From positions 1-64,000 of the IMG/VR virus record IMGVR_UViG_3300046804_001245: DNA of 64,000 nt; one strand, given 5' to 3'. The position numbers were made by a program, and so were the translations under genes. Of this stretch, positions 1-64,000 are shown in pieces (within the stretch, counting starts at the first letter, position 1; every line of letters starts with the position of its first letter). Below the pieces are notes generated by a model that worked only from the letters and a program-made list of their open reading frames with translations, did no database searches and was not told the DNA's origin. This stretch comes from a virus.

Positions 1-1
1 A

Positions 2-25
2 GGTGAAGGCAGACAGGTTGAGTAA
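2..25 (+). CDS. 3' end of upstream gene (likely portal), truncated by window edge
   Basis: Open frame GEGRQVE* ending TAA at 25, directly upstream of the protease-capsid operon; identity inferred from position only. Confidence 0.3.
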   Translation, partial: GEGRQVE

Positions 26-43
26 TACTACTCAACTGATTAT

Positions 44-72
44 TTGCCTTATATATAATAACGTTATAAAAT
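44..72 (+). promoter_or_regulatory. sigma70-type promoter TTGCCT-N17-TAAAAT, leaderless start of protease gene
   Basis: TTGCCT 44-49, TAAAAT 67-72, ATG at 80, no SD; identical hexamers recur at 5680-5708. Confidence 0.6.
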
Positions 73-79
73 TAAGCAT

Positions 80-1399
80 ATGAATATTGAGAAATCTCTA
101 TGGTCATCAAATGGCGACAATATCAATTTGTCGGTGCCATTCACAAAAGTCAATCGTGAAAAGCGCACCGTTTCTGGTTTTGCTACGCTAGATAATCTTG
201 ATCAAACAGGAGATGTAGTTACAGCAGATGCATCATTAAAAGCATTCGAATCTTTCCGTGGAAACATTCGTGAAATGCATGGATCAAATGCTGTTGGCAA
301 GATGGTTTCATTCAAGCCAGAAACATACTATGATCCAGAATCAAAAGAATTTTACAATGGCGTTTATGTTGATGCATATATTTCAAAAGGTGCACAAGAT
401 ACATGGGAAAAGATTTTGGACGGAACTCTACAAGGATTCTCAATCGGCGGAAAGATTATTGATTCAGAAAATGAAGTCAATAAGTCAACAGGTAAGCCAG
501 TAAGATTTATTAAAGAGTATGCATTGATGGAGCTATCAGTTGTAGATTCTCCAGCAAATGAGCTATGCAACATCTTGTCAATTCAGAAGATGAATGGACA
601 ATTAATGTTTAAAGGAATTGCAGCAGAAACAAAAGTAGAGAATATTTTTTATTGTGAAGACAGTGATTCTGTATTCATGTCCACAGACACAGAATATGTA
701 TCACCAGTCTCTGGTAAGCCAGCAACTTTGATCGGTTGGGTAGAATCAAATGATACAAACAAAGCAAAGGAAATAGATAGAATTCTTGATTTACACAAGT
801 CAAGATTAACGTTGCCTGATACAAACAAAATTGCAAAACAGGCAAACGCAGAAGGAGGTAATGAAGTGTCAGAAAACACAGAAACATTGGCAGCAGTCGA
901 AGAGACTCCTGTCGTTGATGCAGCACCTGCTGAAGAAGCAGCTCCTGCCGAAGATGCAGCACCTGCTGAAGAAGCAGCGCCTGCTGAAGACGCTTCTGCC
1001 GAAACTCTGGAAAAAGCAGCCGACGTATCAGAAGTTGAGGTTGATGAACCTGATTTTGCAAAGATGCTTGGCGATCTAAAAGGCTTTTTCTCAGAAACTC
1101 TAAATAAGGCATCAGAAGCAAATGCTGCTCAAGTTACAGCTATTAAAGACACAGTTGAAACTTTCAGCAAGAGCGTTGATGGACGAATTTCAGAATTGGC
1201 AGAACAACATGCAGCACTTTCAAAGGCTGTAGAAGATATCAAGAACACGATTGATGGCGTAGAAAAGCGTGTCGGTGCGGTAGAATCAGAGACCGCAGTT
1301 AAGAAGTCCTCAGACCTTGGCGGGTCTCAGGAAGTAACAATAAAGAAATCAAAATGGAACGGTTCTTTCCTCGGTTCCGTGAATGAACTTTTAAAATAA
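80..1399 (+). CDS. prohead (capsid maturation) protease, HK97 family, fused to C-terminal scaffold region
   Basis: VSGFAT..D..GD, REMH, GFSIGG, ELSVVDSPAN motifs; acidic/coiled-coil C-terminus; precedes major capsid gene. Confidence 0.88.
   Translation: MNIEKSLWSSNGDNINLSVPFTKVNREKRTVSGFATLDNLDQTGDVVTADASLKAFESFRGNIREMHGSNAVGKMVSFKPETYYDPESKEFYNGVYVDAYISKGAQDTWEKILDGTLQGFSIGGKIIDSENEVNKSTGKPVRFIKEYALMELSVVDSPANELCNILSIQKMNGQLMFKGIAAETKVENIFYCEDSDSVFMSTDTEYVSPVSGKPATLIGWVESNDTNKAKEIDRILDLHKSRLTLPDTNKIAKQANAEGGNEVSENTETLAAVEETPVVDAAPAEEAAPAEDAAPAEEAAPAEDASAETLEKAADVSEVEVDEPDFAKMLGDLKGFFSETLNKASEANAAQVTAIKDTVETFSKSVDGRISELAEQHAALSKAVEDIKNTIDGVEKRVGAVESETAVKKSSDLGGSQEVTIKKSKWNGSFLGSVNELLK
866..1399 (+). 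CDS. nested in-frame scaffolding protein (internal GTG start)
   Basis: AAGGAGGT at 852-859, 6 nt before in-frame GTG 866; product is Ala/Glu-rich then coiled-coil. Confidence 0.6.
   Translation: MSENTETLAAVEETPVVDAAPAEEAAPAEDAAPAEEAAPAEDASAETLEKAADVSEVEVDEPDFAKMLGDLKGFFSETLNKASEANAAQVTAIKDTVETFSKSVDGRISELAEQHAALSKAVEDIKNTIDGVEKRVGAVESETAVKKSSDLGGSQEVTIKKSKWNGSFLGSVNELLK
920..1003 (+). repeat. 18-bp tandem coding repeat (AAPAEE/D x4-5)
   Basis: gcagcacctgctgaagaa-type units. Confidence 0.85.
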
Positions 1400-1418
1400 A
1401 AGGTAGGTGAAAAATATA

Positions 1419-2471
1419 ATGAGCAATGAAATGTTAGAAAAAGCAGTTGCAGCAAACACAACCGTAACAGCAGGCATGACTGGATCAGCAGTAGCTACTA
1501 CTGGTATCCACATCGGGTCTGAAGGAGAAGGTGGTCTACTCAATCCTGAGCAGTCCGCACGTTTCCTAGATTACATGTTTGACGCAACAGTAATTGGTAA
1601 GGTGGCACGTACTGTTCGCATGCGAGCAGACACCACCGAGATTGATCGTATTGGTGTTGGTGAGAAACTTATGGTTCTCGCTACAGAAGCAGATAACACA
1701 GGTTCAAACTCTGCTGTATCCTTCTCCAAGATCTCTCTTACAACAAAGAAGCTTCGCTTGGATTGGGAGCTTTCAACAGAATCTCTTGAGGACAATATCG
1801 AAGGTCCAGATCTAGAAGATCATATTGCCCGTATGATGGCAACACAGGCAGGTAATGACATTGAAGATGTACTCCTCAATGGTAATACCGCCCTTACATC
1901 AGATAACCTTTATAAGGCATTTGATGGTGTAGTCAAGAAGGCAAAGACCTACGGTCACGTTGTAGACGCTGCAGGTGCTGGTATCAGCCGTGCACTCTTC
2001 AACAGCGCCCTCAAGGCACTCCCACGTAAGTACAAGCAACGTCGTTCCGACCTTCGCTTCCTTTCTGGTTCCAATTTGATTCAGGACTTCCTGTATGCAA
2101 ATAGCATTGGAACAAACCAGACCATCCCACAAGATATCGCATCGTCGATCATCCGTGGAGAAGGCGTACAGCCTCTAGGTGGCCCAGCTGGATATGTGGC
2201 TCCATTCGCATTCGGTATTCCGATTGTTGAAGTTCCACTTCTTCCAGAAGCACAAGATGGCGATTACTCAGGCGAAACTGGCAATCATGGTGACGTCCAC
2301 TTGACATTCCCAAATAACGTAGTTATTGGTATCAAGCGTGATGTAACCGTTTACCGTTTCTTCTGGCCAAAGAAGGACGCAATTGAGTATACACTCTATA
2401 CTCGTGTTGGCGTTCAAATTGAGCAAGCAGACGCATGGGTTGTTGTTAAGAACGTTAAGGTCGCTTCCTAA
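1419..2471 (+). CDS. major capsid protein (HK97 fold)
   Basis: GGLLNPEQ..RF, ELSTESLEDNIEG motifs; ~350 aa; follows protease; ATG 1419 preferred over GTG 1407 (AGGTG SD). Confidence 0.9.
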   Translation: MSNEMLEKAVAANTTVTAGMTGSAVATTGIHIGSEGEGGLLNPEQSARFLDYMFDATVIGKVARTVRMRADTTEIDRIGVGEKLMVLATEADNTGSNSAVSFSKISLTTKKLRLDWELSTESLEDNIEGPDLEDHIARMMATQAGNDIEDVLLNGNTALTSDNLYKAFDGVVKKAKTYGHVVDAAGAGISRALFNSALKALPRKYKQRRSDLRFLSGSNLIQDFLYANSIGTNQTIPQDIASSIIRGEGVQPLGGPAGYVAPFAFGIPIVEVPLLPEAQDGDYSGETGNHGDVHLTFPNNVVIGIKRDVTVYRFFWPKKDAIEYTLYTRVGVQIEQADAWVVVKNVKVAS

Positions 2472-2490
2472 TTTAGGATTTAGATCTGCT

Positions 2491-2525
2491 GAAAGGCCCC
2501 CATTAATTTGGGGGCTTTTCCTTTT
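2491..2525 (+). terminator. intrinsic terminator
   Basis: GAAAGGCCCCCA-TTAATT-TGGGGGCTTTTC followed by CTTTT. Confidence 0.85.
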
Positions 2526-2570
2526 AATTGACTAATGCTATAATTAAATAACCTATAAAAGGAGAAATTA

Positions 2571-2969
2571 ATGTCATTTGATACATTAAAAGTTGCAGAG
2601 TTAAAGCAGATTGCGGAAGACTTTGCAGTAGACGTAACAGACCAAAAAGGTAAAAAAGATATTATTGCTGCACTCGCAGAAGAAGGCGTAACCTGGGCCA
2701 TCTATAAAAAGGCCAAGGGCATAGAGGAAGAAGAAGAAGAGATGAATGCTGCTGAATTGAAAAAGCCAGAAGCAAAACAGGTCAAACAAGAAGACTTAGT
2801 TCTAGTTAAAATGACTCGTGCTAACTTTAGATACGATATTCTAGGACACACATTTACAAAAGAACACCCATTCGTTGCTATGGACAAAGATACAGCCCAG
2901 GCAATTTTTGATAAGGAGGAAGGTTTTGTTATGGCTACTCCAAAAGAAGTTCAGGAGTTCTATAACTAA
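2571..2969 (+). CDS. head-associated protein with N-terminal Rho-N/HeH-like motif
   Basis: LKVAELKQIA...KKDII motif; extended -10 TGCTATAAT at 2536 and AGGAG SD. Confidence 0.55.
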   Translation: MSFDTLKVAELKQIAEDFAVDVTDQKGKKDIIAALAEEGVTWAIYKKAKGIEEEEEEMNAAELKKPEAKQVKQEDLVLVKMTRANFRYDILGHTFTKEHPFVAMDKDTAQAIFDKEEGFVMATPKEVQEFYN

Positions 2970-2978
2970 GCCAATTAA

Positions 2979-3968
2979 ATGGCAGAGGTTTATAAGAATA
3001 GTTACGCACCAGCAAAGACTAAAATATTCTGGGGCGGACAAATAGTAGATGCAGATGGATCAGTCCTAGTAGATATCTATGATATAACTCAGGATCCAGC
3101 AGTAACACCTGCAATAAGCCCGTCTACTCCAGTCGCAACAAATGTTGTTGCAGCAAAGTCAGAAGTAGATCCTGGCTCATACGAAATTGGTATTCCTTTT
3201 GCCTTAACAGATAGAAATAAAAATCTTAAATTAAGATGGAAATATGCGATAAGCTCTTCAAATGTCAGCCATGATACTTTTGTAGACGTTGTAACGCCAT
3301 ATGCTTCAATATCCGAAGCAGTAGAAGATTTAGGAATAGCGGTAGATCCAGCAGACCCAAACTATAAGTCATATCATGAACTTATAATGGCAGAGAAGTA
3401 TGCACGTAAAGTAATTGAAAATCATACAGGTCAGCAATTTTATTTGTACGATGATGTTCAAATAGCATATGGCGCAGGCTCAGACTTGCTACCGCTTCCA
3501 TTTAAATTAGATACATTACATGAGCTTTATGGAAATGACATTTTGCTTGTTGATAATATCAATAATGAAAATAACTGGATATTTGATCCGCTTGTTTCTG
3601 AAACTGGTTTTGGTCTAAGAGTAGACAGAAGTCAAGCTCTAGACAATACTGTATATATTGCGAATGGTATGGTACCTCCAACAATTAATGATAATTTTGG
3701 ATACGGAGCATTTAGAAAAGATGTTCGCTATAAAGTCGCTGGCAAATTTGGATGGGCGGAAGTTCCAGACAATGTTGAGCAAGCATGCATTCAATTGATG
3801 GGCGATTACTTTGCAAAAGATAAAGTATGGACCAACAAATATGTTAAAAGCGTTTCTACATTCGACTGGGATTTTGAGTATTCATCAGATGCCTATAAAG
3901 GAACAGGTAACGCCTATGCAGACCAACTATTATACCCATATGTGCTTACCACTATGGTTGTAATATGA
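2979..3968 (+). CDS. head-to-tail adaptor
   Basis: TPYAS, A..VIENHTGQQF, G.FGW..VPDNVEQA, ADQLLYPY; position after capsid. Confidence 0.7.
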   Translation: MAEVYKNSYAPAKTKIFWGGQIVDADGSVLVDIYDITQDPAVTPAISPSTPVATNVVAAKSEVDPGSYEIGIPFALTDRNKNLKLRWKYAISSSNVSHDTFVDVVTPYASISEAVEDLGIAVDPADPNYKSYHELIMAEKYARKVIENHTGQQFYLYDDVQIAYGAGSDLLPLPFKLDTLHELYGNDILLVDNINNENNWIFDPLVSETGFGLRVDRSQALDNTVYIANGMVPPTINDNFGYGAFRKDVRYKVAGKFGWAEVPDNVEQACIQLMGDYFAKDKVWTNKYVKSVSTFDWDFEYSSDAYKGTGNAYADQLLYPYVLTTMVVI

Positions 3969-4393
3969 TAGACCTATTAGATTCTTTATTGTCCATGAAG
4001 ATGGACGTCTATAGACAAAATGATTTACAAGATGCAGATACTGGTGCTATAGTAAAAGAGTGGCAGTATTATAAAACTATAGACTGCTCTGCAAAAGGAG
4101 TTATTAGCAATTCATCTTCTACAAGAACAAATAGTATCCAATCTTTTGGAACTAAATATACAAACGAAGAGATTCTTCAAGTAAGAACTGCTGATAGATT
4201 AACCTTTAGAGAGAAAATTACAAACATACGTGATTCAAAAAATAATCCAATTTGGGTAGAGTTAAACTACCCTTCAGATACTCCAACAGTATTTGAGGTA
4301 ATAGGCAGCACCCCAGTTACAGATGGATTTGGAAATGTTATATCATATAACTCCGTATTGAAGAGATCGGAGAATCAGAACATTGGACTATAG
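3965..4393 (+). CDS. head-tail stopper/closure protein
   Basis: Size, beta-rich pattern, position; ATGA overlap. Confidence 0.55.
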   Translation: MIDLLDSLLSMKMDVYRQNDLQDADTGAIVKEWQYYKTIDCSAKGVISNSSSTRTNSIQSFGTKYTNEEILQVRTADRLTFREKITNIRDSKNNPIWVELNYPSDTPTVFEVIGSTPVTDGFGNVISYNSVLKRSENQNIGL

Positions 4394-5162
4394 TATTCCC
4401 CTAGTACAAGCATCAAGTGGATTAAGATCACTAATGACTGCATCTAAAGGTAAGGTATTTAAAGAAAGTTTGGTTGCTCAAATATCTGCCTATGTTTATT
4501 ATAATGCTCAAGTAGTGAGTAAACTATCATCAAACGCAGCATTTAAAAATAAATTTAGAGAAATTATATTTAATCAAATAGATAAAGACTTTGCAGAATT
4601 TGTAGACGCACAGGCTAGAGTAAAGCCAAAATCTTTGCATCATGTTTATGAATGGCGGCAGACTGGAGACCCATCAGCTAGACTATTTAAACTAAATAAA
4701 TTAAATACAGAGGGTCTTGGATTTTCTGTATCATATGAATTTATGCCTTCAAAAACATTTGCCTCAACAGAAGGTAATCGTAGACATGTATTTACTAAAA
4801 AAGCTTCTGTGATGGAAGCTGGAATGCCTCTTAAAATTGCTCCACGCCATTCTAAGCGCTTAGTATTTGAAACTAATGATTATACAGTCTTTATGCCAGA
4901 AGGCGCCTCTGTGACCGTTAAAAGCCCAGGCGGGGCTAGTGTAAGAAATTCATTTATGATGACTTATTCAAGATTCTTTAAATCTAATCTAGTTAATGCG
5001 TCCATAAAAAAATCTGGGTTCCAACAATTATTTAATAGATCTATGTCGAAGGCTCTTAAACTACCAGCCGAAATTAGAACAGTTAAATATTCATTTAGTC
5101 CTAATACTTTGTCTGTTCAAGCAGACGCAGCACTAGCATCAGCATTTGGAGGGGCGCTATGA
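4383..5162 (+). CDS. neck/tail completion virion protein
   Basis: Position in connector cluster; TTG start. Confidence 0.45.
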   Translation: MDYSIPLVQASSGLRSLMTASKGKVFKESLVAQISAYVYYNAQVVSKLSSNAAFKNKFREIIFNQIDKDFAEFVDAQARVKPKSLHHVYEWRQTGDPSARLFKLNKLNTEGLGFSVSYEFMPSKTFASTEGNRRHVFTKKASVMEAGMPLKIAPRHSKRLVFETNDYTVFMPEGASVTVKSPGGASVRNSFMMTYSRFFKSNLVNASIKKSGFQQLFNRSMSKALKLPAEIRTVKYSFSPNTLSVQADAALASAFGGAL

Positions 5163-5674
5163 CAGTAAACTATAAATTAGATTCAATGCTTGAGCTTCGT
5201 AAATATCTATGGGGCAGAATGACAACCTTGGGCATATTTGATGCAGATGCATATTGGAGCGATAATCTAGGAGAGAACATAATTCCAATATTCCCAGTTC
5301 AACAAACTCCAGAAATGAATCAATTTTTGAGCGGGAAGAAGCATATAGTCTACGATAAGATAGGCGTCTCATATGATACCTTATGGCTTATATGCACCGA
5401 ACAAATTCTATTTACAGTGTACTCAACAGACTTCTCAGAGATAAATGAGATTAGAAACTTCATGATAGATGAATTTCGAAGAATGGATGAGTCTGCAAAA
5501 GATATAAATAAGTCTGCTGGGTTCAATTCAGAAAAGTTTAAATTCCATAGTATATATGTCGCAGACATGTCCCCTACTGCTCCTTCTGAGGAGCTACAAG
5601 GGTTTTATTCTGCAGATATCATTCTTGAGGCTCAATATTCCCGTAGCACAAACTCATCAGGCAGGTATATTTAA
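5159..5674 (+). CDS. tail terminator
   Basis: Position immediately before major tail gene; size 171 aa. Confidence 0.5.
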   Translation: MTVNYKLDSMLELRKYLWGRMTTLGIFDADAYWSDNLGENIIPIFPVQQTPEMNQFLSGKKHIVYDKIGVSYDTLWLICTEQILFTVYSTDFSEINEIRNFMIDEFRRMDESAKDINKSAGFNSEKFKFHSIYVADMSPTAPSEELQGFYSADIILEAQYSRSTNSSGRYI

Positions 5675-5679
5675 TAGGT

Positions 5680-5708
5680 TTGCCTTTTGACCCTTAATGG
5701 CCTAAAAT
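5680..5708 (+). promoter_or_regulatory. promoter TTGCCT-N17-TAAAAT for tail operon
   Basis: Same -35/-10 hexamers and spacing as 44-72. Confidence 0.6.
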
Positions 5709-5780
5709 TGGACATAGAGGAAAGAGGAAAGAGCCTAGCCAGCTCAAACAACTAAATTTTTAAATTAGGAGGTAGAAACA

Positions 5781-6473
5781 ATGGCAAAAATTAATGATGC
5801 CAAAAACATTATTGTCGGTGCAGCTCCAGTTTACATTTCTGTAAAGGACTCCACAGACCCAACATATACCGAAAATCTTCTTGATGGCGGTACAATTACG
5901 TTGGTAAATGGTACAACTGCAGCAACAACTTTGAACGCTGCAGCGTCAGTTCGTAACGTTGGTTTTACAAACAATGGTCTCCAGATCACTTATAACCCAA
6001 CATACGAAGATGTTACAGTGGATCAGCTTCTAGATGCTGCTAAATTGTTCAAGTCTGCTATGCAGGTCATGATTATGACTGAAATGACAGAAGGAACTTT
6101 GCAGAACGTTCTTACAGTATTCGGACAAAAGAGCGATACTCTTAAGAAGAGCGGATCAGCATCAACTGATCAGTATGCAGGCACCAGCGCAGACCTAACC
6201 CTAGGTCTTGAAGCAGGTGCACTAGGTAGTGCTCCAACAGAGCGCCAGCTATTTGCAGTTGGACAAGCTCCAACATACAAGTCGGGATCACCAGAAACAT
6301 CAGCAACAACTGAGCGTGTTTATTATGCTCGTCGTGTTCTCTCTGTACAACAGACTCAGTTCACACTTGCACGTAATACCCCAACTACATTCCCAGTGAC
6401 CTTCCGTCTTCTTCCAGACGCTAACTACGTCGGAGCAGAATACGGCAAGATTATTGATCGTGTACTCGCATAA
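5781..6473 (+). CDS. major tail protein
   Basis: NIIVGAA, VGFTNNGL..YNP...V.VDQL, FPVTFRLLP; strong AGGAGG SD; followed by terminator and chaperones. Confidence 0.85.
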   Translation: MAKINDAKNIIVGAAPVYISVKDSTDPTYTENLLDGGTITLVNGTTAATTLNAAASVRNVGFTNNGLQITYNPTYEDVTVDQLLDAAKLFKSAMQVMIMTEMTEGTLQNVLTVFGQKSDTLKKSGSASTDQYAGTSADLTLGLEAGALGSAPTERQLFAVGQAPTYKSGSPETSATTERVYYARRVLSVQQTQFTLARNTPTTFPVTFRLLPDANYVGAEYGKIIDRVLA

Positions 6474-6491
6474 TTAATTCAATTTAATTGC

Positions 6492-6520
6492 CAAAACCCC
6501 CATTTTTATGGGGGTTTTGT
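6492..6520 (+). terminator. intrinsic terminator-like hairpin
   Basis: CAAAACCCCCAT-TTTT-ATGGGGGTTTTG. Confidence 0.8.
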
Positions 6521-6577
6521 GCTTGTATTAATAAAATGTATTTGTTATAATGTTTATAACTATCCAAGGAGGATAAA

Positions 6578-6910
6578 TTGGCTACTACAGTATACGACGT
6601 AGAAGATATCAAACTACAGAATGGCGCAACCGTACAGTTGAAGCCATTATCAATTAAACAACTAAGAAAATTCATGACAGCCATGAATAAAGCTCAAGAA
6701 GTTACTACAGAGAATGAATCGCTTAGCGTATTAATCGACGCTTGTGCTATTGCTTTGGAGACTCAACTACCAGACTTGGTAAAAGATCGTGACGCTTTAG
6801 AAGAGGCTCTAGATGTTCCAACAATTAACAGAATTCTAGAAGTATGTGGAGGAATTAAACTAGAAGACCCAAATCTAATAGCGGCGGCGGTTCTGGCTGG
6901 TCAGAACTAG
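6578..6910 (+). CDS. tail assembly chaperone (G)
   Basis: Between major tail and tape measure genes; AAGGAGG SD before TTG. Confidence 0.8.
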   Translation: MATTVYDVEDIKLQNGATVQLKPLSIKQLRKFMTAMNKAQEVTTENESLSVLIDACAIALETQLPDLVKDRDALEEALDVPTINRILEVCGGIKLEDPNLIAAAVLAGQN

Positions 6911-7236
6911 ACCTTGCCGCTTTAGTAAAACAAGTTTTTCTTGTAGGAGCTTGGAAGAATTACCAAGAGCTAGAAGAAAATCTCTCTCTACCAGAGCTAC
7001 TGGAAACAGTAGAATCTATACACAAGAGAGAAAAAGACAACAGAATATTCTTGGCATCTTTACAAGGAGTCGACATTAAGGATGATCAAGAAAACAAAGG
7101 TCCAACCTTTGATGATATCCGACTAAGGGCTATGGGTATAGAAGCATCAAGAGATGATGTTGTTTCTTTACAAGGTTCATTAGCAGCAGAAGCTGGATTC
7201 GGAATCGGAGCAGGTCTTGGATACTCTAAGGAGTAA
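6868..7236 (+). CDS. tail assembly chaperone GT extension via -1 frameshift at C CCA AAT
   Basis: Slippery heptamer CCCAAAT 6868-6874 in X XXY YYZ phase; -1 frame open 6859-7236 (SELDLAALVKQVFLVGAWKNY...) with no good own start. Confidence 0.72.
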   Translation, partial: PKSNSGGGSGWSELDLAALVKQVFLVGAWKNYQELEENLSLPELLETVESIHKREKDNRIFLASLQGVDIKDDQENKGPTFDDIRLRAMGIEASRDDVVSLQGSLAAEAGFGIGAGLGYSKE

Positions 7237-7248
7237 AAAGTAATATAG

Positions 7249-10200
7249 ATGGCTGACGAAAAAATAGTAACTAGTATAGTTGCTAATTCTGATTTTTCAC
7301 AACTCATTGCAGATGTGCAGAGAGTTACTAACAGCCTGTCTAGATTACAACAAGAGTTTGCTGGCGCCAATAGAGCGCTTGCTGGTCAGATCGATGCTAC
7401 AAACGCAATGTTTTCAGAATCAATGCGTAAGACTGGTCAATTTTCTACACATTTCGTCAGCCTAACATCAGATGTAGAAAAATTTGGTCGCAACTTAGAT
7501 AGCGGAAGATTAAAACTTAGAGACTACTTTAGAACATATCAAGAACATGCAAGAACAAATGGCGGACTAATAAGAGACCTGGCAAAACAACAGGTACAAA
7601 TGCAAAATGCTGTATTGCAACCCCTTGGCAGAAATGCACAGGGGTTGATGCAATATAATGTTCATATTCCAAGAGGCTTAGATTTAACAAAGAATAAAGC
7701 AGCATTACTGAAGCAAGAACTTCAGATTATGAATAAGGTTATTCAAGATGGCGGAGTTCAACTTATTAACTGGGGTAAAAATACTCAGTGGGCAGGTCGT
7801 CAGTTAACAGTAGGATTAACTTTACCATTAGCTGCATTTGGCAAAGCAGCAGCAGATGCATTTAAAGTTGCAGATCAAGAATTAACTCGTTTAACTAAGG
7901 TATATGGCGATATCGCAGGAACATCATCACAAGAATTAACTAAGATTAGAAATGAAGTTGCTGCAACTGCAAAAGAGTTGTCTTCTGCTATGGGTGTTAA
8001 TTTTGCGGAAACAATAGGTCTTGCTGCTGATATAGCTGCTACTGGAAAAACTGGAGATGAACTGCTTTCTTCAGTATCTGAAACAACACGTCTTGCAGTT
8101 CTTGGTGAAGTAGATCGTCAAGAAGCAATGAAGGCAACACTAGCAATTCAATCAGCATTTAAATCTAATACGCAAGAATTAGCAGAAACAATTAACTTCT
8201 TAAACGCAGTTGAAAACCAAACTTCAACAACTCTAAATGACTTGGTGGAAGCAATTCCAAAAGCTGGACCAGTAATTAAGGGACTAGGCGGAAGCGTACA
8301 AGATCTTGCTCTTTATTTGACTGCTATGCGTGAAGGCGGAGTAAATGCATCAGAAGGTGCAAACGCTTTAAAGTCTGCCCTTGCATCTTTAATTAACCCA
8401 ACAGATGTTGCAGTGGATAAATTTAAGGGATTTGGAATTGATCTTTTAGGTATTGTTAAGAATAACGCTGGCGATGTTACAGGAACTTTACTAGCACTAC
8501 AGTCAGCCTTAGATAGATTAGATCCATTATCAAAACAGCAAGCAATTGAACAATTATTTGGTAAGTTCCAATTTTCACGTCTTAACGCATTATTTGAAAA
8601 TCTAGGACGTCAGGGAAGCCAGACTCTTCAAGTACTAGACTTGATGAAAGCAAGTGCTGGTGAATTGGAAGCTGTGGCAGGACGAGAATTGGCGGCAGTA
8701 ACAGAATCAGCTTCAGGAAGATATCGTAGAGCAGTAGAAGGACTAAAGGCAGAACTCGCAGGTGTTGGAGATGAATTCCTAGATATTGGAACAAAGCTAG
8801 TAAATGTTCTTAGCAAGATAATTGATTTTGCTGGCAAACTCCCAGATCCGATTAAAAAGATCATGGCATTTGGAGGTGCATTTACAGCAATTATCGGACC
8901 AGTAATTATGCTTACTGGTGTTCTTGCCAACTTCTTTGGATATATTATTAAAGGCCTTGGACACTTTAAGGCTCTATTTAAAGGTGCAGAAGGATTTAAA
9001 CTTTTAACACCAGAGCTTATGGCAGCTCGTGCTGCTAGCGCACAACTATCAGACGAATTCTATTCAGATGCAGCAGCAGCAAAAACTCTTAGCCTAGCAA
9101 TTGAAAAATTAAATGAAGATTTAGTTTTGCTACAAAAAAATGCTACAGGAATATCTGCAGCAGGAACAGGTGCTGGCAAAGTAGTAACAACAGTTGGTGG
9201 ATCTCCAATATTGACTATGGGTGGACCAAGAATGGTAGATCCAGAGCATCCACTTCTTGGCGGAGAATCAAGAGCTGCAGCGCATCTAAATCCTAGAGAT
9301 CCAAATAATCCATCAACAATATTTGGATTAACCATGCAACCTATTCCATTAAATAGAAAGCTTGGAAGAACCCCTCAGATAATGATGTCAGAAAGACTTC
9401 CAAACATCGAAGGCCTTACATCAGTTGGAGGATATTCAACAGGAGTTGTTGCTGGAGAACATGCTAGATATGCCGCCCTTATGGCAACACTTGGAGTGCA
9501 AAGCAAACAAGAAATTGAACAATTAAAGAAAACAATTTCTTTGGGCGGACAAGTCTCACGAGAATTTATTGATACATTTGATGATATATTGCCTATAACG
9601 CAAAGACTTACCCAAAATGCTGCAACACAATCTGCTGCAATTGTTGCAGACCTTCGTGCTGGTAAATTAAATGTTGAGCAGGCACGAGCAGCAATTATTG
9701 CAGTAAATGCTGATCTTGAAAGAATGATGGGAGTTCAAGTAAGTCAATATGCTGCTGGACGTGGCAGAACAATTGATTTAACAAAAGCTCCACTTATAGA
9801 TCAGCCAGTTGTGGACGTCTCTGGCAAACCAAATCTTCGTGGTATGTTCCGTCAAGGATCATTCCAAGATGTCATGGCTGCGGTTGGACGTGCAACACAA
9901 ACTAAAACATTTGGCGGTCCATACAGCATAGAAACTACAAGACCTATACAAAGAAATGCTGGCGGAGGAGTATTTTATAATAATGGAGATCAGGTACCTG
10001 GACCAAGTATAAATGCTGATATTGTTCCAGCAATGCTTACACCAGGCGAATTTGTAATCCGTAGAGATGTAGCACAATCAGATCCAGATGGAATGAGAGC
10101 TCTAAATGAAGGAAGAGCTGTAGTTGTTCCAGTACAAAGAAATATCGGCGGAGTAATACCTTTGCTTAGAGCATTGCAAATGCGTAGAGAATCAATTTCT

Positions 10201-13200
10201 GGATTAAGGGTTGCTGGCGAAAGATCTGGACGGCAGGCATTTACTCCAAATCAACTTAATTTTGAATCTATGTCAAGAAGCGCAGCAAGAGGCGGAGTTC
10301 TACTACCAGGATTACAACAAAAAGGATATTTGACAGATGACGAGTTATCTTCATTATCTTCAATGATAGGTGCTCATGGAGTATCAAGAGATTTCTTAAG
10401 AAATGTTGGCTCTAGGACATCGCAAGGATCTTATCCTACAAGCACATTTGAAGATATATTTAGCAGGTTTCAGCTTTCTGGATCATTTACTCCAACTGGA
10501 AGAAGTAGAAAAGATGCTTTAAGATACATCCAAGAAGGAAGAGTAGCGCAGGTATTACCTGGCTCCGTTGTACATATTGATGGCGCATTGAATACAAAGA
10601 TAGGTGCAGGTACAGCAACCAGACAAGATTTTGCTGGAATGCAAGGATACCAGATGACCAATTTGCTAGACTTCTTAGCATCCAAAGGAATTCCACCTGA
10701 AGTCGCAAGACGAATAGCATCAGCTGCAGCAAACAAATTAAAAAATATATTGCCTTCAAAAGGTATAAACGAAAGAGTTTGGGCAGAGTCTATTAAAAAA
10801 GCAGAGCAGTCTGCTATTGTACAAAATGCAAGAGAACTATCTCAATACACTATGCCATTTGCTGCTAACCGTGGAGGAAGAGTTCCTGGTTACATTGGCG
10901 GCGGAGGAATTCAAAGAGCTACAGTTCTTGCTAGACTTGGAGCAAAATTTAAATTTGAAGGAAAGTCATACGAAGGTCAAGATGCTCTTGGAGTTTATAG
11001 AATTAAATCACTTGATGTCAATGGAGGTAAAAAATTCTTTGGACATATTCCAGGATTAAGTGATAAAGCAAAAGGAGCACTATATGCATCTACAGTAGAC
11101 TTTTTTAATTCTAATATAATTAAAGGAGATCTACAGGGCGGCAAGAGAACATTCAATCCTAGATTTTTACTTACTGCTATGCCAACAATTGCATCTAATG
11201 CAATCACATGGAATAAGGGTTGGTTATCAGAAAAAGACATGGCAATACTACAAGGAATTTCTGGTAAAGGAGGAACATTAACGGGAACTGTTGGTTCCGC
11301 CCCATATCTATCTAAAGTTTCTCAAACAGTATTTAGAAACCGTGGCGGAATGATTCCAGGATATCAGCTTGGTGGCGGAATAAGAGGTGGAGGAATATTA
11401 GGAAGCCTATTGCTTGGATCATTAGGTTCAATGGCAGGATCTACAATTGGCTCTAGGTTTGGAGCAGGCGGATCAATGATTGGCGGAATGCTCGGCTACA
11501 TGATCCCAGACCTATTGATGGGAAGATCAGGTCGTTCTGGAATATCTGCTACACAAAGATTAGGATTGCCAGGACCATCTGCATATGGACCAACACTTGC
11601 AGAGCAAATGGGACTTACTCCATCTGGACCATCAATGCCAATTGGCGGATTAGGAATGCGTCAATCAGTATTTGCTGGAACTCGTTTTGCAGGTGGAATT
11701 GCAAATATGGCAGAAGGTCCAAGCAAATTTACATCCATAGCTGGCAAGGCATTAGCGGGAGTAACTAGACTAAATCTTGCATTAGCAGCAGGAACTGCAG
11801 TAGTTGCTGCAGGTATAAAGGTTTGGAAAAACTATAATGAAACTCAAAGGCTTAGCACTGTAGAGTTTGGTTTAACAAAAGAGGCGGCAGCAAAAGCAGG
11901 CCTTCAATTTACAGACTATAAAGAAAAAATTAAAGACGCTATTGCCGCACAAAAATTAATGAATGATCAAAATAGGTCAGCTTATGAAAATATGGCGTCA
12001 GCTAATACCCCATTTAAAATGACAATTTCTGAGTATAAAAAGCTACGAAAAGAAATTAAAGAAACAATGTCAGATCAAATTAAAATGGTTAATGCAACAA
12101 ATAAACAAAAAATTGGTCAAGTCGCTGTCGAATTAAAACAACAGTTAATGGCCGCTGGATTAAGCGCAGAAGAAGCAACAAAGAGAATTTATACACTATT
12201 TTCACTTTCAAATAAATCTGGCATGGCTAATCAAGTAATTAATACAAAGGACTTCCAGGCAATTATTGATGCTCAAACTGCCGCAGTTAGTGCTTTACAA
12301 ACATTTAATAAAATTAGATCTACTGGTACTGAAAGTACAAAAGATCAAGCTGCTCAATTAAATACTGCATTAACAGCAATTAATACAGGAGTAGAGGACC
12401 TTTACAATAAAAGCAAAAAAGCTGCAGAAAAAAACAAAACAAATTTTGATGAAACTACCGCTAGATATAATGCTGAAAGAGAACAATTAGATAAAATTGC
12501 TAATAGTATGTCTAAGCAAGAACAAATTGGACCAAACATTCTTGCTGAACTTAAAAAACAAAATCCAGAAATTGAAAAGTTTGTAAGATCAACTGATACC
12601 GCCGTAAGCGTATATGAAAAATTAAGACTTGTTGCTATGGGCTTTTCTGGAGATTTATCTAAGATGAATGCAGAGCAGGTTGACCTTGTTTATAAACTAC
12701 AAATAGCAACATCACAAGCAGTTGCAGAAGTCAATAAAGGCGGAATGCTAAAAGCTCAATATGATAATCTTGCGAAACTTAAGAAACAAAAAGATGATTT
12801 AGAAAAAGCTACAAAGGGTCAAAGCGTAAAAGAGCAAATAAATACAAGGGATAGACTTAAAGCTCTTGATAAAGAAATTCAAAAAATTAATGAAGTTGCA
12901 GAAGCTAAAAAGAAAGCTTTACGTGAAGAGGCACAAGCACAAGATATGGCTCTTCGCATTCAGCAGCAGAAGATTGAATACGAAAAAGCAGTTGCTTCAG
13001 GAGACTTTGGCGGTGCTGCACAGGCACAAATAGAGCTTCGCAAACTTCAAAATGAACAACAGGTAACATTAGCTGAACAACAAATAGAAGATCGTAGACT
13101 AAAAGATCTTGCTCCTCTTGAAGCAGAAAAAGCTAGAATTGAAGCGGCTCAACAGAAAATGTCAGATGCTGCAGCATTAGCATCTGAGAGCTTAAACAGC

Positions 13201-14241
13201 ATATCTAAAAAGTATGATAATCAAAAAACTAAAATAGATTCAGTAAACACCGCAATGACAAATCTTCAAGTTGCAATAAAGTTGCATAAAGATAATCTTG
13301 AAGCATATAAAACAAGTCAAGAATTTAAAGATTTAGCAGCAAAATTTTTAACAGAGGCAAAAAATGCAGGAGTTAATGTACCAGGTGGAGGATCTTACCA
13401 AGGCTCAACATTTGTTCCAAACGATATAGGTAAAACTGCATTAGATTTACTAGAACAGTATGGTCAAAATATAGATACAGTTATGGCTACAAAAGGTGTT
13501 ACTGTAAATGCTACTGGAGATATTGTTATTGGTGGCAAGAAAATACAAGGACAATCAACAGGAACTGGTGCTAAAGATAATCCATTTATGACTAACCTAC
13601 CCGCAGGACTTGCTACAAAAGATAAAGGAGTTCTCACAGATGAATCTAAAGCTAAATTAATTAATGCATTAATAGAATCTGGCATGACTCCTGCAGAACT
13701 TAAAGGTAAATTTGTAAAGTATGGGGCATATTCTTATAGGATAGACGCCGACCCAATGCAGTATGGTAGCGATGGACAAAAAGCTATAGCAACCACCACC
13801 ACGGCAAAAAAGGTTATAGCAATAGCTCCAGGAAAAGCATCTGGTGGACTATTGCGTGGACCAGGAACTGGCACATCAGATTCTATAATTGGAATGTACT
13901 CAAACGGCGGAATGGTAAGAGTATCCAATGGAGAATATATAGTAAATGCAGATACTGTATCTAAATTAGGAGTTCCATTCTTTGACCGAATTAATGGTAT
14001 GAAATCTGGCGGACTTATGCTAAACTATAGTGTACCAAGATATGATAATGGCGGAGAGCTAGTGGGGATGGCAGCATATAATACAGCTTCAGGCGGATCT
14101 GTATATAATGTTGGAAATGTTACAATGCAATTTGCAGAAGCTCCTGCCGATGGCAGAAAATTGTTTGAAGAGTTCAAGGCAGCAATGGAATTTGATCAAA
14201 GAAAATCTGGCACACAGATTAATATGAGTAGGAGATACTAA
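7249..14241 (+). CDS. tape measure protein (2330 aa)
   Basis: TP901-type core (LTVGLTLPLAAFG...), long helical regions, GPG..D.VPAMLTPGEFV-type motifs; position after chaperones. Confidence 0.93.
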   Translation: MADEKIVTSIVANSDFSQLIADVQRVTNSLSRLQQEFAGANRALAGQIDATNAMFSESMRKTGQFSTHFVSLTSDVEKFGRNLDSGRLKLRDYFRTYQEHARTNGGLIRDLAKQQVQMQNAVLQPLGRNAQGLMQYNVHIPRGLDLTKNKAALLKQELQIMNKVIQDGGVQLINWGKNTQWAGRQLTVGLTLPLAAFGKAAADAFKVADQELTRLTKVYGDIAGTSSQELTKIRNEVAATAKELSSAMGVNFAETIGLAADIAATGKTGDELLSSVSETTRLAVLGEVDRQEAMKATLAIQSAFKSNTQELAETINFLNAVENQTSTTLNDLVEAIPKAGPVIKGLGGSVQDLALYLTAMREGGVNASEGANALKSALASLINPTDVAVDKFKGFGIDLLGIVKNNAGDVTGTLLALQSALDRLDPLSKQQAIEQLFGKFQFSRLNALFENLGRQGSQTLQVLDLMKASAGELEAVAGRELAAVTESASGRYRRAVEGLKAELAGVGDEFLDIGTKLVNVLSKIIDFAGKLPDPIKKIMAFGGAFTAIIGPVIMLTGVLANFFGYIIKGLGHFKALFKGAEGFKLLTPELMAARAASAQLSDEFYSDAAAAKTLSLAIEKLNEDLVLLQKNATGISAAGTGAGKVVTTVGGSPILTMGGPRMVDPEHPLLGGESRAAAHLNPRDPNNPSTIFGLTMQPIPLNRKLGRTPQIMMSERLPNIEGLTSVGGYSTGVVAGEHARYAALMATLGVQSKQEIEQLKKTISLGGQVSREFIDTFDDILPITQRLTQNAATQSAAIVADLRAGKLNVEQARAAIIAVNADLERMMGVQVSQYAAGRGRTIDLTKAPLIDQPVVDVSGKPNLRGMFRQGSFQDVMAAVGRATQTKTFGGPYSIETTRPIQRNAGGGVFYNNGDQVPGPSINADIVPAMLTPGEFVIRRDVAQSDPDGMRALNEGRAVVVPVQRNIGGVIPLLRALQMRRESISGLRVAGERSGRQAFTPNQLNFESMSRSAARGGVLLPGLQQKGYLTDDELSSLSSMIGAHGVSRDFLRNVGSRTSQGSYPTSTFEDIFSRFQLSGSFTPTGRSRKDALRYIQEGRVAQVLPGSVVHIDGALNTKIGAGTATRQDFAGMQGYQMTNLLDFLASKGIPPEVARRIASAAANKLKNILPSKGINERVWAESIKKAEQSAIVQNARELSQYTMPFAANRGGRVPGYIGGGGIQRATVLARLGAKFKFEGKSYEGQDALGVYRIKSLDVNGGKKFFGHIPGLSDKAKGALYASTVDFFNSNIIKGDLQGGKRTFNPRFLLTAMPTIASNAITWNKGWLSEKDMAILQGISGKGGTLTGTVGSAPYLSKVSQTVFRNRGGMIPGYQLGGGIRGGGILGSLLLGSLGSMAGSTIGSRFGAGGSMIGGMLGYMIPDLLMGRSGRSGISATQRLGLPGPSAYGPTLAEQMGLTPSGPSMPIGGLGMRQSVFAGTRFAGGIANMAEGPSKFTSIAGKALAGVTRLNLALAAGTAVVAAGIKVWKNYNETQRLSTVEFGLTKEAAAKAGLQFTDYKEKIKDAIAAQKLMNDQNRSAYENMASANTPFKMTISEYKKLRKEIKETMSDQIKMVNATNKQKIGQVAVELKQQLMAAGLSAEEATKRIYTLFSLSNKSGMANQVINTKDFQAIIDAQTAAVSALQTFNKIRSTGTESTKDQAAQLNTALTAINTGVEDLYNKSKKAAEKNKTNFDETTARYNAEREQLDKIANSMSKQEQIGPNILAELKKQNPEIEKFVRSTDTAVSVYEKLRLVAMGFSGDLSKMNAEQVDLVYKLQIATSQAVAEVNKGGMLKAQYDNLAKLKKQKDDLEKATKGQSVKEQINTRDRLKALDKEIQKINEVAEAKKKALREEAQAQDMALRIQQQKIEYEKAVASGDFGGAAQAQIELRKLQNEQQVTLAEQQIEDRRLKDLAPLEAEKARIEAAQQKMSDAAALASESLNSISKKYDNQKTKIDSVNTAMTNLQVAIKLHKDNLEAYKTSQEFKDLAAKFLTEAKNAGVNVPGGGSYQGSTFVPNDIGKTALDLLEQYGQNIDTVMATKGVTVNATGDIVIGGKKIQGQSTGTGAKDNPFMTNLPAGLATKDKGVLTDESKAKLINALIESGMTPAELKGKFVKYGAYSYRIDADPMQYGSDGQKAIATTTTAKKVIAIAPGKASGGLLRGPGTGTSDSIIGMYSNGGMVRVSNGEYIVNADTVSKLGVPFFDRINGMKSGGLMLNYSVPRYDNGGELVGMAAYNTASGGSVYNVGNVTMQFAEAPADGRKLFEEFKAAMEFDQRKSGTQINMSRRY

Positions 14242-14738
14242 TGAGCCCATATGTAGCAAATGGCCAAAGAACTACATACTTGCCTAGAGGATCTGCTATT
14301 CAGGTATATGCAAGAGATTTATATGCCGACCCATCAGATACAACGCAAGCTTGGATTAAATTATCTGAGCATAACAGAAGCGATATCGGAATAGATATAG
14401 AAAGAATTGAACAATCGCAAAGAATGGCTAATGGTTCATTGCGTAAATTCTTTGTCGCAGACAAAAAACGTTTTAGTGTTTCATGGACCATGCTTCCAGG
14501 AACTAGAGTTTATACAGTAGATAATCAGTGGGGCGCTTTAGATTTAATTGAATTTTATAATAGTAGCGAAGGGCAGTCCACTTTTACTATTAGATTAAAT
14601 TTTGCAAAAAGCGGAACAAGTCAAGAATCTTCAGGTTATGAGGAGTATACAGTATCTTGCACAGGATTTAATGCAACTCTTGTAAAAAGAGGCGAAGTCC
14701 CTTTTTATAATGTGTCAATGTCAATGGAGCAAGTATAG
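14241..14738 (+). CDS. distal tail-like protein
   Basis: RMANGSLR motif; directly follows tape measure. Confidence 0.6.
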   Translation: MSPYVANGQRTTYLPRGSAIQVYARDLYADPSDTTQAWIKLSEHNRSDIGIDIERIEQSQRMANGSLRKFFVADKKRFSVSWTMLPGTRVYTVDNQWGALDLIEFYNSSEGQSTFTIRLNFAKSGTSQESSGYEEYTVSCTGFNATLVKRGEVPFYNVSMSMEQV

Positions 14739-16996
14739 TGATATCTGCTAGTCAAGAATTAAAGGATATTTTTTATAAATCCCGCACAGTAAATTCAGAC
14801 ACAGCGTGTACTATTGAATACAATATGAACGCTATGCTAGATAACATAACAATAACCACAACAGCCACAGATGAAAATTATATTAATGGAATAACTCCTT
14901 CTGAGGGTGAAATTGTTAGAATCAATCCATTTAAAAAACTTTTTCCATTAGATTCTATAATTAAGCCATTTAGACCAGTAAATCCTGGAATTAAAAATTA
15001 TGTGTTACTTACGGCAGATAATCAAGGTTCTAATATATTTTATGATTATCGTACTCTCCCATACCCATCAAATTCTCCAAGAGTTTATTATGCTGGAGTA
15101 GATAATTATTATAAGTATTGGCTTACTCCACAAAATACTGGAGTTAATGTAACAGTTAAGTATATTCAAAGTACAGCTACTGTGAGCGAGGCCTATGCAA
15201 CAGGATCTAAGGTTGTTTATAAAACTACAACCGATCATGGATTTACAATTGGAAAAAGAGTAACTGTCTCAGGCCCAGGTACTTCTTCTTTAAATTTAAC
15301 AAATCAAATCATAACAGCAGTTCCAGATGCAAGAACATTTTCTGTAACAAATTCATTATCTCAAGTCTCTTCATCTGGATTGTCTAAAACTGCAACATTA
15401 GTTAATTCTTCTGGGGTCGCTACACCAACAAAACCAGCCTTAGCAAACAAAATTGTTGTAGCATTTGAAAAATACCATGCCATTCCTTCAACATGTTCTT
15501 TTACTATTACATATAGCGATAATACAACAAGTATACTTTCTTCAATATCTGTTCCGTCTAATGGTAGAGTTATAATTTATTATAATGGAACATCTTGGTC
15601 TACAAGTTCTCCTTTTAGTTCATCACAAGAAATATCGTATCCAGCACCAAAAGAAATTAAATCTATTGCAATAACAACTCCAGCTACAGGAGCAGGAACA
15701 GTAATAGGGGTTACAGAAATATCCGCAAGATGGATTAAAGACATATCGGCAGACATTGTTTCGTTTAGCATAGATAAAGAGTCTACGTCTAACTCCTCTG
15801 ACTTGCTACCAGTAGGAAATATAACTGCAAATAGTCTTCAATTAAATTTAGTAAGATATGATAATACAAATTTAAAAGTTTTAACATATAATAGAGACGA
15901 CGATTGGACGATATCTCCAACCCCAGATAATGTTATTTATTTTACTAAAAATGCTGAGATAAAGCCGTACATAAAAGTTTACCATATCAACGGAGCGGTA
16001 GGAAGCGGAGCATCAAAGCATGATAGGATTCAGCAAGGCGTATTTTATCTTGATTCACATTCGATATCAGAATATGGAGATGTAAATATAAATGCATTAG
16101 ATGGATCAAAACAATTAATGGAAGCCTTGGTGCCAAATCTTATATATGAAAACTCACCAGTCACTTCAATCATAATGAGTCTTTTAGATTCAATAGGATT
16201 TACAAACTATAATATTAATATTGTAACAAATGGAAATACGGTAACAGATACATCGATTCCTACTCTAACAATATGGTGGAGCGAAAATAATAAAACTGTA
16301 TGGGATTGTATTCAGGAGTTATGTAGAGATATACAAATGAATGCATATTTTGATGAAAATAATATCTTACAATTTTATACAAGAGATTTTCTATATAGCA
16401 AGTCTACAGTAAATTGGGAATTTACATACGCTGCTAATGGTGATATCTTGCCAAATATAATGTCCTTTGAAAAAGAAGAGCTTCCTTCTGCAAATCAAGT
16501 AAAGATTATTTGGAAAACTCCAATGAGTTCTTTATATACACAAAACGCAAAAGATCTATGGTCGTCAGAACCATCATTTTTAGTTGCAGGCGGTTTAAGA
16601 GACAATGGACAGTCTCCAGCTATATCATCATCCACCCCAGCAGAATTAATAGATTTCAATATAGATCTAGACAGTTTAGACCCAATTAATGAAATAGTCT
16701 CAGCATTTAAATTTAATGGATATTTTCTTGTAGACTCAGAAGTATTTGAATATGATGCTATAGAGTATGAATACCTTCCATTAAATTCTTCTACCAAGCA
16801 AAAGGCATACATAGGGTCTGAGGCAGATTGGGCTCAGTATAGAGCATTGTCTGAAGTTGGATCACAAAATTTTAAACCATCAGGAAAATATAGAATTAAA
16901 TCAAGAGCTTTATTTGGAACAGTAGCAGCAGATCATATAGCAACAAGTGGTACCATAAATGGTTGGTATCTTTTGTCGTCTGAGGAGTGGAGTTAA
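14738..16996 (+). CDS. minor tail / baseplate hub protein, N-terminal part
   Basis: LPVGNITAN, GVFYLD, AYFDENNILQF hub-type motifs; inserted HGF.IG..VTVSG beta domain. Confidence 0.65.
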   Translation: MISASQELKDIFYKSRTVNSDTACTIEYNMNAMLDNITITTTATDENYINGITPSEGEIVRINPFKKLFPLDSIIKPFRPVNPGIKNYVLLTADNQGSNIFYDYRTLPYPSNSPRVYYAGVDNYYKYWLTPQNTGVNVTVKYIQSTATVSEAYATGSKVVYKTTTDHGFTIGKRVTVSGPGTSSLNLTNQIITAVPDARTFSVTNSLSQVSSSGLSKTATLVNSSGVATPTKPALANKIVVAFEKYHAIPSTCSFTITYSDNTTSILSSISVPSNGRVIIYYNGTSWSTSSPFSSSQEISYPAPKEIKSIAITTPATGAGTVIGVTEISARWIKDISADIVSFSIDKESTSNSSDLLPVGNITANSLQLNLVRYDNTNLKVLTYNRDDDWTISPTPDNVIYFTKNAEIKPYIKVYHINGAVGSGASKHDRIQQGVFYLDSHSISEYGDVNINALDGSKQLMEALVPNLIYENSPVTSIIMSLLDSIGFTNYNINIVTNGNTVTDTSIPTLTIWWSENNKTVWDCIQELCRDIQMNAYFDENNILQFYTRDFLYSKSTVNWEFTYAANGDILPNIMSFEKEELPSANQVKIIWKTPMSSLYTQNAKDLWSSEPSFLVAGGLRDNGQSPAISSSTPAELIDFNIDLDSLDPINEIVSAFKFNGYFLVDSEVFEYDAIEYEYLPLNSSTKQKAYIGSEADWAQYRALSEVGSQNFKPSGKYRIKSRALFGTVAADHIATSGTINGWYLLSSEEWS

Positions 16997-18702
16997 TGGT
17001 ATATAGAAGACTAAATGTCCCAGATTCAGATCCATTTATGGATCTTGATCAGATATACGAACCTACAATACAAAAAGCCTCCGCCACATCAATATTAGTA
17101 AATATCAGCATGATAGGAGTAGTTGGAACTCCAACTACCTACATTGTAAAATATCAAAAAATGACAAACTATACTACAACTGATGGAGCATTGCAAACAC
17201 AAACTTCTGCTTCAAACGGAATAACTATCTCTGGGCTTACAACAGGAAGTCTTTATAAAATAATTACACAGCTACAAAATGCTTCTGGATATGGGAAAAC
17301 CATGGAAGTTTTTTATCAATTGTCCGCCTCCGAAGAGGTGCCAGCAAAGTCTGGATCTTCTAAAAATGTGGGTGATAAAGTTAGCGCATCTTCATTTTTA
17401 ACTATAACAGTCCCAGAAAGAACAAGTGATACTGCTAAAAAAAATAAATATTCTTTTGCATATTCTAATTTTGACTCAATACAGCTTGGAACATATGTAA
17501 ATTCAACTGTTGGTTTTGATAAGTTTGCAAGATCTAGTAGAAGTTATAGCCCTGGATATTATTCATTTGGCACTTCAATTGTTTTTGACCCATTGCTTCA
17601 ATATAAACCACAAGGAGCAGGAATAGGATTTTTTCTTAATTCGTCTAATGATGCTGGATATTTTGTTACTATAGAAACAACTGCTACGGCGGCAGCCTCC
17701 AAAACATCACCAGTAAAAATATTTAAATTAGAAAGTAAACAAATTAAAAAGTTGGCTGATTCTCAACAAGGTAATAGGGCAACTTTAGATGAATTATTGG
17801 CTGGTAAAACTTATTATATAGATGTTAAAGTTAAAATAGAGGGATTCTCAGTTACAATAACTGCCTATATTAATGGATTTAAAATTGAGGCAACGGACAC
17901 GACTACAGGATCAAGCAATAATCAAATTTTATATCCAACAACCAAAGTAGCATTACTTGGAGTACAAGGAACTAGTAAATTTGATTATGTGTATGCAGAT
18001 ACAATAGATATAAATAAATATAACAGTGACTATCTAGATTTAAATTTATATAATGGACAATTGGCAGATGATTTTCTAGATGCATCATACGGAGATCTTT
18101 TATACAATTTTTCAAACGAAGGTTTAGATTCTACAAAAAAACCAAAAACATTTGAAGAGTTTGGAACGGTTGTTAGAGAATTAAGAAAAGAAAAAATAAT
18201 TTTTGGAAACCCTCCATCTATTCCAGTAAAATGGACAACTGGAGCAAATAGACTTACAAAGATTCTAGCAGAAACAAAAGATAATTTTAAATCAGAGGTT
18301 TTAGTTTTAAACAATAGTTCTATATCGGTACCGCTATCTGACAGAGGGGTAAATCAGTTATCTATATTTGGATATGATATAGGATTTTCTGGAGATATAG
18401 AATATACAACATCTCCTGCTGCTGAATATTCAAATACAGAACCAGTAATATTTCAGTCATCTTGGCTTCAAAATCAAAAAGATGTTAAATCTTTAGCAGA
18501 ATGGATTAAAGGTAGAGTTGTAAATAAAGCAAAAATTATAACCATGACAGTATTCGGCAATCCGCTTATATCAGTTGGCGACATAATAACTGTTAACTAT
18601 CCATATCAAGGCTTTACAACTTCTCAAAAAATCATTATAGTTAAAGTATCTCAAAGATTTGAAAGGGGGCTAGAAACTCAAATAGTTGGAAGAACTCTTT
18701 AA
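16996..18702 (+). CDS. minor tail protein (FN3- and lectin-like domains, hub C-terminal motif)
   Basis: ITISGLTTGSLY (FN3-like), GNPLISVGDIITV; GAGGAG SD and TAATG coupling give ATG 16996. Confidence 0.62.
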   Translation: MVYRRLNVPDSDPFMDLDQIYEPTIQKASATSILVNISMIGVVGTPTTYIVKYQKMTNYTTTDGALQTQTSASNGITISGLTTGSLYKIITQLQNASGYGKTMEVFYQLSASEEVPAKSGSSKNVGDKVSASSFLTITVPERTSDTAKKNKYSFAYSNFDSIQLGTYVNSTVGFDKFARSSRSYSPGYYSFGTSIVFDPLLQYKPQGAGIGFFLNSSNDAGYFVTIETTATAAASKTSPVKIFKLESKQIKKLADSQQGNRATLDELLAGKTYYIDVKVKIEGFSVTITAYINGFKIEATDTTTGSSNNQILYPTTKVALLGVQGTSKFDYVYADTIDINKYNSDYLDLNLYNGQLADDFLDASYGDLLYNFSNEGLDSTKKPKTFEEFGTVVRELRKEKIIFGNPPSIPVKWTTGANRLTKILAETKDNFKSEVLVLNNSSISVPLSDRGVNQLSIFGYDIGFSGDIEYTTSPAAEYSNTEPVIFQSSWLQNQKDVKSLAEWIKGRVVNKAKIITMTVFGNPLISVGDIITVNYPYQGFTTSQKIIIVKVSQRFERGLETQIVGRTL

Positions 18703-18727
18703 TTCAACTAAATGGTATAATTAAAAA

Positions 18728-19273
18728 ATGGTCTCTAAAATAAATGAATCCCAAATAGCATCCTCTGGCAGACCAGTAAGGCCAGAAGGACACCCAGACT
18801 TATTCTGGTATAGACCAGACTGGGCGATTATAGTTGGAAAGAATGCAGACTATTCTTTTCAAGGATTTGAATATTTAAATTCTGGAGTTCCTTTATCTAG
18901 AGTGCCACTAAGTGGATCATTGCTAGCTGGAGTATTTAATCCAAACGAGGAAGCTACTGCAACAATAGCTAAAGCAGACGCAATATCCGCAGCTCTAAAT
19001 GCTCAAGTTATTGCAGATGCCGCAACAGCAAAAAGAGATGCTGAGACTGCTGCAGCTAATGCAGCGGCAGCAGCAAAAATAATTGCAGAGGCTTTTGCTC
19101 CAAGGCCAGATGTTCCAGAGATTTCTGATATTCAAATAATTTCAAATGAAAAATATTTCGATGAAATTGGTAAAGAAAGAGCTAAAATAGTATTAAAAGT
19201 AAAAAACTCTAGCAAAATTAAAGAAGATGTAACTGGTGTCGATGCTAGAATCTACCAGCCAAAGGGAATATGA
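18728..19273 (+). CDS. putative virion protein
   Basis: In tail cluster; leaderless after TGGTATAAT. Confidence 0.45.
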   Translation: MVSKINESQIASSGRPVRPEGHPDLFWYRPDWAIIVGKNADYSFQGFEYLNSGVPLSRVPLSGSLLAGVFNPNEEATATIAKADAISAALNAQVIADAATAKRDAETAAANAAAAAKIIAEAFAPRPDVPEISDIQIISNEKYFDEIGKERAKIVLKVKNSSKIKEDVTGVDARIYQPKGI

Positions 19274-20208
19274 TGATAAAAGGTACATATACATTTTATG
19301 AAAATGGAAAAAAGATAGCAGAAAAGTCTAATGTTATAACTAAATTTGGCAAAAGATTTTTAACTAATTTTATTGCAGGAAACATATTGAGTTCAACAAA
19401 AGATATGGCATTCGGAATAGATTCAACTACCGCAACACAAAATGACACTCGTCTAGGTTTTGAGTTCTATAGGCTCCCAGTTCTTTTTGGATCAACAGAT
19501 ATTCAAACTACTTCTGGAATTACTACATATTTTGTAGTTTATAAAACAACTATTCCTCAAGACGTTGTAGCACAAATTTATGAGATTGGCTTATACCCAT
19601 CAACAAGATCTTCTATCAATAATTTTGATAGTAAATTTATTACAGACTTTAATAGTATAATTGATTGGCAAGATTCATTGCAGGTAAATCCTTTAACTAC
19701 AAGCTCTAATTATAGAATCGGCGGCAATCTTCTTAGAATGACAGCTTCGACTAACTCATCGAATGAGTATAAATCTACAATACCTTCAATAGACATGTCT
19801 GGATATAGTACTGCTGATACTATTCGTTTGGCTTACCATAGAGAAGATGCAAATCTTTCTACAATTAAAGTTAGGCTTTATAGCGAAGCTTCTAAATATT
19901 ATGAAGCAACTATAACTCCATCTGCTGGGACTGGTTACAAAATATCAACAGACATTCCTTTATCTACATTTTTTTCTGGCGCCACTAACCCAGCCCCAGA
20001 TATTACAAACATAAATCAAGTTGGAATAGTTGTTACTGCAGGCGCTGGAGGGTCAACAACTGTTGGTTTAGACGGTCTTAGAATTAATGATGAAGATACA
20101 TTTGATCCTGCATTTGGGCTTATTAGCAGATCACACCTGACTACTCCAATTTCAAAATTGGCTGGAAGACAGGTAGACGTAGAATATAAATTAGAATTGG
20201 AATTCTAA
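19270..20208 (+). CDS. minor tail/baseplate protein
   Basis: NVITKFGKRF, DTRLGFEFYR, EIGLY motifs of fibre-anchoring proteins with internal beta-sandwich. Confidence 0.6.
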   Translation: MMIKGTYTFYENGKKIAEKSNVITKFGKRFLTNFIAGNILSSTKDMAFGIDSTTATQNDTRLGFEFYRLPVLFGSTDIQTTSGITTYFVVYKTTIPQDVVAQIYEIGLYPSTRSSINNFDSKFITDFNSIIDWQDSLQVNPLTTSSNYRIGGNLLRMTASTNSSNEYKSTIPSIDMSGYSTADTIRLAYHREDANLSTIKVRLYSEASKYYEATITPSAGTGYKISTDIPLSTFFSGATNPAPDITNINQVGIVVTAGAGGSTTVGLDGLRINDEDTFDPAFGLISRSHLTTPISKLAGRQVDVEYKLELEF

Positions 20209-20209
20209 T

Positions 20210-23191
20210 ATGGCAAATCCATCAGTACCAGATTTACTTAAAGATTCTAGCAATCCATTAGGTACTGACAATGAATATTTTCTTGTAACTATTGTAGATT
20301 TAGATTTAGCCACAACATATCCAATTCAATTTAGATGGAAATATAAGGACGGAAAGCCATCAGAAAATTGGTCTGCGGTATACAATGTTCCAACAAGTAC
20401 GTCTACTGTTCCGAATACTCCTCAATTACAAGTTTCGGATGTAGTTGGAGATGCTGGATTTATAAAAGTAACATGGTCTGGAAATGATTCTAGCGGTAAT
20501 CCGATTACAAATATTGATAGAGTTGATGTTCATATTTCTGGATCGTCATTCGGAGACGGAACTAGCCCATCAGGCAATTTTAAAAAGGCTGGCACATTAA
20601 CATTTGCTGCCACTCCTGGAGTATATATAGTTCAATTAAAAGCATATAGACTTAATGGTGCATCTTCATTTTTTAGCACAACAAGAACTGTCACAGTAAC
20701 TGCTCCTGGTGAAACAATTGAAACTCCAACTTTGCCATCTGGAATATCTTCATCAACAGCCCCCTTTGCTCTTACTGTGAACTGGGACGGAACATATAGT
20801 ACAAGTACATTTACGGGATTCAGATCAATAGATATTTATGCTGTAGGATCAGATCTTGGCTCATCTGTAACATCTGGCATAACTTCAACAAATCTTGTTG
20901 GTAGCCTTACTGTAAATAATACGCCAAATAAAATAAATATAAGCTTAGACAATTTAAGACAAGCATTATCTTTAGGCTCAAATTCTGCTGTATATAATGA
21001 TGACGCAAATGGTGTCCCGCAGCCCTGGATATATTTGTATTATAATGCTAGTAATAAAGACGGGACAAGATTTGGCTCACCTACTTATACCAGAATTAAT
21101 TCAAGTGCTCTTGTTCCAACTAAAGCAAACTTTGTAGATTTAACAAGAGGAATTATATCAATTGAGAATCTTGTTGCTGGTAATGGACAATTTTCTTCAT
21201 GGTTAAGAACAGGAACTTCTGGCGGTGCAAGAATAGAGTTAAGTGCTGTATCTGACTTTACAAATGGTGGCAACACAGTTCAAAAAGGTTTAGTTGCATA
21301 TTCAAGCGGTAATACAGAAATATTCAATCTTGACATTGATGCAGGTACATTAACAATAAATGGAAGCGGAACATTTAGCGGAAGCTTAAGCGCTGCTAGC
21401 GGAACATTTACTGGAGCATTAAATATTGGAACTCCAAGCGGAGGGTTATATCCATTTAGTGTAAGTTCAAGCGGTGTGCTTAGAGCAATATCTGGAACAA
21501 TTGGTGGTTTAACATTATCTGCAAGTTCGATAACAAACTCTGGAGGAACATTTGCTTTAGATTCTGGGGGTAAAGCAAGATTTGGCTCTTCTTCTGGTAG
21601 CGCAATAATTATTGATCCAGCCGCCTCTGTTGGCTCTGCTTATATCTATCATAGTTCAAATGGCGGCTCAACAGCAAGTGGAAGCTTTACTGTCAGCTCT
21701 GGCGGAATCCTAACAGCAACAGGAGGAAATTTTAGCGGAACAATTACAAATGGTTCTGACTATTGGAATAGCAACGGAACATTTAGATTTGGCGGAAGCT
21801 CTGGAATTAATTACAATGGATCATCTATAACTTTAGGCTCAAGTGGAAATCCTATAACAATCAATACCTCTACAGGATCGCTATCTATCGGAGGTACGCT
21901 AGTAGCTGGTTCCATAGTTTTATCAAATGGAGATTACTGGAATATTGGAAGCGGATTTCAATTAGGTGGAGCAAGTGGTATAAAATTTGCAGGCTCCACA
22001 GTATCAATAGGGTCAACTGGAAATGCCTTAACAATTAATACGACAAATGGGAATGTTTCTATAGCTGGAAATTTAGCAGCATCCTCAGTAACTATTAATG
22101 CTAGTACAGATTTTTGGACAAGTAGCGGATTCAGGCTCGGAGGAAATAGTGGAATAAATTATTCTGGATCTGGCAATATAACTATAGGTTCATCTGGAAA
22201 CCCAGTAACAATTAATACATCTACTGGAAATGTTTCAATTGGTGGAACTTTAACCGCTAGTGCAATATCTTTATCAAATGGAGATTTTTGGAATTCGAAC
22301 GGAGATTTTCAATTAGGTGGACAACTTGGCATAACATATTCTGCAAGCTCAGTTTCAATAGGAAACTGGAGGGTCGGAATAAATTCACAATTATCATCAT
22401 ACGGCGTTATTTTTGGAAAAGATTTAGATGTATTTTTATATGGAAAATCAACTGACACATATGCAATGGTTACAAATTCAAGAGGAATTGCTATTGCAAC
22501 AGCTATGTCTCCATCGTCAATAGCGATTACTACTGGAGGAGCAATATCGGCTGGAGGTAGAGTTGTTGGAGTAGGTACTTCAGGAAGCAGATCACAGTTT
22601 GACTATTTAAATGTTACTAATTTTATGTCCATTTATGGAGGTTATGGAGTAGATACAAATTGGTCTCCAAACACAGATAACTCTAAAGATTTAGGATTAG
22701 CTACATCTGGCCCAGGAAACGATTCTTCTAACATAAGATGGAGAAGGTTGTATGCCAATAATACAACTGTAAGCACATCAGACATAAGATTGAAAAAAGA
22801 TGTTATTGATTCTCCCCTAGGTTTGGACTTTATAAATAATTTAAGACCAGTTGCTTATAAATGGATTGAGGGAAGCAAAGAAATAGCAAAAGATGAAGAT
22901 GGAAATGAAATACAAATTGGAACCGATTCTTATGGAAAGCCAATTTATCAAACTATTTCTATCCCTGGAGTTCGTAGACATTATGGATTTATAGCTCAAG
23001 AGGTAAAAGAAGCAATAGATGATGCTGGAGTAGATGATTTTGCTGGCTGGGTAAAAGATAATCTTTCCGACCCAGAATCTTATCAATCCTTATCATATGA
23101 GCAATTTACCTCTCCTATTGTGAAAGCAATACAGGAGCTATCGCAAAAAATTTCAAGCATAGAGTCTAGGCTTGACGCCCTTGAAGGATAA
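20210..23191 (+). CDS. tail fibre/spike with C-terminal intramolecular chaperone (Peptidase_S74)
   Basis: FN3-like N-terminus, Gly/Ser-rich repeats, TSDIRLKKDV...LRPV.YKW...HYGFIAQEV...VKAIQEL. Confidence 0.88.
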   Translation: MANPSVPDLLKDSSNPLGTDNEYFLVTIVDLDLATTYPIQFRWKYKDGKPSENWSAVYNVPTSTSTVPNTPQLQVSDVVGDAGFIKVTWSGNDSSGNPITNIDRVDVHISGSSFGDGTSPSGNFKKAGTLTFAATPGVYIVQLKAYRLNGASSFFSTTRTVTVTAPGETIETPTLPSGISSSTAPFALTVNWDGTYSTSTFTGFRSIDIYAVGSDLGSSVTSGITSTNLVGSLTVNNTPNKINISLDNLRQALSLGSNSAVYNDDANGVPQPWIYLYYNASNKDGTRFGSPTYTRINSSALVPTKANFVDLTRGIISIENLVAGNGQFSSWLRTGTSGGARIELSAVSDFTNGGNTVQKGLVAYSSGNTEIFNLDIDAGTLTINGSGTFSGSLSAASGTFTGALNIGTPSGGLYPFSVSSSGVLRAISGTIGGLTLSASSITNSGGTFALDSGGKARFGSSSGSAIIIDPAASVGSAYIYHSSNGGSTASGSFTVSSGGILTATGGNFSGTITNGSDYWNSNGTFRFGGSSGINYNGSSITLGSSGNPITINTSTGSLSIGGTLVAGSIVLSNGDYWNIGSGFQLGGASGIKFAGSTVSIGSTGNALTINTTNGNVSIAGNLAASSVTINASTDFWTSSGFRLGGNSGINYSGSGNITIGSSGNPVTINTSTGNVSIGGTLTASAISLSNGDFWNSNGDFQLGGQLGITYSASSVSIGNWRVGINSQLSSYGVIFGKDLDVFLYGKSTDTYAMVTNSRGIAIATAMSPSSIAITTGGAISAGGRVVGVGTSGSRSQFDYLNVTNFMSIYGGYGVDTNWSPNTDNSKDLGLATSGPGNDSSNIRWRRLYANNTTVSTSDIRLKKDVIDSPLGLDFINNLRPVAYKWIEGSKEIAKDEDGNEIQIGTDSYGKPIYQTISIPGVRRHYGFIAQEVKEAIDDAGVDDFAGWVKDNLSDPESYQSLSYEQFTSPIVKAIQELSQKISSIESRLDALEG
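21758..22370 (+). repeat. four ~58-aa coding repeats in the fibre shaft
   Basis: D[YF]W..G.F.[LF]GG.SGI...G.SGN..TINT.TG..SI.G.L units at 21758, 21932, 22109, 22283. Confidence 0.8.
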
Positions 23192-23222
23192 TGGTATCCT
23201 TTAGGTCTACATTAGGAGAATA

Positions 23223-23381
23223 ATGGAAAATAAAGCAGAACTAGTAATCACCGCCTTGCAACAACGCATCGGCGAGATTGTATCAAATTATGAAACTCAA
23301 GTTGCAATTCTACGTGCAGAAATTACTCAACTTCTTAATGAGAAAAATGCTACGAAGAACGAAGACAGCGACAGTAATTAG
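23223..23381 (+). CDS. small coiled-coil protein (not in ORF track)
   Basis: AGGAG SD, MENKAELVITALQQRIGEIVSNYE..., 52 aa. Confidence 0.65.
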   Translation: MENKAELVITALQQRIGEIVSNYETQVAILRAEITQLLNEKNATKNEDSDSN

Positions 23382-23736
23382 TCCTACTATGCTCCCATCA
23401 GGTCTTGCAGTCAAGACCGATAAGGGAGTATATTGGATTAAAGACAATAAGAGATATAAACTTATTTCTGATCGTGCCGCAAAATCGTGGTCATTCACAA
23501 CTGTAAATGCCACGGAGCAGGCGGTAGCAGGAATCAAAGTGGTAGGCAAACTAGGATTCCGTGATGGTACTTTGATAAAGAATATAGCGGATGGTAAAAT
23601 GTATTTAATATCGCAAAATAAAAAGCGGCATATAGTTGACCCAGATGCTTTTGATAGATACGGGTTGGATCGGAAATCAGTTATTGAGGTCTCCGATTCG
23701 GAAGCAAATATGCATGAATTAGGAGATAATTTATAA
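23347..23736 (+). CDS. protein with two VY.I...KR repeats (possible surface/cell-wall binding)
   Basis: GVYWIKDNKRYKL and GTLIK..KMYLISQNKKRHI; start moved to ATG 23347. Confidence 0.5.
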   Translation: MLRRTKTATVISPTMLPSGLAVKTDKGVYWIKDNKRYKLISDRAAKSWSFTTVNATEQAVAGIKVVGKLGFRDGTLIKNIADGKMYLISQNKKRHIVDPDAFDRYGLDRKSVIEVSDSEANMHELGDNL

Positions 23737-24179
23737 TGGCACCATTTGACTCATCAGTAAAATTTAATACTGGGGCTCCGCTTGATGTAAATAAGCTTAA
23801 TAAGCTTCAAGATAACATTACAAGTGTATATCAACAAAATGCGTCTGCTGTTCAAACATTAGGAAGCCAAAATACTTCAATTGCTGGTATTCAAAAAAAT
23901 ATTCAAGTTTTTCCTGTAATTGATAAAGGAACACAAGAAGTAGAGGTAAATGCAGGACAAAAAGTATTTCCATTTGCAAATATAAACTTTACAGAGGCGC
24001 CTATAGTTGTAGCATCACTTAATTATAATCAGGACAAAGAGGTTTGGTTTACAATCTCAGCAGCAGCAAAAAGTACAACACAGTTTTTTATTGAAGCAAC
24101 TGGTGCTGCAAAACAAAATGGCAAAAAGGTTTCTGTCAACTGGATTGCTGTTCAGATGAAAACAATTCAATTCGATTGA
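23736..24179 (+). CDS. minor tail protein, H-type-lectin/gp53-like C-terminus
   Basis: PLD..KLN.L N-terminus; F...F..AP.VV...VNWIA. Confidence 0.55.
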   Translation: MAPFDSSVKFNTGAPLDVNKLNKLQDNITSVYQQNASAVQTLGSQNTSIAGIQKNIQVFPVIDKGTQEVEVNAGQKVFPFANINFTEAPIVVASLNYNQDKEVWFTISAAAKSTTQFFIEATGAAKQNGKKVSVNWIAVQMKTIQFD

Positions 24180-24203
24180 CAATCTGAAATCAAATGCTAC
24201 AAT
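24176..24203 (+). promoter_or_regulatory. promoter TTGACA..TGCTACAAT opening the replication operon
   Basis: Consensus -35 and extended -10, followed by AAACTGC/GCAGTTT hairpin. Confidence 0.65.
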
Positions 24204-24252
24204 TCGTAGCATATAAACTGCTACCTGCAGTTTTTATTAATAAAAGGAAATA

Positions 24253-25059
24253 ATGACAAACGATCTCAAATGGATGTTATCGTCAGATCAGCAGTTCCCT
24301 TATCAGGATAACAAAATGATAAAACTGTGGTTTGAGGTAATGAAATGGTGGAAGCCAGATGTAGTCGATATTCTTGGAGATACCGACGACCAGGCATGCT
24401 ACAGCAAATACACAGAAGGTAGATCTGCAGAATTTTTAAGAATGTACAAGGATCAAAACGGACATTCAATCATGCCGCTCATGCAGCATGAAGCAAAAGG
24501 CGCAAGAGATTTTTATGCCATGAATCGTGAAGTCGCTGGCAAGAATGCAGAATTGTTTACTGCTCTTGGCAATCATGATATTCGTATCTTTAATTATGTA
24601 GATGCTAAATTGCCAGACCATATTAAAGTTGTTACGCCAGAGGCGCTATGGAATTTGGATAGTCTTGGATATGATTATATTTATTACGACGAGTTGCCTA
24701 AGAAGCGCTACGGTGATATCCATGTTCACCATGGTCTATCTGTAGCAGATACGGGCGCAGTTCGTAAAGACATGAATGATCTACAGATATCATTGATTCG
24801 TGGACACTCACATAGAATCGCTTCGCATTTCCAGACTTATGAATTACGAAATAAAGGTAAAGGCGAAACCATTCGTGGCTATGAGATTGGCCATATGTGC
24901 GATCCAAAGAGTTCTGGCATGAAGTATGCACAGCACCACGACTGGCAAAAAGGATTCGCTATTGCTCATATTGAGAATGGTAAATGGCCGCATGTACAAA
25001 TTATTGAAGTATCCCCAGACTACTCATGCGTTGTAGATGGCAAGGTGTTTAAGGTATGA
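24253..25059 (+). CDS. calcineurin-like metallophosphoesterase
   Basis: SDQQ, LGDTDD, GNHD, HHG, GHSHR motifs. Confidence 0.85.
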   Translation: MTNDLKWMLSSDQQFPYQDNKMIKLWFEVMKWWKPDVVDILGDTDDQACYSKYTEGRSAEFLRMYKDQNGHSIMPLMQHEAKGARDFYAMNREVAGKNAELFTALGNHDIRIFNYVDAKLPDHIKVVTPEALWNLDSLGYDYIYYDELPKKRYGDIHVHHGLSVADTGAVRKDMNDLQISLIRGHSHRIASHFQTYELRNKGKGETIRGYEIGHMCDPKSSGMKYAQHHDWQKGFAIAHIENGKWPHVQIIEVSPDYSCVVDGKVFKV

Positions 25060-25244
25060 TGAGTTGTAAAAAGTGTGGCGGAAGAGTCTTTGTGGACAGA
25101 GTCTTTTCGCAAAAATTACACGTAGAGCTGTTCTGCATAATGTGTGGAAAGCGTTGGATGATTAACAAGGATAGAAGCGCATTAGGACGATGGCTGGAAC
25201 AAAGAGAGTTCGAACATCTAAAAGACTTCTCTATTTTTTCTTAG
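25056..25244 (+). CDS. small Zn-ribbon protein
   Basis: CKKCGG...CIMCG. Confidence 0.65.
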   Translation: MMSCKKCGGRVFVDRVFSQKLHVELFCIMCGKRWMINKDRSALGRWLEQREFEHLKDFSIFS

Positions 25245-25678
25245 ACGGGAAAATACATAAGTCTTTGCGAATATCTCGTGCAAGAGATGAGATAGTCGCT
25301 TGGTGTTACCCTGAAAGGCGCAGGGTCATGTATAACTACTCTTTAGTTAATAAACATATGCAAAAGGCATATACTTTACGTGAAGCCGCAAAGCTTTTAA
25401 ATAGACATAAGATTACTGTAGAGGATTATATTTTGGCTGGAAAGATCCAGCAGCCAACTAAAATATATCCAATTAGTAATCCAGATGATGCTGGTTGGTC
25501 TATGTATATGCTTACTGAAGAAGACATATTAAAGATACATCAGTTTATTTTAGATGATGGATATACTTCTGAGGTTCCTTCCCGCTCAGAATTATTGGCT
25601 CTTCTCAAACACAATTTAATATTGTATACTAAGACCAGCGATGGCAAGTTTGTGCCAGTATGGAAGGCGGAGGAATGA
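25190..25678 (+). CDS. HTH DNA-binding protein (excisionase/MerR-like)
   Basis: YTLREAAKLLNRHKITV...ILAGKI. Confidence 0.65.
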   Translation: MAGTKRVRTSKRLLYFFLDGKIHKSLRISRARDEIVAWCYPERRRVMYNYSLVNKHMQKAYTLREAAKLLNRHKITVEDYILAGKIQQPTKIYPISNPDDAGWSMYMLTEEDILKIHQFILDDGYTSEVPSRSELLALLKHNLILYTKTSDGKFVPVWKAEE

Positions 25679-25782
25679 CAGGCAAGGTAGTTATTTGTCC
25701 AGTATGTAAAAAAGAAACAGAGGTTCGTTGGGGCATATTTGCTCACGATACTTTAAATAGACACCTAAAGGAGCATAAGTGA
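25675..25782 (+). CDS. 35-aa C2H2-like zinc-finger peptide (not in ORF track)
   Basis: MTGKVVICPVCK...LNRHLKEHK; ATGA/TGATG coupling on both sides. Confidence 0.55.
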   Translation: MTGKVVICPVCKKETEVRWGIFAHDTLNRHLKEHK

Positions 25783-25991
25783 TGTCAGAGACAAAAGTAA
25801 AAGTAGATCTATCTTTTACCAGAAATTTAGGAAACTATGAAAGTATTAAGATTGGTATTGGCGTAGAAGATATTGTGCGTAGTGGAGAAAATGTAGATTC
25901 TGCTACAGAGCGTGTGTATAAGTTTGTTGAAGAAAAGCTTATTCAAAAGACTCGTGAGGTGGAAGAGGAATTAAGTGGCGGCAAAAAGTAA
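25782..25991 (+). CDS. hypothetical protein
   Basis: TRNLGNYESIKI motif; AAGGAG SD. Confidence 0.6.
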   Translation: MSETKVKVDLSFTRNLGNYESIKIGIGVEDIVRSGENVDSATERVYKFVEEKLIQKTREVEEELSGGKK

Positions 25992-26298
25992 AGAACCTTA
26001 CATTCTAATATCTCTATACGAAAACTTGTATACAGAGAAATACAAAAAGAAGCCTCGTATAAATAAGTTTCGTGAGAAGTGGGCTATGCAAGATGTTATA
26101 GATAGTGTAGGATATGACCGTGCCAAAGAATTGCTTGAGTATTATTTTAAGACTAGCAAATCTGGACATCCGCTTAATTTCTTTTTCTATAATTTTGATA
26201 GAATAGATCAGGTTCAGTCAGACATTGAAAAGGATAAGGCGAATAGAGCGATGCTAAGAGAGCAGACGAAGAAACTAGTAGAAGGCGGACAAGAGTGA
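25975..26298 (+). CDS. hypothetical protein (possible helicase loader)
   Basis: Immediately upstream of DnaB; function from position only. Confidence 0.45.
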   Translation: MAAKSKEPYILISLYENLYTEKYKKKPRINKFREKWAMQDVIDSVGYDRAKELLEYYFKTSKSGHPLNFFFYNFDRIDQVQSDIEKDKANRAMLREQTKKLVEGGQE

Positions 26299-27548
26299 AT
26301 ATAGAAGCAAAAGTAATCACAGCAGTATGCAACAATAAAGATATTAGTACATTGCTTGCCGCTAACGTTGATGAGCTATTTACTTCCTATCGTGATGTGT
26401 GGGAAAGCTTAAAGAATTACTATTACAAATTTAAGGCTGTTCCTGAAGTCGGAATCATTATGGAACGACACAAGGACTTCGAACCAGACCCATCAGCAAA
26501 AGCAGAGACTGGATATTATCTTGATCAATTAAAGAATGAATATATTTCTAGCAGGCTTAAATCTATTATTTTGCAGGCAGGCGCATCGCTCAAAGAAGAT
26601 TCTGCATCAAGAGTACTAGCAGATATTCAAAGTAAACTTGCTGGATTGAGCAGGCATACAAACAATATTCGTGATATTGATCTTACAGATATTGAATTAG
26701 CAGAGCAACATTTTGCATCAGTTAAAGAACGCTCAGCAGCAATGGGCGGCAGTCCAGGAATTATTACTGGTATTGAAGCAATCGACAAGGCATATCCTAC
26801 AGGCATGGCCCCAGGACATTTAATTGTTGCAATTGGTTGGCCAGGACGTGGTAAGACTTGGTTCACATCATATCTTGCATGCAAGGCATGGGAACAAGGA
26901 TTCAAACCTATGATTATCTCGCTTGAGATGTCCCCAGAGAATATGCGTGACCGTATCTACACAATTATGGGCTCTGGCTTATTTAAGAACAGCGACTTCT
27001 CAAAAGGTGATGTAAATGTAGATGACTTCAAGGCTTGGGGTAAAAAGAAGTTTGAGAATAAGAATGGATTTATTCTTGTATCAAATGAAGGATTGGCTGA
27101 CGTAACGCCAGCAACTGTTCAAGGTAAAATTGATCAACATAAACCTGATTTGGTTATTCTTGATTACCACCAGCTTTTTAATGACAATAAGCGAAGCAAC
27201 TCCGAAGTAGAGCGTAACCGTAATATTTCTCGTGAGTTTAAATTGCTAGCAGTTTCAAATAATATTCCGATTGTCGACATCACTGCTGCAACGGCTGACG
27301 ACATATCGGACCAAGATGAGCCGCCAATGATGAGCCAAGTTGCTTGGTCAAAGGCGATTGAATACGATGCTGATATGGCTATGGCTATCCACAGATATCC
27401 AAATACAAATATGATTGAAGTAGTTAGCCGTAAGAACCGTCATGGACATGAGTTTGATTTCTATTTAGACTGGGATATTAATAGAGGTATTATCAAGCCT
27501 ATCTATGAAAACCTACCAAATATGAAGAATGACTCATCGACAAATTAA
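26295..27548 (+). CDS. dnaB: replicative DNA helicase, DnaB family
   Basis: Walker A GWPGRGKT, SLEM, VILDYHQL, IEYDAD, KNRHG. Confidence 0.93.
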   Translation: MNIEAKVITAVCNNKDISTLLAANVDELFTSYRDVWESLKNYYYKFKAVPEVGIIMERHKDFEPDPSAKAETGYYLDQLKNEYISSRLKSIILQAGASLKEDSASRVLADIQSKLAGLSRHTNNIRDIDLTDIELAEQHFASVKERSAAMGGSPGIITGIEAIDKAYPTGMAPGHLIVAIGWPGRGKTWFTSYLACKAWEQGFKPMIISLEMSPENMRDRIYTIMGSGLFKNSDFSKGDVNVDDFKAWGKKKFENKNGFILVSNEGLADVTPATVQGKIDQHKPDLVILDYHQLFNDNKRSNSEVERNRNISREFKLLAVSNNIPIVDITAATADDISDQDEPPMMSQVAWSKAIEYDADMAMAIHRYPNTNMIEVVSRKNRHGHEFDFYLDWDINRGIIKPIYENLPNMKNDSSTN

Positions 27549-27828
27549 AAGATTTCAAATTCGTGTAGAATTTGCAGACGATTCTGATATGATTAGAATT
27601 AAAAATCAATATGAAAATATGCTCACTCATGATATGAGGAGCAGGGGATACGCAAGAGTTCTTGACATAGACCCAGCATTTTCGGTAGAATTCACAGGCG
27701 AGACATGGAAGTTCATAATGACAATCCATGGTGTTTATGTAGGAAAGAAGAAGGCATGGGAATCAGAGGGGATTACACAGGGCAAGCTGATACCTCGTTC
27801 TATACGCCAAGTCACGTCAAGGCAATAA
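27529..27828 (+). CDS. hypothetical protein
   Basis: Overlap-coupled ORF between helicase and primase. Confidence 0.55.
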   Translation: MTHRQIKRFQIRVEFADDSDMIRIKNQYENMLTHDMRSRGYARVLDIDPAFSVEFTGETWKFIMTIHGVYVGKKKAWESEGITQGKLIPRSIRQVTSRQ

Positions 27829-28754
27829 TAAAAGGCCTTGGCTTAAATATAGTTGGCGAATCTAACGATAATCTAATCCTTTATTGCCCATTCCATAACA
27901 ACACAAATACCCCATGCTTCTATATCAGCGAAAAAACTGGAGCTTGGCTTTGCTTTAATCCATCATGCGGAGAAGCAGGCGGACTAAAAGATTTAGTAAA
28001 AAGAATACTAGGCAAGAATGAGTTTGAAGTATTGAGATTCATTATGTCAAAAAAGTCAGAAGCAGATGATGTATTTGAAGATACATTAAATTCATTGTTT
28101 GACGATAAGCCAGACTTTGAGGAATTCCCGCAGCAGACATTAGATAATCTTTATGAAGAACTAGGAAATTCAGATAGTGCTAAAGAATACTTTAAGTCTA
28201 GAGGAATAAATGAAGAGTCAATGCAACATTTTAAACTCGGATATTCTAGTAAAATGGGCATGGTCATTGTGCCAGTACATAGCCCAGACGGTATGCCAGT
28301 AGGTCTTGTCGGCAGATCTATTACAGAAAAGAAATTTAAGAATAGCACAAATCTGCCAAAGAATAAGACCATGTTTAACATTCATAGGGCAAAAAGAATT
28401 GGCGAGAATGTTATTATTGTTGAATCAAGTTTTGATGCAATTAGAATTCATCAGGCGGGATTTCCAAATGTTGTCGCAACATTAGGCGGACATTTATCAA
28501 AAGAAAATTTGGCATTACTAAATAGATATTTTAATCGCATAACTATTATGACAGATGCAGATTTGGCTGGCAGGGAATTAGGTCTCAGCATAGCTAATAG
28601 ATTAAAGAATAAGGATGTCTTGTGGGCCTCGTATGAATATGGTAAGATATATCCACATGACGCAAAAGATGCTGGCGATATGACTGAAAAAGAAATTGTC
28701 GCTTGTATTAAAAACGCAGTTTCCGATATCGAATATCGATCTTGGAACCCATGA
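27756..28754 (+). CDS. dnaG: DNA primase (CHC2 Zn finger + TOPRIM)
   Basis: CPFH..CFNPSC, VESSFDA, DADLAG, KDAGDM; start placed at ATG 27756. Confidence 0.9.
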   Translation: MGIRGDYTGQADTSFYTPSHVKAIIKGLGLNIVGESNDNLILYCPFHNNTNTPCFYISEKTGAWLCFNPSCGEAGGLKDLVKRILGKNEFEVLRFIMSKKSEADDVFEDTLNSLFDDKPDFEEFPQQTLDNLYEELGNSDSAKEYFKSRGINEESMQHFKLGYSSKMGMVIVPVHSPDGMPVGLVGRSITEKKFKNSTNLPKNKTMFNIHRAKRIGENVIIVESSFDAIRIHQAGFPNVVATLGGHLSKENLALLNRYFNRITIMTDADLAGRELGLSIANRLKNKDVLWASYEYGKIYPHDAKDAGDMTEKEIVACIKNAVSDIEYRSWNP

Positions 28755-28806
28755 TATAATGAAAGAACAGACGGATCTATACCGTCAACTATAAAGGAGA
28801 AACTAT

Positions 28807-29475
28807 ATGGGTATCGTAAAAGGTCTAAAAGACCTAAACAAAGCGCTAGATAAGCCACAATCATCTGGCGAAGGTAGCAAAGCAAAATGGGTAAAGCTTG
28901 AAGATGGAGAAAGCGTAAAGATTCGTTTCCTTCAAGAACTTGATCCAGATTCACCAAACTATAATGAAAAGCTCGGACTGGGTTTTATTGCAGTAGAGCA
29001 TACAAATCCTAAAGATTATCGTCGCAAGGCGCTATGCACCATGGATGACCAGGGCAAGTGTCACGGTTGCGATCAACATCGCAAGGATTATAAGGCGGGA
29101 TGGAAGGGTCGTTCACGACTTTACATCAATGTCCTAGTTGATGATGGAAAGAATGAGCCATACGTAGCAATTCTTTCACAAGGTTCTAGCGGCAAAACCG
29201 TTACACCTACACTAATTGAATACGCAGGAGAAATGGGTTCAATCACAAATCTGATGTGGCGTATCAAGAGAACTGGTCTAAAGACCGAAACAAGTTATAC
29301 CATTATCCCATTGGCAAAAGATGAGACTCCATTCGATTCCTCAGCCATTGAATTGTATAAGTTGGAAGAAACTGCTGTGCGTGACTTGCCATACGCAGAG
29401 CAGGAAGCTTTCTTTAATGGAGAAGGCGGAGCAGAAGAGGCTGAATCTGCAACTAGCAGCAGTCTAGATTGGTAA
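28807..29475 (+). CDS. single-stranded DNA-binding protein (gp32-like)
   Basis: KIRFL, C..C, YINVLV, acidic tail; own promoter TGATATAAT 28752 and AAAGGAG SD. Confidence 0.72.
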   Translation: MGIVKGLKDLNKALDKPQSSGEGSKAKWVKLEDGESVKIRFLQELDPDSPNYNEKLGLGFIAVEHTNPKDYRRKALCTMDDQGKCHGCDQHRKDYKAGWKGRSRLYINVLVDDGKNEPYVAILSQGSSGKTVTPTLIEYAGEMGSITNLMWRIKRTGLKTETSYTIIPLAKDETPFDSSAIELYKLEETAVRDLPYAEQEAFFNGEGGAEEAESATSSSLDW

Positions 29476-29479
29476 TAGT

Positions 29480-29501
29480 TTGGGGCCCGAAAGGGCCCCA
29501 A
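29480..29501 (+). terminator. GC-rich stem-loop between ssb and dnaE (attenuator/stabiliser)
   Basis: TTGGGGCCC-GAAA-GGGCCCCAA; no strong U tract. Confidence 0.55.
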
Positions 29502-29514
29502 TACAAAGGCGGTT

Positions 29515-32500
29515 ATGAGTTTTATACATTTGCATGTCCATTCCCATTATTCAACAATGGATGGACTAAATTCACCAGATGAGTTAGTAAAGCAGGCCAA
29601 GATACTTGGCATGCCTGCTATTGCTATTACAGATCATGGTACATTATCATCACATCGTGAAATGCAAATTGCCTGTGAGGAATATGGCGTAAAGCCAATC
29701 CTTGGAGTAGAGGCATATATATCGCCAACGGATAGATTTGATAGATCATCATTTAAAGATAAAAGTATTCAAGCCTATAATCACATTATCCTGCTTGCTA
29801 AAAATAAAAAGGGTTTAGAGAATATTCACAAGTTGCAGGAGATAGCGTGGACTGAAGGATTTTATTCCAAGCCACGTATTGATAGAGAGGTGCTAAAAGA
29901 ATATGCGGAAGGTATTATTGTTCTTACTGGATGTCTTAATGGGCTTATTAGTAAGTGTATCGAAAAAGGCGATCTATCTGACGCCAAACTTATACTCAAA
30001 GATTTTAGTAAAACCTTTGGCGAAGATTTATATGTTGAAGTTCAATCTCATAACCCGAAAGAAATAAATGACGGACTGCTACAACTAGCAGATGAATTAG
30101 GAATTAAGGCGGTTGCAACAGGAGATCTTCATTATGCCAAAGAGGAAGATAGGTTGTTGGAAGAAGCGTTGCTAATTATTTCCACAAACCCTAAGATGAA
30201 TAAAGATGCAGACTTTGACATGTCTCGTCAGATGAAAGATATGGCAGATAGATTTGATTACTTATATCCTGATCGTCGTATGTCATTTAAGGGCATGAAC
30301 CTGTTTATGCAGACTCGTGAAGAGATTGAGGCGGACTTTAAAAAGGCTGGAATAAATAGAACCGATATATTTGATAATACCCTAGAGGTAGCAGATAAAA
30401 TAGGAGAATATGACCTATATCGGAACCTTGACCTTCTGCCAGTCCCAAAGACTAATGCTGATGAAAAGCTACGGGACATGGCTGAAAAGGGCTTAGAACG
30501 GCTTGGGAAGGCTTCAGATGAGGTCTATAGAGCCCGCCTAGAGGAAGAATTGGCAGTTATTAAGGATAAGAAATTTGCCTCCTACTTTCTTATTGTGGCA
30601 GATATGATTAACTGGGCCAAAGGCCAAGAAATTATGGTAGGTCCAGGACGTGGTTCGGCAGCAGGATCTTTGGTCTGCTATTCCATAGGTATTACAGATG
30701 TAGATCCAATTGAATATGACCTACTGTTTTTCCGATTTATTAATCCTGAGCGTAATGACTTCCCAGATATTGATACAGACTTTGAGGACCGCCGTCGTAA
30801 AGAGGTTAAAGATTATCTAAAGAAAAAGTTTAAACACGTTGCATCTATTTCTACATTTACTTATTTTAAGGATAAGGGTGTGGTTCGTGATGCTGCTCGT
30901 GCATTCCTTGTGCCGCTCTCAGATGTTAATCATGCCCTTAAATCTGTAGATACATTTGAAGAGTATGCTACATCTCCGAATACAAAAGAATTTAGAATGA
31001 AGTATCCAGAAGTAACGTGGCTTGCAGAAAGGCTTCGTGGCAAGATTAGAAGTACAGGCATTCATGCTGCTGGAGTTATTGTGGCGAAGGATGATATTCG
31101 TAACTACGGTCCAGTTGAAACAAGAGAAGATCGTGAAGATAAAGCTTCTGGTCGTATTCCAGTTATTGCATATGACATGGACACCGTCGCAGACATAGGT
31201 CTAATTAAGCTAGATGCTCTTGGATTAAAATGTTTATCAGTTATAGCAGATACAACTGCTTCAATTAGAAAGCGTACTGGGAAGAATATAGATTTTTCTA
31301 AAATGAATTTTGATGACCCAGAAGTATACAAGATGCTAAGCGAAGGTTATACTAAAGGAGTATTTCAAGCGGAAGCAACACCATACACAAACCTTTTGAT
31401 TAAGATGGGGGCTACAGAGTTTGAAGATCTAATCGTATCTAATGCTCTCGTTCGCCCAGGAGCTATGAATACTGTCGGTGCATCATATATCAATAGAAAG
31501 CATGGCAAAGAAGCGGTTGAATATGTACATCCAATTATGCAGCCCTTCACAAAAAATACATATGGCGTAATTATATATCAAGAGCAGGTCATGCAGGCCT
31601 GCGTACACCTTGGTGGAATGACTTGGTCTGAGGCAGACAAAGTTCGTAAAATTATTGGAAAGAAAAAAGATGCAAAAGAATTCGACCAGTTCAAGGATAA
31701 ATTTGTTGAAGGCGCTTCAAAGCACATTTCTAAAAAGCAGGCAGAAAAGCTTTGGCACGACTTTGAAGCACATGCTGGATACTCGTTCAATAGGTCTCAC
31801 GCTGTTGCTTACTCTATGCTTTCTTATTATACCGCTTGGCTTAAGTTACATTATCCTCTGGAGTTTATTTTCGCAGCGCTCAAAAATGAAGGAGACAAAG
31901 ACACCAGAACAGAATACCTCATTGAAGCAAAGCGACTTGGACTAAGAGTTCAACTGCCACATATAAATGAGTCTGATGTATACTTTTCTTTACAGAAAGA
32001 CTCCCTGCGATTCGGGCTGGCAGAAATTAAATTTATATCAGATAGTATCGCAAATAAAATCATAGAAGGAAGACCATATGCAAACTATAAAGAATTTATT
32101 GAAAAGGCCGCAAAAAAAGGAAGCGGCATTAATAGTAGGGCTATTAGCTCTCTTAATGCTATTGGCGGTGCTGCCTTTGAGGATAATGCTAGGAGCGGTC
32201 AAGAAAAAGAAAACTACTACGAATACCTAGGCATACCATCTTTTGAATTAAAGAATATTCCCCCTAGAATTAAAGCGCAGGCAATTACAATAGATCAATT
32301 TGATCCATTGGGATCGTTTGTTATGTTTGGTATGGTTAAAAGTATAAAGCGTGGCAAAGGCTGGGCAAGAGTCGAATTAGTAGATGAGACTGGAAGTATC
32401 GGTCTTTTCCACCACGAACAAACGCAAATTGAATCTGGCAAGATGTATTTTATTCTTGTAGGAGATAATCGTATTGCAAGATATGTGGACGTTGCCGATA

Positions 32501-32784
32501 TTAATCCAGAGTCTGCAGACGTATTTGTAGATTTCTTATATCGAAAACAGTATAGTCTTGAAGAAGATGAGAAGATTGTGGTAAACTTTAGCCCGTACCA
32601 GACAAAAAATGGAAAGACTATGTCTCATATTGTAATGTCTGATAAGGATAAAAATCTTACTAGAGCAATTGCATTTCCATCAATGTATAAAATAACATTA
32701 GCAAAAATGCGTGACGGAATGAAATGTAAGCCTGTGTTATCAAAATTAGATGATGGCACATTGATGATTAAGGAAATAAAATGA
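29515..32784 (+). CDS. dnaE: DNA polymerase III alpha subunit
   Basis: PHP HLHVHSHYS/AITDHG, GRGSAAGS, PDIDTDF, HAAG, KLDALGL, FNRSHA. Confidence 0.96.
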   Translation: MSFIHLHVHSHYSTMDGLNSPDELVKQAKILGMPAIAITDHGTLSSHREMQIACEEYGVKPILGVEAYISPTDRFDRSSFKDKSIQAYNHIILLAKNKKGLENIHKLQEIAWTEGFYSKPRIDREVLKEYAEGIIVLTGCLNGLISKCIEKGDLSDAKLILKDFSKTFGEDLYVEVQSHNPKEINDGLLQLADELGIKAVATGDLHYAKEEDRLLEEALLIISTNPKMNKDADFDMSRQMKDMADRFDYLYPDRRMSFKGMNLFMQTREEIEADFKKAGINRTDIFDNTLEVADKIGEYDLYRNLDLLPVPKTNADEKLRDMAEKGLERLGKASDEVYRARLEEELAVIKDKKFASYFLIVADMINWAKGQEIMVGPGRGSAAGSLVCYSIGITDVDPIEYDLLFFRFINPERNDFPDIDTDFEDRRRKEVKDYLKKKFKHVASISTFTYFKDKGVVRDAARAFLVPLSDVNHALKSVDTFEEYATSPNTKEFRMKYPEVTWLAERLRGKIRSTGIHAAGVIVAKDDIRNYGPVETREDREDKASGRIPVIAYDMDTVADIGLIKLDALGLKCLSVIADTTASIRKRTGKNIDFSKMNFDDPEVYKMLSEGYTKGVFQAEATPYTNLLIKMGATEFEDLIVSNALVRPGAMNTVGASYINRKHGKEAVEYVHPIMQPFTKNTYGVIIYQEQVMQACVHLGGMTWSEADKVRKIIGKKKDAKEFDQFKDKFVEGASKHISKKQAEKLWHDFEAHAGYSFNRSHAVAYSMLSYYTAWLKLHYPLEFIFAALKNEGDKDTRTEYLIEAKRLGLRVQLPHINESDVYFSLQKDSLRFGLAEIKFISDSIANKIIEGRPYANYKEFIEKAAKKGSGINSRAISSLNAIGGAAFEDNARSGQEKENYYEYLGIPSFELKNIPPRIKAQAITIDQFDPLGSFVMFGMVKSIKRGKGWARVELVDETGSIGLFHHEQTQIESGKMYFILVGDNRIARYVDVADINPESADVFVDFLYRKQYSLEEDEKIVVNFSPYQTKNGKTMSHIVMSDKDKNLTRAIAFPSMYKITLAKMRDGMKCKPVLSKLDDGTLMIKEIK

Positions 32785-32975
32785 CAGAAGATATTGTTCA
32801 GTCAATGAGCCTGAATAAAATATTGGTTGCCTTGCTGGAACAATATGGTAGTCTCACGGTTCCAACCACAAAATTTGTAGAGGCAGCAAATGAAGATAAA
32901 GAATTAGTTGTAGAGTACGATGATACGGACTTTACGTTTAAATTTAGTTTAAGGAGTAAAAATGAACAGCAATGA
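32781..32975 (+). CDS. hypothetical protein
   Basis: Coupled ORF with AAGGA SD. Confidence 0.55.
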   Translation: MTEDIVQSMSLNKILVALLEQYGSLTVPTTKFVEAANEDKELVVEYDDTDFTFKFSLRSKNEQQ

Positions 32976-33309
32976 AATAGTAACTGAATATGGTCTAGAT
33001 GCTTTGGCCGCAGTACTGCATGAGACGGCAGTAGAAAAAGGATTTTGGGATGGAGAATACACACATGACAAAATTGGAAATAAGTTAGCTCTAGTACATT
33101 CTGAAGTTACAGAAGTATTAGAAGCGGTTCGTAAAAGTCAAGGATCAGAAAAAGTAGTAGAAGAAATAGCAGATATTATTATTCGTATTTTAGATGTATA
33201 TGCCGCTATGAGAAATGAAGAGGCAGTCCTACACAGCCTTGATGAAATATTAAATAATAAAATGAAAAAAAATAAACAACGTCCAAAGCTTCACGGCAAC
33301 CTATTCTAA
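32962..33309 (+). CDS. MazG-like nucleotide pyrophosphohydrolase
   Basis: LVHSEVTEVLEA...EEIADIIIR. Confidence 0.82.
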   Translation: MNSNEIVTEYGLDALAAVLHETAVEKGFWDGEYTHDKIGNKLALVHSEVTEVLEAVRKSQGSEKVVEEIADIIIRILDVYAAMRNEEAVLHSLDEILNNKMKKNKQRPKLHGNLF

Positions 33310-33339
33310 ATGATATAATAGTAGAAAGAAAGAGTATAA

Positions 33340-34344
33340 ATGACAATTGTAATAGAAGATATATTAGCAAAATTAGATCCAAAAACTAGATCAAGAGTAC
33401 AGTCAGCAGTAGATGTTCAAGTAGAAAGACAGCCAACGCCTAGCATTGGTTTGAATCTTGCTCTAAAGGGAGGACTCGGCTTCGGAAGACAGGTCTTAGT
33501 TTGGGGTAATAAGTCTGCTGGCAAGTCATCTTTCTGTCTACAGATGATAGCAGAAGCACAAAAGAATGGTAAGACTTGTGCCTGGATTGACGCAGAAGCA
33601 TCTTATGATAAAGGTTGGGCGGAACGGCTTGGGGTAGACTCATCTAAATTGATCTATTCCCCAGCAAAAACAATTAACGATATGGTTGACGTTGCTACAC
33701 AATTGATGGAGGCAGAAGTCGACCTAATTGTAGTTGATTCTATATCTGCCTTACTTCCAGCAATTTATTTTGAAAAAGATAGTTCAGAATTAAAGAAACT
33801 TGAAGATACCAAACAGATCGGCGCAGAAGCAAAGGATATGACACATGCAGTTAAGATGCTTAATTATGCAAACAAGAACACGCTTCTTGTCCTCATATCA
33901 CAACAACGTAATCAATTTGGGTCTATGCATGCTTCGCATATTCCGACGGGTGGAATGGCGGTTAAATTCTTCTCATCTACTGTTATTAAACTATGGAGCT
34001 CGGAAGCTGAAGCGAATGCGATCAAGGCTGGCGTTAAAGTTGGCGATAAGATTATTGAACAAAGGGTAGGAAGACCAGTAAATTGGATTATTGATTATAA
34101 TAAGCTAGGTCCACCTAATCTTGCAGGACAATATGATTTTTATTACCAAGGAGAAACCATTGGTATTGATAGGACAGGAGAAGTACTTGATGTTGCCGAA
34201 ATGTGCGGAGTCGTGGAAAAAGGTGGCGCTTGGTACACCGTGGAAGGTGAGCGGCTACAAGGAAGAGCAAAAGCCGTGCAATTCCTTCGTGATAATCCAA
34301 AAGTAGTAGACAAACTTGTTAAGGCTATAGATGCCAAGTCTTAA
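33340..34344 (+). CDS. recA: RecA/UvsX-like recombinase
   Basis: GNKSAGKS, WIDAE, IVVDS, PTGG, KGGAWY...QG. Confidence 0.92.
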   Translation: MTIVIEDILAKLDPKTRSRVQSAVDVQVERQPTPSIGLNLALKGGLGFGRQVLVWGNKSAGKSSFCLQMIAEAQKNGKTCAWIDAEASYDKGWAERLGVDSSKLIYSPAKTINDMVDVATQLMEAEVDLIVVDSISALLPAIYFEKDSSELKKLEDTKQIGAEAKDMTHAVKMLNYANKNTLLVLISQQRNQFGSMHASHIPTGGMAVKFFSSTVIKLWSSEAEANAIKAGVKVGDKIIEQRVGRPVNWIIDYNKLGPPNLAGQYDFYYQGETIGIDRTGEVLDVAEMCGVVEKGGAWYTVEGERLQGRAKAVQFLRDNPKVVDKLVKAIDAKS

Positions 34345-34513
34345 TGAATTCATACAAAACAAAGAGCCAACCCCAGGCCTAGATAAAATTGAAGAGTCTA
34401 GGCCATGCTCAAAATGTAGCAAGGACTCAGACTTTTATTATTGGAATGCACAAAATTTAGAAATGACTTGGACATGCCCAGACGGTCATAAAAATTCATA
34501 CAGGATAAACTAA
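34331..34513 (+). CDS. small Cys/His protein
   Basis: CSKC...CPDGH. Confidence 0.55.
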   Translation: MPSLNEFIQNKEPTPGLDKIEESRPCSKCSKDSDFYYWNAQNLEMTWTCPDGHKNSYRIN

Positions 34514-34812
34514 TGTCAGAAAGATCAGAAGCAAAGAGAGACGGCGCAAAACAACAAAAGAATAGCGGCAGGGGAGATTACCAAAAGGGTGATGCTATCT
34601 GGAATGGCTTTGTTGTTGACTATAAAGAGTCTGGTAAATCTGTATTAGTGTCAAAAGAAATGTGGGCAAAAGTATGCACAGATACCTTTAAGGTAAGTAG
34701 GGCATATTATCCAGTATTAAAATTAGTTATAGGTGAAGACAATAGTAAGACAAGATTAGCAGTAATTGAGTGGTCATTACTGGAACAGCTAGTAGAAAAG
34801 TGGCACGAGTGA
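34513..34812 (+). CDS. PD-(D/E)XK Holliday-junction-resolvase-like protein
   Basis: SE..EA, NSG, KGD, VVDYKE. Confidence 0.62.
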   Translation: MSERSEAKRDGAKQQKNSGRGDYQKGDAIWNGFVVDYKESGKSVLVSKEMWAKVCTDTFKVSRAYYPVLKLVIGEDNSKTRLAVIEWSLLEQLVEKWHE

Positions 34813-34967
34813 GAGATATATTTATGACAACATTAGTTGGAGCTATTGTAGGTGGAGTATTTAGCGCATTCAAGCTCCCAATTCCAGCGCCCCCAGTATT
34901 TGCTGGATTGATGGGAATCGTTGGACTATGGATTGGATACGCTATAGTAACAAAGGTATTGGCATGA
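34809..34967 (+). CDS. XapX/DUF1427-like small membrane protein
   Basis: GGVFSAFKLPIPAPPVFAGLMGIVG; GTG 34809. Confidence 0.7.
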   Translation: MRDIFMTTLVGAIVGGVFSAFKLPIPAPPVFAGLMGIVGLWIGYAIVTKVLA

Positions 34968-35299
34968 CAGAGAAAAATACATTAGAGTTAATTAATGACA
35001 TAACAGAGTTTAATGACCTGCACGAATATATGAAAGATGAACAACTTGATAGAGCGCTTGCCATAGTAGTAAAACTTTTGCTTAACCCAGATGTACCAGC
35101 AGCAAAAGCCCCACATCTTATTATTGAACTACAAGCAATGTCAACAAAGTTTGCCATGATGGCTTCAGTATATTCAACAATTGCAAAAGATAAAGCTGGT
35201 TCTATAAACAACAATAAAAAGAATATTTATTATTCAGCGAAGGAGTCGATAGACAAGCTTGTGGATGCCCTCAAGTATGTTGTTCGTTATAATGGCTAG
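34964..35299 (+). CDS. hypothetical helical protein
   Basis: Coupled ATG 34964; lies in recombination cluster. Confidence 0.55.
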   Translation: MTEKNTLELINDITEFNDLHEYMKDEQLDRALAIVVKLLLNPDVPAAKAPHLIIELQAMSTKFAMMASVYSTIAKDKAGSINNNKKNIYYSAKESIDKLVDALKYVVRYNG

Positions 35300-36074
35300 A
35301 GACATAGTAAAGAATTTAAAATTTAAAAAGTATGAAGGCAAGTTTGATCCTAAAGAGTTTGCTAAGATGCTTGACGATGCCTATCTTGCTACAAAACGTG
35401 CAGATGGAGAAATGACTAAATATACATTTAGCCCAAGTAGTTTTGGATATGGCAATGGAAACTGTCCACGTTATTGGTATATGGCATTTAGCGGAGCAAC
35501 TTTTGTAGATAACAACGACGCAAAGGCAGTCGCAAATATGGCTCAAGGAACTCAGGCTCATGAAAGATTGCAAGGCCTAATTGAAAAAATGGGAGCTCCA
35601 ATAAAGTCAGTACAGACTGAAATAGAGATTAAAAATGAGTATCCTCCAATTCGTGGGTTCATAGATCTCGTAATTAATTGGGATGATGAAGAAGTTCTTG
35701 GAGAAATTAAAACGGCTAAGCAGGAGGTATGGGATACAAGGCAGGCAGAAATGTCACCATCAGCAAACCACATGCTTCAGTTGCTTACATATATGAAATT
35801 GAGGAATGTAAAAGAAGCCTTCTTTTTGTACGAAAATAAAAATACACAGGAAATTCTTTTGATTCCAATTCAAATGAATGATAAGAATAAAGAAGTTATA
35901 GATAATTTATTTGTTTGGCTATGTGAAGTTTATGATAACTTTAAAGATGGCGGACTTCCAATAAGACCGTTTGTAAAAACAAGTTATGCCTGCAAAGGGT
36001 GTCCAATTAAAAAAGAATGCTGGGCAGGACCAACTGGAGAAGTTCAAATAGAGCCATATGAGGTGCAGAAATAA
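35292..36074 (+). CDS. Cas4-like (PD-(D/E)XK, Fe-S) exonuclease
   Basis: CPRYW, GTQAHE, GFID, GEIKT, QLLTY, CKGCPIKKEC. Confidence 0.85.
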   Translation: MARDIVKNLKFKKYEGKFDPKEFAKMLDDAYLATKRADGEMTKYTFSPSSFGYGNGNCPRYWYMAFSGATFVDNNDAKAVANMAQGTQAHERLQGLIEKMGAPIKSVQTEIEIKNEYPPIRGFIDLVINWDDEEVLGEIKTAKQEVWDTRQAEMSPSANHMLQLLTYMKLRNVKEAFFLYENKNTQEILLIPIQMNDKNKEVIDNLFVWLCEVYDNFKDGGLPIRPFVKTSYACKGCPIKKECWAGPTGEVQIEPYEVQK

Positions 36075-36352
36075 TGATTTGTGCTAATAAAGAATGTGCG
36101 AAAGACTTTGAGGCAAAAACACATAATCAAAAGTATTGTTCAGATGAGTGTTGCCGTATTGCTACTAATCGTAGAATCATGGAAAAATATTATGAGAAAA
36201 AAGCAATTAGAGGTGGGGCAAAAAGATTATGCAAAAAATGTAACGCTAGGCTAAGCAGATATAACGAATCTAATGTATGTTCTGGCTGTCAGAAAAAAAT
36301 CGATATAAATCAAAAGAACAAATTGTTGAGGATGATCGATGAGATTGGGTGA
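36074..36352 (+). CDS. Cys-rich Zn-binding protein
   Basis: C..C...QKYCSDEC, CKKC..CSGC. Confidence 0.6.
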   Translation: MICANKECAKDFEAKTHNQKYCSDECCRIATNRRIMEKYYEKKAIRGGAKRLCKKCNARLSRYNESNVCSGCQKKIDINQKNKLLRMIDEIG

Positions 36353-36905
36353 GTTAATTAAAACTAAAGCTAATAGAGTCCTTGGCATAGATGCTTCAAC
36401 AAACTCTGTTGCCTTTTGCCTTATGGAAAATGATAAACCAATTAAATGGGGCAAAGTAGAATTTTCTGGATCAGACATATATGAGAAAATACATGATGCT
36501 AAAGTTAAAATGCATGCCATGCTAGATGAATTAAAGTCTGATTATATTGTTGTAGAAGGAGCAGTGTTTGTCAAATCCCCAGATGCCGTGATAAAATTAT
36601 CATATGTCTATGGTGTTGTCATTGCTGAGCTTATGTCTAGTGGCGCTAGTGTTATCACTATATCTCCTACATCTTGGCAGGCTTATATTGGAAACAAGAA
36701 CCCAACAAAGCTGGAGAAGGACAAACTTAGGTTTGAAAATCCAGGATATGCTGACTCTTGGTATAAAGCAAAAATGCGGGAGATTAGAAAGCAAAGAACT
36801 GTAGATTACTTTAACAGTAAGTACAATTTAAAACTAGATGATTTTGATGTGGCAGATGCATTCGGCATTGCCCACTATTCAAATACGGTGTTAACTGAAC
36901 GATGA
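36339..36905 (+). CDS. ruvC: RuvC-like resolvase
   Basis: VLGIDAS, IVVE, DVADAFGIA. Confidence 0.82.
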   Translation: MRLGELIKTKANRVLGIDASTNSVAFCLMENDKPIKWGKVEFSGSDIYEKIHDAKVKMHAMLDELKSDYIVVEGAVFVKSPDAVIKLSYVYGVVIAELMSSGASVITISPTSWQAYIGNKNPTKLEKDKLRFENPGYADSWYKAKMREIRKQRTVDYFNSKYNLKLDDFDVADAFGIAHYSNTVLTER

Positions 36906-37042
36906 AGCTTTATAAAAGTAAAGATTGGCTGTATCGACGATATATTGTGCAAAAAAAGACCATGGAAGAAATAGCAAAAGAATGTGGCGTTACTACAATG
37001 ACCATATATAGGGCACTAAAAGATAATGGATTAATTAAATGA
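36902..37042 (+). CDS. small HTH protein (not in ORF track)
   Basis: WLYRRYI..KTMEEIAKECGVTTMTIYRAL; ATGA overlaps on both ends. Confidence 0.72.
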   Translation: MKLYKSKDWLYRRYIVQKKTMEEIAKECGVTTMTIYRALKDNGLIK

Positions 37043-37680
37043 GCATACCAGTACTAGTAGTTCCAGTTTTAAATAGATATGACTTATTAGAAGATATGCT
37101 TAATTCTATTAATTATCCAATAGATAATATATTAATTATAGATAACGGTGGAGAATTTAAAACAGATAGAAATATAAAAGTTTTAAATATGCCAGCTAAT
37201 CTAGGACTATCAGCTTCATGGAATTTAGCAATTAAATGTTTCCCCCATGCCAAGTATTGGCTTTTTGCATCAGCAGATACTAAATGGTCAGAAACAGCCT
37301 TACAAGAAATAGATAACATCAGTGGACCAGATAAATTAATACTAACTAATGATGCGTACGGATGTTTTTCTGTAGGAGAAAACGTAATAGAAAAAGTGGG
37401 ATTATTCGATGAATATTTTTATCCCATATATTTTGAAGACAACGACTTTCATGAAAGAGTAGCAAGGTTTTGTCCTGAAAACACAATAGTATCAACTTCA
37501 ATTCAAACCGCTCCCGAAGTTGGAAGCCAAACAATAAATAGCGACGATAAATTAAAAAATAAAAACCACGAGACATTTGTAAAAAATCAAGAATACTATA
37601 AATACAAACAAACTACAAACTTCGAACAACCAAAACCTTGGTCTTTATCAAGAAGGAGGGATCACGAATGGCTACGATAG
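37039..37680 (+). CDS. glycosyltransferase family 2 (GT-A)
   Basis: VPVLNR, IIDNG, NLG..ASWN, GLFDE.FYP.YFEDND. Confidence 0.85.
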   Translation: MSIPVLVVPVLNRYDLLEDMLNSINYPIDNILIIDNGGEFKTDRNIKVLNMPANLGLSASWNLAIKCFPHAKYWLFASADTKWSETALQEIDNISGPDKLILTNDAYGCFSVGENVIEKVGLFDEYFYPIYFEDNDFHERVARFCPENTIVSTSIQTAPEVGSQTINSDDKLKNKNHETFVKNQEYYKYKQTTNFEQPKPWSLSRRRDHEWLR

Positions 37681-38336
37681 GAGTTTTGCCAGCCTCTGGC
37701 AAGGCATCAAGAATTGGCGGAATACCAAAGTTTTGCTTGCCAGTATCCGATGAAAGATCATTACTTCAATGGCACGTAGAGCAAATGCTAGAAGTTTGCG
37801 ATGAAGTTCGTGTAGCAACTAGACCAGAGTGGGTCCCGATTGTTCAAAATATGGATATGAATATTAAGCTAATTGTTCGTGAGCCATCTACTATGTCTGA
37901 TGCAGTTAAGTTCATGGTTGGAGAATATAATGATACTGTAATAATTGGAATGCCAGATACATTTATTTTAAACGCTCCAGTAAATATTTATAAAGAAATG
38001 ATGAAAGATAATAACGCAGATATTGTTCTTGGGGTGTGGGAATGTACAAATGAATTAAAAGGACGAGTTGGACAGGTATTAATATCTGACGATAAAGTTG
38101 TAGGATCAGAAGATAAAATAGATAATTGCGATTATCCAGATATGTGGGGCACTATGCTATTTCGCAAAAATATGATAAGATATCTAGATCCAAAATTGGA
38201 CCATCCAGGTAAACAATTAAAAGATTGGATACAGGATGGTGCAAATATTAGGGCAGTAAGACCAGGCGGACGATATATGGATATTGGAACGCTAAGAGGA
38301 CTTAAACAGTTATACAAGGAGATGGATAATGCCTGA
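37668..38336 (+). CDS. sugar-1-phosphate nucleotidyltransferase (RmlA-like)
   Basis: GVLPASGKASRIGGIPK, GMPD, YMDIGT. Confidence 0.8.
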   Translation: MATIGVLPASGKASRIGGIPKFCLPVSDERSLLQWHVEQMLEVCDEVRVATRPEWVPIVQNMDMNIKLIVREPSTMSDAVKFMVGEYNDTVIIGMPDTFILNAPVNIYKEMMKDNNADIVLGVWECTNELKGRVGQVLISDDKVVGSEDKIDNCDYPDMWGTMLFRKNMIRYLDPKLDHPGKQLKDWIQDGANIRAVRPGGRYMDIGTLRGLKQLYKEMDNA

Positions 38337-38652
38337 ACCGATATTCCCAGACGCTAATAGATTTGACTGTAATGATCTTTACCTATATTCAATAGGTGCT
38401 CCTTCTGGTAGAAAGATTTTAGACTCCTGCCATGAAATTGCAAAGATGTTAATAGATAAGAATATATCTTATGGCGATTCTGCCCTATCCCCAGTTCGTA
38501 TATTTTCAAAGGCGGAACCAAGAGAACAATTATATGTTCGCATAGATGATAAATTAAGTAGACTTATGAAGGGCTCAGACTATCCAGGAGATAATGACAT
38601 TGATGACCTAATTGGCTATTTAATACTGCTCAAAATAGCTAAATCAAGTTGA
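38329..38652 (+). CDS. DUF1599 / nucleotide-modification-associated domain 1-like protein
   Basis: KN..YG, VRIDDKLSRL, D..DLIGY. Confidence 0.72.
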   Translation: MPEPIFPDANRFDCNDLYLYSIGAPSGRKILDSCHEIAKMLIDKNISYGDSALSPVRIFSKAEPREQLYVRIDDKLSRLMKGSDYPGDNDIDDLIGYLILLKIAKSS

Positions 38653-38677
38653 TATTTTAGTCGACTAAGAGTATAAT
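38649..38677 (+). promoter_or_regulatory. promoter TTGATA-N17-TATAAT for packaging genes
   Basis: Consensus spacing; ATG 8 nt downstream, no SD. Confidence 0.65.
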
Positions 38678-38685
38678 AATTACAT

Positions 38686-39225
38686 ATGGAAATTGAATTA
38701 GCTGATCATTTTGATCGCATGAACAAGGTTGTTGAAGAATTACTCAAAGGTAACAATCCCACTCAGATTGCCTCTATAACGGGTTTTAAACGTGCAGATG
38801 TCCTAGGATATATAGACGAGTGGAAAGAGGTCGTTAAAAGCGATTCTGGAGCCCGTGATAGGGCAAAGGAAGCCATCTCTGGAGCAGACCAACACTATGC
38901 CATGCTTATTAAAGAGGCCTGGAAGACCGTAGAGGATGCAGATCAGGCGGGACAATTAAATATAAAAGCAACAGCATTAAAACTAATTGCAGATATTGAA
39001 GGCAAGCGTATTGGAATGCTACAAGAAGTCGGATTGTTGGACAATCAAGAATTGGCATCACAGGTAGCAGAGACCGAACGAAAGCAAGATGTATTAGTTA
39101 AAATATTAAAAGAAGTAACAGCAACCTGTCCTAAATGTAAAATGGAAGTTGCAAAACGTTTGTCTCAAATAACTGGAGTAGTAGAACCAGTTATTCTTGA
39201 TGCAGAGGAAGCAAGTGGATCTTAA
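38686..39225 (+). CDS. putative terminase small subunit (HTH)
   Basis: N-terminal HTH (LLKGNNPTQIASITG), helical body; overlaps terminase large start. Confidence 0.55.
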   Translation: MEIELADHFDRMNKVVEELLKGNNPTQIASITGFKRADVLGYIDEWKEVVKSDSGARDRAKEAISGADQHYAMLIKEAWKTVEDADQAGQLNIKATALKLIADIEGKRIGMLQEVGLLDNQELASQVAETERKQDVLVKILKEVTATCPKCKMEVAKRLSQITGVVEPVILDAEEASGS

Positions 39226-41005
39226 TTTTAATGATCTCATTGATATTCTTGACGGAGAAGAATTTGATGAAAGACCAGTTGATCTTAAGACATTTGTAAC
39301 AAGCCCAGACTATCTTGGACTACCGCCACTTTCTGAAAATCAATATACATTAATTGAAAAGTCGTCTCAGATTTATAAAGAGTCTACCCTAATAAAATTG
39401 TTTGGCGAAGAAGAAGGTCGTCGTAGATTCAAGCAAACATGTAATGAAGTTATTGCACAACTAGGAAAAGGAAGCGGCAAAGATTACTGCTCTACTATCT
39501 CAGTTTCTTATATAGTTTATTTGCTACTATGCTTAAAAGATCCTGCTACATATTATGGAAAGCCTCCTGGAGATACCATTGATATTCTTAATATTGCTGT
39601 CAACGCACAGCAAGCAAACAATGTTTTCTTTAAGGGATTTAAAACACGCATAGATAGATCACCATGGTTTATTGGAAAGTATGATCCAAAAGCTTCGGAA
39701 GTTAGATTTAACAAGAATGTAAACGTATACTCTGGACACTCTGAGCGTGAAGCATTCGAAGGCTATAACGTAATAGCCGTTATCCTAGATGAAATTTCTG
39801 GATTTGCCACAGAGAATACTACTGGACATGACCAAGCTAAAACTGCAGATGCTATATACGATATGTATCGTGGATCTGTCGTATCTCGTTTTCCAGATTA
39901 CGGCAAAGTAATTCTTTTGTCGTTCCCCCGATTTAAAAATGATCCAATACAAAAATTTTATGATTCTGTAATAGCAGAAAAAGAAACAACAATTAGAACC
40001 AAGAAGTTAAAGATGGATGAAGAGTTGCCAGACGGCACAGAGGGAAATGAATTTGTAGTTGAATGGGAAGAAGATCATATCATCTCTTATACAATTCCAA
40101 AGGTCTATGCTCTCAAAAGACCAACATGGGAAATCAATCCAACTAAAAGCATAGAAAACTTTAAGGTAGAATTTTATAAAAATATGCCAGATGCATTAGG
40201 TCGCTTTGCCTGTATGCCGCCAGAAGCAGTGGATGCTTTCTTTAAGTCTCGTGAGAAAATAGAAAAAGCATTTAATAATATGGCGCTGGCAGTAGACAAC
40301 TTTGGTAGATTTGAAAATTGGTTCGCACCAGACCCTGATAAGGAATACTTCTTGCATGTAGACTTGGCACAAAAGCATGACCATTGTGCCGTATCTATGG
40401 CCCATGTTCAAAAGTGGGTAAATGTAAAAGTAACCGACACATACTCCCAGCCTGCGCCAATCGTAGAAGTAGATGCAGTTAGATATTGGACTCCTACTGC
40501 TGATAAATCTGTAGATTTTACAGAGGTAAAAGATTATATTTTGTCTTTAAGAACTCGTGGATTTAAAATAAGAGTCTGCACATTTGATAGATGGAATTCG
40601 CATGACATGATGCAGCAGCTAAAAGCCTACGGAATAAATACGGAGACTTTGTCAGTTGCCAAAAAGCATTATGATGATATGGCTATGGTAGTGGCGGAAG
40701 AAAGGCTTTCTGGGCCTAATATTAAATTACTTGTAGATGAGCTTTTGCAGCTGAAAATTATGCGTGATAGAGTAGATCATCCAAGAAAAGGATCAAAAGA
40801 CTTGGCGGATGCTGTATGTGGTTCAATATATAACGCCATAAGCAGAAGTAAATTTGAAACTAATCAGGAAATAAATGTGCATACATACGACTCAATTGCA
40901 CGTAGAAATGATAGACAGGAAGAAGACGTTAGACTTAATGTAATTAGACCACCAAAGATGCCTTCAAAATTGGCGGACGTACTAGATGGAATGGAAATAC
41001 TATGA
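39215..41005 (+). CDS. terminase large subunit
   Basis: Walker A GKGSGKD, Walker B VILDE, nuclease HVDLA/FDRW/KDLADA; GTG 39215 with AGAGG SD. Confidence 0.92.
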   Translation: MDLNFNDLIDILDGEEFDERPVDLKTFVTSPDYLGLPPLSENQYTLIEKSSQIYKESTLIKLFGEEEGRRRFKQTCNEVIAQLGKGSGKDYCSTISVSYIVYLLLCLKDPATYYGKPPGDTIDILNIAVNAQQANNVFFKGFKTRIDRSPWFIGKYDPKASEVRFNKNVNVYSGHSEREAFEGYNVIAVILDEISGFATENTTGHDQAKTADAIYDMYRGSVVSRFPDYGKVILLSFPRFKNDPIQKFYDSVIAEKETTIRTKKLKMDEELPDGTEGNEFVVEWEEDHIISYTIPKVYALKRPTWEINPTKSIENFKVEFYKNMPDALGRFACMPPEAVDAFFKSREKIEKAFNNMALAVDNFGRFENWFAPDPDKEYFLHVDLAQKHDHCAVSMAHVQKWVNVKVTDTYSQPAPIVEVDAVRYWTPTADKSVDFTEVKDYILSLRTRGFKIRVCTFDRWNSHDMMQQLKAYGINTETLSVAKKHYDDMAMVVAEERLSGPNIKLLVDELLQLKIMRDRVDHPRKGSKDLADAVCGSIYNAISRSKFETNQEINVHTYDSIARRNDRQEEDVRLNVIRPPKMPSKLADVLDGMEIL

Positions 41006-41253
41006 GCATATATCAAGATAAAGCTAAAGAATGTAAATGCTGTGGAAAACATGTACCACTGCCTACTACCCTAAAAGAGTATGCGGGATATATGCTTTGC
41101 CCTACCACATTTGCAAATGTAGTTGAATATAAGAGATTGTGGAAATCTCTTGGATCAAGACCACCTGGAAGCGTCAGAAAACATTTCTCTGATTACGTCC
41201 AGCAGTTAGTGGAGACAACCATTGACAAAAATGAGGATGGCACAATACAATAG
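41002..41253 (+). CDS. hypothetical Cys-containing protein
   Basis: CKCCG..LCP; ATGA-coupled. Confidence 0.55.
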   Translation: MSIYQDKAKECKCCGKHVPLPTTLKEYAGYMLCPTTFANVVEYKRLWKSLGSRPPGSVRKHFSDYVQQLVETTIDKNEDGTIQ

Positions 41254-41259
41254 GGCTAG

Positions 41260-41333
41260 GTGGCGTTAGCTCAGTTGGTCAGAGCCCCAAACTCATAATT
41301 TGGCCGTCGTAGGTTCAAGTCCTACACGCCACA
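41260..41333 (+). tRNA. tRNA with CAT anticodon (elongator Met or Ile2); CCA not encoded
   Basis: Acceptor GTGGCGT/ACGCCAC, D arm GCTC/GAGC, CCAAA-CTCATAA-TTTGG, T arm GTAGG-TTCAAGT-CCTAC; promoter TTGACA 41222/TACAAT 41246. Confidence 0.92.
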
Positions 41334-41355
41334 CAAAAGAGAGTATAATAAAGAT

Positions 41356-41670
41356 ATGGATGAAGAGGAGTTCGGAATGGAGCTAGAGCACTATTTAGAA
41401 ATAGGCGCAATAACTCTGGAAGGCATGGATGAAAATGGTGAACTTATATTTGCCATAGATGAAAAAGCTAAAGACATAGCACCAGAATTATGGGAAGCTC
41501 ATACAAGTTATGTCGATGAAACTCTTGTTAAGTTATATGAAAAAGGTTTGATGGAGGTTGAATATGATGAAAATCTTGAAGCAACACTACATCTTAGTCC
41601 AGAAGGACAAAAGCTTGCAAAAGAATTGGGGCTAATCCAAATGGATATGCCAGAGCCCCCAAATGATTAG
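41356..41670 (+). CDS. acidic hypothetical protein
   Basis: Leaderless after TATAAT 41344. Confidence 0.6.
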   Translation: MDEEEFGMELEHYLEIGAITLEGMDENGELIFAIDEKAKDIAPELWEAHTSYVDETLVKLYEKGLMEVEYDENLEATLHLSPEGQKLAKELGLIQMDMPEPPND

Positions 41671-41678
41671 GAGATAAT

Positions 41679-41858
41679 ATGCCATACAATATTAAACAGA
41701 ATGTAGCAGGGTGCAGAGGGTTTGCAGTAGTTAATGATAAGGGCGAACTTAAAGGATGTCACCCAAGCAGAGGAAGAGCATTGGCTCATCAAAGAGCCCT
41801 ATATGCCGCAACAGCAAATGAAGAAAAGATGAAAGAGAAGAAAAAACGCATCTTGTAA
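41679..41858 (+). CDS. small phage protein MPY..GC.G.AVV...GCH (not in ORF track)
   Basis: AGGAG SD, 59 aa open frame. Confidence 0.65.
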   Translation: MPYNIKQNVAGCRGFAVVNDKGELKGCHPSRGRALAHQRALYAATANEEKMKEKKKRIL

Positions 41859-41872
41859 TCTAAAAAGCTTTT

Positions 41873-41943
41873 TGCTATAATATATGTGGGTCGCCGTCAG
41901 GGGCCCACATATTAATTTATTCGCTTGAAGGAGGAATAAAATG
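41873..41943 (+). promoter_or_regulatory. hsp20 promoter and ROSE-like structured 5'UTR
   Basis: TGCTATAAT; hairpin ATATGTGGG/CCCACATAT; TTTATTC-G-CTT/GAG-GAATAAA sequestering the SD. Confidence 0.65.
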
Positions 41944-42450
41944 GTTACAAACCTATCATTGGATCTTTTTAAAGATCCATTTTTTATTGGCTGGGATCGC
42001 CATATTAAAGATCTTGAAAAACTTATGGGTGCATCTACTAATTACCCGCCATACAATCTAAAACAAATTGGAGAAGACTCCTATGCTGTTGAAATTGCTT
42101 TGGCAGGATTTAGCAAAGAAGACATCACGGTAAAACAGGAAAAAAATGTTTTAACGATTACTGGTGAAAGCAAATCAGACACCAGTAGCACCTACATTCA
42201 CAGAGGCATTGGAGGTCGCAATTTTACAAGAACATTTTCTCTTGCAGAATATGTTGAAGTACATAGCGCTATAATGCTACAAGGAATGCTAATAGTTAAT
42301 TTAATCAAGAGGGTTCCAGAGGAAGCAAAACCAAAAGTGTTTTCAATTACTGATGGTGATGAATTAGCCGCAATTTCTGGCGCAGAGCAGGATGAAATGC
42401 TTGAGCAGGCAGAAAAAGAAGGCCTCTTGAAACGCAAGAAGAAGAAATAG
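41941..42450 (+). CDS. small heat shock protein Hsp20 (IbpA-like)
   Basis: NYPPYN, EIALAGF, YIHRGI..RNFTRTF, PEEAKPK. Confidence 0.93.
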   Translation: MVTNLSLDLFKDPFFIGWDRHIKDLEKLMGASTNYPPYNLKQIGEDSYAVEIALAGFSKEDITVKQEKNVLTITGESKSDTSSTYIHRGIGGRNFTRTFSLAEYVEVHSAIMLQGMLIVNLIKRVPEEAKPKVFSITDGDELAAISGAEQDEMLEQAEKEGLLKRKKKK

Positions 42451-42459
42451 TATAATGGT

Positions 42460-42563
42460 ATCCTGGGCATCGCAGCCTAGGATCGTCGGGGAAGACAGCG
42501 ACGAAAAATAACTGGTATAGTCCTGAGCATGACTGTAAAAAACTGCTCCTTAAATTTAGGAGA
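42460..42563 (+). ncRNA. structured leader RNA: two hairpins plus H-type pseudoknot
   Basis: After TTGAAA-N18-TATAAT; ATAGTC/GACTGT stem with loop GAGCA pairing to TGCTC. Confidence 0.5.
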
Positions 42564-42566
42564 TAA

Positions 42567-42749
42567 ATGCCAGCGTATGATTACAAGTGTGTGATATGTT
42601 CATACACAAAAGAAATACCTAAGCCAATAACGCAAGCTGATATGGTTGAGCTTTGTGAAAAATGTGGTGCTGCAATGGTTAAACAATACGGTACATTTGG
42701 CATTCAATTCAAGGGCACAGGCTTTTATAAAACAGACAACGCTAAATAA
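42567..42749 (+). CDS. FmdB-family zinc-ribbon protein
   Basis: MPAYDYKC..C...CEKCG...FKGTGFYKTD. Confidence 0.85.
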   Translation: MPAYDYKCVICSYTKEIPKPITQADMVELCEKCGAAMVKQYGTFGIQFKGTGFYKTDNAK

Positions 42750-42798
42750 TTTAATGTTATAATTAACTTGTTACAAAAGTTGTAACAAGGAGTTTAAG

Positions 42799-44322
42799 TT
42801 GACTGGAACTAAATTATGGAGACTATCATTAGCCGCAATTTTAATGTTTGGCTGGGTTTTTCTTGTTCCATCAAATGCATACGCAACTTGCGTTAACTAT
42901 TTACAGTCACAAACAATAGCAGCCGCCTACGAGGGCGACCCAGCCCCAACAGTCAATACGATGGATACATGCGGCGGCGACGATACATCTTATCAAATTC
43001 CAATAGCTACAACAATAACATTTGACGGTGTACAGTATTCAAATGTATACGCAACAACTAACTCAGTAATTACATTTGGACAGGCAGATAATACGTATTG
43101 GGATTATCCACAAACCCCGTCAATTTCTTTATATTCTATGGATTGGGTTACTGGTTGGTATGGCGCTCCAAATACTTTAGACATATTATATTCAGAAGGC
43201 GGATTTCAATTAAATATGCAGGCTATTCCATTTGGTCAATGGGGGGCTGAGCCAAGCACTATAAATATATTAGTAGCTATTACTAATACTGGAAGTCTTG
43301 CAGTATCATATAGTTATCAAGGACCAGAATATAATAATATGAGAACTGGCGTTAGGCTACATGATGGATCTATTGTGTCTTTAGAAGCATGGGGAGCAAC
43401 ACAGATACAGCCAGGATCTTCTACTCCAACACTAGAGCCAGAGCCAGTTGTTGTTGGACCAACACAAGAACAGTTAGCAGTACAAGAAGAAATGCGTGTT
43501 ACTGCAAATTTAATTGCTAATGCAATTGCTAATGCACAAAATGTAGAGCCTAATCCTGAACCATCGCCTGAGCAAACTCAACCAATCGATCCCACTCCAA
43601 CTCCAACACCTGAAACAACTTCTGAACCAGAACCAACTCCAAGTCCTGAGCCATCGCCCACTGTTGAGCCTTCACCAGAGCCTTCACCTCAGCCAACGGA
43701 TATAGATCCAACCCCAGAGCCAACACCTGAGCCATCTCCAATCGAACTTTCTCCAGAACCATCTCCAGATAATACCACAGAACCAGAAATTGTGGTAGTA
43801 GAGCCAGAAGTAATTACTCCAGAAGATCCACGTTTTCCAGAAGAAGATATTGTAATATTAGTTGAAGATAAAACAGAAAATACAGAAGTGTCTGAAGATA
43901 TGTCCAGGCTACTTGCCGATCTTACAAGCAGCCAAACTCTTGCAACATTAAGTCCAGAACAGAAAGCTGCAGTCGCTTCCACTCTTGGCATTAGGTCTGA
44001 AGAGGTTACGAAAGTAGTGGAATTAGCAAAAACAAATGAGGCAGTAGCAGAAGCATTACAGGAATTTGGAAATAGGGCAAATAAAAATATTGATGCCCCA
44101 ATGCCATATACATTAGCAGATGCTGTAACAGAGGTTCAAACAGAAAAATTTTTGGCGGATCCAATAGGAACATTAACAGATATAGATTTAGAAAAAGTTT
44201 TAGACCCATCAGAATGGGGTAAAGATATGACAGATGACCAAAGAGAAAAAGCACAGGAAGTTGTTATTCCTGTAATTATTGCAAGTAATATTGTGGCAGC
44301 AGCCATGACAAGGAGGAAATAA
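42799..44322 (+). CDS. secreted/membrane-anchored protein with Pro-Glu-Thr linker
   Basis: Signal peptide, beta-rich domain, (PEPS/PTP)n, C-terminal hydrophobic segment. Confidence 0.7.
   Translation: MTGTKLWRLSLAAILMFGWVFLVPSNAYATCVNYLQSQTIAAAYEGDPAPTVNTMDTCGGDDTSYQIPIATTITFDGVQYSNVYATTNSVITFGQADNTYWDYPQTPSISLYSMDWVTGWYGAPNTLDILYSEGGFQLNMQAIPFGQWGAEPSTINILVAITNTGSLAVSYSYQGPEYNNMRTGVRLHDGSIVSLEAWGATQIQPGSSTPTLEPEPVVVGPTQEQLAVQEEMRVTANLIANAIANAQNVEPNPEPSPEQTQPIDPTPTPTPETTSEPEPTPSPEPSPTVEPSPEPSPQPTDIDPTPEPTPEPSPIELSPEPSPDNTTEPEIVVVEPEVITPEDPRFPEEDIVILVEDKTENTEVSEDMSRLLADLTSSQTLATLSPEQKAAVASTLGIRSEEVTKVVELAKTNEAVAEALQEFGNRANKNIDAPMPYTLADAVTEVQTEKFLADPIGTLTDIDLEKVLDPSEWGKDMTDDQREKAQEVVIPVIIASNIVAAAMTRRK
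43546..43790 (+). repeat. PEPSP/PTP low-complexity coding repeats
   Basis: Visible in translation. Confidence 0.75.
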
Positions 44323-44516
44323 TGAAAATAATTAAGGGAATCCTGAATTATGCTTGGGAGGTAATTAAAGAAAGCATTGCCCAAATATTTACCCTACTTG
44401 GATTTTTTATAGCATGGTTAACCCTTACAGGGACAGCCCAGCAAGTTGTAGGTATAGCAACAGTAATTTCTACTGTTATTTGGCTTGCTACCATCCCTCT
44501 TCGAAAAGAAGAATAG
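44322..44516 (+). CDS. small 2-TM membrane protein (holin candidate)
   Basis: Two hydrophobic segments, charged C-terminus, near endolysin. Confidence 0.45.
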   Translation: MKIIKGILNYAWEVIKESIAQIFTLLGFFIAWLTLTGTAQQVVGIATVISTVIWLATIPLRKEE

Positions 44517-44534
44517 AAATGCTATAATAGAGGC

Positions 44535-44756
44535 ATGAGAAAATTAGGTGCCTCATTAGCTAGTTTGATGCTAGCCCTCACAGTTACATCGTGTAATTTT
44601 GATGGTTCATTCCGTTATGAATGCCAAGACCAATCAAATTGGGAAAAGGCAGAGTGTAATCCTCCAATTTGTGAGACTACTGGAACCTGTTCAAGAGATT
44701 TAGTAGGACAGGAAATATGGGATGAGTACCAAAAGACAAAGGTAAAAAATGGCTAA
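44535..44756 (+). CDS. small lipoprotein
   Basis: Lipobox LTVTSC; four further Cys; leaderless after TGCTATAAT. Confidence 0.62.
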   Translation: MRKLGASLASLMLALTVTSCNFDGSFRYECQDQSNWEKAECNPPICETTGTCSRDLVGQEIWDEYQKTKVKNG

Positions 44757-45192
44757 AGAAAGATTAACTCCGCAAGATCTTGATGCAAGATTAAAATTCA
44801 TTTTAGGAATTACGCTTGGATCAATTCTATTCCTAACATCAATTGGAATTCTTTACGGATTGTTGTTTGTTACACAACCAATAGGAGCACAGTCAGAAAA
44901 TGACAAGATGTTCTTTAATGTATTGGGAAGCGTTGCAACATTTATTACAGGAACATTGGCGGGTCTACTAATTGGACAGTCTGGTGCAAAAGATATTATG
45001 AAGGCACAGTTAGACAATAAAGAAATGGACGCTAAGAATACTCAGGCGGATAAGAAACTTGAGTCAGAATTAGAAATTAATGAATTGAAAGCAGATGTCG
45101 AAGCAGATGCAGTTAGAGCACGTCTTGCTGCAAAACCTGATGGCCAGATGCCAGCAGAACAACCAATAGATCTAGATTGGGATAAGGACTAA
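44749..45192 (+). CDS. 2-TM membrane protein (holin-like)
   Basis: Two TM helices then coiled-coil; directly before endolysin. Confidence 0.55.
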   Translation: MAKERLTPQDLDARLKFILGITLGSILFLTSIGILYGLLFVTQPIGAQSENDKMFFNVLGSVATFITGTLAGLLIGQSGAKDIMKAQLDNKEMDAKNTQADKKLESELEINELKADVEADAVRARLAAKPDGQMPAEQPIDLDWDKD

Positions 45193-45194
45193 TC

Positions 45195-45734
45195 ATGTCA
45201 GATAATTTTCCAGTACCAGCAGAAACACCAAAAGCTCCAAAAGGTAGCGCTGCTCGTTTAATTCAGGTTGCTAAATCTCAGGTTGGATATATTGAGGGTC
45301 CAAAAGACAATGAGACAAAGTATGGTGCGTTCACAAAAGCTAATTTCCAGCCTTGGTGCGGATCTTTTGTAATGTGGTGTGCAGATCAAGCAGGAGTTAA
45401 AGTTCCAAACACCGTGTATACTCCAGGTGGCGCAGCAGCATTTAAAAAGAAAAACGCTTGGATTGACGGAGATCTAGCAGATCCAGAACCAGGAGACATT
45501 GCCTATTTTGATTTCCCTGCAGATGGAGTAGATAGAATTTCTCACGTTGGAATTGTTATTGAAGATAATGAAGACGGAACTGTTTGGTGTGTAGAGGGAA
45601 ATACATCAAGCAATAAAAAAGGTAGTCAAAGAAATGGCGGAGAAGCCTGCAGACAACTCCGTGCATTCAAAAAAAATAGTAAAAAGGTGCCAATTACCAT
45701 AGTAGGATTTGGACGCCCTAAATTTAAAGCATAA
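45195..45734 (+). CDS. CHAP-domain endolysin/amidase
   Basis: PWCGSFVMW, PGDIAYF, SHVGIV, VEGNT, GFGRP. Confidence 0.85.
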   Translation: MSDNFPVPAETPKAPKGSAARLIQVAKSQVGYIEGPKDNETKYGAFTKANFQPWCGSFVMWCADQAGVKVPNTVYTPGGAAAFKKKNAWIDGDLADPEPGDIAYFDFPADGVDRISHVGIVIEDNEDGTVWCVEGNTSSNKKGSQRNGGEACRQLRAFKKNSKKVPITIVGFGRPKFKA

Positions 45735-45877
45735 TGAACACATATAAGGTAAAATTAGAGATTGAAGCAGAAATACAGGCATTCGATGAAAATGACGCTG
45801 TAGATTATTTGAACGATATATTCGGAGTTGATGACGAAGTCAGAAATGTCAAAGTTGTCAGCGTAAAGGAGAAATGA
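45734..45877 (+). CDS. hypothetical protein (not in ORF track)
   Basis: 47 aa, TAATG and TGATG coupled. Confidence 0.55.
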   Translation: MNTYKVKLEIEAEIQAFDENDAVDYLNDIFGVDDEVRNVKVVSVKEK

Positions 45878-46935
45878 TGGCTAAAGAAGGATATTCGCCA
45901 ACGGCAGGAATGAAGTCCGCAGCAAAGCGGGCTATTCGTTGGAAAGAACAGGGTAAAGCAACAGGTGCAGGAACTGCAGTTGGCTGGACTCGTGCTGGAC
46001 AATTAGCTAGAGGTGAAACACTAAGCCTCTCTACTGTTAAGCGCATGTACTCCTTCTTTTCCAGACATGAAGTAGACAAAAAAGGTAAAGATTTTTATAA
46101 TACTTCTAACCCCTCAAATGGGCGGATTATGTGGGACGCATGGGGTGGAGATGCTGGTTTCTCTTGGTCTCGCAAAATTGTAGAAAGAGAAAAGAATATG
46201 AAAAAATCATATGTACAAGAAGACCTAATTGAAGAAATTAAAGATATGCTAACAGATGCAGTAGAGCCATTTGATACTGTTGTTGAAATTGATGACGACG
46301 AAGAAATCAAAAAAGCTTTACGTCCAGAAGTAACTAAAGAACAGCTTGGCATGGTAATTGAACATCTTATGGAAGCAATTGAAGGAATGATTGAAGTGCC
46401 AGAAGAAGAGTCCCCAGACTCAGAGTCTGATGCAGAAACGCCAGAAGCAGAAGACAATGGCGTTCCTCCTGTTGGAGACCCTATGAAGAATGAAATTAAT
46501 TATCCTGTTGCGAAAGTTCATGACGAAGAGGATAAAGAAGAAGTATATAAGTCTGATAATGAAGATGAAGATAAATGGGACAATGAAATGCAAAAGTGCT
46601 GGTCTGGGTATACGCAGGTTGGCATGAAAGAAAAGGGTGGACGTATGGTACCAAATTGTGTACCATCATCCAGCGTTAAGAAATCTTTATTTGCAGATAA
46701 ACTAGATCCATTTGATCTTGTAAAGCGTAAATTTACAGCAGAGCAACGCCGTAGCATGGCAGAAGAAGGCAAGGCCATGCCAGATGGGTCATATCCAATT
46801 GCTAACCGCACAGACCTAATGAATGCAATTCGTTCATGGGGACGTGGCGGAGCAGATCCAAAGGTAAAAGCACATATTAAGCGTCGTGCAAAGGCACTTG
46901 GCGCATCAGATATGATTCCAGAAAACTGGAAATAA
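45874..46935 (+). CDS. multi-module head-associated protein
   Basis: TVKRMYSFFSRH/WGGDAG module, CWSGY...VPNCVP module, AMPDGSYPI...HIKRRA.ALG module separated by acidic linkers. Confidence 0.6.
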   Translation: MMAKEGYSPTAGMKSAAKRAIRWKEQGKATGAGTAVGWTRAGQLARGETLSLSTVKRMYSFFSRHEVDKKGKDFYNTSNPSNGRIMWDAWGGDAGFSWSRKIVEREKNMKKSYVQEDLIEEIKDMLTDAVEPFDTVVEIDDDEEIKKALRPEVTKEQLGMVIEHLMEAIEGMIEVPEEESPDSESDAETPEAEDNGVPPVGDPMKNEINYPVAKVHDEEDKEEVYKSDNEDEDKWDNEMQKCWSGYTQVGMKEKGGRMVPNCVPSSSVKKSLFADKLDPFDLVKRKFTAEQRRSMAEEGKAMPDGSYPIANRTDLMNAIRSWGRGGADPKVKAHIKRRAKALGASDMIPENWK

Positions 46936-46938
46936 GTA

Positions 46939-46996
46939 TTGACATAGCCGCAGTAATTCCTGTATAATATATATATTGGGATGCTGCGGTTTAGTC
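46939..46996 (+). promoter_or_regulatory. consensus promoter TTGACA-N18-TATAAT within an inverted repeat
   Basis: CCGCAG/CTGCGG and GAC/GTC arms flank the -10. Confidence 0.65.
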
Positions 46997-47009
46997 TATA
47001 AAAGGGAAA

Positions 47010-47243
47010 ATGTTAAACCTAAATTTACAAGGTGTTGAAATCTTCATAAAAAAAGCGCAGACAGAAAAAATAAATACTTTCTGGGAAAATTATGATCTTT
47101 TAATATGGAATAAAAATATCAACGGATATACAAGCAAAAACGGCATGTTTCGAAAGAATACATGGGGGACGGCAGAAAGAATAGCCGTCAACAATAATGG
47201 TATATGGAAGCTTCCTATAAAGTATGTCAAATATTTTAAATGA
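47010..47243 (+). CDS. hypothetical protein
   Basis: ORF with SD downstream of promoter. Confidence 0.55.
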   Translation: MLNLNLQGVEIFIKKAQTEKINTFWENYDLLIWNKNINGYTSKNGMFRKNTWGTAERIAVNNNGIWKLPIKYVKYFK

Positions 47244-47535
47244 TTTAGGTGTAGATACAGACGATTTTGACTGGTGGCATCTAGCAGTATGTCGTGGAAT
47301 GGATACAAATCTATTCTATGATAAGTATGAAGTAGACGCCAACATAGCAAAAAATATAGACGACGCATGCTTGTCATGCCCAGTACTTAAAATGTGCTAT
47401 GAATCAGGCATAGAAAAAGCAGAGTATGGAGTATGGGGTGGCGTCTATATGTCATCAGGAGAAATAGATAAATCTAAGAATCTCCACAAAACTCCAGAAA
47501 TTTGGAAGAAACTAAGGAGTAAAGGTGTCGCTTAG
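47224..47535 (+). CDS. whiB: WhiB-family Fe-S transcription factor
   Basis: W..AVC...LFY...C..CPV...C...GVWGG. Confidence 0.9.
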   Translation: MSNILNDLGVDTDDFDWWHLAVCRGMDTNLFYDKYEVDANIAKNIDDACLSCPVLKMCYESGIEKAEYGVWGGVYMSSGEIDKSKNLHKTPEIWKKLRSKGVA

Positions 47536-47854
47536 CAATAGCAGTCATTTTTATGATAAAGGCCATTTCAAACATGGCATTAATCAATGGACGGGCGAAC
47601 CAAATAAACCAGTATTTTATAATGACGAAATGAAAAAAAAGATCAGAGAGATAAGGCAACCTATGTTGCTCATGATGGATATTGCAATGTACCCAGACTT
47701 TCTAGCGATCAGATTATACGAAGATAATTTTTTACAGTTTGACGGAAGCAAAAAAGAAGAAGTAATTTCTTATGTTGATAAGGTTAAAAAAGTAATAGAA
47801 TCATTTGGTGTAAGATGTGAACTAGAGGGGGTACCAAGTGCAAGAGTATTATGA
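47525..47854 (+). CDS. hypothetical protein
   Basis: Coupled ORF, AAGGAG SD. Confidence 0.55.
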   Translation: MSLSNSSHFYDKGHFKHGINQWTGEPNKPVFYNDEMKKKIREIRQPMLLMMDIAMYPDFLAIRLYEDNFLQFDGSKKEEVISYVDKVKKVIESFGVRCELEGVPSARVL

Positions 47855-48038
47855 GATAATTAACATTGTATATATATATGAAGAAAGAGTTTACGGAACA
47901 GTGGATAAGCTTGGAGCGTTTGCATCTTTGGTAAAATATAATAAAGACGGAATAGATTGCGAAGTTTTATTAGAAAATGACGAGTTCGCTATAGTAGACG
48001 AAATCGTATTTCATCACGTAGAGGAAGATAATGGATAA
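47838..48038 (+). CDS. hypothetical protein
   Basis: Coupled ORF. Confidence 0.5.
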   Translation: MQEYYEIINIVYIYEERVYGTVDKLGAFASLVKYNKDGIDCEVLLENDEFAIVDEIVFHHVEEDNG

Positions 48039-48267
48039 GATATTATGCTATAGCTGTAGCAAGAGCAAGCATAAATTAAATGCAAAGAAGTCCTCTTTGC
48101 TTCCGATTAATTTATTGATGTGCGAGACCTGCATCAATTCTAAATTGGAGCCACGCTGGGTAATTATTTTGGCGGGAAGATCAAATGGCGCCGATCATGT
48201 CAGGGAATTTGTTCTTAAAAAGCGCTATATAGGAAATGAAATATCTGCGTCTGAACTATTAGTTTAG
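48031..48267 (+). CDS. Zn-binding hypothetical protein
   Basis: CYSC...CETC..EPRW. Confidence 0.55.
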   Translation: MDKILCYSCSKSKHKLNAKKSSLLPINLLMCETCINSKLEPRWVIILAGRSNGADHVREFVLKKRYIGNEISASELLV

Positions 48268-48295
48268 ACCTATTTAACGGTATAATTAATCTATT

Positions 48296-48604
48296 ATGGA
48301 TTATACCTCTATTGTTTTGGCTATTTCTGCCGCCGTATTAAGCGGTATGGGTACGGCAATTGTGGCGGGGCTAAAAGAAAATAAAAGGGAAAAAACAAGG
48401 CGGCAAGAGCGGGAACAAGATCATCTTAAATTAGAGGTAAAAGACCTTAAAATTGAATTATATAAGCTTGAAAAAGAGCTGACAGACTGGAAGGATAAAT
48501 ATTATTCCTCTATCCAGGAATTAATCCAGGTTAAATCAGAGCTTGAAAATGCCCTTGTACAATTAAATATAATTGAATTGCAGGATGTAGACTCGGAATA
48601 TTAG
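48296..48604 (+). CDS. membrane-anchored coiled-coil protein
   Basis: N-terminal TM then heptads. Confidence 0.6.
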   Translation: MDYTSIVLAISAAVLSGMGTAIVAGLKENKREKTRRQEREQDHLKLEVKDLKIELYKLEKELTDWKDKYYSSIQELIQVKSELENALVQLNIIELQDVDSEY

Positions 48605-48623
48605 AAATAGTACAATAGGGTAT

Positions 48624-49193
48624 ATGACCTGTATCGTAGCCCTATCTTCTGGGAACAAGGTATTTCTTGGAGGAGATTCTGCCGCATCAGATGAAAAGTC
48701 TGGTTTAATACTTCAAACAACAGATCCTAAAGTTTTTAGAGTGGGACAGTTTGGCGTAGGCTTTGTTGATTCTTTTAGAATGGGACAAATTTTACAATAC
48801 AACTGGACTCCGCCAATTTATAAGCCGACGGCAGGATATAAAAATTTAGATAAATTTATGCGTACTAAGTTTGTTGAATCTGTCAAAGAAGCTTATCAAG
48901 AACACGGATATGGAAGATTTGGTACAAGCGCTGGTGAAGATGGCGATGAAGGTGGAATTATAATTATTGCAGTACAAAATACTGGAAGAATATTTATTAT
49001 GGATGTAGACTATCATGTTGCTGAAGTTGATGTTGAATATCTTGCAGAAGGAAGCGGACAGCAAGTAGCGCTAGGATCTTTATTTTCCACGTCTACAATA
49101 AAGACTCCACGAAAGCGTGTAAGGATGGCTTTAGAGGCATCAGCCAAGTTCATAATGAGCGTAAGAGGCCCCTTTACAATTATAGAGGTCTAG
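48624..49193 (+). CDS. Ntn-hydrolase, HslV/proteasome-beta-like protease
   Basis: MTCIVA (Thr nucleophile), GGDS, KVF, GSG..ALG. Confidence 0.75.
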   Translation: MTCIVALSSGNKVFLGGDSAASDEKSGLILQTTDPKVFRVGQFGVGFVDSFRMGQILQYNWTPPIYKPTAGYKNLDKFMRTKFVESVKEAYQEHGYGRFGTSAGEDGDEGGIIIIAVQNTGRIFIMDVDYHVAEVDVEYLAEGSGQQVALGSLFSTSTIKTPRKRVRMALEASAKFIMSVRGPFTIIEV

Positions 49194-49208
49194 GAGTATA
49201 ATAGACAT

Positions 49209-49562
49209 ATGAAGTGGCTGAATCGTTTAGCCGCCCTACTGTTTGGATTAATTACAGTAGGATTAATAAGAGACTTCCTAGATAAGCATACTGTTATTGT
49301 ATTTGACAATCAGGAAGAAGATGAAGAGGATGAAGAAGTGGACGACATATTAAATCTTAAACCAGATAACTATGATAATGCCATGGATCTTCGTGGAACG
49401 CCGACTCATGTCTGTGCCTGCGGATGTAACATCTTCAACTTAAAAGTAATTTTTAATGAGAATGAAATCGCAACTTACTTCCTTGACATGGAATGTGCAA
49501 ATTGCGGCAGTCTCGCTACTGCTCCAACGCCAGTAGACTACATAGAAGGATTAGATAATTGA
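49209..49562 (+). CDS. membrane-anchored Zn-ribbon protein
   Basis: TM N-terminus, CACG...CANCG. Confidence 0.55.
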   Translation: MKWLNRLAALLFGLITVGLIRDFLDKHTVIVFDNQEEDEEDEEVDDILNLKPDNYDNAMDLRGTPTHVCACGCNIFNLKVIFNENEIATYFLDMECANCGSLATAPTPVDYIEGLDN

Positions 49563-49741
49563 GAAAATCAGAAAGACTTAGAATTGCAGAATTAGAAATA
49601 ATTAGACTTACCTACGAAATAGAATATGTAAAAGCCATGTTGTCAGCAATCATTGAGGTTGGCGGAATGAAAGCCCCAGAGATGGATGCTGGAAAATGGT
49701 ACGCAAAGAAACCAAATAGACCAGATATTCCTAACAACTAG
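49559..49741 (+). CDS. hypothetical protein
   Basis: TTGA overlap. Confidence 0.5.
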   Translation: MRKSERLRIAELEIIRLTYEIEYVKAMLSAIIEVGGMKAPEMDAGKWYAKKPNRPDIPNN

Positions 49742-49779
49742 TATTGACGATCTAGTTGTCATTTAGTAGAATAGGCAAC

Positions 49780-50697
49780 ATGAATAAAAAACTAATGGCG
49801 GCTGTTGTAGCCTTAATTACAACTATCACATCAATCAATATGGTTCAGGCTAATCAGCCTGCTCCTGCAACGGTGGCAATTCTTGATACAGCTTTGAACG
49901 CAAATTTACCAGTGTTTAAAGATAGAATTGTTTATGAAGTATGTATTTTAGAATGGAATTCATGCCCAAATGGATCTAATTTTATGGAGGGTCCAGGAGC
50001 AGCATATATGCCATTATCACAAATGGTGGCAAATGGCTTTGATCATGGAACTAAAATGGCACATGCATCAGTATCAACTAATCCAAATATTGGAATTGTA
50101 TTCGTAAGGATTGTTGGAGCCACTTCAACTGGCGTAAGACAGATATACAATGAGGAAACTTTTGTTAAGGCTTTAAATTGGGTAAACGCAAACAAGTCTA
50201 AATTTAATATTCAGGCTGTGGCAATCTCTCAAGGACATCATAATTTAGCGCCTTTGGCTAATTATTGCCCAACAACACCAAATACTGTAAGTGCTATATC
50301 AACACTTGATTCGTCAGGAGTACCTGTTTTTATTGCTGCTGGTAATATGCGTGATCAAAAGCGTGTATCTTGGCCAGGTTGTATTAGTCAAGCAGTAACT
50401 GTATCTGCAACTTCAGTTACAGACGGAATTGCAGTTTATTCTAATTACGATTCTAATATCACAGATATGTTTGCTCTTGGTAGATTAAGACTTATTAATC
50501 CTAGTGGATATTTTTTCAACGAAGACGGCACGTCTGTTTCGGTACAAGTTGCAGCAGCAGTTTATGTTGGACTTAAATCAAAATATCCTTCATACACAAA
50601 ACAACAATTATTAGATTTGATTAAATCAAAATCCTACCCAGTAAAAAGTAAAACTATTTCAGGGTATGTTGTAAGCAAGGATATTTTAAATGGCTAA
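49780..50697 (+). CDS. secreted subtilisin-like (S8) serine protease
   Basis: Signal peptide; VAILDT, DHGT, AAGN, GTS; start reassigned to ATG 49780 after TTGACG-N17-TAGAAT. Confidence 0.8.
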   Translation: MNKKLMAAVVALITTITSINMVQANQPAPATVAILDTALNANLPVFKDRIVYEVCILEWNSCPNGSNFMEGPGAAYMPLSQMVANGFDHGTKMAHASVSTNPNIGIVFVRIVGATSTGVRQIYNEETFVKALNWVNANKSKFNIQAVAISQGHHNLAPLANYCPTTPNTVSAISTLDSSGVPVFIAAGNMRDQKRVSWPGCISQAVTVSATSVTDGIAVYSNYDSNITDMFALGRLRLINPSGYFFNEDGTSVSVQVAAAVYVGLKSKYPSYTKQQLLDLIKSKSYPVKSKTISGYVVSKDILNG

Positions 50698-50902
50698 TCA
50701 AGTCACCGTATTAGAAGGAATAATCGGAGACGTTGCAATTGCGTTATATCAGAAATGGTATAACGCAATGCCATTAGAAGAAAGAAATGAAATGGCAGAA
50801 GCAGCGTTGAAGAAAAATGCACAAGAAAGCACATTATTTGTTATCCAAATGTTTATGGATAAATTCAACCAAGCAGCAGAAGAATTAAAAAATCAAGACT
50901 AG
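50690..50902 (+). CDS. hypothetical protein
   Basis: Coupled ORF. Confidence 0.55.
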   Translation: MANQVTVLEGIIGDVAIALYQKWYNAMPLEERNEMAEAALKKNAQESTLFVIQMFMDKFNQAAEELKNQD

Positions 50903-50939
50903 TATTGACTAGCCTTATACTATTTAGTAAGATAGGACT

Positions 50940-51425
50940 ATGCAAACATTTTTACCAGAGGCGGACTTTGCAAAGACTGCTAAACATTTAGATCGTAAGC
51001 GTCTTATTAAGCAAAGCGTAGAAAATCTTCAGGTCCTCAAGTCTCTTGCAGGATATTATAATGAATCAGGCGCATGGGTGAATCATCCAGCCGTCAAAAT
51101 GTGGGAGGGCCATGAAGATTGGCTGTTCCTATACAATGAAGCCATCGTAAAAGAAATCATTATGCGTGGCTATAAGAATAGTACACGAGATACATTCGAC
51201 CAGATCTATCAGGAAAATTTCCTTATGCTGGAATCAGATGAGCCTTGGTGGCTAGGAGATGAGCGTGTACATTATTCTCATAAGGGAAGGTTATACGAAA
51301 AGGACCCAGAAAAGTACTATTTCTATTCGGAGTTTGCGGACTATCGTGAACTAGGGTATACTTGCTGTGAATCTTGCAGTTACTACTGGCCAACTCATGC
51401 GGAGGATACAGATGAATCTAACTAG
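50940..51425 (+). CDS. pyrimidine-dimer DNA glycosylase-like protein (MSMEG_6728/DenV-related)
   Basis: MQTFLP, LD.KRL.KQ..E, NHPAVKMW, PWWLG...SH...KDP..Y. Confidence 0.8.
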   Translation: MQTFLPEADFAKTAKHLDRKRLIKQSVENLQVLKSLAGYYNESGAWVNHPAVKMWEGHEDWLFLYNEAIVKEIIMRGYKNSTRDTFDQIYQENFLMLESDEPWWLGDERVHYSHKGRLYEKDPEKYYFYSEFADYRELGYTCCESCSYYWPTHAEDTDESN

Positions 51426-51714
51426 TGAAACCTTTAGTAAAGCTTTAAATGACAACAAGATACTGATTGTAGATTTTTGGGCGGATTGGTGTGGGCCTTG
51501 TTTAAAGGTTGCTCCAATATTAGATGAGATAGCAAGTGAGTACAATGTATCAATTGCTAAAGTTCATGTAGATGAACAACAAGATTTGGCTACAAAGTAC
51601 GACATATCTACAATACCAACATTAATGGTATTTGAAAATGGAGTACCAGTCAAAAAAGTGGTTGGCGCACAGCCTAAACACAAACTCGTGAAAGAGTTTG
51701 AAGGATGGATATAA
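51412..51714 (+). CDS. trxA: thioredoxin
   Basis: VDFWADWCGPC, IPTL, VGA. Confidence 0.92.
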   Translation: MNLTSETFSKALNDNKILIVDFWADWCGPCLKVAPILDEIASEYNVSIAKVHVDEQQDLATKYDISTIPTLMVFENGVPVKKVVGAQPKHKLVKEFEGWI

Positions 51715-51938
51715 CATTTAGTGAATGGATGACATACGGGATTGAAAAAGGTTGGTGCGGACCCCCAGTATGTTATACCCATGACGGACTACCAATGTCT
51801 GAGCAAGAGTTTGCAGAGTTTGATGAAGGTCAAGATCCTTGCATGCATATTGTTCGAATGTACGAAGACATTGAGATGAAACAAAGTATAGAGGATAACC
51901 ATTCCCCATCAAATTGGCGGAATTCGTACATAAAATAG
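51705..51938 (+). CDS. hypothetical protein
   Basis: GWCGPPVC.THDG..DPC.H. Confidence 0.6.
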   Translation: MDITFSEWMTYGIEKGWCGPPVCYTHDGLPMSEQEFAEFDEGQDPCMHIVRMYEDIEMKQSIEDNHSPSNWRNSYIK

Positions 51939-51984
51939 ATTTCTGGTCTACAATGGGTCAGAATAAAAAAGGAGAAAAAATTAA

Positions 51985-53136
51985 ATGAAATCATTTAAGA
52001 AAATAGCTCTCGCCATGGTTGCAGCCATGACACTGGGCACCCTTGGAGTGGCACCTGCAAATGCCGCCCCTATGACAGTTGCTTTGACTGTTAATGGTAG
52101 CGCCCCTGCAACAGCGGGAACAGCCACAACAACTGCTGTGGAGCTTCCAGTTCCATCAGATAATTCTGTTGATGCTGCTGATGCTCTAAAGTTTGTAGTT
52201 ACAGTAGATACAGGTACAGCCGTTGCGGTTTCTGCAACAAATGCCTCTATCGTACTCGCAACAGCAACTGCTGCTGCTCCAGTAACTGCTGCTAGTGGAT
52301 CTGCTTCAACAACAATTGCAACTGGAACAGGAACAACTGCTACATTCTTTGTTTTTACAAAGACCACCGCAGTAGGAACTGTTTCCATTACAAACCAAGG
52401 TGAAACTAAGGTTTATTATGTACAAGGTGCAGTCGGAAAGATCAATGATATTTCAGTATCTGGTCTTGACGTCGGTGCTTCTGGTACACAGGTGACGCTA
52501 ACAGTTACCGCTAAGGATGTATTCGGTAATAAGGTTTCTGGAAAGTCAATTACAGCAGTAGTTGCTAACGGAACTCTTGATACGACAACTGCCACAACTG
52601 GCACTGGTCTAGCAGACTTTGGTGCCCGTGATTTTAAGGTTACACTTCCAACCAATGGTTCGGCTGCTGTAATTTTTTCAGTCACAAACTCTGCTGATTT
52701 GGCAACTGCTGTAACTGGTTTTAATACCGTTACTTCATCTGTTGCAAAGAATATTGCAGTTCGTGACCTTGCTGCAGAACTTACTGCTGCGCTTGCTGCC
52801 AAGGCTACTGCTGAGGCTGCTTTAGCAACAGAGAAGTCTGCTCGTGCTGCCGACGCTGCTGCTGCTGCAACTGCTGCTGCAACTGCCAAGGCTACTGCTG
52901 ATGCAGAAATTGCAACACTTAAGGCAGAGGTTGCAACACTTAAGGCTAATGCAGTAACCGCTAAGCTTGCTGCTGATAAAGCCCTATCCGATGCCGTTGC
53001 TGCTAAAGATGCTGAAATTGCAAAATTAAAAGCAGATAACTCTGCTGCTCTTGATGCAATTAAAAAGGCATTCAATGCACTTGCTGCAAAATGGAATAAG
53101 GCTAATCCAAAAGCCAAGGTTGCTCTCGTAAAGTAA
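51985..53136 (+). CDS. secreted Ala/Thr-rich surface (S-layer-like, Ig-like) protein with C-terminal coiled-coil
   Basis: Signal MKSFKKIAL...APANA, VTAKDVFGN, Ala-rich heptads; strong SD and own terminator. Confidence 0.7.
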   Translation: MKSFKKIALAMVAAMTLGTLGVAPANAAPMTVALTVNGSAPATAGTATTTAVELPVPSDNSVDAADALKFVVTVDTGTAVAVSATNASIVLATATAAAPVTAASGSASTTIATGTGTTATFFVFTKTTAVGTVSITNQGETKVYYVQGAVGKINDISVSGLDVGASGTQVTLTVTAKDVFGNKVSGKSITAVVANGTLDTTTATTGTGLADFGARDFKVTLPTNGSAAVIFSVTNSADLATAVTGFNTVTSSVAKNIAVRDLAAELTAALAAKATAEAALATEKSARAADAAAAATAAATAKATADAEIATLKAEVATLKANAVTAKLAADKALSDAVAAKDAEIAKLKADNSAALDAIKKAFNALAAKWNKANPKAKVALVK

Positions 53137-53150
53137 TCTAATTAAATACT

Positions 53151-53182
53151 GGGGCAGGACTGAGGTCTTGCCCCTTTATTTT
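53151..53182 (+). terminator. intrinsic terminator
   Basis: GGGGCAGGAC-TGAG-GTCTTGCCCC-TTTATTTT. Confidence 0.85.
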
Positions 53183-53202
53183 ATAAATGATAGAATAATA
53201 TG

Positions 53203-53331
53203 GTGGAAGAATACTTACAAGAAAAAGTCCGACGGGACATAATAAAAGAAATAAGTAATCTTGAACTTCCAAATGAATGGAAGCCACAACAAGTGATTGA
53301 TTATATAATCAGAAAGATAAATAAAAAATAA
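53203..53331 (+). CDS. hypothetical 42-aa protein (leaderless)
   Basis: TTGCCC-N17-TAGAAT then GTG 6 nt later; TAATG coupling to next gene. Confidence 0.45.
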   Translation: MEEYLQEKVRRDIIKEISNLELPNEWKPQQVIDYIIRKINKK

Positions 53332-53531
53332 TGTGGAATAAAATAAAGAATTGGCTACTTCCAAAAGAGGAAGAGTTTAAATATAATGTATTAGTTCAGG
53401 CTGAACCTGAAAGAAAGGTGGTAGTCGTGAAGAAAGCAGCAGCAAAGAAGCCAGCAGCAAAGAAGAAGGCTCCTGCAAAGAAGTCTCCTGCAAAGAAGAC
53501 TGTAAAGAAGTCAACCCCAAAGAAGAAGTAA
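53331..53531 (+). CDS. histone H1/HupB-tail-like basic protein
   Basis: KKAAAKKPAAKKKAPAKKSPAKK. Confidence 0.65.
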   Translation: MWNKIKNWLLPKEEEFKYNVLVQAEPERKVVVVKKAAAKKPAAKKKAPAKKSPAKKTVKKSTPKKK

Positions 53532-53669
53532 ATGGGAAAGCACCACGATAAAATAGCGGCATCTCTAGAAATACGCCGTAGGAATCATAAGGGTCCAGGC
53601 GGTAAAGTCCCAGGCTCTATGAATAAAAAGAAGACTGGATATAACCGTGTAAAGGCTAAGAGATCATAG
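53532..53669 (+). CDS. small basic protein
   Basis: MGKHHDK...PGSMNKKK, 45 aa. Confidence 0.5.
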   Translation: MGKHHDKIAASLEIRRRNHKGPGGKVPGSMNKKKTGYNRVKAKRS

Positions 53670-53671
53670 CA

Positions 53672-53794
53672 ATGGAATATGTAGAGATCTGTGAATTGAA
53701 GGGTTGTGAAAACGAGGCAACTCGCATCAGCAGCACAGAAACTAAATATATTTTGATTTGTGACGACTGTTGGCATGAATTGTATAAGAAATGA
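53672..53794 (+). CDS. small Cys protein
   Basis: C....C...CDDC, 40 aa. Confidence 0.5.
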   Translation: MEYVEICELKGCENEATRISSTETKYILICDDCWHELYKK

Positions 53795-53947
53795 TAGATA
53801 AAATATCGAATATGATCTGGAGGGCTGTAGAAAAACTCTATAGCCTCCCAGACGACCTCTTCGACTTTGAAGATGACGAAAATGATATAATAGATGAATG
53901 AGCGGATTTCTAGACCCGCTTAAATACAACCTATAGGAGATATAAAA

Positions 53948-54097
53948 ATGTCAGACGGAATGAATATGACTGGTTTTAACCAGACAGGAGAGCAATCAGG
54001 ATCGAATAATATCGATGCCAAGTACGCTCCAAACCCAGCTTCAGCTTTTCCAGCTAAAGATGTATCAAACCAAGCAACAGCACAAGGCCCAAAGTAA
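53948..54097 (+). CDS. small hypothetical protein
   Basis: TGATATAAT promoter, 5' hairpin, AGGAG SD. Confidence 0.55.
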   Translation: MSDGMNMTGFNQTGEQSGSNNIDAKYAPNPASAFPAKDVSNQATAQGPK

Positions 54098-54098
54098 T

Positions 54099-54254
54099 AT
54101 GTGCGTTGAATGTGGATGCGAAAACGTCGGTAGCCAAACAGGAATGGCAAAGATTCCTGGCGGTATGCTAGATGTTACAAGGGATGGAGAAGCAGGTCTT
54201 ACCCTAAATATGACTGCAACCCCAGAACAAAGAGAAAGATTTATTAATGAATAA
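54099..54254 (+). CDS. small protein MCVECGC
   Basis: Start reassigned from 54015 to ATG 54099. Confidence 0.5.
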   Translation: MCVECGCENVGSQTGMAKIPGGMLDVTRDGEAGLTLNMTATPEQRERFINE

Positions 54255-54456
54255 TGGTACAGGAATGGAGACTCCTCCAAACAGCCAACCATCAGGTGCT
54301 GTAACTTCTCAAGAAGCAACGAGGAAAAATCCAAGTCAAGGTAGATTTAAGTCTGGAATCCAGGATAAGAGAACTATGAAAATAGATCGCAATCGTCATG
54401 GTATCCGCAGAGAAACTACCGTAGGTCCGAAGAAAAGCAGACCTAAGAAAGTATAA
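54247..54456 (+). CDS. basic hypothetical protein
   Basis: Coupled ORF. Confidence 0.5.
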   Translation: MNNGTGMETPPNSQPSGAVTSQEATRKNPSQGRFKSGIQDKRTMKIDRNRHGIRRETTVGPKKSRPKKV

Positions 54457-54588
54457 AGGATTCCCCCGCTAATGGCCTTTGGTTGTGGTGGGGGAACTTA
54501 TTATGTGTAAAGAATGTGGTAATTGTAGCAAAGAGCACGATAAAACAATCGATGACTCTATAGATGTAACGGAAGCGTTAGGTTTATA

Positions 54589-54807
54589 ATGGATTTGCAG
54601 GCGGCAGAAACAGCTCACAAAAGAGATGATAAGGCGGAAGTAAAAAAGGATTGGGCATGTCCTTGTAATGGATGTGCAAAGGCGGTAAAGCAAGAGCGGA
54701 AAAGAATATTAGATGAACTTGATAAAATAGATACAGTTAAACTTAATGGATTAGGAATGAAGATCCTAGTTCAAGAAATGCTTACCGCAGGGAATAAAAA
54801 GAAATGA
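54589..54807 (+). CDS. hypothetical protein
   Basis: CPCNGC motif; coupled. Confidence 0.5.
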   Translation: MDLQAAETAHKRDDKAEVKKDWACPCNGCAKAVKQERKRILDELDKIDTVKLNGLGMKILVQEMLTAGNKKK

Positions 54808-54959
54808 AAAAATATCTATTTAGATGTAAGACATGCAATACTATTATGTCCATTGAAACAGAGCTTGAAGATAGCAAAATTCATTTAGTTCCACCATGTC
54901 CATGCGGAAAGTCAAGAATGGACTGGCTGGGCTCGGATGCATACAAATACGGCGTGTAG
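54804..54959 (+). CDS. small Zn-ribbon protein (not in ORF track)
   Basis: CKTC...CPCG. Confidence 0.5.
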   Translation: MKKYLFRCKTCNTIMSIETELEDSKIHLVPPCPCGKSRMDWLGSDAYKYGV

Positions 54960-55134
54960 ACACGTCTACGAAATTATAGGAGAGCCTATCTGCCCAGATT
55001 GCGGTAGAGATACTCACGAGACAGATGGGGCCCTCCACGCCCGTTTATTCAAGGAGTACTACGACTCAGACGCACCTAAAGCCTACAAATGCCCAATAGA
55101 AGGCGGCACAATACGTGGCTGGTGGTCTATTTAA
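54937..55134 (+). CDS. small Zn-binding protein
   Basis: C.H...CPDCG.DTH. Confidence 0.5.
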   Translation: MHTNTACRHVYEIIGEPICPDCGRDTHETDGALHARLFKEYYDSDAPKAYKCPIEGGTIRGWWSI

Positions 55135-55214
55135 CTATTGACCTATCCTAATATATATTATATACTACTCAATACGCTCAAAAGTGAAGCGGCAAGTGCG
55201 GCGAAAGAGAGAAC

Positions 55215-55694
55215 ATGTTCGATTATAAATCGGCAATGGAATCGGGCCATGCCTTCAATAAGATCGTCGCTATGCGACTAGAATCAGAAGGAATATCGGC
55301 GGAAGTTCCAGAGTTCTCATTTGCTCAATCAAAGGAAGAAATAAAGGACTATACTCTCAACGATAAGGATGTAATTGTCGGAGATAATGTCATTGAGGTC
55401 AAGAGTCGTAATCTTTCATTTAGCGATAACCCAGATTCATTTCCATATGATGATTTGATCATAGATACAGTTTCAGGATATGAGGCAAAAGATCCAAAGC
55501 CAATTGCCTATGTTATGGTTAGTCAGGTAACAGGTGGCATGTTTATATTTCCTACAGCCTTTGCCAAATCTTGGCGGGTGGAGAGAAAATATGACAGATA
55601 TCGCAAGCATGAGGATAATTTCTATTTAGCTCCAAAAGAATTGGCTAGGCCTTTTAGTCAACTAGTAAATAAATTAAGGGATACAAATGTCTAA
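55215..55694 (+). CDS. PD-(D/E)XK nuclease-fold protein
   Basis: D...IEVKSR; promoter TTGACC-N17-TATACT at 55138-55166. Confidence 0.55.
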   Translation: MFDYKSAMESGHAFNKIVAMRLESEGISAEVPEFSFAQSKEEIKDYTLNDKDVIVGDNVIEVKSRNLSFSDNPDSFPYDDLIIDTVSGYEAKDPKPIAYVMVSQVTGGMFIFPTAFAKSWRVERKYDRYRKHEDNFYLAPKELARPFSQLVNKLRDTNV

Positions 55695-55836
55695 GTGGAT
55701 GTGGTATGACTTTTTCGGACGAGAATGGCAGGGATTTTGCGCTTCCTGTCGTAAAGAGCTTTTTGCGCCCACTAGGGCAGATTTTATAACCAATCGGTTA
55801 TATCATACGAGAAATGAATGTGGAGGCGGATATTGA
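55687..55836 (+). CDS. small protein (not in ORF track)
   Basis: 49 aa, CASC..H...C. Confidence 0.45.
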   Translation: MSKWMWYDFFGREWQGFCASCRKELFAPTRADFITNRLYHTRNECGGGY

Positions 55837-56225
55837 GAAACTTTCTTGATGATTCGATTGTAGAGCATAAATCAAGACCACCTTTGCGATGGATCGCAAA
55901 TTGGGCGGGATCAATAGCGTCCAAGAATATGCTAGAGCTATCCTATATGGAAGATGAAGGCTTAGATAAAGGATTTAGATATAAGTATTATGGATGGCTA
56001 TGGGATACATTCTGGCCAATCTACAGCAAATACGGAACCTTCTATAGGTTAAATATGGACATGTCTGGTCCTGGCTGGGATGACTATGATGAGAATGGAG
56101 TTCCATACTGGGAAAAGACTGGGACGGTAGACCCAGATTATGACTATGATGAATTTCACTGGGACTATATCGATGAAGAGACAGGCGATGCATTTAAGGT
56201 AATAAATTTTGGCGGGAAAGAATGA
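55818..56225 (+). CDS. hypothetical Trp/Asp-rich protein
   Basis: ORF track; start uncertain. Confidence 0.5.
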   Translation: MWRRILRNFLDDSIVEHKSRPPLRWIANWAGSIASKNMLELSYMEDEGLDKGFRYKYYGWLWDTFWPIYSKYGTFYRLNMDMSGPGWDDYDENGVPYWEKTGTVDPDYDYDEFHWDYIDEETGDAFKVINFGGKE

Positions 56226-56289
56226 AATACGCCCTATTAATCCTCCTAGCTATATTCATTATCCTTAATTACTTTGCATGGCTACAACA

Positions 56290-56568
56290 ATGAGTTATCC
56301 ATTACCCAAAGATCCCCAAATTGCTGCTTACTTACAGCATCTGAAAGAGAGAGATATTAAGCAGGCTTCAGTATGTGAATATTGTAAATCTCAGTCAACT
56401 GGAATAAATTCGGACGGGTACAGAATAATCTTCGTCTGTAATAATCACTATATACCAGATAACCCTAATGTAGTACATAGAGTATATCCACAGGGTTTGC
56501 CAGTAAATCCAGATATGATGGATCCAAATATAGGTGGTAGCTTTGTCCCAAAAAATTCACCAGAATAA
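56290..56568 (+). CDS. hypothetical Zn-binding protein, last + strand gene
   Basis: CEYC...VC..H; start 56278 or 56290. Confidence 0.5.
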   Translation: MSYPLPKDPQIAAYLQHLKERDIKQASVCEYCKSQSTGINSDGYRIIFVCNNHYIPDNPNVVHRVYPQGLPVNPDMMDPNIGGSFVPKNSPE

Positions 56569-56630
56569 GACCTAACATCTCCTATTCCCCCCACCTTTTC
56601 AGAGCCTATAAAGGCTATTCTAGCCCTTTT

Positions 56631-56670
56631 ATAGTGGTGTATAGTGGAGCATTGTGGAGCAAAGTGGTTA
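56631..56670. repeat. four 10-bp-phased GTGG boxes
   Basis: ATAGTGGTGT ATAGTGGAGC ATTGTGGAGC AAAGTGGTTA. Confidence 0.8.
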
Positions 56671-56737
56671 TCATATAATAACGAAATGTTATTGTATTAT
56701 ATTTAAATTGATATATGAGTAATTGAACCCCATTTAT

Positions 56738-56790
56738 CATATGGTCGTAATGTTGTCAATAGCGCATATGTTCCAGGATTTGTCAATAGC
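56738..56790. repeat. 27-bp-period tandem CATATG-N9-TTGTCAATAGC x2
   Basis: 56738-56763 and 56765-56790. Confidence 0.7.
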
Positions 56791-57030
56791 TCTCGTAAAT
56801 AGGCGATTTCGCCCACAAATACGAGATAAATTTTGACAGATTTTGGATTAAATTGGATCTATTTTGATCTATTATTATAACATTTTGTTATATTCTTTGA
56901 GATATTGATCAAACTTTGAGGGATTTTCTACATGTTCTCGTAAAAGCGCATTCTTGCCCGCTTTTATTTAACACAAAAGGGGCAAATCGGACATATAGTC
57001 CAATTCACCCCAATGGTGTATTATGTTTAT

Positions 57031-57249
57031 TTAGTTGCGATATTGCGCTGTATGAGTTTCACGATGTAATTCATTTTCTTTATCGTGATATTTCTTGATA
57101 TAACTAATTAGTTCAATTAGTCTTGCTTGTGTATATGGTGGATATGTTGTTGTTATGATATTAGCAAATAATGCTGGATGAAAATGGTGGTCATTTAGGA
57201 TTTCTTCTAATTGGTCGATTACTTTGTCTACTTTTGTCCGCCGTCTCAT
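57031..57249 (-). CDS. hypothetical protein
   Basis: AGAAAGG SD, upstream -10. Confidence 0.6.
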   Translation of the reverse strand: MRRRTKVDKVIDQLEEILNDHHFHPALFANIITTTYPPYTQARLIELISYIKKYHDKENELHRETHTAQYRN

Positions 57250-57284
57250 TGTTCCGCCTTTCTATTTTGTGAGAGTATATCATA

Positions 57285-57308
57285 AAGGGCTGACTTGCGC
57301 CAGCCCTT
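57285..57308 (-). terminator. hairpin after lsr2-like gene, overlapping next promoter
   Basis: AAGGGCTGGC-GCAA-GTCAGCCCTT. Confidence 0.6.
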
Positions 57309-57323
57309 GTCTGATCTATTTAT

Positions 57324-57470
57324 TTAGTTCTTTGCTTGCTTGGTCTCAGCAGAAAACTTTACGCCATTCTTTTCCGCCTCTGACAGGGCCTGCTTAGCTG
57401 CAGCTGAGAAACGGCCACGGCGGCCAACAGTAATTCCCTTGCTTGCTAGATATTCACGCTTTGTTGTCAT
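57324..57470 (-). CDS. Lsr2-type DNA-binding domain mini-protein (48 aa, not in ORF track)
   Basis: MTTKREYLASKGITVGRRGRFSAAA; GAAAGGA SD; promoter TTTACA-N17-TAAAAT. Confidence 0.75.
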   Translation of the reverse strand: MTTKREYLASKGITVGRRGRFSAAAKQALSEAEKNGVKFSAETKQAKN

Positions 57471-57567
57471 TTTGTCTATCCTTTCATGATAGGTATATAT
57501 TTTATCAGGTATCCACGAATTTGTAAATACCCCCGTAAAAGGGCCTTTGGCCCCGCATTCTCGCAGC

Positions 57568-57825
57568 CTAGTCGGATATGTCCGATTTGTCCACTACGAT
57601 AATATCATTAGACATGGATGGATATCCATCTTCTAACAAATCTGTTGTATCTCCTTCAAGCTCGTTATCTACATAATGAACCTGAATTGTAGAATCAGTT
57701 TCTATTTGGATCCAAGAATGTGTTGCGGCATTGGAGGCAATATCCCATGCCTCCTCCGCATTTGCCGCTTCCACATCAATATAGTATTCAATTAGTTTAT
57801 CTCCGAAGACTCTATGCTTGCTCAT
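57568..57825 (-). CDS. hypothetical acidic protein
   Basis: VEAANAEEA motif. Confidence 0.6.
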   Translation of the reverse strand: MSKHRVFGDKLIEYYIDVEAANAEEAWDIASNAATHSWIQIETDSTIQVHYVDNELEGDTTDLLEDGYPSMSNDIIVVDKSDISD

Positions 57826-58213
57826 TTAGCCACCCGTCCTCATCCAGGGATACAAGGAAGTCGTTATCCCTCATCCAATCTCTGATTACCTCTTCCAGGA
57901 TTTCGCCGCCGTGGTCCATATTAATACCAAGACCGTCGACATCATCCCAGAACTTATCCCAGATTTGTTTAAGAGTTACGCCAGTTGGCACAGCCTCGTC
58001 AACATAGTCATTAACAGCAAGGTCTTCATACTTACAATTGTCGTAGATGTCCTTGATTATATCAAATGTCCATGCCCACAACAATGAGGGAAATGCGGCA
58101 ACATCAGACAATAATCTGTTAATCTCCAGCATTTGATTGTATACGTCGTCCCTACGTGTTTGGTCCTGTAGATCTAATTGTGCTTTATGCACATCTAATG
58201 ATTCAATTTGCAT
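57812..58213 (-). CDS. hypothetical protein
   Basis: AACGAAAGGA SD gives ATG 58213. Confidence 0.6.
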   Translation of the reverse strand: MQIESLDVHKAQLDLQDQTRRDDVYNQMLEINRLLSDVAAFPSLLWAWTFDIIKDIYDNCKYEDLAVNDYVDEAVPTGVTLKQIWDKFWDDVDGLGINMDHGGEILEEVIRDWMRDNDFLVSLDEDGWLNEQA

Positions 58214-58481
58214 TCTTGGTCCTTTCGTTAATTGCAAATGCTAATGCATATGTCATTTGGTAAATATGTGTGAGAGCGTCCATTTGGCCCTCCCAGTATT
58301 TCCGCTCCATAGATTCCATGGCGTCGGAATAATCATTCTCTTCCTCAATACGCTGTGCTTCCTCCAGTTCACGCTCTGCGTCTAGCATGAGGACCTTTAG
58401 GTGCCCGTGCAAGATATCGGTGCCAGAAGACCCAGCGTCGACCTGCTTCTGCAGATATGGGTCCAGTTCTAATGTGTTCAT
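58203..58481 (-). CDS. hypothetical protein
   Basis: YWEGQMDAL; GGAGG SD. Confidence 0.6.
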   Translation of the reverse strand: MNTLELDPYLQKQVDAGSSGTDILHGHLKVLMLDAERELEEAQRIEEENDYSDAMESMERKYWEGQMDALTHIYQMTYALAFAINERTKNAN

Positions 58482-58696
58482 AGTATTTCCTCCACGTATT
58501 CAAGGATGTGAATTGTAGCAGAAACTTGGCCGCTTGTATAGTTATACTCAAAGTCTAATTCAGCATAATCTTTTGAGGCGGGGTCCAAGGAATCCATACG
58601 AGTAGACAACTGAGACAAATCCTCATTCAAAGATTGTATATGTAATTGAAGATAAGTAACTAATTGGGTCTTCCTATTTATATATTCAGTTTCCAT
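58478..58696 (-). CDS. hypothetical protein
   Basis: GAGGAG SD; YTSGQ..A resembles the downstream neighbour. Confidence 0.6.
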   Translation of the reverse strand: METEYINRKTQLVTYLQLHIQSLNEDLSQLSTRMDSLDPASKDYAELDFEYNYTSGQVSATIHILEYVEEIL

Positions 58697-58773
58697 TTCT
58701 CTCCTCTATACATTTAAAACAAATCTCTTTGTTGTTTACCGATACGGTAATTACTTTATAGTCATAACAGATA

Positions 58774-58998
58774 TTACACATTGAAGTAGAATTCATCTCC
58801 CTCATTTAAATTATAAAACTCATTGAATTTATTCTTCAGCAAAGGGTCATCATACAATTGGATTAATTTCCAATCTGCATACATGGTTCCCTCATCTAAA
58901 TTGGACTGATTAAATTGGTCAAACAGTTCCATTGCTACAGCATGAATAATTTCACCTGTATCTGCTTCAGTCATATCGTCAAATACCGAGTGTTGCAT
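58774..58998 (-). CDS. hypothetical protein
   Basis: TAATG-coupled. Confidence 0.55.
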   Translation of the reverse strand: MQHSVFDDMTEADTGEIIHAVAMELFDQFNQSNLDEGTMYADWKLIQLYDDPLLKNKFNEFYNLNEGDEFYFNV

Positions 58999-59771
58999 TA
59001 TGCTTTCTCCATTCTATATTCAGGTACGTGGTCGGAATCCAAGTATACTTTATGGGTCTGACATTCTTTGACATTATCTAGGTCTGCCTCCCCAAGCCAA
59101 TTACAAGCAGAGCAGATTTCTCCACAATCATTATCGCAATATTCCATTGTATTATCTGAATCACAATCACGACATTTGTTCTCATACTCTGAGATAGATA
59201 TAACTTCTCCACGAAGTAATTCCATTTCTCCGCCCCAACCTGTTTCTTCCTCATAAGATAGAGTTAGCAATAAACTAGGATATTGTGCAGATAATTTTTG
59301 GAGGGCAGGAACAGGAGGAGACCAAGCAGTATTAAAGTTATAATAAACTACTAAGTTCTCTCCATTTTCAGTAGGCCCTTCCATATATGTATCTGAATAT
59401 TCTTTATTATCAGATATAGCCACATCCCATTTTGTTCCCCAATTAGTTATATTCCATGAATACCAAGACTTATCTTCTAATCTAAGTTTTTCAGTATCAT
59501 TCCACCAATTAGGGTCAGATACATCTAATTCAGAACGAGTTGGTTGTGCAACATATTCTAAATCAGTTATACCTGCTTGGCGGTGGTTATAGATATTATA
59601 AAAAGCAAAGACAGGATTAGGATATGTAGTCTGAGATACTTCCATATTTCCAGTAGTTTTATTCCATGAATCATGTAACATGACGAATGGTTTATTCATT
59701 TGTTTTACAAGGTCATTTACCAATTCAGGAGAACCTTCAATTGTAAGACCGTTATAGCACCAATTTGGCAT
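58998..59771 (-). CDS. DUF1281/YubB ferredoxin-like domain protein with Cys-rich tail
   Basis: MPNWC, WY.W...WGTKWD, FNTAWSPP; start 59771 by SD. Confidence 0.72.
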   Translation of the reverse strand: MPNWCYNGLTIEGSPELVNDLVKQMNKPFVMLHDSWNKTTGNMEVSQTTYPNPVFAFYNIYNHRQAGITDLEYVAQPTRSELDVSDPNWWNDTEKLRLEDKSWYSWNITNWGTKWDVAISDNKEYSDTYMEGPTENGENLVVYYNFNTAWSPPVPALQKLSAQYPSLLLTLSYEEETGWGGEMELLRGEVISISEYENKCRDCDSDNTMEYCDNDCGEICSACNWLGEADLDNVKECQTHKVYLDSDHVPEYRMEKA

Positions 59772-59803
59772 TATATATTCCTTTCGTTCGGTTGAATGGT
59801 CCA

Positions 59804-59833
59804 ATTATACAATGCCCCACCGACATTTGACAA
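59804..59833 (-). promoter_or_regulatory. early promoter with TGTCGG-N10-TATAAT
   Basis: TTGTCA..TGTCGG-N10-TATAAT. Confidence 0.7.
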
Positions 59834-59902
59834 TATCCCCCAAGTTTCGGGAAATTACATTAGATCTCGTAACAGAGCTATATGGTCCTCAGGCATGCGG
59901 GC

Positions 59903-59935
59903 AAAAGCAAATCCCCCAGGAACCAACTGGGGGAT
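59903..59935 (-). terminator. intrinsic terminator
   Basis: ATCCCCCAG/CTGGGGGAT then TTGCTTTT on - strand. Confidence 0.75.
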
Positions 59936-59943
59936 ATTGACAC

Positions 59944-60026
59944 GTAGGGCTGCTAGTCAAACGAAAGGAATTAAGTAAACACTGCTTTACTTAGCGACTT
60001 GGGGAATCCCTATAGCCGCACCCTAC
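59944..60026 (-). ncRNA. candidate anti-RBS small RNA
   Basis: GUAGGG/CCCUAC closing stem, AGUC/GACU, UAAGUAAA/UUUACUUA hairpin, unpaired AUUCCUUUCGUU. Confidence 0.55.
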
Positions 60027-60054
60027 ATTTAAATGGGCCTAAGCCGTAGATTAA

Positions 60055-60459
60055 TTATACCAGAAGAGGGACGTCGGTATATTTCTCTACGAATGTGCGT
60101 AGGTCCATTACGAAGAGGGGCTCATTGCTCATACCACGAACCTTGTTGTCCAAGTTATAGAATGAATCCTCTGTATGAAGACTAAAAGTCATTTGTGTAA
60201 AGTCGACGATAGCAATCTTGTGCTCGTTATCGCCAATCTCATTTACATGCAGGCCCCATCCAGTCTCCATAGACCAACCGTCGCCAATCATATGACTGAT
60301 TGCGATACGTGTTGCATATGAAGGGTCCGACCAACGAGGCTGTGCTTTTGCAACCGCCTCTGCTAAATTGGCAAGCATGTTGTGGCCCGCCCAGTGTCCA
60401 TACAGTACAATTGTGTTACCGTTCGGCTGTACAAATCCGAAGTTTGCTCTGTCACCCAT
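60055..60459 (-). CDS. hypothetical protein MGDR...LY.HW.G
   Basis: Coupled ORF with SD. Confidence 0.65.
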   Translation of the reverse strand: MGDRANFGFVQPNGNTIVLYGHWAGHNMLANLAEAVAKAQPRWSDPSYATRIAISHMIGDGWSMETGWGLHVNEIGDNEHKIAIVDFTQMTFSLHTEDSFYNLDNKVRGMSNEPLFVMDLRTFVEKYTDVPLLV

Positions 60460-60652
60460 TTATTTCTTCCTTTTCTATTATTGGTGTTTCTTCTTTACGG
60501 TCTAATTCTATAATTTCATAGGCCCACTTGTCAAGGGTCTCTGAATATTTATTTCGGTGGTGGCCACAGAAATACAATTCGCCATTAGTTCCTCTAGATA
60601 GGAATAAGGCTTGAGCTGAGCATGAATCGCATTTAATCCACTCAGAGGTCAT
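60452..60652 (-). CDS. small Zn-binding protein
   Basis: CDSC...LYFCGHH. Confidence 0.6.
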   Translation of the reverse strand: MTSEWIKCDSCSAQALFLSRGTNGELYFCGHHRNKYSETLDKWAYEIIELDRKEETPIIEKEEING

Positions 60653-60806
60653 TGTTTAATGTACCAAATTCGATTTTGTCTGCTATATCGTCCATGATTT
60701 GGCCTTCCTCGCCTAAAATAGCATCGGCTGCCCATTGACGAATATTGTTAATAATTACTTCACGAGTAAATTTAACACCATCTTCAAAACCATCTTTGTA
60801 GTCCAT
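60642..60806 (-). CDS. hypothetical protein (not in ORF track)
   Basis: AGGAGGT SD, MDYKDGFEDG, 54 aa. Confidence 0.55.
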   Translation of the reverse strand: MDYKDGFEDGVKFTREVIINNIRQWAADAILGEEGQIMDDIADKIEFGTLNNDL

Positions 60807-60807
60807 G

Positions 60808-61017
60808 TTACCTCCTGTAGCCTGTTGGCTGGTAATCTGTCTCCACTAGTATATCCAATTTATACTTAGATATCAAGGCTGAAACTTTTTCAATATTTCC
60901 CGTCCCAATATCAAATACAGTTGAATCTATCCAATATGGATCTAATCCAGCGAATTCAGCGTCCCAATATGCCGCTTTGAGGGCGGCAGTATTAGGAGCA
61001 CGTAGTTGATAATACAT
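60808..61017 (-). CDS. hypothetical protein
   Basis: TAATG-coupled. Confidence 0.55.
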   Translation of the reverse strand: MYYQLRAPNTAALKAAYWDAEFAGLDPYWIDSTVFDIGTGNIEKVSALISKYKLDILVETDYQPTGYRR

Positions 61018-61571
61018 TAGTTCCAGTCCTGACTATCAACTAAATCAATATCCCATGAATCTACTTCGGTAGTAAAATCATTTGAGTCGACTGAAAGATT
61101 GTCAGAGAGATGATAACGAATATCAAAGTCATTAACTTCGGTAATATCTACCTCAGTACTTCCTGATACTGTAAGAGTTACAGTCCAGTTCATTGTTTGT
61201 TTTGGCTCATGGTCAAGGATTACACAAAGGTCACGAAGAACCTCTTCCTTGTCGACTGTATCTGAGAACCAACTATCAATAGTTAAATTATCGATAATCT
61301 GACCGATTTGTTTTTCTTGTGATTCAAGACGGGCATCACGATATTGTGCTTTTCTAAACATCTCGCTGATGTCTGCACGATTTAGAGTCCATTCTCTAAG
61401 TTCGCCATTTGGCAAGTGTTCATATGCTTTGATTGTTGGATTAGCGAAGAGCAAATCCTCCAATTCAGTTGCTTTATATAGTTTATAGATACTGTCATTT
61501 GATTCTGGCTGAATTTCACGAACAGTAGTTAATGCATGAGGATTATATGAATCCTGCGATACTATTTCCAT
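61017..61571 (-). CDS. hypothetical acidic protein
   Basis: Start reassigned to ATG 61571 (AACGAAAGGAA SD); longer ORF would run through the tRNA. Confidence 0.65.
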   Translation of the reverse strand: MEIVSQDSYNPHALTTVREIQPESNDSIYKLYKATELEDLLFANPTIKAYEHLPNGELREWTLNRADISEMFRKAQYRDARLESQEKQIGQIIDNLTIDSWFSDTVDKEEVLRDLCVILDHEPKQTMNWTVTLTVSGSTEVDITEVNDFDIRYHLSDNLSVDSNDFTTEVDSWDIDLVDSQDWN

Positions 61572-61598
61572 TTGTTTCCTTTCGTTGTTATTGACCGT

Positions 61599-61620
61599 AT
61601 TATAGCGGACCTGACTGACA
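61599..61620 (-). promoter_or_regulatory. early promoter TGTCAG-N10-TATAAT
   Basis: Same motif spacing as at 59804, 62839, 63826. Confidence 0.65.
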
Positions 61621-61686
61621 AAATCCAGGGGTCCCGCCCCTTTGTCGTAACAATCTTTTTTGGATTTCACGTATGCGGGCGAGCTG

Positions 61687-61761
61687 CGACCCATACCAGA
61701 TTTGAACTGGTGATCTCCACCGTGACAAGGTGGCGCTTTAACCATGCTAAGCCAATGGGCC
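61687..61761 (-). tRNA. tRNA-Asp(GTC); CCA not encoded
   Basis: GGCCCAT/ATGGGTC acceptor, CCACC-TTGTCAC-GGTGG anticodon arm, ACCAG-TTCAAAT-CTGGT T arm, G discriminator. Confidence 0.92.
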
Positions 61762-61767
61762 AATAGG

Positions 61768-61785
61768 GGGCCCCTTGCGGGGCCC
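61768..61785 (-). other. GNRA-capped hairpin just 5' of tRNA-Asp
   Basis: GGGCCCC-GCAA-GGGGCCC. Confidence 0.6.
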
Positions 61786-61793
61786 GTCATTCT

Positions 61794-62804
61794 TTAGAAT
61801 GATTTTACAACCTGAAGAATTTTATTCTTCTCGGCGGTAATAATTGGGTCAAAACCAGAAGCAGAAGCCCACTTTGATTCTGAATTACTCTTGCGAGTAG
61901 GACGGAAATAATCAAGGCGTTCAGTAAGCGCATTGAAAGCGCCCCATTTTGTTCCCTTGATATTAGCATTGGTCGGAGAGTTATGGTAAAGGTCATTTAG
62001 CAAAACAACCTTGTTATCCCATTTTGTCTTAGCCAATTTAGAATCAGATTCGGCAGGCTTAGGATAAATTGTTTTTACAATATCCTGAAATTGCTTATCT
62101 GTAATTTCAGCAGCGAATAGAGATTGAGCCTCTTTTTCAAAAGCGTCGAAATAGCCAAGAGTAAGACCAAGAGTCTCACGAGCAATTTGAATCTTACCTT
62201 CCGCCGTTTGAGTGTGGCGAATCTTGAAAGATTGCTTTGATTGCTTCATCGCTAGGTTTAGCGTATTTTGGCATACGACACGAACAGGTGTAATCGCTGC
62301 CTGAACAGCAACAGAGCCGTCGTGTGATGTCCATACGATAAGATAAAGTTTAGTTTTATCGTTAGCACCTTTAGGGTCTAGCACCATTTCACGGGGAACA
62401 GTAAGAGAACCGAATACAACTTTGCCATTCTTTAGAGAACCAGCAGATTCCCAAGCGCAGCGAGAATCGCCGTCTAGGATATTGTCAGCGAATGAAAATA
62501 GTTCTTCATTCTGAACAACTTTATATCTAGCACCGACAGTTGAGAGAACATCTGTTCCGCCATTGAATGGGTTAGTTCTAGTCACGAGTTGTGAATTAGA
62601 AGAATCATTCCAAGATTCTGGAATGAAATCAGATACAGGTGAAAGCGAAACATTCCAATTAGAAAGTTTAGCCTCATCTAACATCATTTGAGTTGAAACA
62701 GATTCATCTTGTGCGAAGATTCTGTTTGCGAGATTGTGCCAAGCGGGAGTTCCACGCAAGGCGAAAGCGACTTCGTCGCCATTTATTTCTAGGTTATGAG
62801 CCAT
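61794..62804 (-). CDS. DUF932 / TIGR03299 phage-plasmid protein
   Basis: MAH, PAWH, Y.VVQN, ESAGSL..G, SHDGS, TPVRVVCQNTL, GT.WGAFNA.TE..D. Confidence 0.85.
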   Translation of the reverse strand: MAHNLEINGDEVAFALRGTPAWHNLANRIFAQDESVSTQMMLDEAKLSNWNVSLSPVSDFIPESWNDSSNSQLVTRTNPFNGGTDVLSTVGARYKVVQNEELFSFADNILDGDSRCAWESAGSLKNGKVVFGSLTVPREMVLDPKGANDKTKLYLIVWTSHDGSVAVQAAITPVRVVCQNTLNLAMKQSKQSFKIRHTQTAEGKIQIARETLGLTLGYFDAFEKEAQSLFAAEITDKQFQDIVKTIYPKPAESDSKLAKTKWDNKVVLLNDLYHNSPTNANIKGTKWGAFNALTERLDYFRPTRKSNSESKWASASGFDPIITAEKNKILQVVKSF

Positions 62805-62838
62805 AGATTTATCCTTTCGATAGTTGATTAGTTCCTGA

Positions 62839-62867
62839 ATTATACACTACGCTGCCGACATTGTAAA
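62839..62867 (-). promoter_or_regulatory. early promoter TTTACA-N17-TATAAT containing TGTCGG-N10
   Basis: Read directly from sequence. Confidence 0.7.
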
Positions 62868-62979
62868 TAGTTAGTTCCAATATAGGGCAAATCGGACACC
62901 CTGTGAGAAAGCTCACAGGATCCAGGGGTATTTTAGACTTGACGTAACGGGGCTTCGCCCCCCACAGTTGTGCGGGCCT

Positions 62980-63102
62980 TCAGCTCATGTACTCGTTGAT
63001 CACATCCAGCGCATTACACAATTGGCAGAAACATTCGCCATGGTCCATAACATCTTCCCAAATTAATTGCTGCAATTCGTGCACCGCATATGGACCGCTC
63101 AT
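62980..63102 (-). CDS. small Cys protein (not in ORF track)
   Basis: 40 aa, H..C.C..C; ATGA overlap with upstream gene. Confidence 0.45.
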   Translation of the reverse strand: MSGPYAVHELQQLIWEDVMDHGECFCQLCNALDVINEYMS

Positions 63103-63818
63103 TTTTTACTCGCAGAAAATCTTATGTCTGCTTTATTAAATACGCAGAGCCCACACGATACACAGGCTGAACCGTTAGTAGATATTAGCGGAATTCGTTT
63201 AGCATTTTCAGGACACTTTGCGCCTACTTTGCCAGTTAATTCTTTCATGACAGTTTCTGCCACCGCAAAATTCTTAGCGAGATACGCAAGGCGTGTGCCG
63301 TGATTAGTACGCAATTCTTTAGCAGTATCTTTATTTTCATCATCCGTCGAATAGTAAAGAGATAGATTAGCAATTCCCTTTAGAATTACGGCGGCGGAAG
63401 CGACACGGGTATAGACCCAAAATTGAACATCAGGGTGTTTCTCAATAACATTCTTCCACGCATAGGCATATGTCTCATTAAAGAAATCTCCGTCCCAGTG
63501 GATACGGAATAATTTATCGGCATTTTTCTTATCACAGTCCGCCTTGAATTCTACAATCATTTCATCTAGAAGAGAGACCATTGTTTCGATATTGGCATTG
63601 CGTATCAATTCCCAATTATGGAGCAGTACGGCTTTAACGCCTTTATACACCTTTTCTAATTTACCAGCATAGCAGACACTTTCGCAGATACTAGTTGCGC
63701 CAGGACATGAATAGGCCTTACCAGCAGGCAGGCCAAAAGTATTAGCAATCGTAGGTGTCTTCCCGTTAGGGCTAACGGCGTTAGCCACTTTTCGGTCATT
63801 AGAGCGTTTCAATTTCAT
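63099..63818 (-). CDS. GP88-like Fe-S (radical-SAM-related) protein
   Basis: CPGATSICESVCYA, FRIHWDGDF, WVYTR, CP...CVSCGLC; leaderless ATG 63818. Confidence 0.7.
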   Translation of the reverse strand: MKLKRSNDRKVANAVSPNGKTPTIANTFGLPAGKAYSCPGATSICESVCYAGKLEKVYKGVKAVLLHNWELIRNANIETMVSLLDEMIVEFKADCDKKNADKLFRIHWDGDFFNETYAYAWKNVIEKHPDVQFWVYTRVASAAVILKGIANLSLYYSTDDENKDTAKELRTNHGTRLAYLAKNFAVAETVMKELTGKVGAKCPENAKRIPLISTNGSACVSCGLCVFNKADIRFSASKK

Positions 63819-63831
63819 ATGGGTAATTCTA

Positions 63832-63978
63832 TCACCACATACCGACAGCGAATTCGGCAACAGTATCTAGACATTCGGCGCATGCCCAATCATCGCCATA
63901 GACTTCGTATTCTGCCTCATCGACAAAATAGGTGGCAGTACCACAGATTTCATAGTATAAACAATTTACTTTTATCAT
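63832..63978 (-). CDS. small Zn-ribbon protein (not in ORF track)
   Basis: AACGAAAGGG SD; C...CG...CAEC, 48 aa. Confidence 0.55.
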   Translation of the reverse strand: MIKVNCLYYEICGTATYFVDEAEYEVYGDDWACAECLDTVAEFAVGMW

Positions 63979-64000
63979 TTAGTTTCCCTTTCGTTATGCG

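Follow-up and report, generated by a model that had tools for sequence, protein, structure and literature searches.

A covarying H-type pseudoknot behind a phage hsp20 gene is one copy of a widespread RNA family absent from Rfam 15

The first result of this study is that an H-type pseudoknot at positions 42517-42548 is confirmed by sequence comparison in the window, that is, in the whole 64,000-nucleotide stretch of viral DNA that was analysed. The second is that, judged by alignment and pattern searches, the knot is one copy of a widespread, multi-phylum and apparently undescribed RNA family that is absent from Rfam 15. Our best explanation, to which we give an even chance, is that the knot would serve without a ligand as a general barrier or 3'-end cap between transcription units on phage messages.

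The 64-kb window is the start of a viral record that is 106,882 bp long and has direct terminal repeats. The pseudoknot is held in a 116-nt intergenic gap between two genes of the + strand. The gene upstream of the gap is hsp20-like (41941..42450) and was identified by Pfam HSP20 (E=1.8e-15) and by PHROG 432 Hsp20 (E=1.1e-37). The gene downstream (42567..42749, with its ATG at 42567) encodes a 60-aa FmdB-like zinc-ribbon protein, which matched PHROG 1076 (FmdB-like) and, below the curated cut-off, Pfam Zn_ribbon_8 (E=3.3e-7). A large terminase gene and a tRNA-Met lie upstream of the locus and an endolysin gene lies downstream. No match to positions 41900-42800 was found among GenBank phage records using blastn. 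The next gap (42750-42801) has its own TGTTATAAT, then a perfect 10-pair hairpin, CUUGUUACAA/UUGUAACAAG, whose 3' arm continues into the AAGGAG SD sequence of a 507-aa secreted-looking gene with a TTG start at 42799. It has the appearance of a further short leader that masks its own SD.

All parts of the knot are on the + strand. The P1 hairpin (42517..42536) pairs AUAGUC (42517-42522) with GACUGU (42531-42536), including one U-G pair, and encloses the 8-nt loop CUGAGCAU. The 5' strand of the second helix, P2, is GAGCA (42525..42529). It lies within the P1 loop and is complementary to the 3' strand UGCUC (42544..42548), which was assigned from the family alignment and its covariation. The A-rich linker L3, AAAAAAC (42537..42543), corresponds to the family consensus NNAAAC, and in the alignment its AAA is invariant and its C nearly invariant. 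The base that follows UGCUC is A in 70% of family copies, pairing with the loop U, and C in the window; counting this U-A pair, P2 really comprises 5-6 pairs. The invariant unpaired bases of the family are C, U, A and AAAC.

P1 was examined for covariation using 128 aligned copies. Its three inner pairs are formed in every copy (100% of cells), and two inner positions are each represented by all four Watson-Crick pair types. The covariation score was 0.372 compared with 0.130 for shuffles, none of which reached 0.372 (0/500), and slid partners scored at most 0.052. P2 had to be examined separately because the family search pattern fixed its sequence. An unbiased scan accepted any hairpin with a CUNNNNAN loop followed by AAAC, and distinct matches with non-GAGY loops were evaluated. 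A fully complementary 4-nt tail was present in 32/154 variant loops, while ~2% is expected by chance. The pairs found include GGAC/GUCC, AAGC/GCUU, GGGU/ACCC, GAAC/GUUC, GGCC/GGCC, AGAC/GUCU and others. An earlier note on this DNA had drawn the pseudoknot with P1, P2 and an A-rich linker; its coordinates were right, and both helices show compensatory change.

Family members were collected using a pattern made of the loop, a gap of 5-10 nt and AAACUGCUC, in which P1 was not required. An earlier scan of viral contigs with an exact 14-mer was too unspecific. At least 120 other viral contigs matched the pattern, frequently with 2-4 copies apiece. Among the matches listed, a P1 of 3-7 pairs was present in 147/147 viral matches, where chance would give 14%. 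The same pattern was found at 123 places in bacterial and archaeal assemblies, 94 (~90) of them with a P1 of at least 3 pairs; bacterial and archaeal matches with fewer than 3 pairs look like chance. The bacterial bearers comprise Saccharibacteria, Aminicenantes, Anaerolineae, Calothrix, Lachnospiraceae, Polynucleobacter and others.

The family consensus is an H-type pseudoknot of ~30 nt. P1 has 4-6 freely covarying pairs closed by C-G, L1 is C or CU, P2 is (U)GAGCA : UGCUC(A), and one unpaired base stands between the helices. The A-rich linker NNAAAC is placed such that it would lie along P1. The window copy fits the family, with a C-G-closed P1, an 8-nt loop, an AAAC linker and a UGCUC complementary to GAGCA. 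Covariance model R1, built from the alignment, scored the window copy at 38.5 bits (E=2e-9). The model identified two copies in the genome, the one at 42517-42548 and a second at 64695-64731 on the - strand (L428:1501-1537), ~700 nt past the window end. The second copy has a UGAC/GUCA stem (36.8 bits) and is located behind an unrelated 140-aa gene (ending ..STYNSIAKYL), after a GC-rich 10-pair hairpin. Homologues of the 140-aa gene carry the knot in many other viral contigs. Two further R1 matches were rejected: 4810-4845 is inside a coding region, and 24190-24226 is an ordinary hairpin, behind which lies a terminator-like hairpin (ACUGC/GCAGU) with a U-tract.

Rfam 15 contains no match for the window copy, even at E up to 10. 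No Rfam match was obtained for the spacers of the hsp20 lineage described below, nor at the knot position in ten other knot-bearing loci. A literature search found no paper on such a phage pseudoknot family.

Relatives of the locus were identified by an Hsp20 protein search of viral contigs, which generated 102 relatives; 80 loci with 59-100% identity were kept. In 79 related phage loci the knot is found 3' of the hsp20 gene and of an invariant TATAAT. The spacer of this lineage is modular and consists of TATAAT, one to three hairpins and the knot. The knot is the sole module present in every lineage locus that reaches that far, while the hairpins H1, H2 and H3 come and go. The lineage knot has a variable P1, the loop CUGAGYAN, NNAAAC and UGCUC. 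Its P1 variants are GGAC/GUCC, ACAC/GUGU, AGUC/GACU, CCGC/GCGG and GCAC/GUGC, and P2 has co-changed in three relatives to GGGC/GCCC (L165), GGGU/GCCC (L163) and GGGC/GCCU. The gene behind the spacer encodes an FmdB-like zinc ribbon, an SNase homologue (PF00565) or a luciferase-like oxidoreductase (PF00296). Because the downstream gene is not constant, the element travels with the hsp20 end and not with FmdB. The earlier note had suggested covariation and gene context as a check on its reading. P1 and P2 covary, and the downstream gene varies.

The promoter reported previously, TTGAAA-N18-TATAAT, is present at 42427..42456 (+ strand), with TTGAAA at 42427-42432, an 18-nt spacer and TATAAT at 42451-42456, immediately 3' of the hsp20 stop codon. 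This promoter-like site has 11/12 consensus matches. TATAAT is invariant in 49/49 distinct intergenic sequences of relatives, with Hsp20 identity down to 59%, and lies right after the hsp20 stop codon or overlaps it. The -35 hexamer showed no conservation among the relatives. Hairpins start 4-9 nt 3' of TATAAT in the relatives.

The two hairpins assigned earlier to 42460-42483 and 42484-42503 were recovered both in the sequence and in the MFE fold. The nested fold of 42458-42580, which comprises both hairpins, P1 and a hairpin that pairs the SD of the FmdB-like gene, is -37.2 kcal/mol (z = -2.96 vs shuffles). Hairpin H2 (42460..42483, +) has 9 pairs including one G-U and a 6-nt loop, AUCGCA. 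A related GGGC..GCCC / CGGG..CCCG hairpin, followed by AGGAU, is found in most relatives and shows some compensatory change (pair 44-61 is G-C in 10 and A-U in 9); H2 is missing in some relatives (L198, L194). H1 has the form CUGC-ACCCC..GGGG-AGUC-GCAG in the hsp20 lineage, to which it is confined (e.g. L157:2980-3012), and has no Rfam match. Changes from C-G to U-A occur in its inner stem; the outer stem and the AGUC bulge do not vary.

Hairpin H3 (42484..42503, +) has a CGUCG/CGACG stem and a 10-nt loop, GGGAAGACAG, followed by AAAAAUAACUGG; in the lineage it reads GUCGGGGGAGACAGCGAC, then AAAUAACUG. H3 is conserved in sequence in 35 loci and is deleted in L126-L129, whose Hsp20 is 99% identical. 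Since the H3 stem is invariant, covariation is uninformative for it. Within 42484-42516 and its relatives (e.g. L155, L161, L132-L138) the 10-nt loop GGGGAGACAG is conserved, then AUUAAAUAACUG. The loop CAG and the downstream CUG could form a second small pseudoknot with an A-rich linker, a pairing beyond the reach of covariation analysis because nothing varies there. A nested-only consensus fold of the lineage spacer formed P2 instead of P1 and also an AGG:CCU helix; the AGG:CCU helix we regard as an artefact of forbidding pseudoknots.

The placement of the knot was determined in 146 distinct viral copies among the matches listed. Neighbouring genes were taken as ORFs of 60-80 aa or more without gene models, so the neighbour statistics reflect crude calling. 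The median distance from a co-directional stop codon to the start of P1 is 11 nt, and the distance is <=20 nt in 82/137 measurable copies among the matches listed. The upstream neighbour is a co-directional ORF in 104/122 copies among the matches listed. From the knot to the next co-directional start the distance is 20-252 nt (10th-90th percentile; 122 copies among the matches listed), and such a start is missing within 400 nt, or a convergent ORF is found instead, in 35/122 copies, likewise among the matches listed. In 17/146 copies among the matches listed a tRNA gene begins 5-14 nt behind the knot (examples are L233:6565-6664, L222, L241 and L304). In only 1/146 copies among the matches listed does a tRNA precede the knot, at a distance of 56 nt. 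Taken together, the close tie to the stop codon, the weak tie to what follows and the one-sided association with tRNAs suggest that the knot is part of the 3' end of the upstream message.

Other RNA elements are also found near family members. At L225:260-445 the knot ends one base before a full-length DUF2800 RNA (RF02960, E=2.7e-29), and the post-knot sequences of L303 and L398 resemble that of L225. Hammerhead-like cores, CUGAUGAG or CUGACGAG, were seen by eye after the knot in L350, L358, L206 and L203. Rfam identified one hammerhead only, in L358, ~200 nt upstream of the knot, and the hammerhead core heptamer is barely above chance, with 3 downstream and 5 upstream in 146 copies among the matches listed. 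In L311:1124-1301, L313, L319, L328, L348 and similar bacterial loci (Aminicenantes and others) a tiny ORF ends in ..PR[IV][AS]HC..GC....S. Its stop is the UGA within the knot loop CUGAGCA, so a ribosome would have to open P1 to terminate. In both inspected loci, L311 and L328, the tiny ORF adjoins a longer homologous gene.

We propose that the knot would fold alone, without a ligand, and form a mechanically stable bulkhead that separates transcription or translation units. Mainly, it would equip the message upstream, in this case hsp20, with a stable 3' end. The knot would halt 3'-to-5' exonucleases, whether the RNA ended by termination or was cut downstream at a tRNA, a ribozyme or an AU-rich site. 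For example, RNase P cutting at a downstream tRNA would produce an upstream RNA with the knot at its 3' end. The simplest mechanism would be a compact, coaxially stacked knot that 3'-to-5' exonucleases cannot unravel, and the knot may in addition insulate the folding and translation of the RNA downstream. The G-poor, U-rich tail behind the family knot fits this proposal, whereas the presence of a U-tract in only 17% of copies counts against it. Among the fallbacks of the earlier note was a nuclease-blocking element, which is close to what we now favor from the placement of the family. RNase J was undetected in 2/5 knot-bearing bacterial assemblies, which may be incomplete or whose knot contigs may be phage DNA; this argues weakly against the idea that the knot blocks only this 5'-to-3' enzyme.

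The window copy begins 66 nt after the hsp20 stop, with two hairpins between, which is typical spacing for the hsp20 lineage, and it ends 18 nt before the FmdB start codon. Because of this 66-nt/18-nt spacing and the invariant TATAAT upstream, the window copy could serve the downstream message. If transcripts start at the promoter-like site, the knot would sit in their 5' leader.

This leads to the first rival, a roadblock in the 5' leader, which we consider doubtful. Hairpins and knot in transcripts started from TATAAT would shield FmdB and the following genes from 5'-end-dependent decay, either by RNase E scanning or by RNase J exonuclease, making the element a bacterial counterpart of viral xrRNAs. 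The invariant TATAAT of the relatives, with hairpins 4-9 nt after it, is consistent with such transcripts, and L297 and L298 carry TGTATAAT ~10 nt before the knot. Bacterial RNase J1 is reported to be stopped by flaviviral xrRNAs as well (PMC5760640). However, most family copies lack an upstream promoter-like site, and the family knot is tied to the upstream stop codon, not to the downstream start. Where the knot stands right before a tRNA gene, RNase P would separate it from the tRNA. The failure to detect RNase J in two of the five host assemblies also counts against this rival.

The knot resembles the coremin-type Xrn1-resistant knots in architecture, a further point for the 5'-leader roadblock. 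Coremin begins with a 4-pair hairpin whose loop reads YGAD or YGNNAD; a spacer of 8-10 nt (GUUAAACUAC) follows, and then a second hairpin that is obligatory (PMC10520033). Coremin also stalls ribosomes (PMC10520033). In xrRNA_WCC the second stem, GAG:CUC, has 3 pairs and the first loop is a single nucleotide (PMC10520033, PMC10321173, PMC6546385). The phage knot shares with coremin xrRNA_C/xrRNA_WCC a hairpin of ~4 pairs; in both, the loop pairs with bases a little further downstream, and the A-rich spacer in between contains AAAC. The GAG:CUC stem and 1-nt first loop of xrRNA_WCC compare with (U)GAGCA:UGCUC(A) and a 1-2-nt first loop in the phage knot, and both kinds of knot occur in untranslated and intergenic regions. 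The differences are as follows. The 8-nt phage loop, CUGAGYAN, has G at position 3 and departs from YGAD/YGNNAD. Coremin needs a second hairpin directly downstream for Xrn1 resistance, while none is conserved in the phage knot family: the 35 nt downstream of the knot fold at -3.56 kcal/mol family-wide, little better than the -2.85 of shuffles, and the only downstream hairpin in the window is the SD hairpin, which overlaps P2 and is unconserved. Coremin has a 3-pair second stem, eukaryotic hosts and Xrn1 as its enzyme, and unlike coremin the phage knot is placed in a way that points to the 3' end of the upstream gene. Since the loop consensus fails and there is no conserved second hairpin, we classify the phage knot as a coremin look-alike and not as a member.

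The second rival is a transcription terminator or attenuator of the pseudoknot type, in which P2 closing beside a U-rich tract would release RNA polymerase. We judge this unlikely. Its position right after stop codons resembles that of a terminator, and promoter-like sites follow several copies (L234, L238, L223). Behind the P2 3' strand G is depleted and U is frequent; a U-tract occurs in 17% of copies compared with 3% of random windows, and in this subset the knot may act like a terminator. Nevertheless, 83% of copies have no clear U-tract, the tail in the window being CUUAAAUUU, and many copies are found 10-25 nt before the next SD and start codon in operon-like arrays. We know of no intrinsic terminator of the pseudoknot kind. 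The knot shares with intrinsic terminators and 3' stabiliser hairpins a location a few bases after the stop, a U-rich tail in a subset of copies and presumed protection from 3' exonucleases. An intrinsic terminator is a GC-rich hairpin, whereas the phage knot is a sequence-conserved pseudoknot of 4-6 plus 5-6 pairs, mostly without a U-tract. The window copy does not have the GC-rich hairpin with immediate U-tract that defines an intrinsic terminator.

A third rival, which we regard as quite improbable, is that a conserved protein binds the knot as a translational operator, or that the knot forms the 3' part of a stand-alone sRNA which starts at TATAAT. The invariant single-stranded bases (C, U, A and AAAC) would suit recognition by a protein, and the hsp20-lineage spacer does consist of a promoter-like start and a structured body of ~100 nt. 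A precedent is the leader of gene 32 in T4 and T2, where a compact pseudoknot with a 1-nt loop is a nucleation site. The gene 32 pseudoknot of the T-even phages is autoregulatory, specific to one gene and its own product. The two knots are alike in being compact and H-type in a phage leader, with a 1-nt first loop and an AU-rich run into the ribosome-binding site; they differ in that members of the phage knot family are located beside many unrelated genes and mostly at 3' ends. The phages and bacteria that carry the family belong to many phyla and share no neighbour gene, so any protein partner would need to be universal, and no candidate partner was identified.

The reading of the earlier note itself was a translational ON switch that senses a ligand or condition, in which formation of P2 frees the FmdB SD. 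We find this very improbable. In the window the underlying observation is true: CUCCU (42546-42550) is complementary to the SD AGGAG (42558-42562), and the resulting hairpin (42546..42562, +) shares CUC with P2, so that the two pairings are mutually exclusive as claimed. The SD hairpin is -6.1 kcal/mol and beats shuffles of the spacer (z=-2.1). P1 alone is -4.7 kcal/mol and the two together are -10.8 kcal/mol, while P2 stacking adds about -9.5 kcal/mol before any pseudoknot penalty, a crude estimate. Comparing -10.8 with that estimate, the knot and the SD hairpin in the window are roughly level, which is a point for the switch. The highly conserved unpaired bases of the loop and linker are also aptamer-like.

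Because the CUC of P2 always matches GAG in an SD, part of the complementarity is automatic. Of 43 distinct hsp20-lineage tails, 29 have a local fold in which three or more SD bases pair with the P2 3' region, but the SD hairpin is -4 kcal/mol or better in 15/43 distinct tails only. About one third of the relatives thus have an equivalent hairpin, for example CCUCUUU/AAAGAGG (L170) and GCUC/GAGC (L132), a point in favor of the switch. In the group with an AAGGAU SD, whose downstream genes are mostly FmdB-like, the hairpin is ~0. Real tails were compared with chimeras that join the P2 end and the SD end of different relatives, and the means were -2.72 and -2.71 kcal/mol, respectively (P = 0.47). 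Against spacer shuffles the median z of the tails was +0.22. In the 43 tails the anti-SD overlap is neither conserved nor co-evolving with the SD; lack of its conservation is an outcome that the earlier note had named as refuting its reading. The pairing between the P2 3' strand and the FmdB SD is a local property of the window sequence and not a conserved function.

Three results together remove the basis for a riboswitch or ON switch: the SD pairing is unconserved, the downstream gene changes, and the family is placed at gene ends. The genes that follow the knot are mutually unrelated, or there is none. Knots located after stops and before tRNA genes, promoters or convergent genes would make no sense as ligand-sensing leaders.

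Comparison with known riboswitches gave the same answer. The earlier note had likened the architecture to preQ1-I and SAM-II while doubting membership by sequence, and both halves of that statement agree with our searches: the topology is similar, and no Rfam model matched. With preQ1-I (RF00522), SAM-II and SAM-V the knot has only topology in common, namely a compact H-type fold of ~30-35 nt with an A-rich tail along the first helix. Those riboswitches are sometimes located next to an SD, like the window copy, but their loop and tail consensus differs, and in contrast to them the phage knot family is multi-copy and sits at gene ends. The preQ1-I, SAM-II and SAM-V covariance models gave no match at the gathering score or at E up to 10, and the knot matched no riboswitch family in Rfam 15. 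The phage knot has no link to queuosine or methionine genes; its neighbours in the window lineage are hsp20, FmdB-like, SNase and luciferase-like genes.

Three other functions were rejected. An hsp20-linked RNA thermometer, considered because some relatives have a U-rich anti-SD, was dismissed since the SD hairpin is not conserved. A self-cleaving ribozyme was judged unlikely because the knot adjoins tRNA genes and hammerhead-like cores and does not replace them; no Rfam ribozyme family matches the knot. A stimulator of readthrough or frameshifting was rejected because the distance from stop to knot is not in one frame and no extended frame follows.

For the annotation of this locus, the FmdB riboswitch reading is not supported and is corrected here. 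For phage RNA biology, a sequence-conserved knot of 30 nt that is found in many copies and many phyla and is not in Rfam 15 would count as a new and very common component of phage mRNA. Somewhat short of an even chance, in our estimate, is the claim that it is a ligand-free and protein-free mechanical block to exonucleases, perhaps also to ribosomes or RNA polymerase, and the first such class in bacterial viruses. If the exonuclease-block reading is true, phages would have arrived at it independently of the coremin knots of eukaryotic RNA viruses, and phages of many phyla would rely on it to determine where individual cistrons within long transcripts end and how long they last. If nucleases or polymerases are stopped by the knot, this would explain how the stability of single genes is controlled inside such transcripts. 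The knot would also offer synthetic biology a tiny portable insulator or stabiliser, and it would link phage RNA biology with the nuclease-resistant RNAs of eukaryotic viruses.

Follow-up and report, generated by a model that had tools for sequence, protein, structure and literature searches.

The question raised by this locus is what a short non-coding segment, lying among small genes on the minus strand of a large phage genome, might do for the phage that carries it. The window analysed, a stretch of 64,000 nt, begins at the first nucleotide of a virus record that is 106,882 bp long and bears direct terminal repeats; in this record plus-strand genes extend up to ~56 kb and are followed by a minus-strand block of small genes running from 56.5 to ~69 kb. 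A sequence-only reading had proposed that one segment of this block encodes a small RNA presenting a loop complementary to the ribosome-binding sites (RBSs) of several phage genes. Comparison with related loci upheld the substance of that interpretation, namely a discrete RNA gene with a conserved structure, an invariant seed and a shared, conserved leader, but two details of the proposed fold proved to be either wrong or specific to one clade. The segment is almost certainly the core of a conserved non-coding RNA gene that is both functional and structured; as judged from sequence, it is on balance probable that this gene specifies a trans-acting base-pairing sRNA that represses the leader-sharing genes of the ~107-kb phage.

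The position originally described was confirmed (Table 1): the segment is encoded on the minus strand, flanked by the stop codon of the gene at 60055-60459 and a terminator. A promoter of its own and a 5' hairpin (P0), both absent from the earlier description, were recognised by comparison of related loci. The predicted transcription start lies near 60047 on the minus strand, and the corresponding extended -10 box (TGnTATAAT) recurs ~27-39 nt 5' of helix P1 in ~90 of the 125 non-redundant related loci examined. It falls within the upstream reading frame in some loci and after the stop codon in others, so that coding constraint offers no explanation for its conservation. Some 25 of the 125 loci have no promoter box, and there the RNA begins directly after the upstream stop codon, perhaps as a product of the upstream mRNA. 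The P0 stem measures 5-7 bp in relatives, its pairing being kept through differing stems (AGGCC/GGCCU, AGGACC/GGUCCU, AGGUCC/GGACCU), while 107 of 122 non-redundant loci have a GC-rich terminator-like hairpin plus T-run after P1, the hairpins amounting to 87 different sequences. Taken together, the positions of promoter, P0 and terminator predict an RNA of roughly 145 nt extending from ~60047 to ~59903. The short non-coding unit is hence bounded by its own promoter and an intrinsic terminator, as is expected of a trans-encoded sRNA, the evidence for both being their conservation in sequence. Also as described, the terminator and a new promoter (TGTCGG-N10-TATAAT before the next gene) separate the element from the nearest candidate target.

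Table 1. Positions of the RNA gene, its structural elements, candidate target leaders and neighbouring genes (window coordinates, except for the two distant-lineage loci).
Feature	Position	Strand	Remark
Extended -10 promoter TGgTATAAT	60054-60062	-	overlaps last codons and stop of upstream gene
P0, 5' hairpin GGC-UUAG-GCC	60036-60045	-	begins ~5 nt past promoter box
Core three-way junction	59944-60026	-	covariance model, covariation
P1	60026-60020 with 59950-59944	-	
P2	60019-60014 with 59999-59994	-	encloses hairpin P3
P3, hairpin inside P2	60010-60001	-	
Invariant junction UAAGUAAA	59993-59986	-	
P4 closing pairs, GC with GC	59985-59984 with 59953-59952	-	
Seed AUUCCUUUCGUU	59960-59971	-	P4 apical loop
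Invariant 8-mer CUUUCGUU within seed	59967-59960	-	
Intrinsic terminator, 9-bp stem then UUUGCUUUU	59903-59935	-	stem-loop 59935-59911, T-run to ~59903
Candidate target leader AACGAAAGGAAU of DUF1281_C gene	59777-59788	-	12/12 nt complementary to seed
Candidate target leader, gene 61017-61571	61576-61586	-	11 nt complementary; first gene of operon ending at RNA
Candidate target leader, gene 57812-58213	58220-58229	-	10 nt complementary
Candidate target leader, small gene starting near 63978	63987-63995	-	9 nt complementary
134-aa gene, phrog_31860	60055-60459	-	constant neighbour 5' of RNA
DUF1281_C gene	58998-59771	-	neighbour of RNA element
DUF7455 gene			neighbour of RNA element
DUF932 gene			neighbour of RNA element
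GP88-like gene			neighbour of RNA element
tRNA-Asp (GTC) gene	61686-61761	-	
134-aa homologue plus RNA gene, distant lineage (L209)	2501-3197		
134-aa homologue plus RNA gene, distant lineage (L210)	701-1395		

Folding of the segment of ~83 nt, which had been put forward as structured, gave a minimum free energy (MFE) of -27.2 kcal/mol (z -2.4), with a z of -3.0 once the terminator was included. The consensus fold obtained from 52 distinct sequences consists of P1 (7 bp, 4 pairs covarying), P2 (6 bp, 3 pairs altered on both sides) and a third arm, P4, closed by two invariant G-C pairs. In this alignment 96.3% of the cells concerned were paired, and the covariation score of 0.401 compared with 0.120 for shuffled alignments (0/500 reached it) and with at most 0.072 when the partners were slid. 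With 95 distinct sequences the corresponding values were 95.7% and 0.407, as against 0.121 in shuffles, and the comparison across related phage contigs that had been recommended as a check hence returned two strongly covarying helices (0.41 versus 0.12 when rounded). P3 and the inner part of P4 vary in length, with pairing retained through many different sequences, P4 alone occurring in 51 distinct versions with compensating stems. P1 has an invariant U-G pair at its base, which identifies the minus strand as the one transcribed.

Of the individual helices proposed beforehand, the closing stem GUAGGG(U)/(G)CCCUAC was confirmed and shows covariation. The inner AGUC/GACU stem found no support, AGUCGC being paired instead with GCGGCU as helix P2 (three covarying pairs), and the 8-bp hairpin UAAGUAAA/UUUACUUA forms in the window's own clade but not in most relatives: the 5' arm coincides with the invariant junction UAAnUAA, and most of them lack a 3' arm or have one with mismatches. 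Together with the GC/GC pairs, the motifs GGUGC, UAAnUAA and AGCAGCC are invariant across the 95 sequences, a degree of conservation at the junction that exceeds the needs of a plain antisense RNA and points to a bound partner or an additional role.

A search with the upstream protein yielded 80 related IMG/VR loci and an independent scan with an RNA-only pattern at least 120 IMG/VR stretches; combined, the two gave at least 199 loci and, among the matches listed, 95 distinct element sequences. The RNA is thus carried by more than 120 IMG/VR phage contigs, at one copy per contig. The covariance model built from the element (R1), the E-values of which are rough, gave exactly one match, of 56-83 bits, in each of 95/95 sources (820 kb). 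A second match in the genome under study (66317-66347, E 0.115) was rejected as the antisense of a leader. In bacterial genomes the RNA was found on three MAG contigs of ~3 kb only (L204, L207, L208), which bear full-scoring copies and had been binned as Bacteroidia, Polynucleobacter and an unnamed bacterium; these are most likely mis-binned phage DNA, and the bins consequently give no reliable hint of the host. The Colwellia and Oscillospiraceae matches, two of the five obtained with the pattern in bacterial genomes, were dismissed as chance (17-19 bits, broken helices).

Rfam searches of both 8 kb and 181 nt, with E up to 10 and permissive filters, gave no family match at the element, and none was obtained with the ribozymes, riboswitches or tmRNA of that database. 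The C4 covariance model likewise failed to match under the same limits (E up to 10, 8 kb and 181 nt). The RNA constitutes a previously undescribed family, outside Rfam and outside the C4 family, and could enter RNA family databases as it stands: its boundaries are clear, its helices covary strongly, and seed and target motif are equally invariant. Three weak Rfam matches (RAGATH-25, P9 and ctRNA_pGA1) sit on the terminator, far below threshold, and were discarded. Several other identities were also considered and abandoned. ARAGORN and Rfam find no tmRNA here, there being no tag reading frame, T-arm or CCA end, and across the whole genome ARAGORN reported tRNA-Met and tRNA-Asp only. A looser tRNA- or tmRNA-like reading was dropped given that P1 and P2 stack without a break on the 5' strand, with no T-loop and no CCA end, as was that of CUA-GCA-GCC as the Leu-Ala-Ala end of a tag, the first codon of which varies among relatives with no stop codon after it. 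Mimicry of the 16S rRNA 3' domain (GGUGCGGCU) was set aside because the bases concerned covary freely. A riboswitch or cis-regulatory leader was discounted on the grounds that the terminator and the TGTCGG-N10-TATAAT promoter precede the next gene and that no riboswitch model matches.

The whole of AUUCCUUUCGUU is unpaired in the MFE fold, as claimed at the outset, and the mean unpaired probability of CUUUCGUU in the window RNA is 0.73. Across 102 sequences the mean for CUUUCGUU was 0.66, compared with 0.42 for the whole RNA, and exceeded 0.5 in 89% of them. A loop that varied among relatives, or that was predicted to be paired, had been named as evidence that would count against the proposal; CUUUCGUU is invariant and predicted to be accessible. 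The corresponding CTTTCGTT occurs in 79/79 complete loci, as an invariant alignment column in an element ~60-120 nt past the upstream gene; one locus (L046) has an extra copy elsewhere. In all versions of P4 CUUUCGUU is apical, and several clades have a UUCGUU loop there that is closed by one U-G and one C-G pair. The UUCG of the seed fits the YUNR U-turn pattern, which is known from antisense recognition loops. An altered form of CUUUCGUU, CUAACGUU, represents a designed seed mutant.

Complementarity to the seed was present at all four RBSs for which it had been reported (Table 1), and seven further matching leaders, which the sequence-only reading did not include, were located just past the window at 64.2-67.5 kb. 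It was also correct that the 12-mer on the plus strand is not followed by a start codon. Within the window AACGAAAGG occurs 5 times as against 0.37 expected (0/100 shuffles reached 5). Throughout the genome the minus strand has 8 copies, each of them at a start site in the interval 58-67.3 kb, and the plus strand a single one, within the RNA gene. The same asymmetry was evident in 134 non-redundant loci (1.08 Mb), where AACGAAAG was recorded 547 times on the strand of the RNA as compared with 16 expected, with an ATG 2-14 nt (mostly 7-9 nt) 3' of it at 528 of the 547 sites; the 138 copies on the other strand amount to about one per locus and are essentially the RNA gene itself. Such a conserved, accessible seed complementary to conserved translation initiation sites is a hallmark by which trans-encoded sRNAs are recognised.

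The genes concerned form an island with its own promoters and its own class of RBS. Twenty promoter-like sites of the form TGTCRG-N10-TAnnnT were found in the island (57295-64025, on to 69041), all on the minus strand and each a short distance 5' of a small gene; one more, at 81442 (+), is probably a chance occurrence. Contiguous complementarity to the seed extends over 9-13 nt in 11 of the 20 island leaders, and over 8 nt in three more. The RBSs of the island take the form (A)ACGAAAGGAA after a near G-free stretch (e.g. 59788, 61586, 65229 -) and constitute a class of their own, since plus-strand genes use AAGGAG/GGAGG instead (e.g. 2571, 5781, 41941 +), a distinction by which gene classes in these phages could readily be separated at the translational level. 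The usual 16S rRNA 3' end reads ...CCUCCUUUCU, with which the AAC prefix of the island RBS does not pair, yet that prefix is complementary to the RNA. Leaders of the AACGAAAGGAA type were taken as the RNA's candidate targets. The invariant core is just 8 nt long, many leaders pair over 8-9 nt only, and a genome-wide duplex scan was noisy: leaders accounted for 5 of the 40 best windows, so that pairing energy alone does not pick them out.

Some co-variation of loop and leaders, which the sequence-only reading had suggested as a check, was detected in the bases flanking the core. Complementarity past the 8-nt core averaged 1.40 nt with the leaders of the same phage, compared with 1.14 nt (sd 0.043) after RNAs had been swapped between phages. 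Where the RNA has a C before the core, the leader has a G after it at 93% of sites, as against 66-70% in other clades; where the RNA has a G after the core, the leader has a C before it at 44% of sites; and in clades with an A before the core the leader base after the core never pairs. This flank signal is real but modest, and the shuffle z-scores are inflated by kinship among the sequences. The gene directly downstream was matched no better than distant genes (1.21 versus 1.40 nt), a result that favours action in trans on many targets over a dedicated target in cis.

Gene anatomy, conservation, helix covariation, predicted loop accessibility and the joint invariance of loop and leader were all established by computation; the synthesis of the RNA, its pairing with leaders, repression as the outcome and the timing of its action are what we infer. 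According to the proposed mechanism, an RNA of ~145 nt would be transcribed from its own extended -10 promoter, would end at the intrinsic terminator, and would adopt a fold in which a 5' hairpin precedes a three-way junction; the loop CUUUCGUU (AUUCCUUUCGUU here) would be displayed on the third of the junction's arms. The pairing partner of this loop would be the leader AACGAAAGG(AA), situated 7-9 nt 5' of the start codon in the promoter-proximal gene of many transcription units driven by TGTCRG-N10-TAnnnT promoters; the putative target genes are those of the minus-strand island at 57-69 kb. Within the leader, pairing would mask the Shine-Dalgarno sequence GAAAGGA and also the AAC 5' of it, a triplet predicted to lie beyond the reach of the 16S rRNA 3' end. 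Binding of the 30S subunit would be blocked, very short leaders might be exposed to decay, and translation of the whole leader-sharing set would be lowered at once, plus-strand genes with AAGGAG/GGAGG sites being spared. The RNA would itself be made from a different promoter type than that of its targets.

The gene immediately 5' of the RNA bears on alternative explanations. In 192/198 loci among the matches listed, including those found with the RNA pattern only, a gene for a homologue of the 134-aa protein is followed by the RNA at a distance of 0-110 nt. The protein is highly conserved (motifs GDRANF, YGHW, RWxDxSYATRI, GWG and DNEH) and has a confident predicted fold (pLDDT 86). It was assigned to no Pfam family and by PHROGs to an unnamed family only, a search of its fold gave no Foldseek match at E up to 0.001 and a best VIA-align Z of 3.6, and the protein atlas placed it in unnamed viral clusters only. 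In the Streptomyces phages StarPlatinum and Karimac a homologue of the 134-aa gene is followed ~20 nt on by a bona fide tmRNA (tag ANSNVASAYALAA), so that two distant lineages of actinophages now connect this protein family with RNA genes. The Gordonia phage Yvonnetastic has no annotated RNA gene after its homologue. In three related contigs (L012-L014, ~3415-3435) the tblastn alignment of the 134-aa product was 33 nt longer than at the remaining loci, running through one stop codon, and the extended part overlaps the first bases of the P1 helix.

It is accordingly conceivable, though we consider it unlikely, that the structured RNA has another main job, whether in a complex with the 134-aa protein or a host factor, as a ribozyme or as a ligand sensor, and that complementarity to leaders is secondary, serving for instance in docking or targeting. 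The invariant junction motifs, which exceed what a scaffold for the seed would need, the near-constant adjacency to the same gene, and the recurrence of a pairing of this gene with an RNA gene in the distant tmRNA-bearing lineage are all consistent with such a job; against it, no Rfam model, those of ribozymes, riboswitches and tmRNA included, matched the element, the 134-aa protein has no recognisable RNA-binding or other known fold, R1 does not match Streptomyces tmRNA (at most 7.5 bits on the StarPlatinum locus, the tmRNA itself being unmatched), and the joint invariance of loop and leader would be left unexplained. Less probable again, in our estimation, is action in cis within longer transcripts, by pairing either with the 5' leader of the RNA's own operon (61576-61586) or, after read-through of the terminator, with the RBS of the next gene (59777-59788). 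The operon terminating at the RNA does begin with an 11-nt match, the next gene offers a 12/12 match, the motif occurs at the next gene within 400 nt in 113/154 loci, and the ~25/125 loci that have no separate promoter box would fit this arrangement. Most loci, however, have a conserved dedicated promoter and terminator, the next gene is driven by a separate promoter, downstream sites are matched no better than distant ones, and the motif is present at no fewer than 8 dispersed leaders per genome.

A further alternative, which we find scarcely credible, is that a regulatory protein uses AACGAAAGG as its operator in the DNA and that the RNA gene simply contains one operator more. It draws on the presence of the motif shortly downstream of many promoters, but the distance of the motif is constant to the ATG and ranges from 11 to 19 nt to the -10 box, which argues for a role at the RNA level; moreover, the 547 sites share one orientation, the opposite orientation being confined to the RNA gene, where the copy lies in the loop of a covarying hairpin. 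The base-pairing sRNA acting in trans remains the reading that we prefer. An extension of it, offered tentatively and at rather less than an even prospect, is that this 'anti-leader' RNA governs a promoter-and-leader regulon of about a dozen units with one promoter type and one extended leader, and that it may work with the 134-aa protein.

Comparison with known regulators places the proposal in context. Phage T4 encodes RegA, a translational repressor protein, and RegB, an endoribonuclease that cuts GGAG in early Shine-Dalgarno sites. The logic would be the same here, one phage product turning down many phage mRNAs at their RBSs; RegA and RegB are proteins, whereas the agent proposed here is an RNA that would read a shared leader by base pairing and, if the proposal is true, would be their RNA counterpart. 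The RNA and the 134-aa protein would then constitute a translation-targeting module. To our knowledge, no small RNA of a lytic or uncultured phage is known to control a set of the phage's own genes via a shared leader, and few have a known role. Among bacterial sRNAs, RsaE/RoxS of Firmicutes is a multi-target sRNA with a pyrimidine-rich seed aimed at Shine-Dalgarno sites. The 6C sRNA of Actinobacteria uses C/U-rich unpaired loops to pair with the purine-rich RBSs of several mRNAs without Hfq (PMC6486639). The seed is of the same type in the RNA described here, but sequence and fold differ from both, with no Rfam match; it is, moreover, phage-encoded, its candidate targets are the phage's own genes, and the leader extends past the Shine-Dalgarno site.

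The analogy with P1 c4 and P4 CI drawn in the sequence-only reading holds for mechanism only, the Rfam searches having given no match. In c4, a structured phage RNA, a single-stranded loop pairs in trans at or near the RBS of an mRNA and blocks expression (PMC12197685), and the likeness of the P1/P7 c4 and P4 CI RNAs to the present one consists in the loop bases of a small structured phage RNA being aimed at an RBS. The former have two seeds, whereas a single conserved seed is found here; they act on one target downstream on the same transcript, in contrast to many dispersed candidate targets over ~10 kb with separate promoters; and they are processed from a precursor, unlike the present RNA with its own conserved promoter and terminator. 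They also serve immunity in temperate elements, while the phage studied here is a large one with terminal repeats and an actinobacterium as its probable host. The tmRNA genes of StarPlatinum and Karimac, finally, resemble the RNA gene in occupying the same genomic slot.

The cultured-phage homologues of the 134-aa protein are restricted to phages of Actinobacteria (34 Streptomyces, 3 Gordonia, 1 Nocardia and 1 'Actinomycetia'), and the carriers of the RNA are a family of uncultured freshwater phages that probably infect actinobacteria. Comparison of the DNA with cultured phages gave no match except for the tRNA, the tRNA-Asp gene being ~80% identical to the tRNA region of Synechococcus phage S-PM2. 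This gene falls within a mechanically called ORF (61017-61790), the true gene start of which is the ATG at 61571, after the leader at 61586. The motif GCCCGCA, with GTTACG ~22 nt further on, lies 3' of both the RNA terminator (59868-59902) and the tRNA-Asp gene (61646-61680) on the minus strand, and GCCCnCA follows the terminator in 113/122 related loci.
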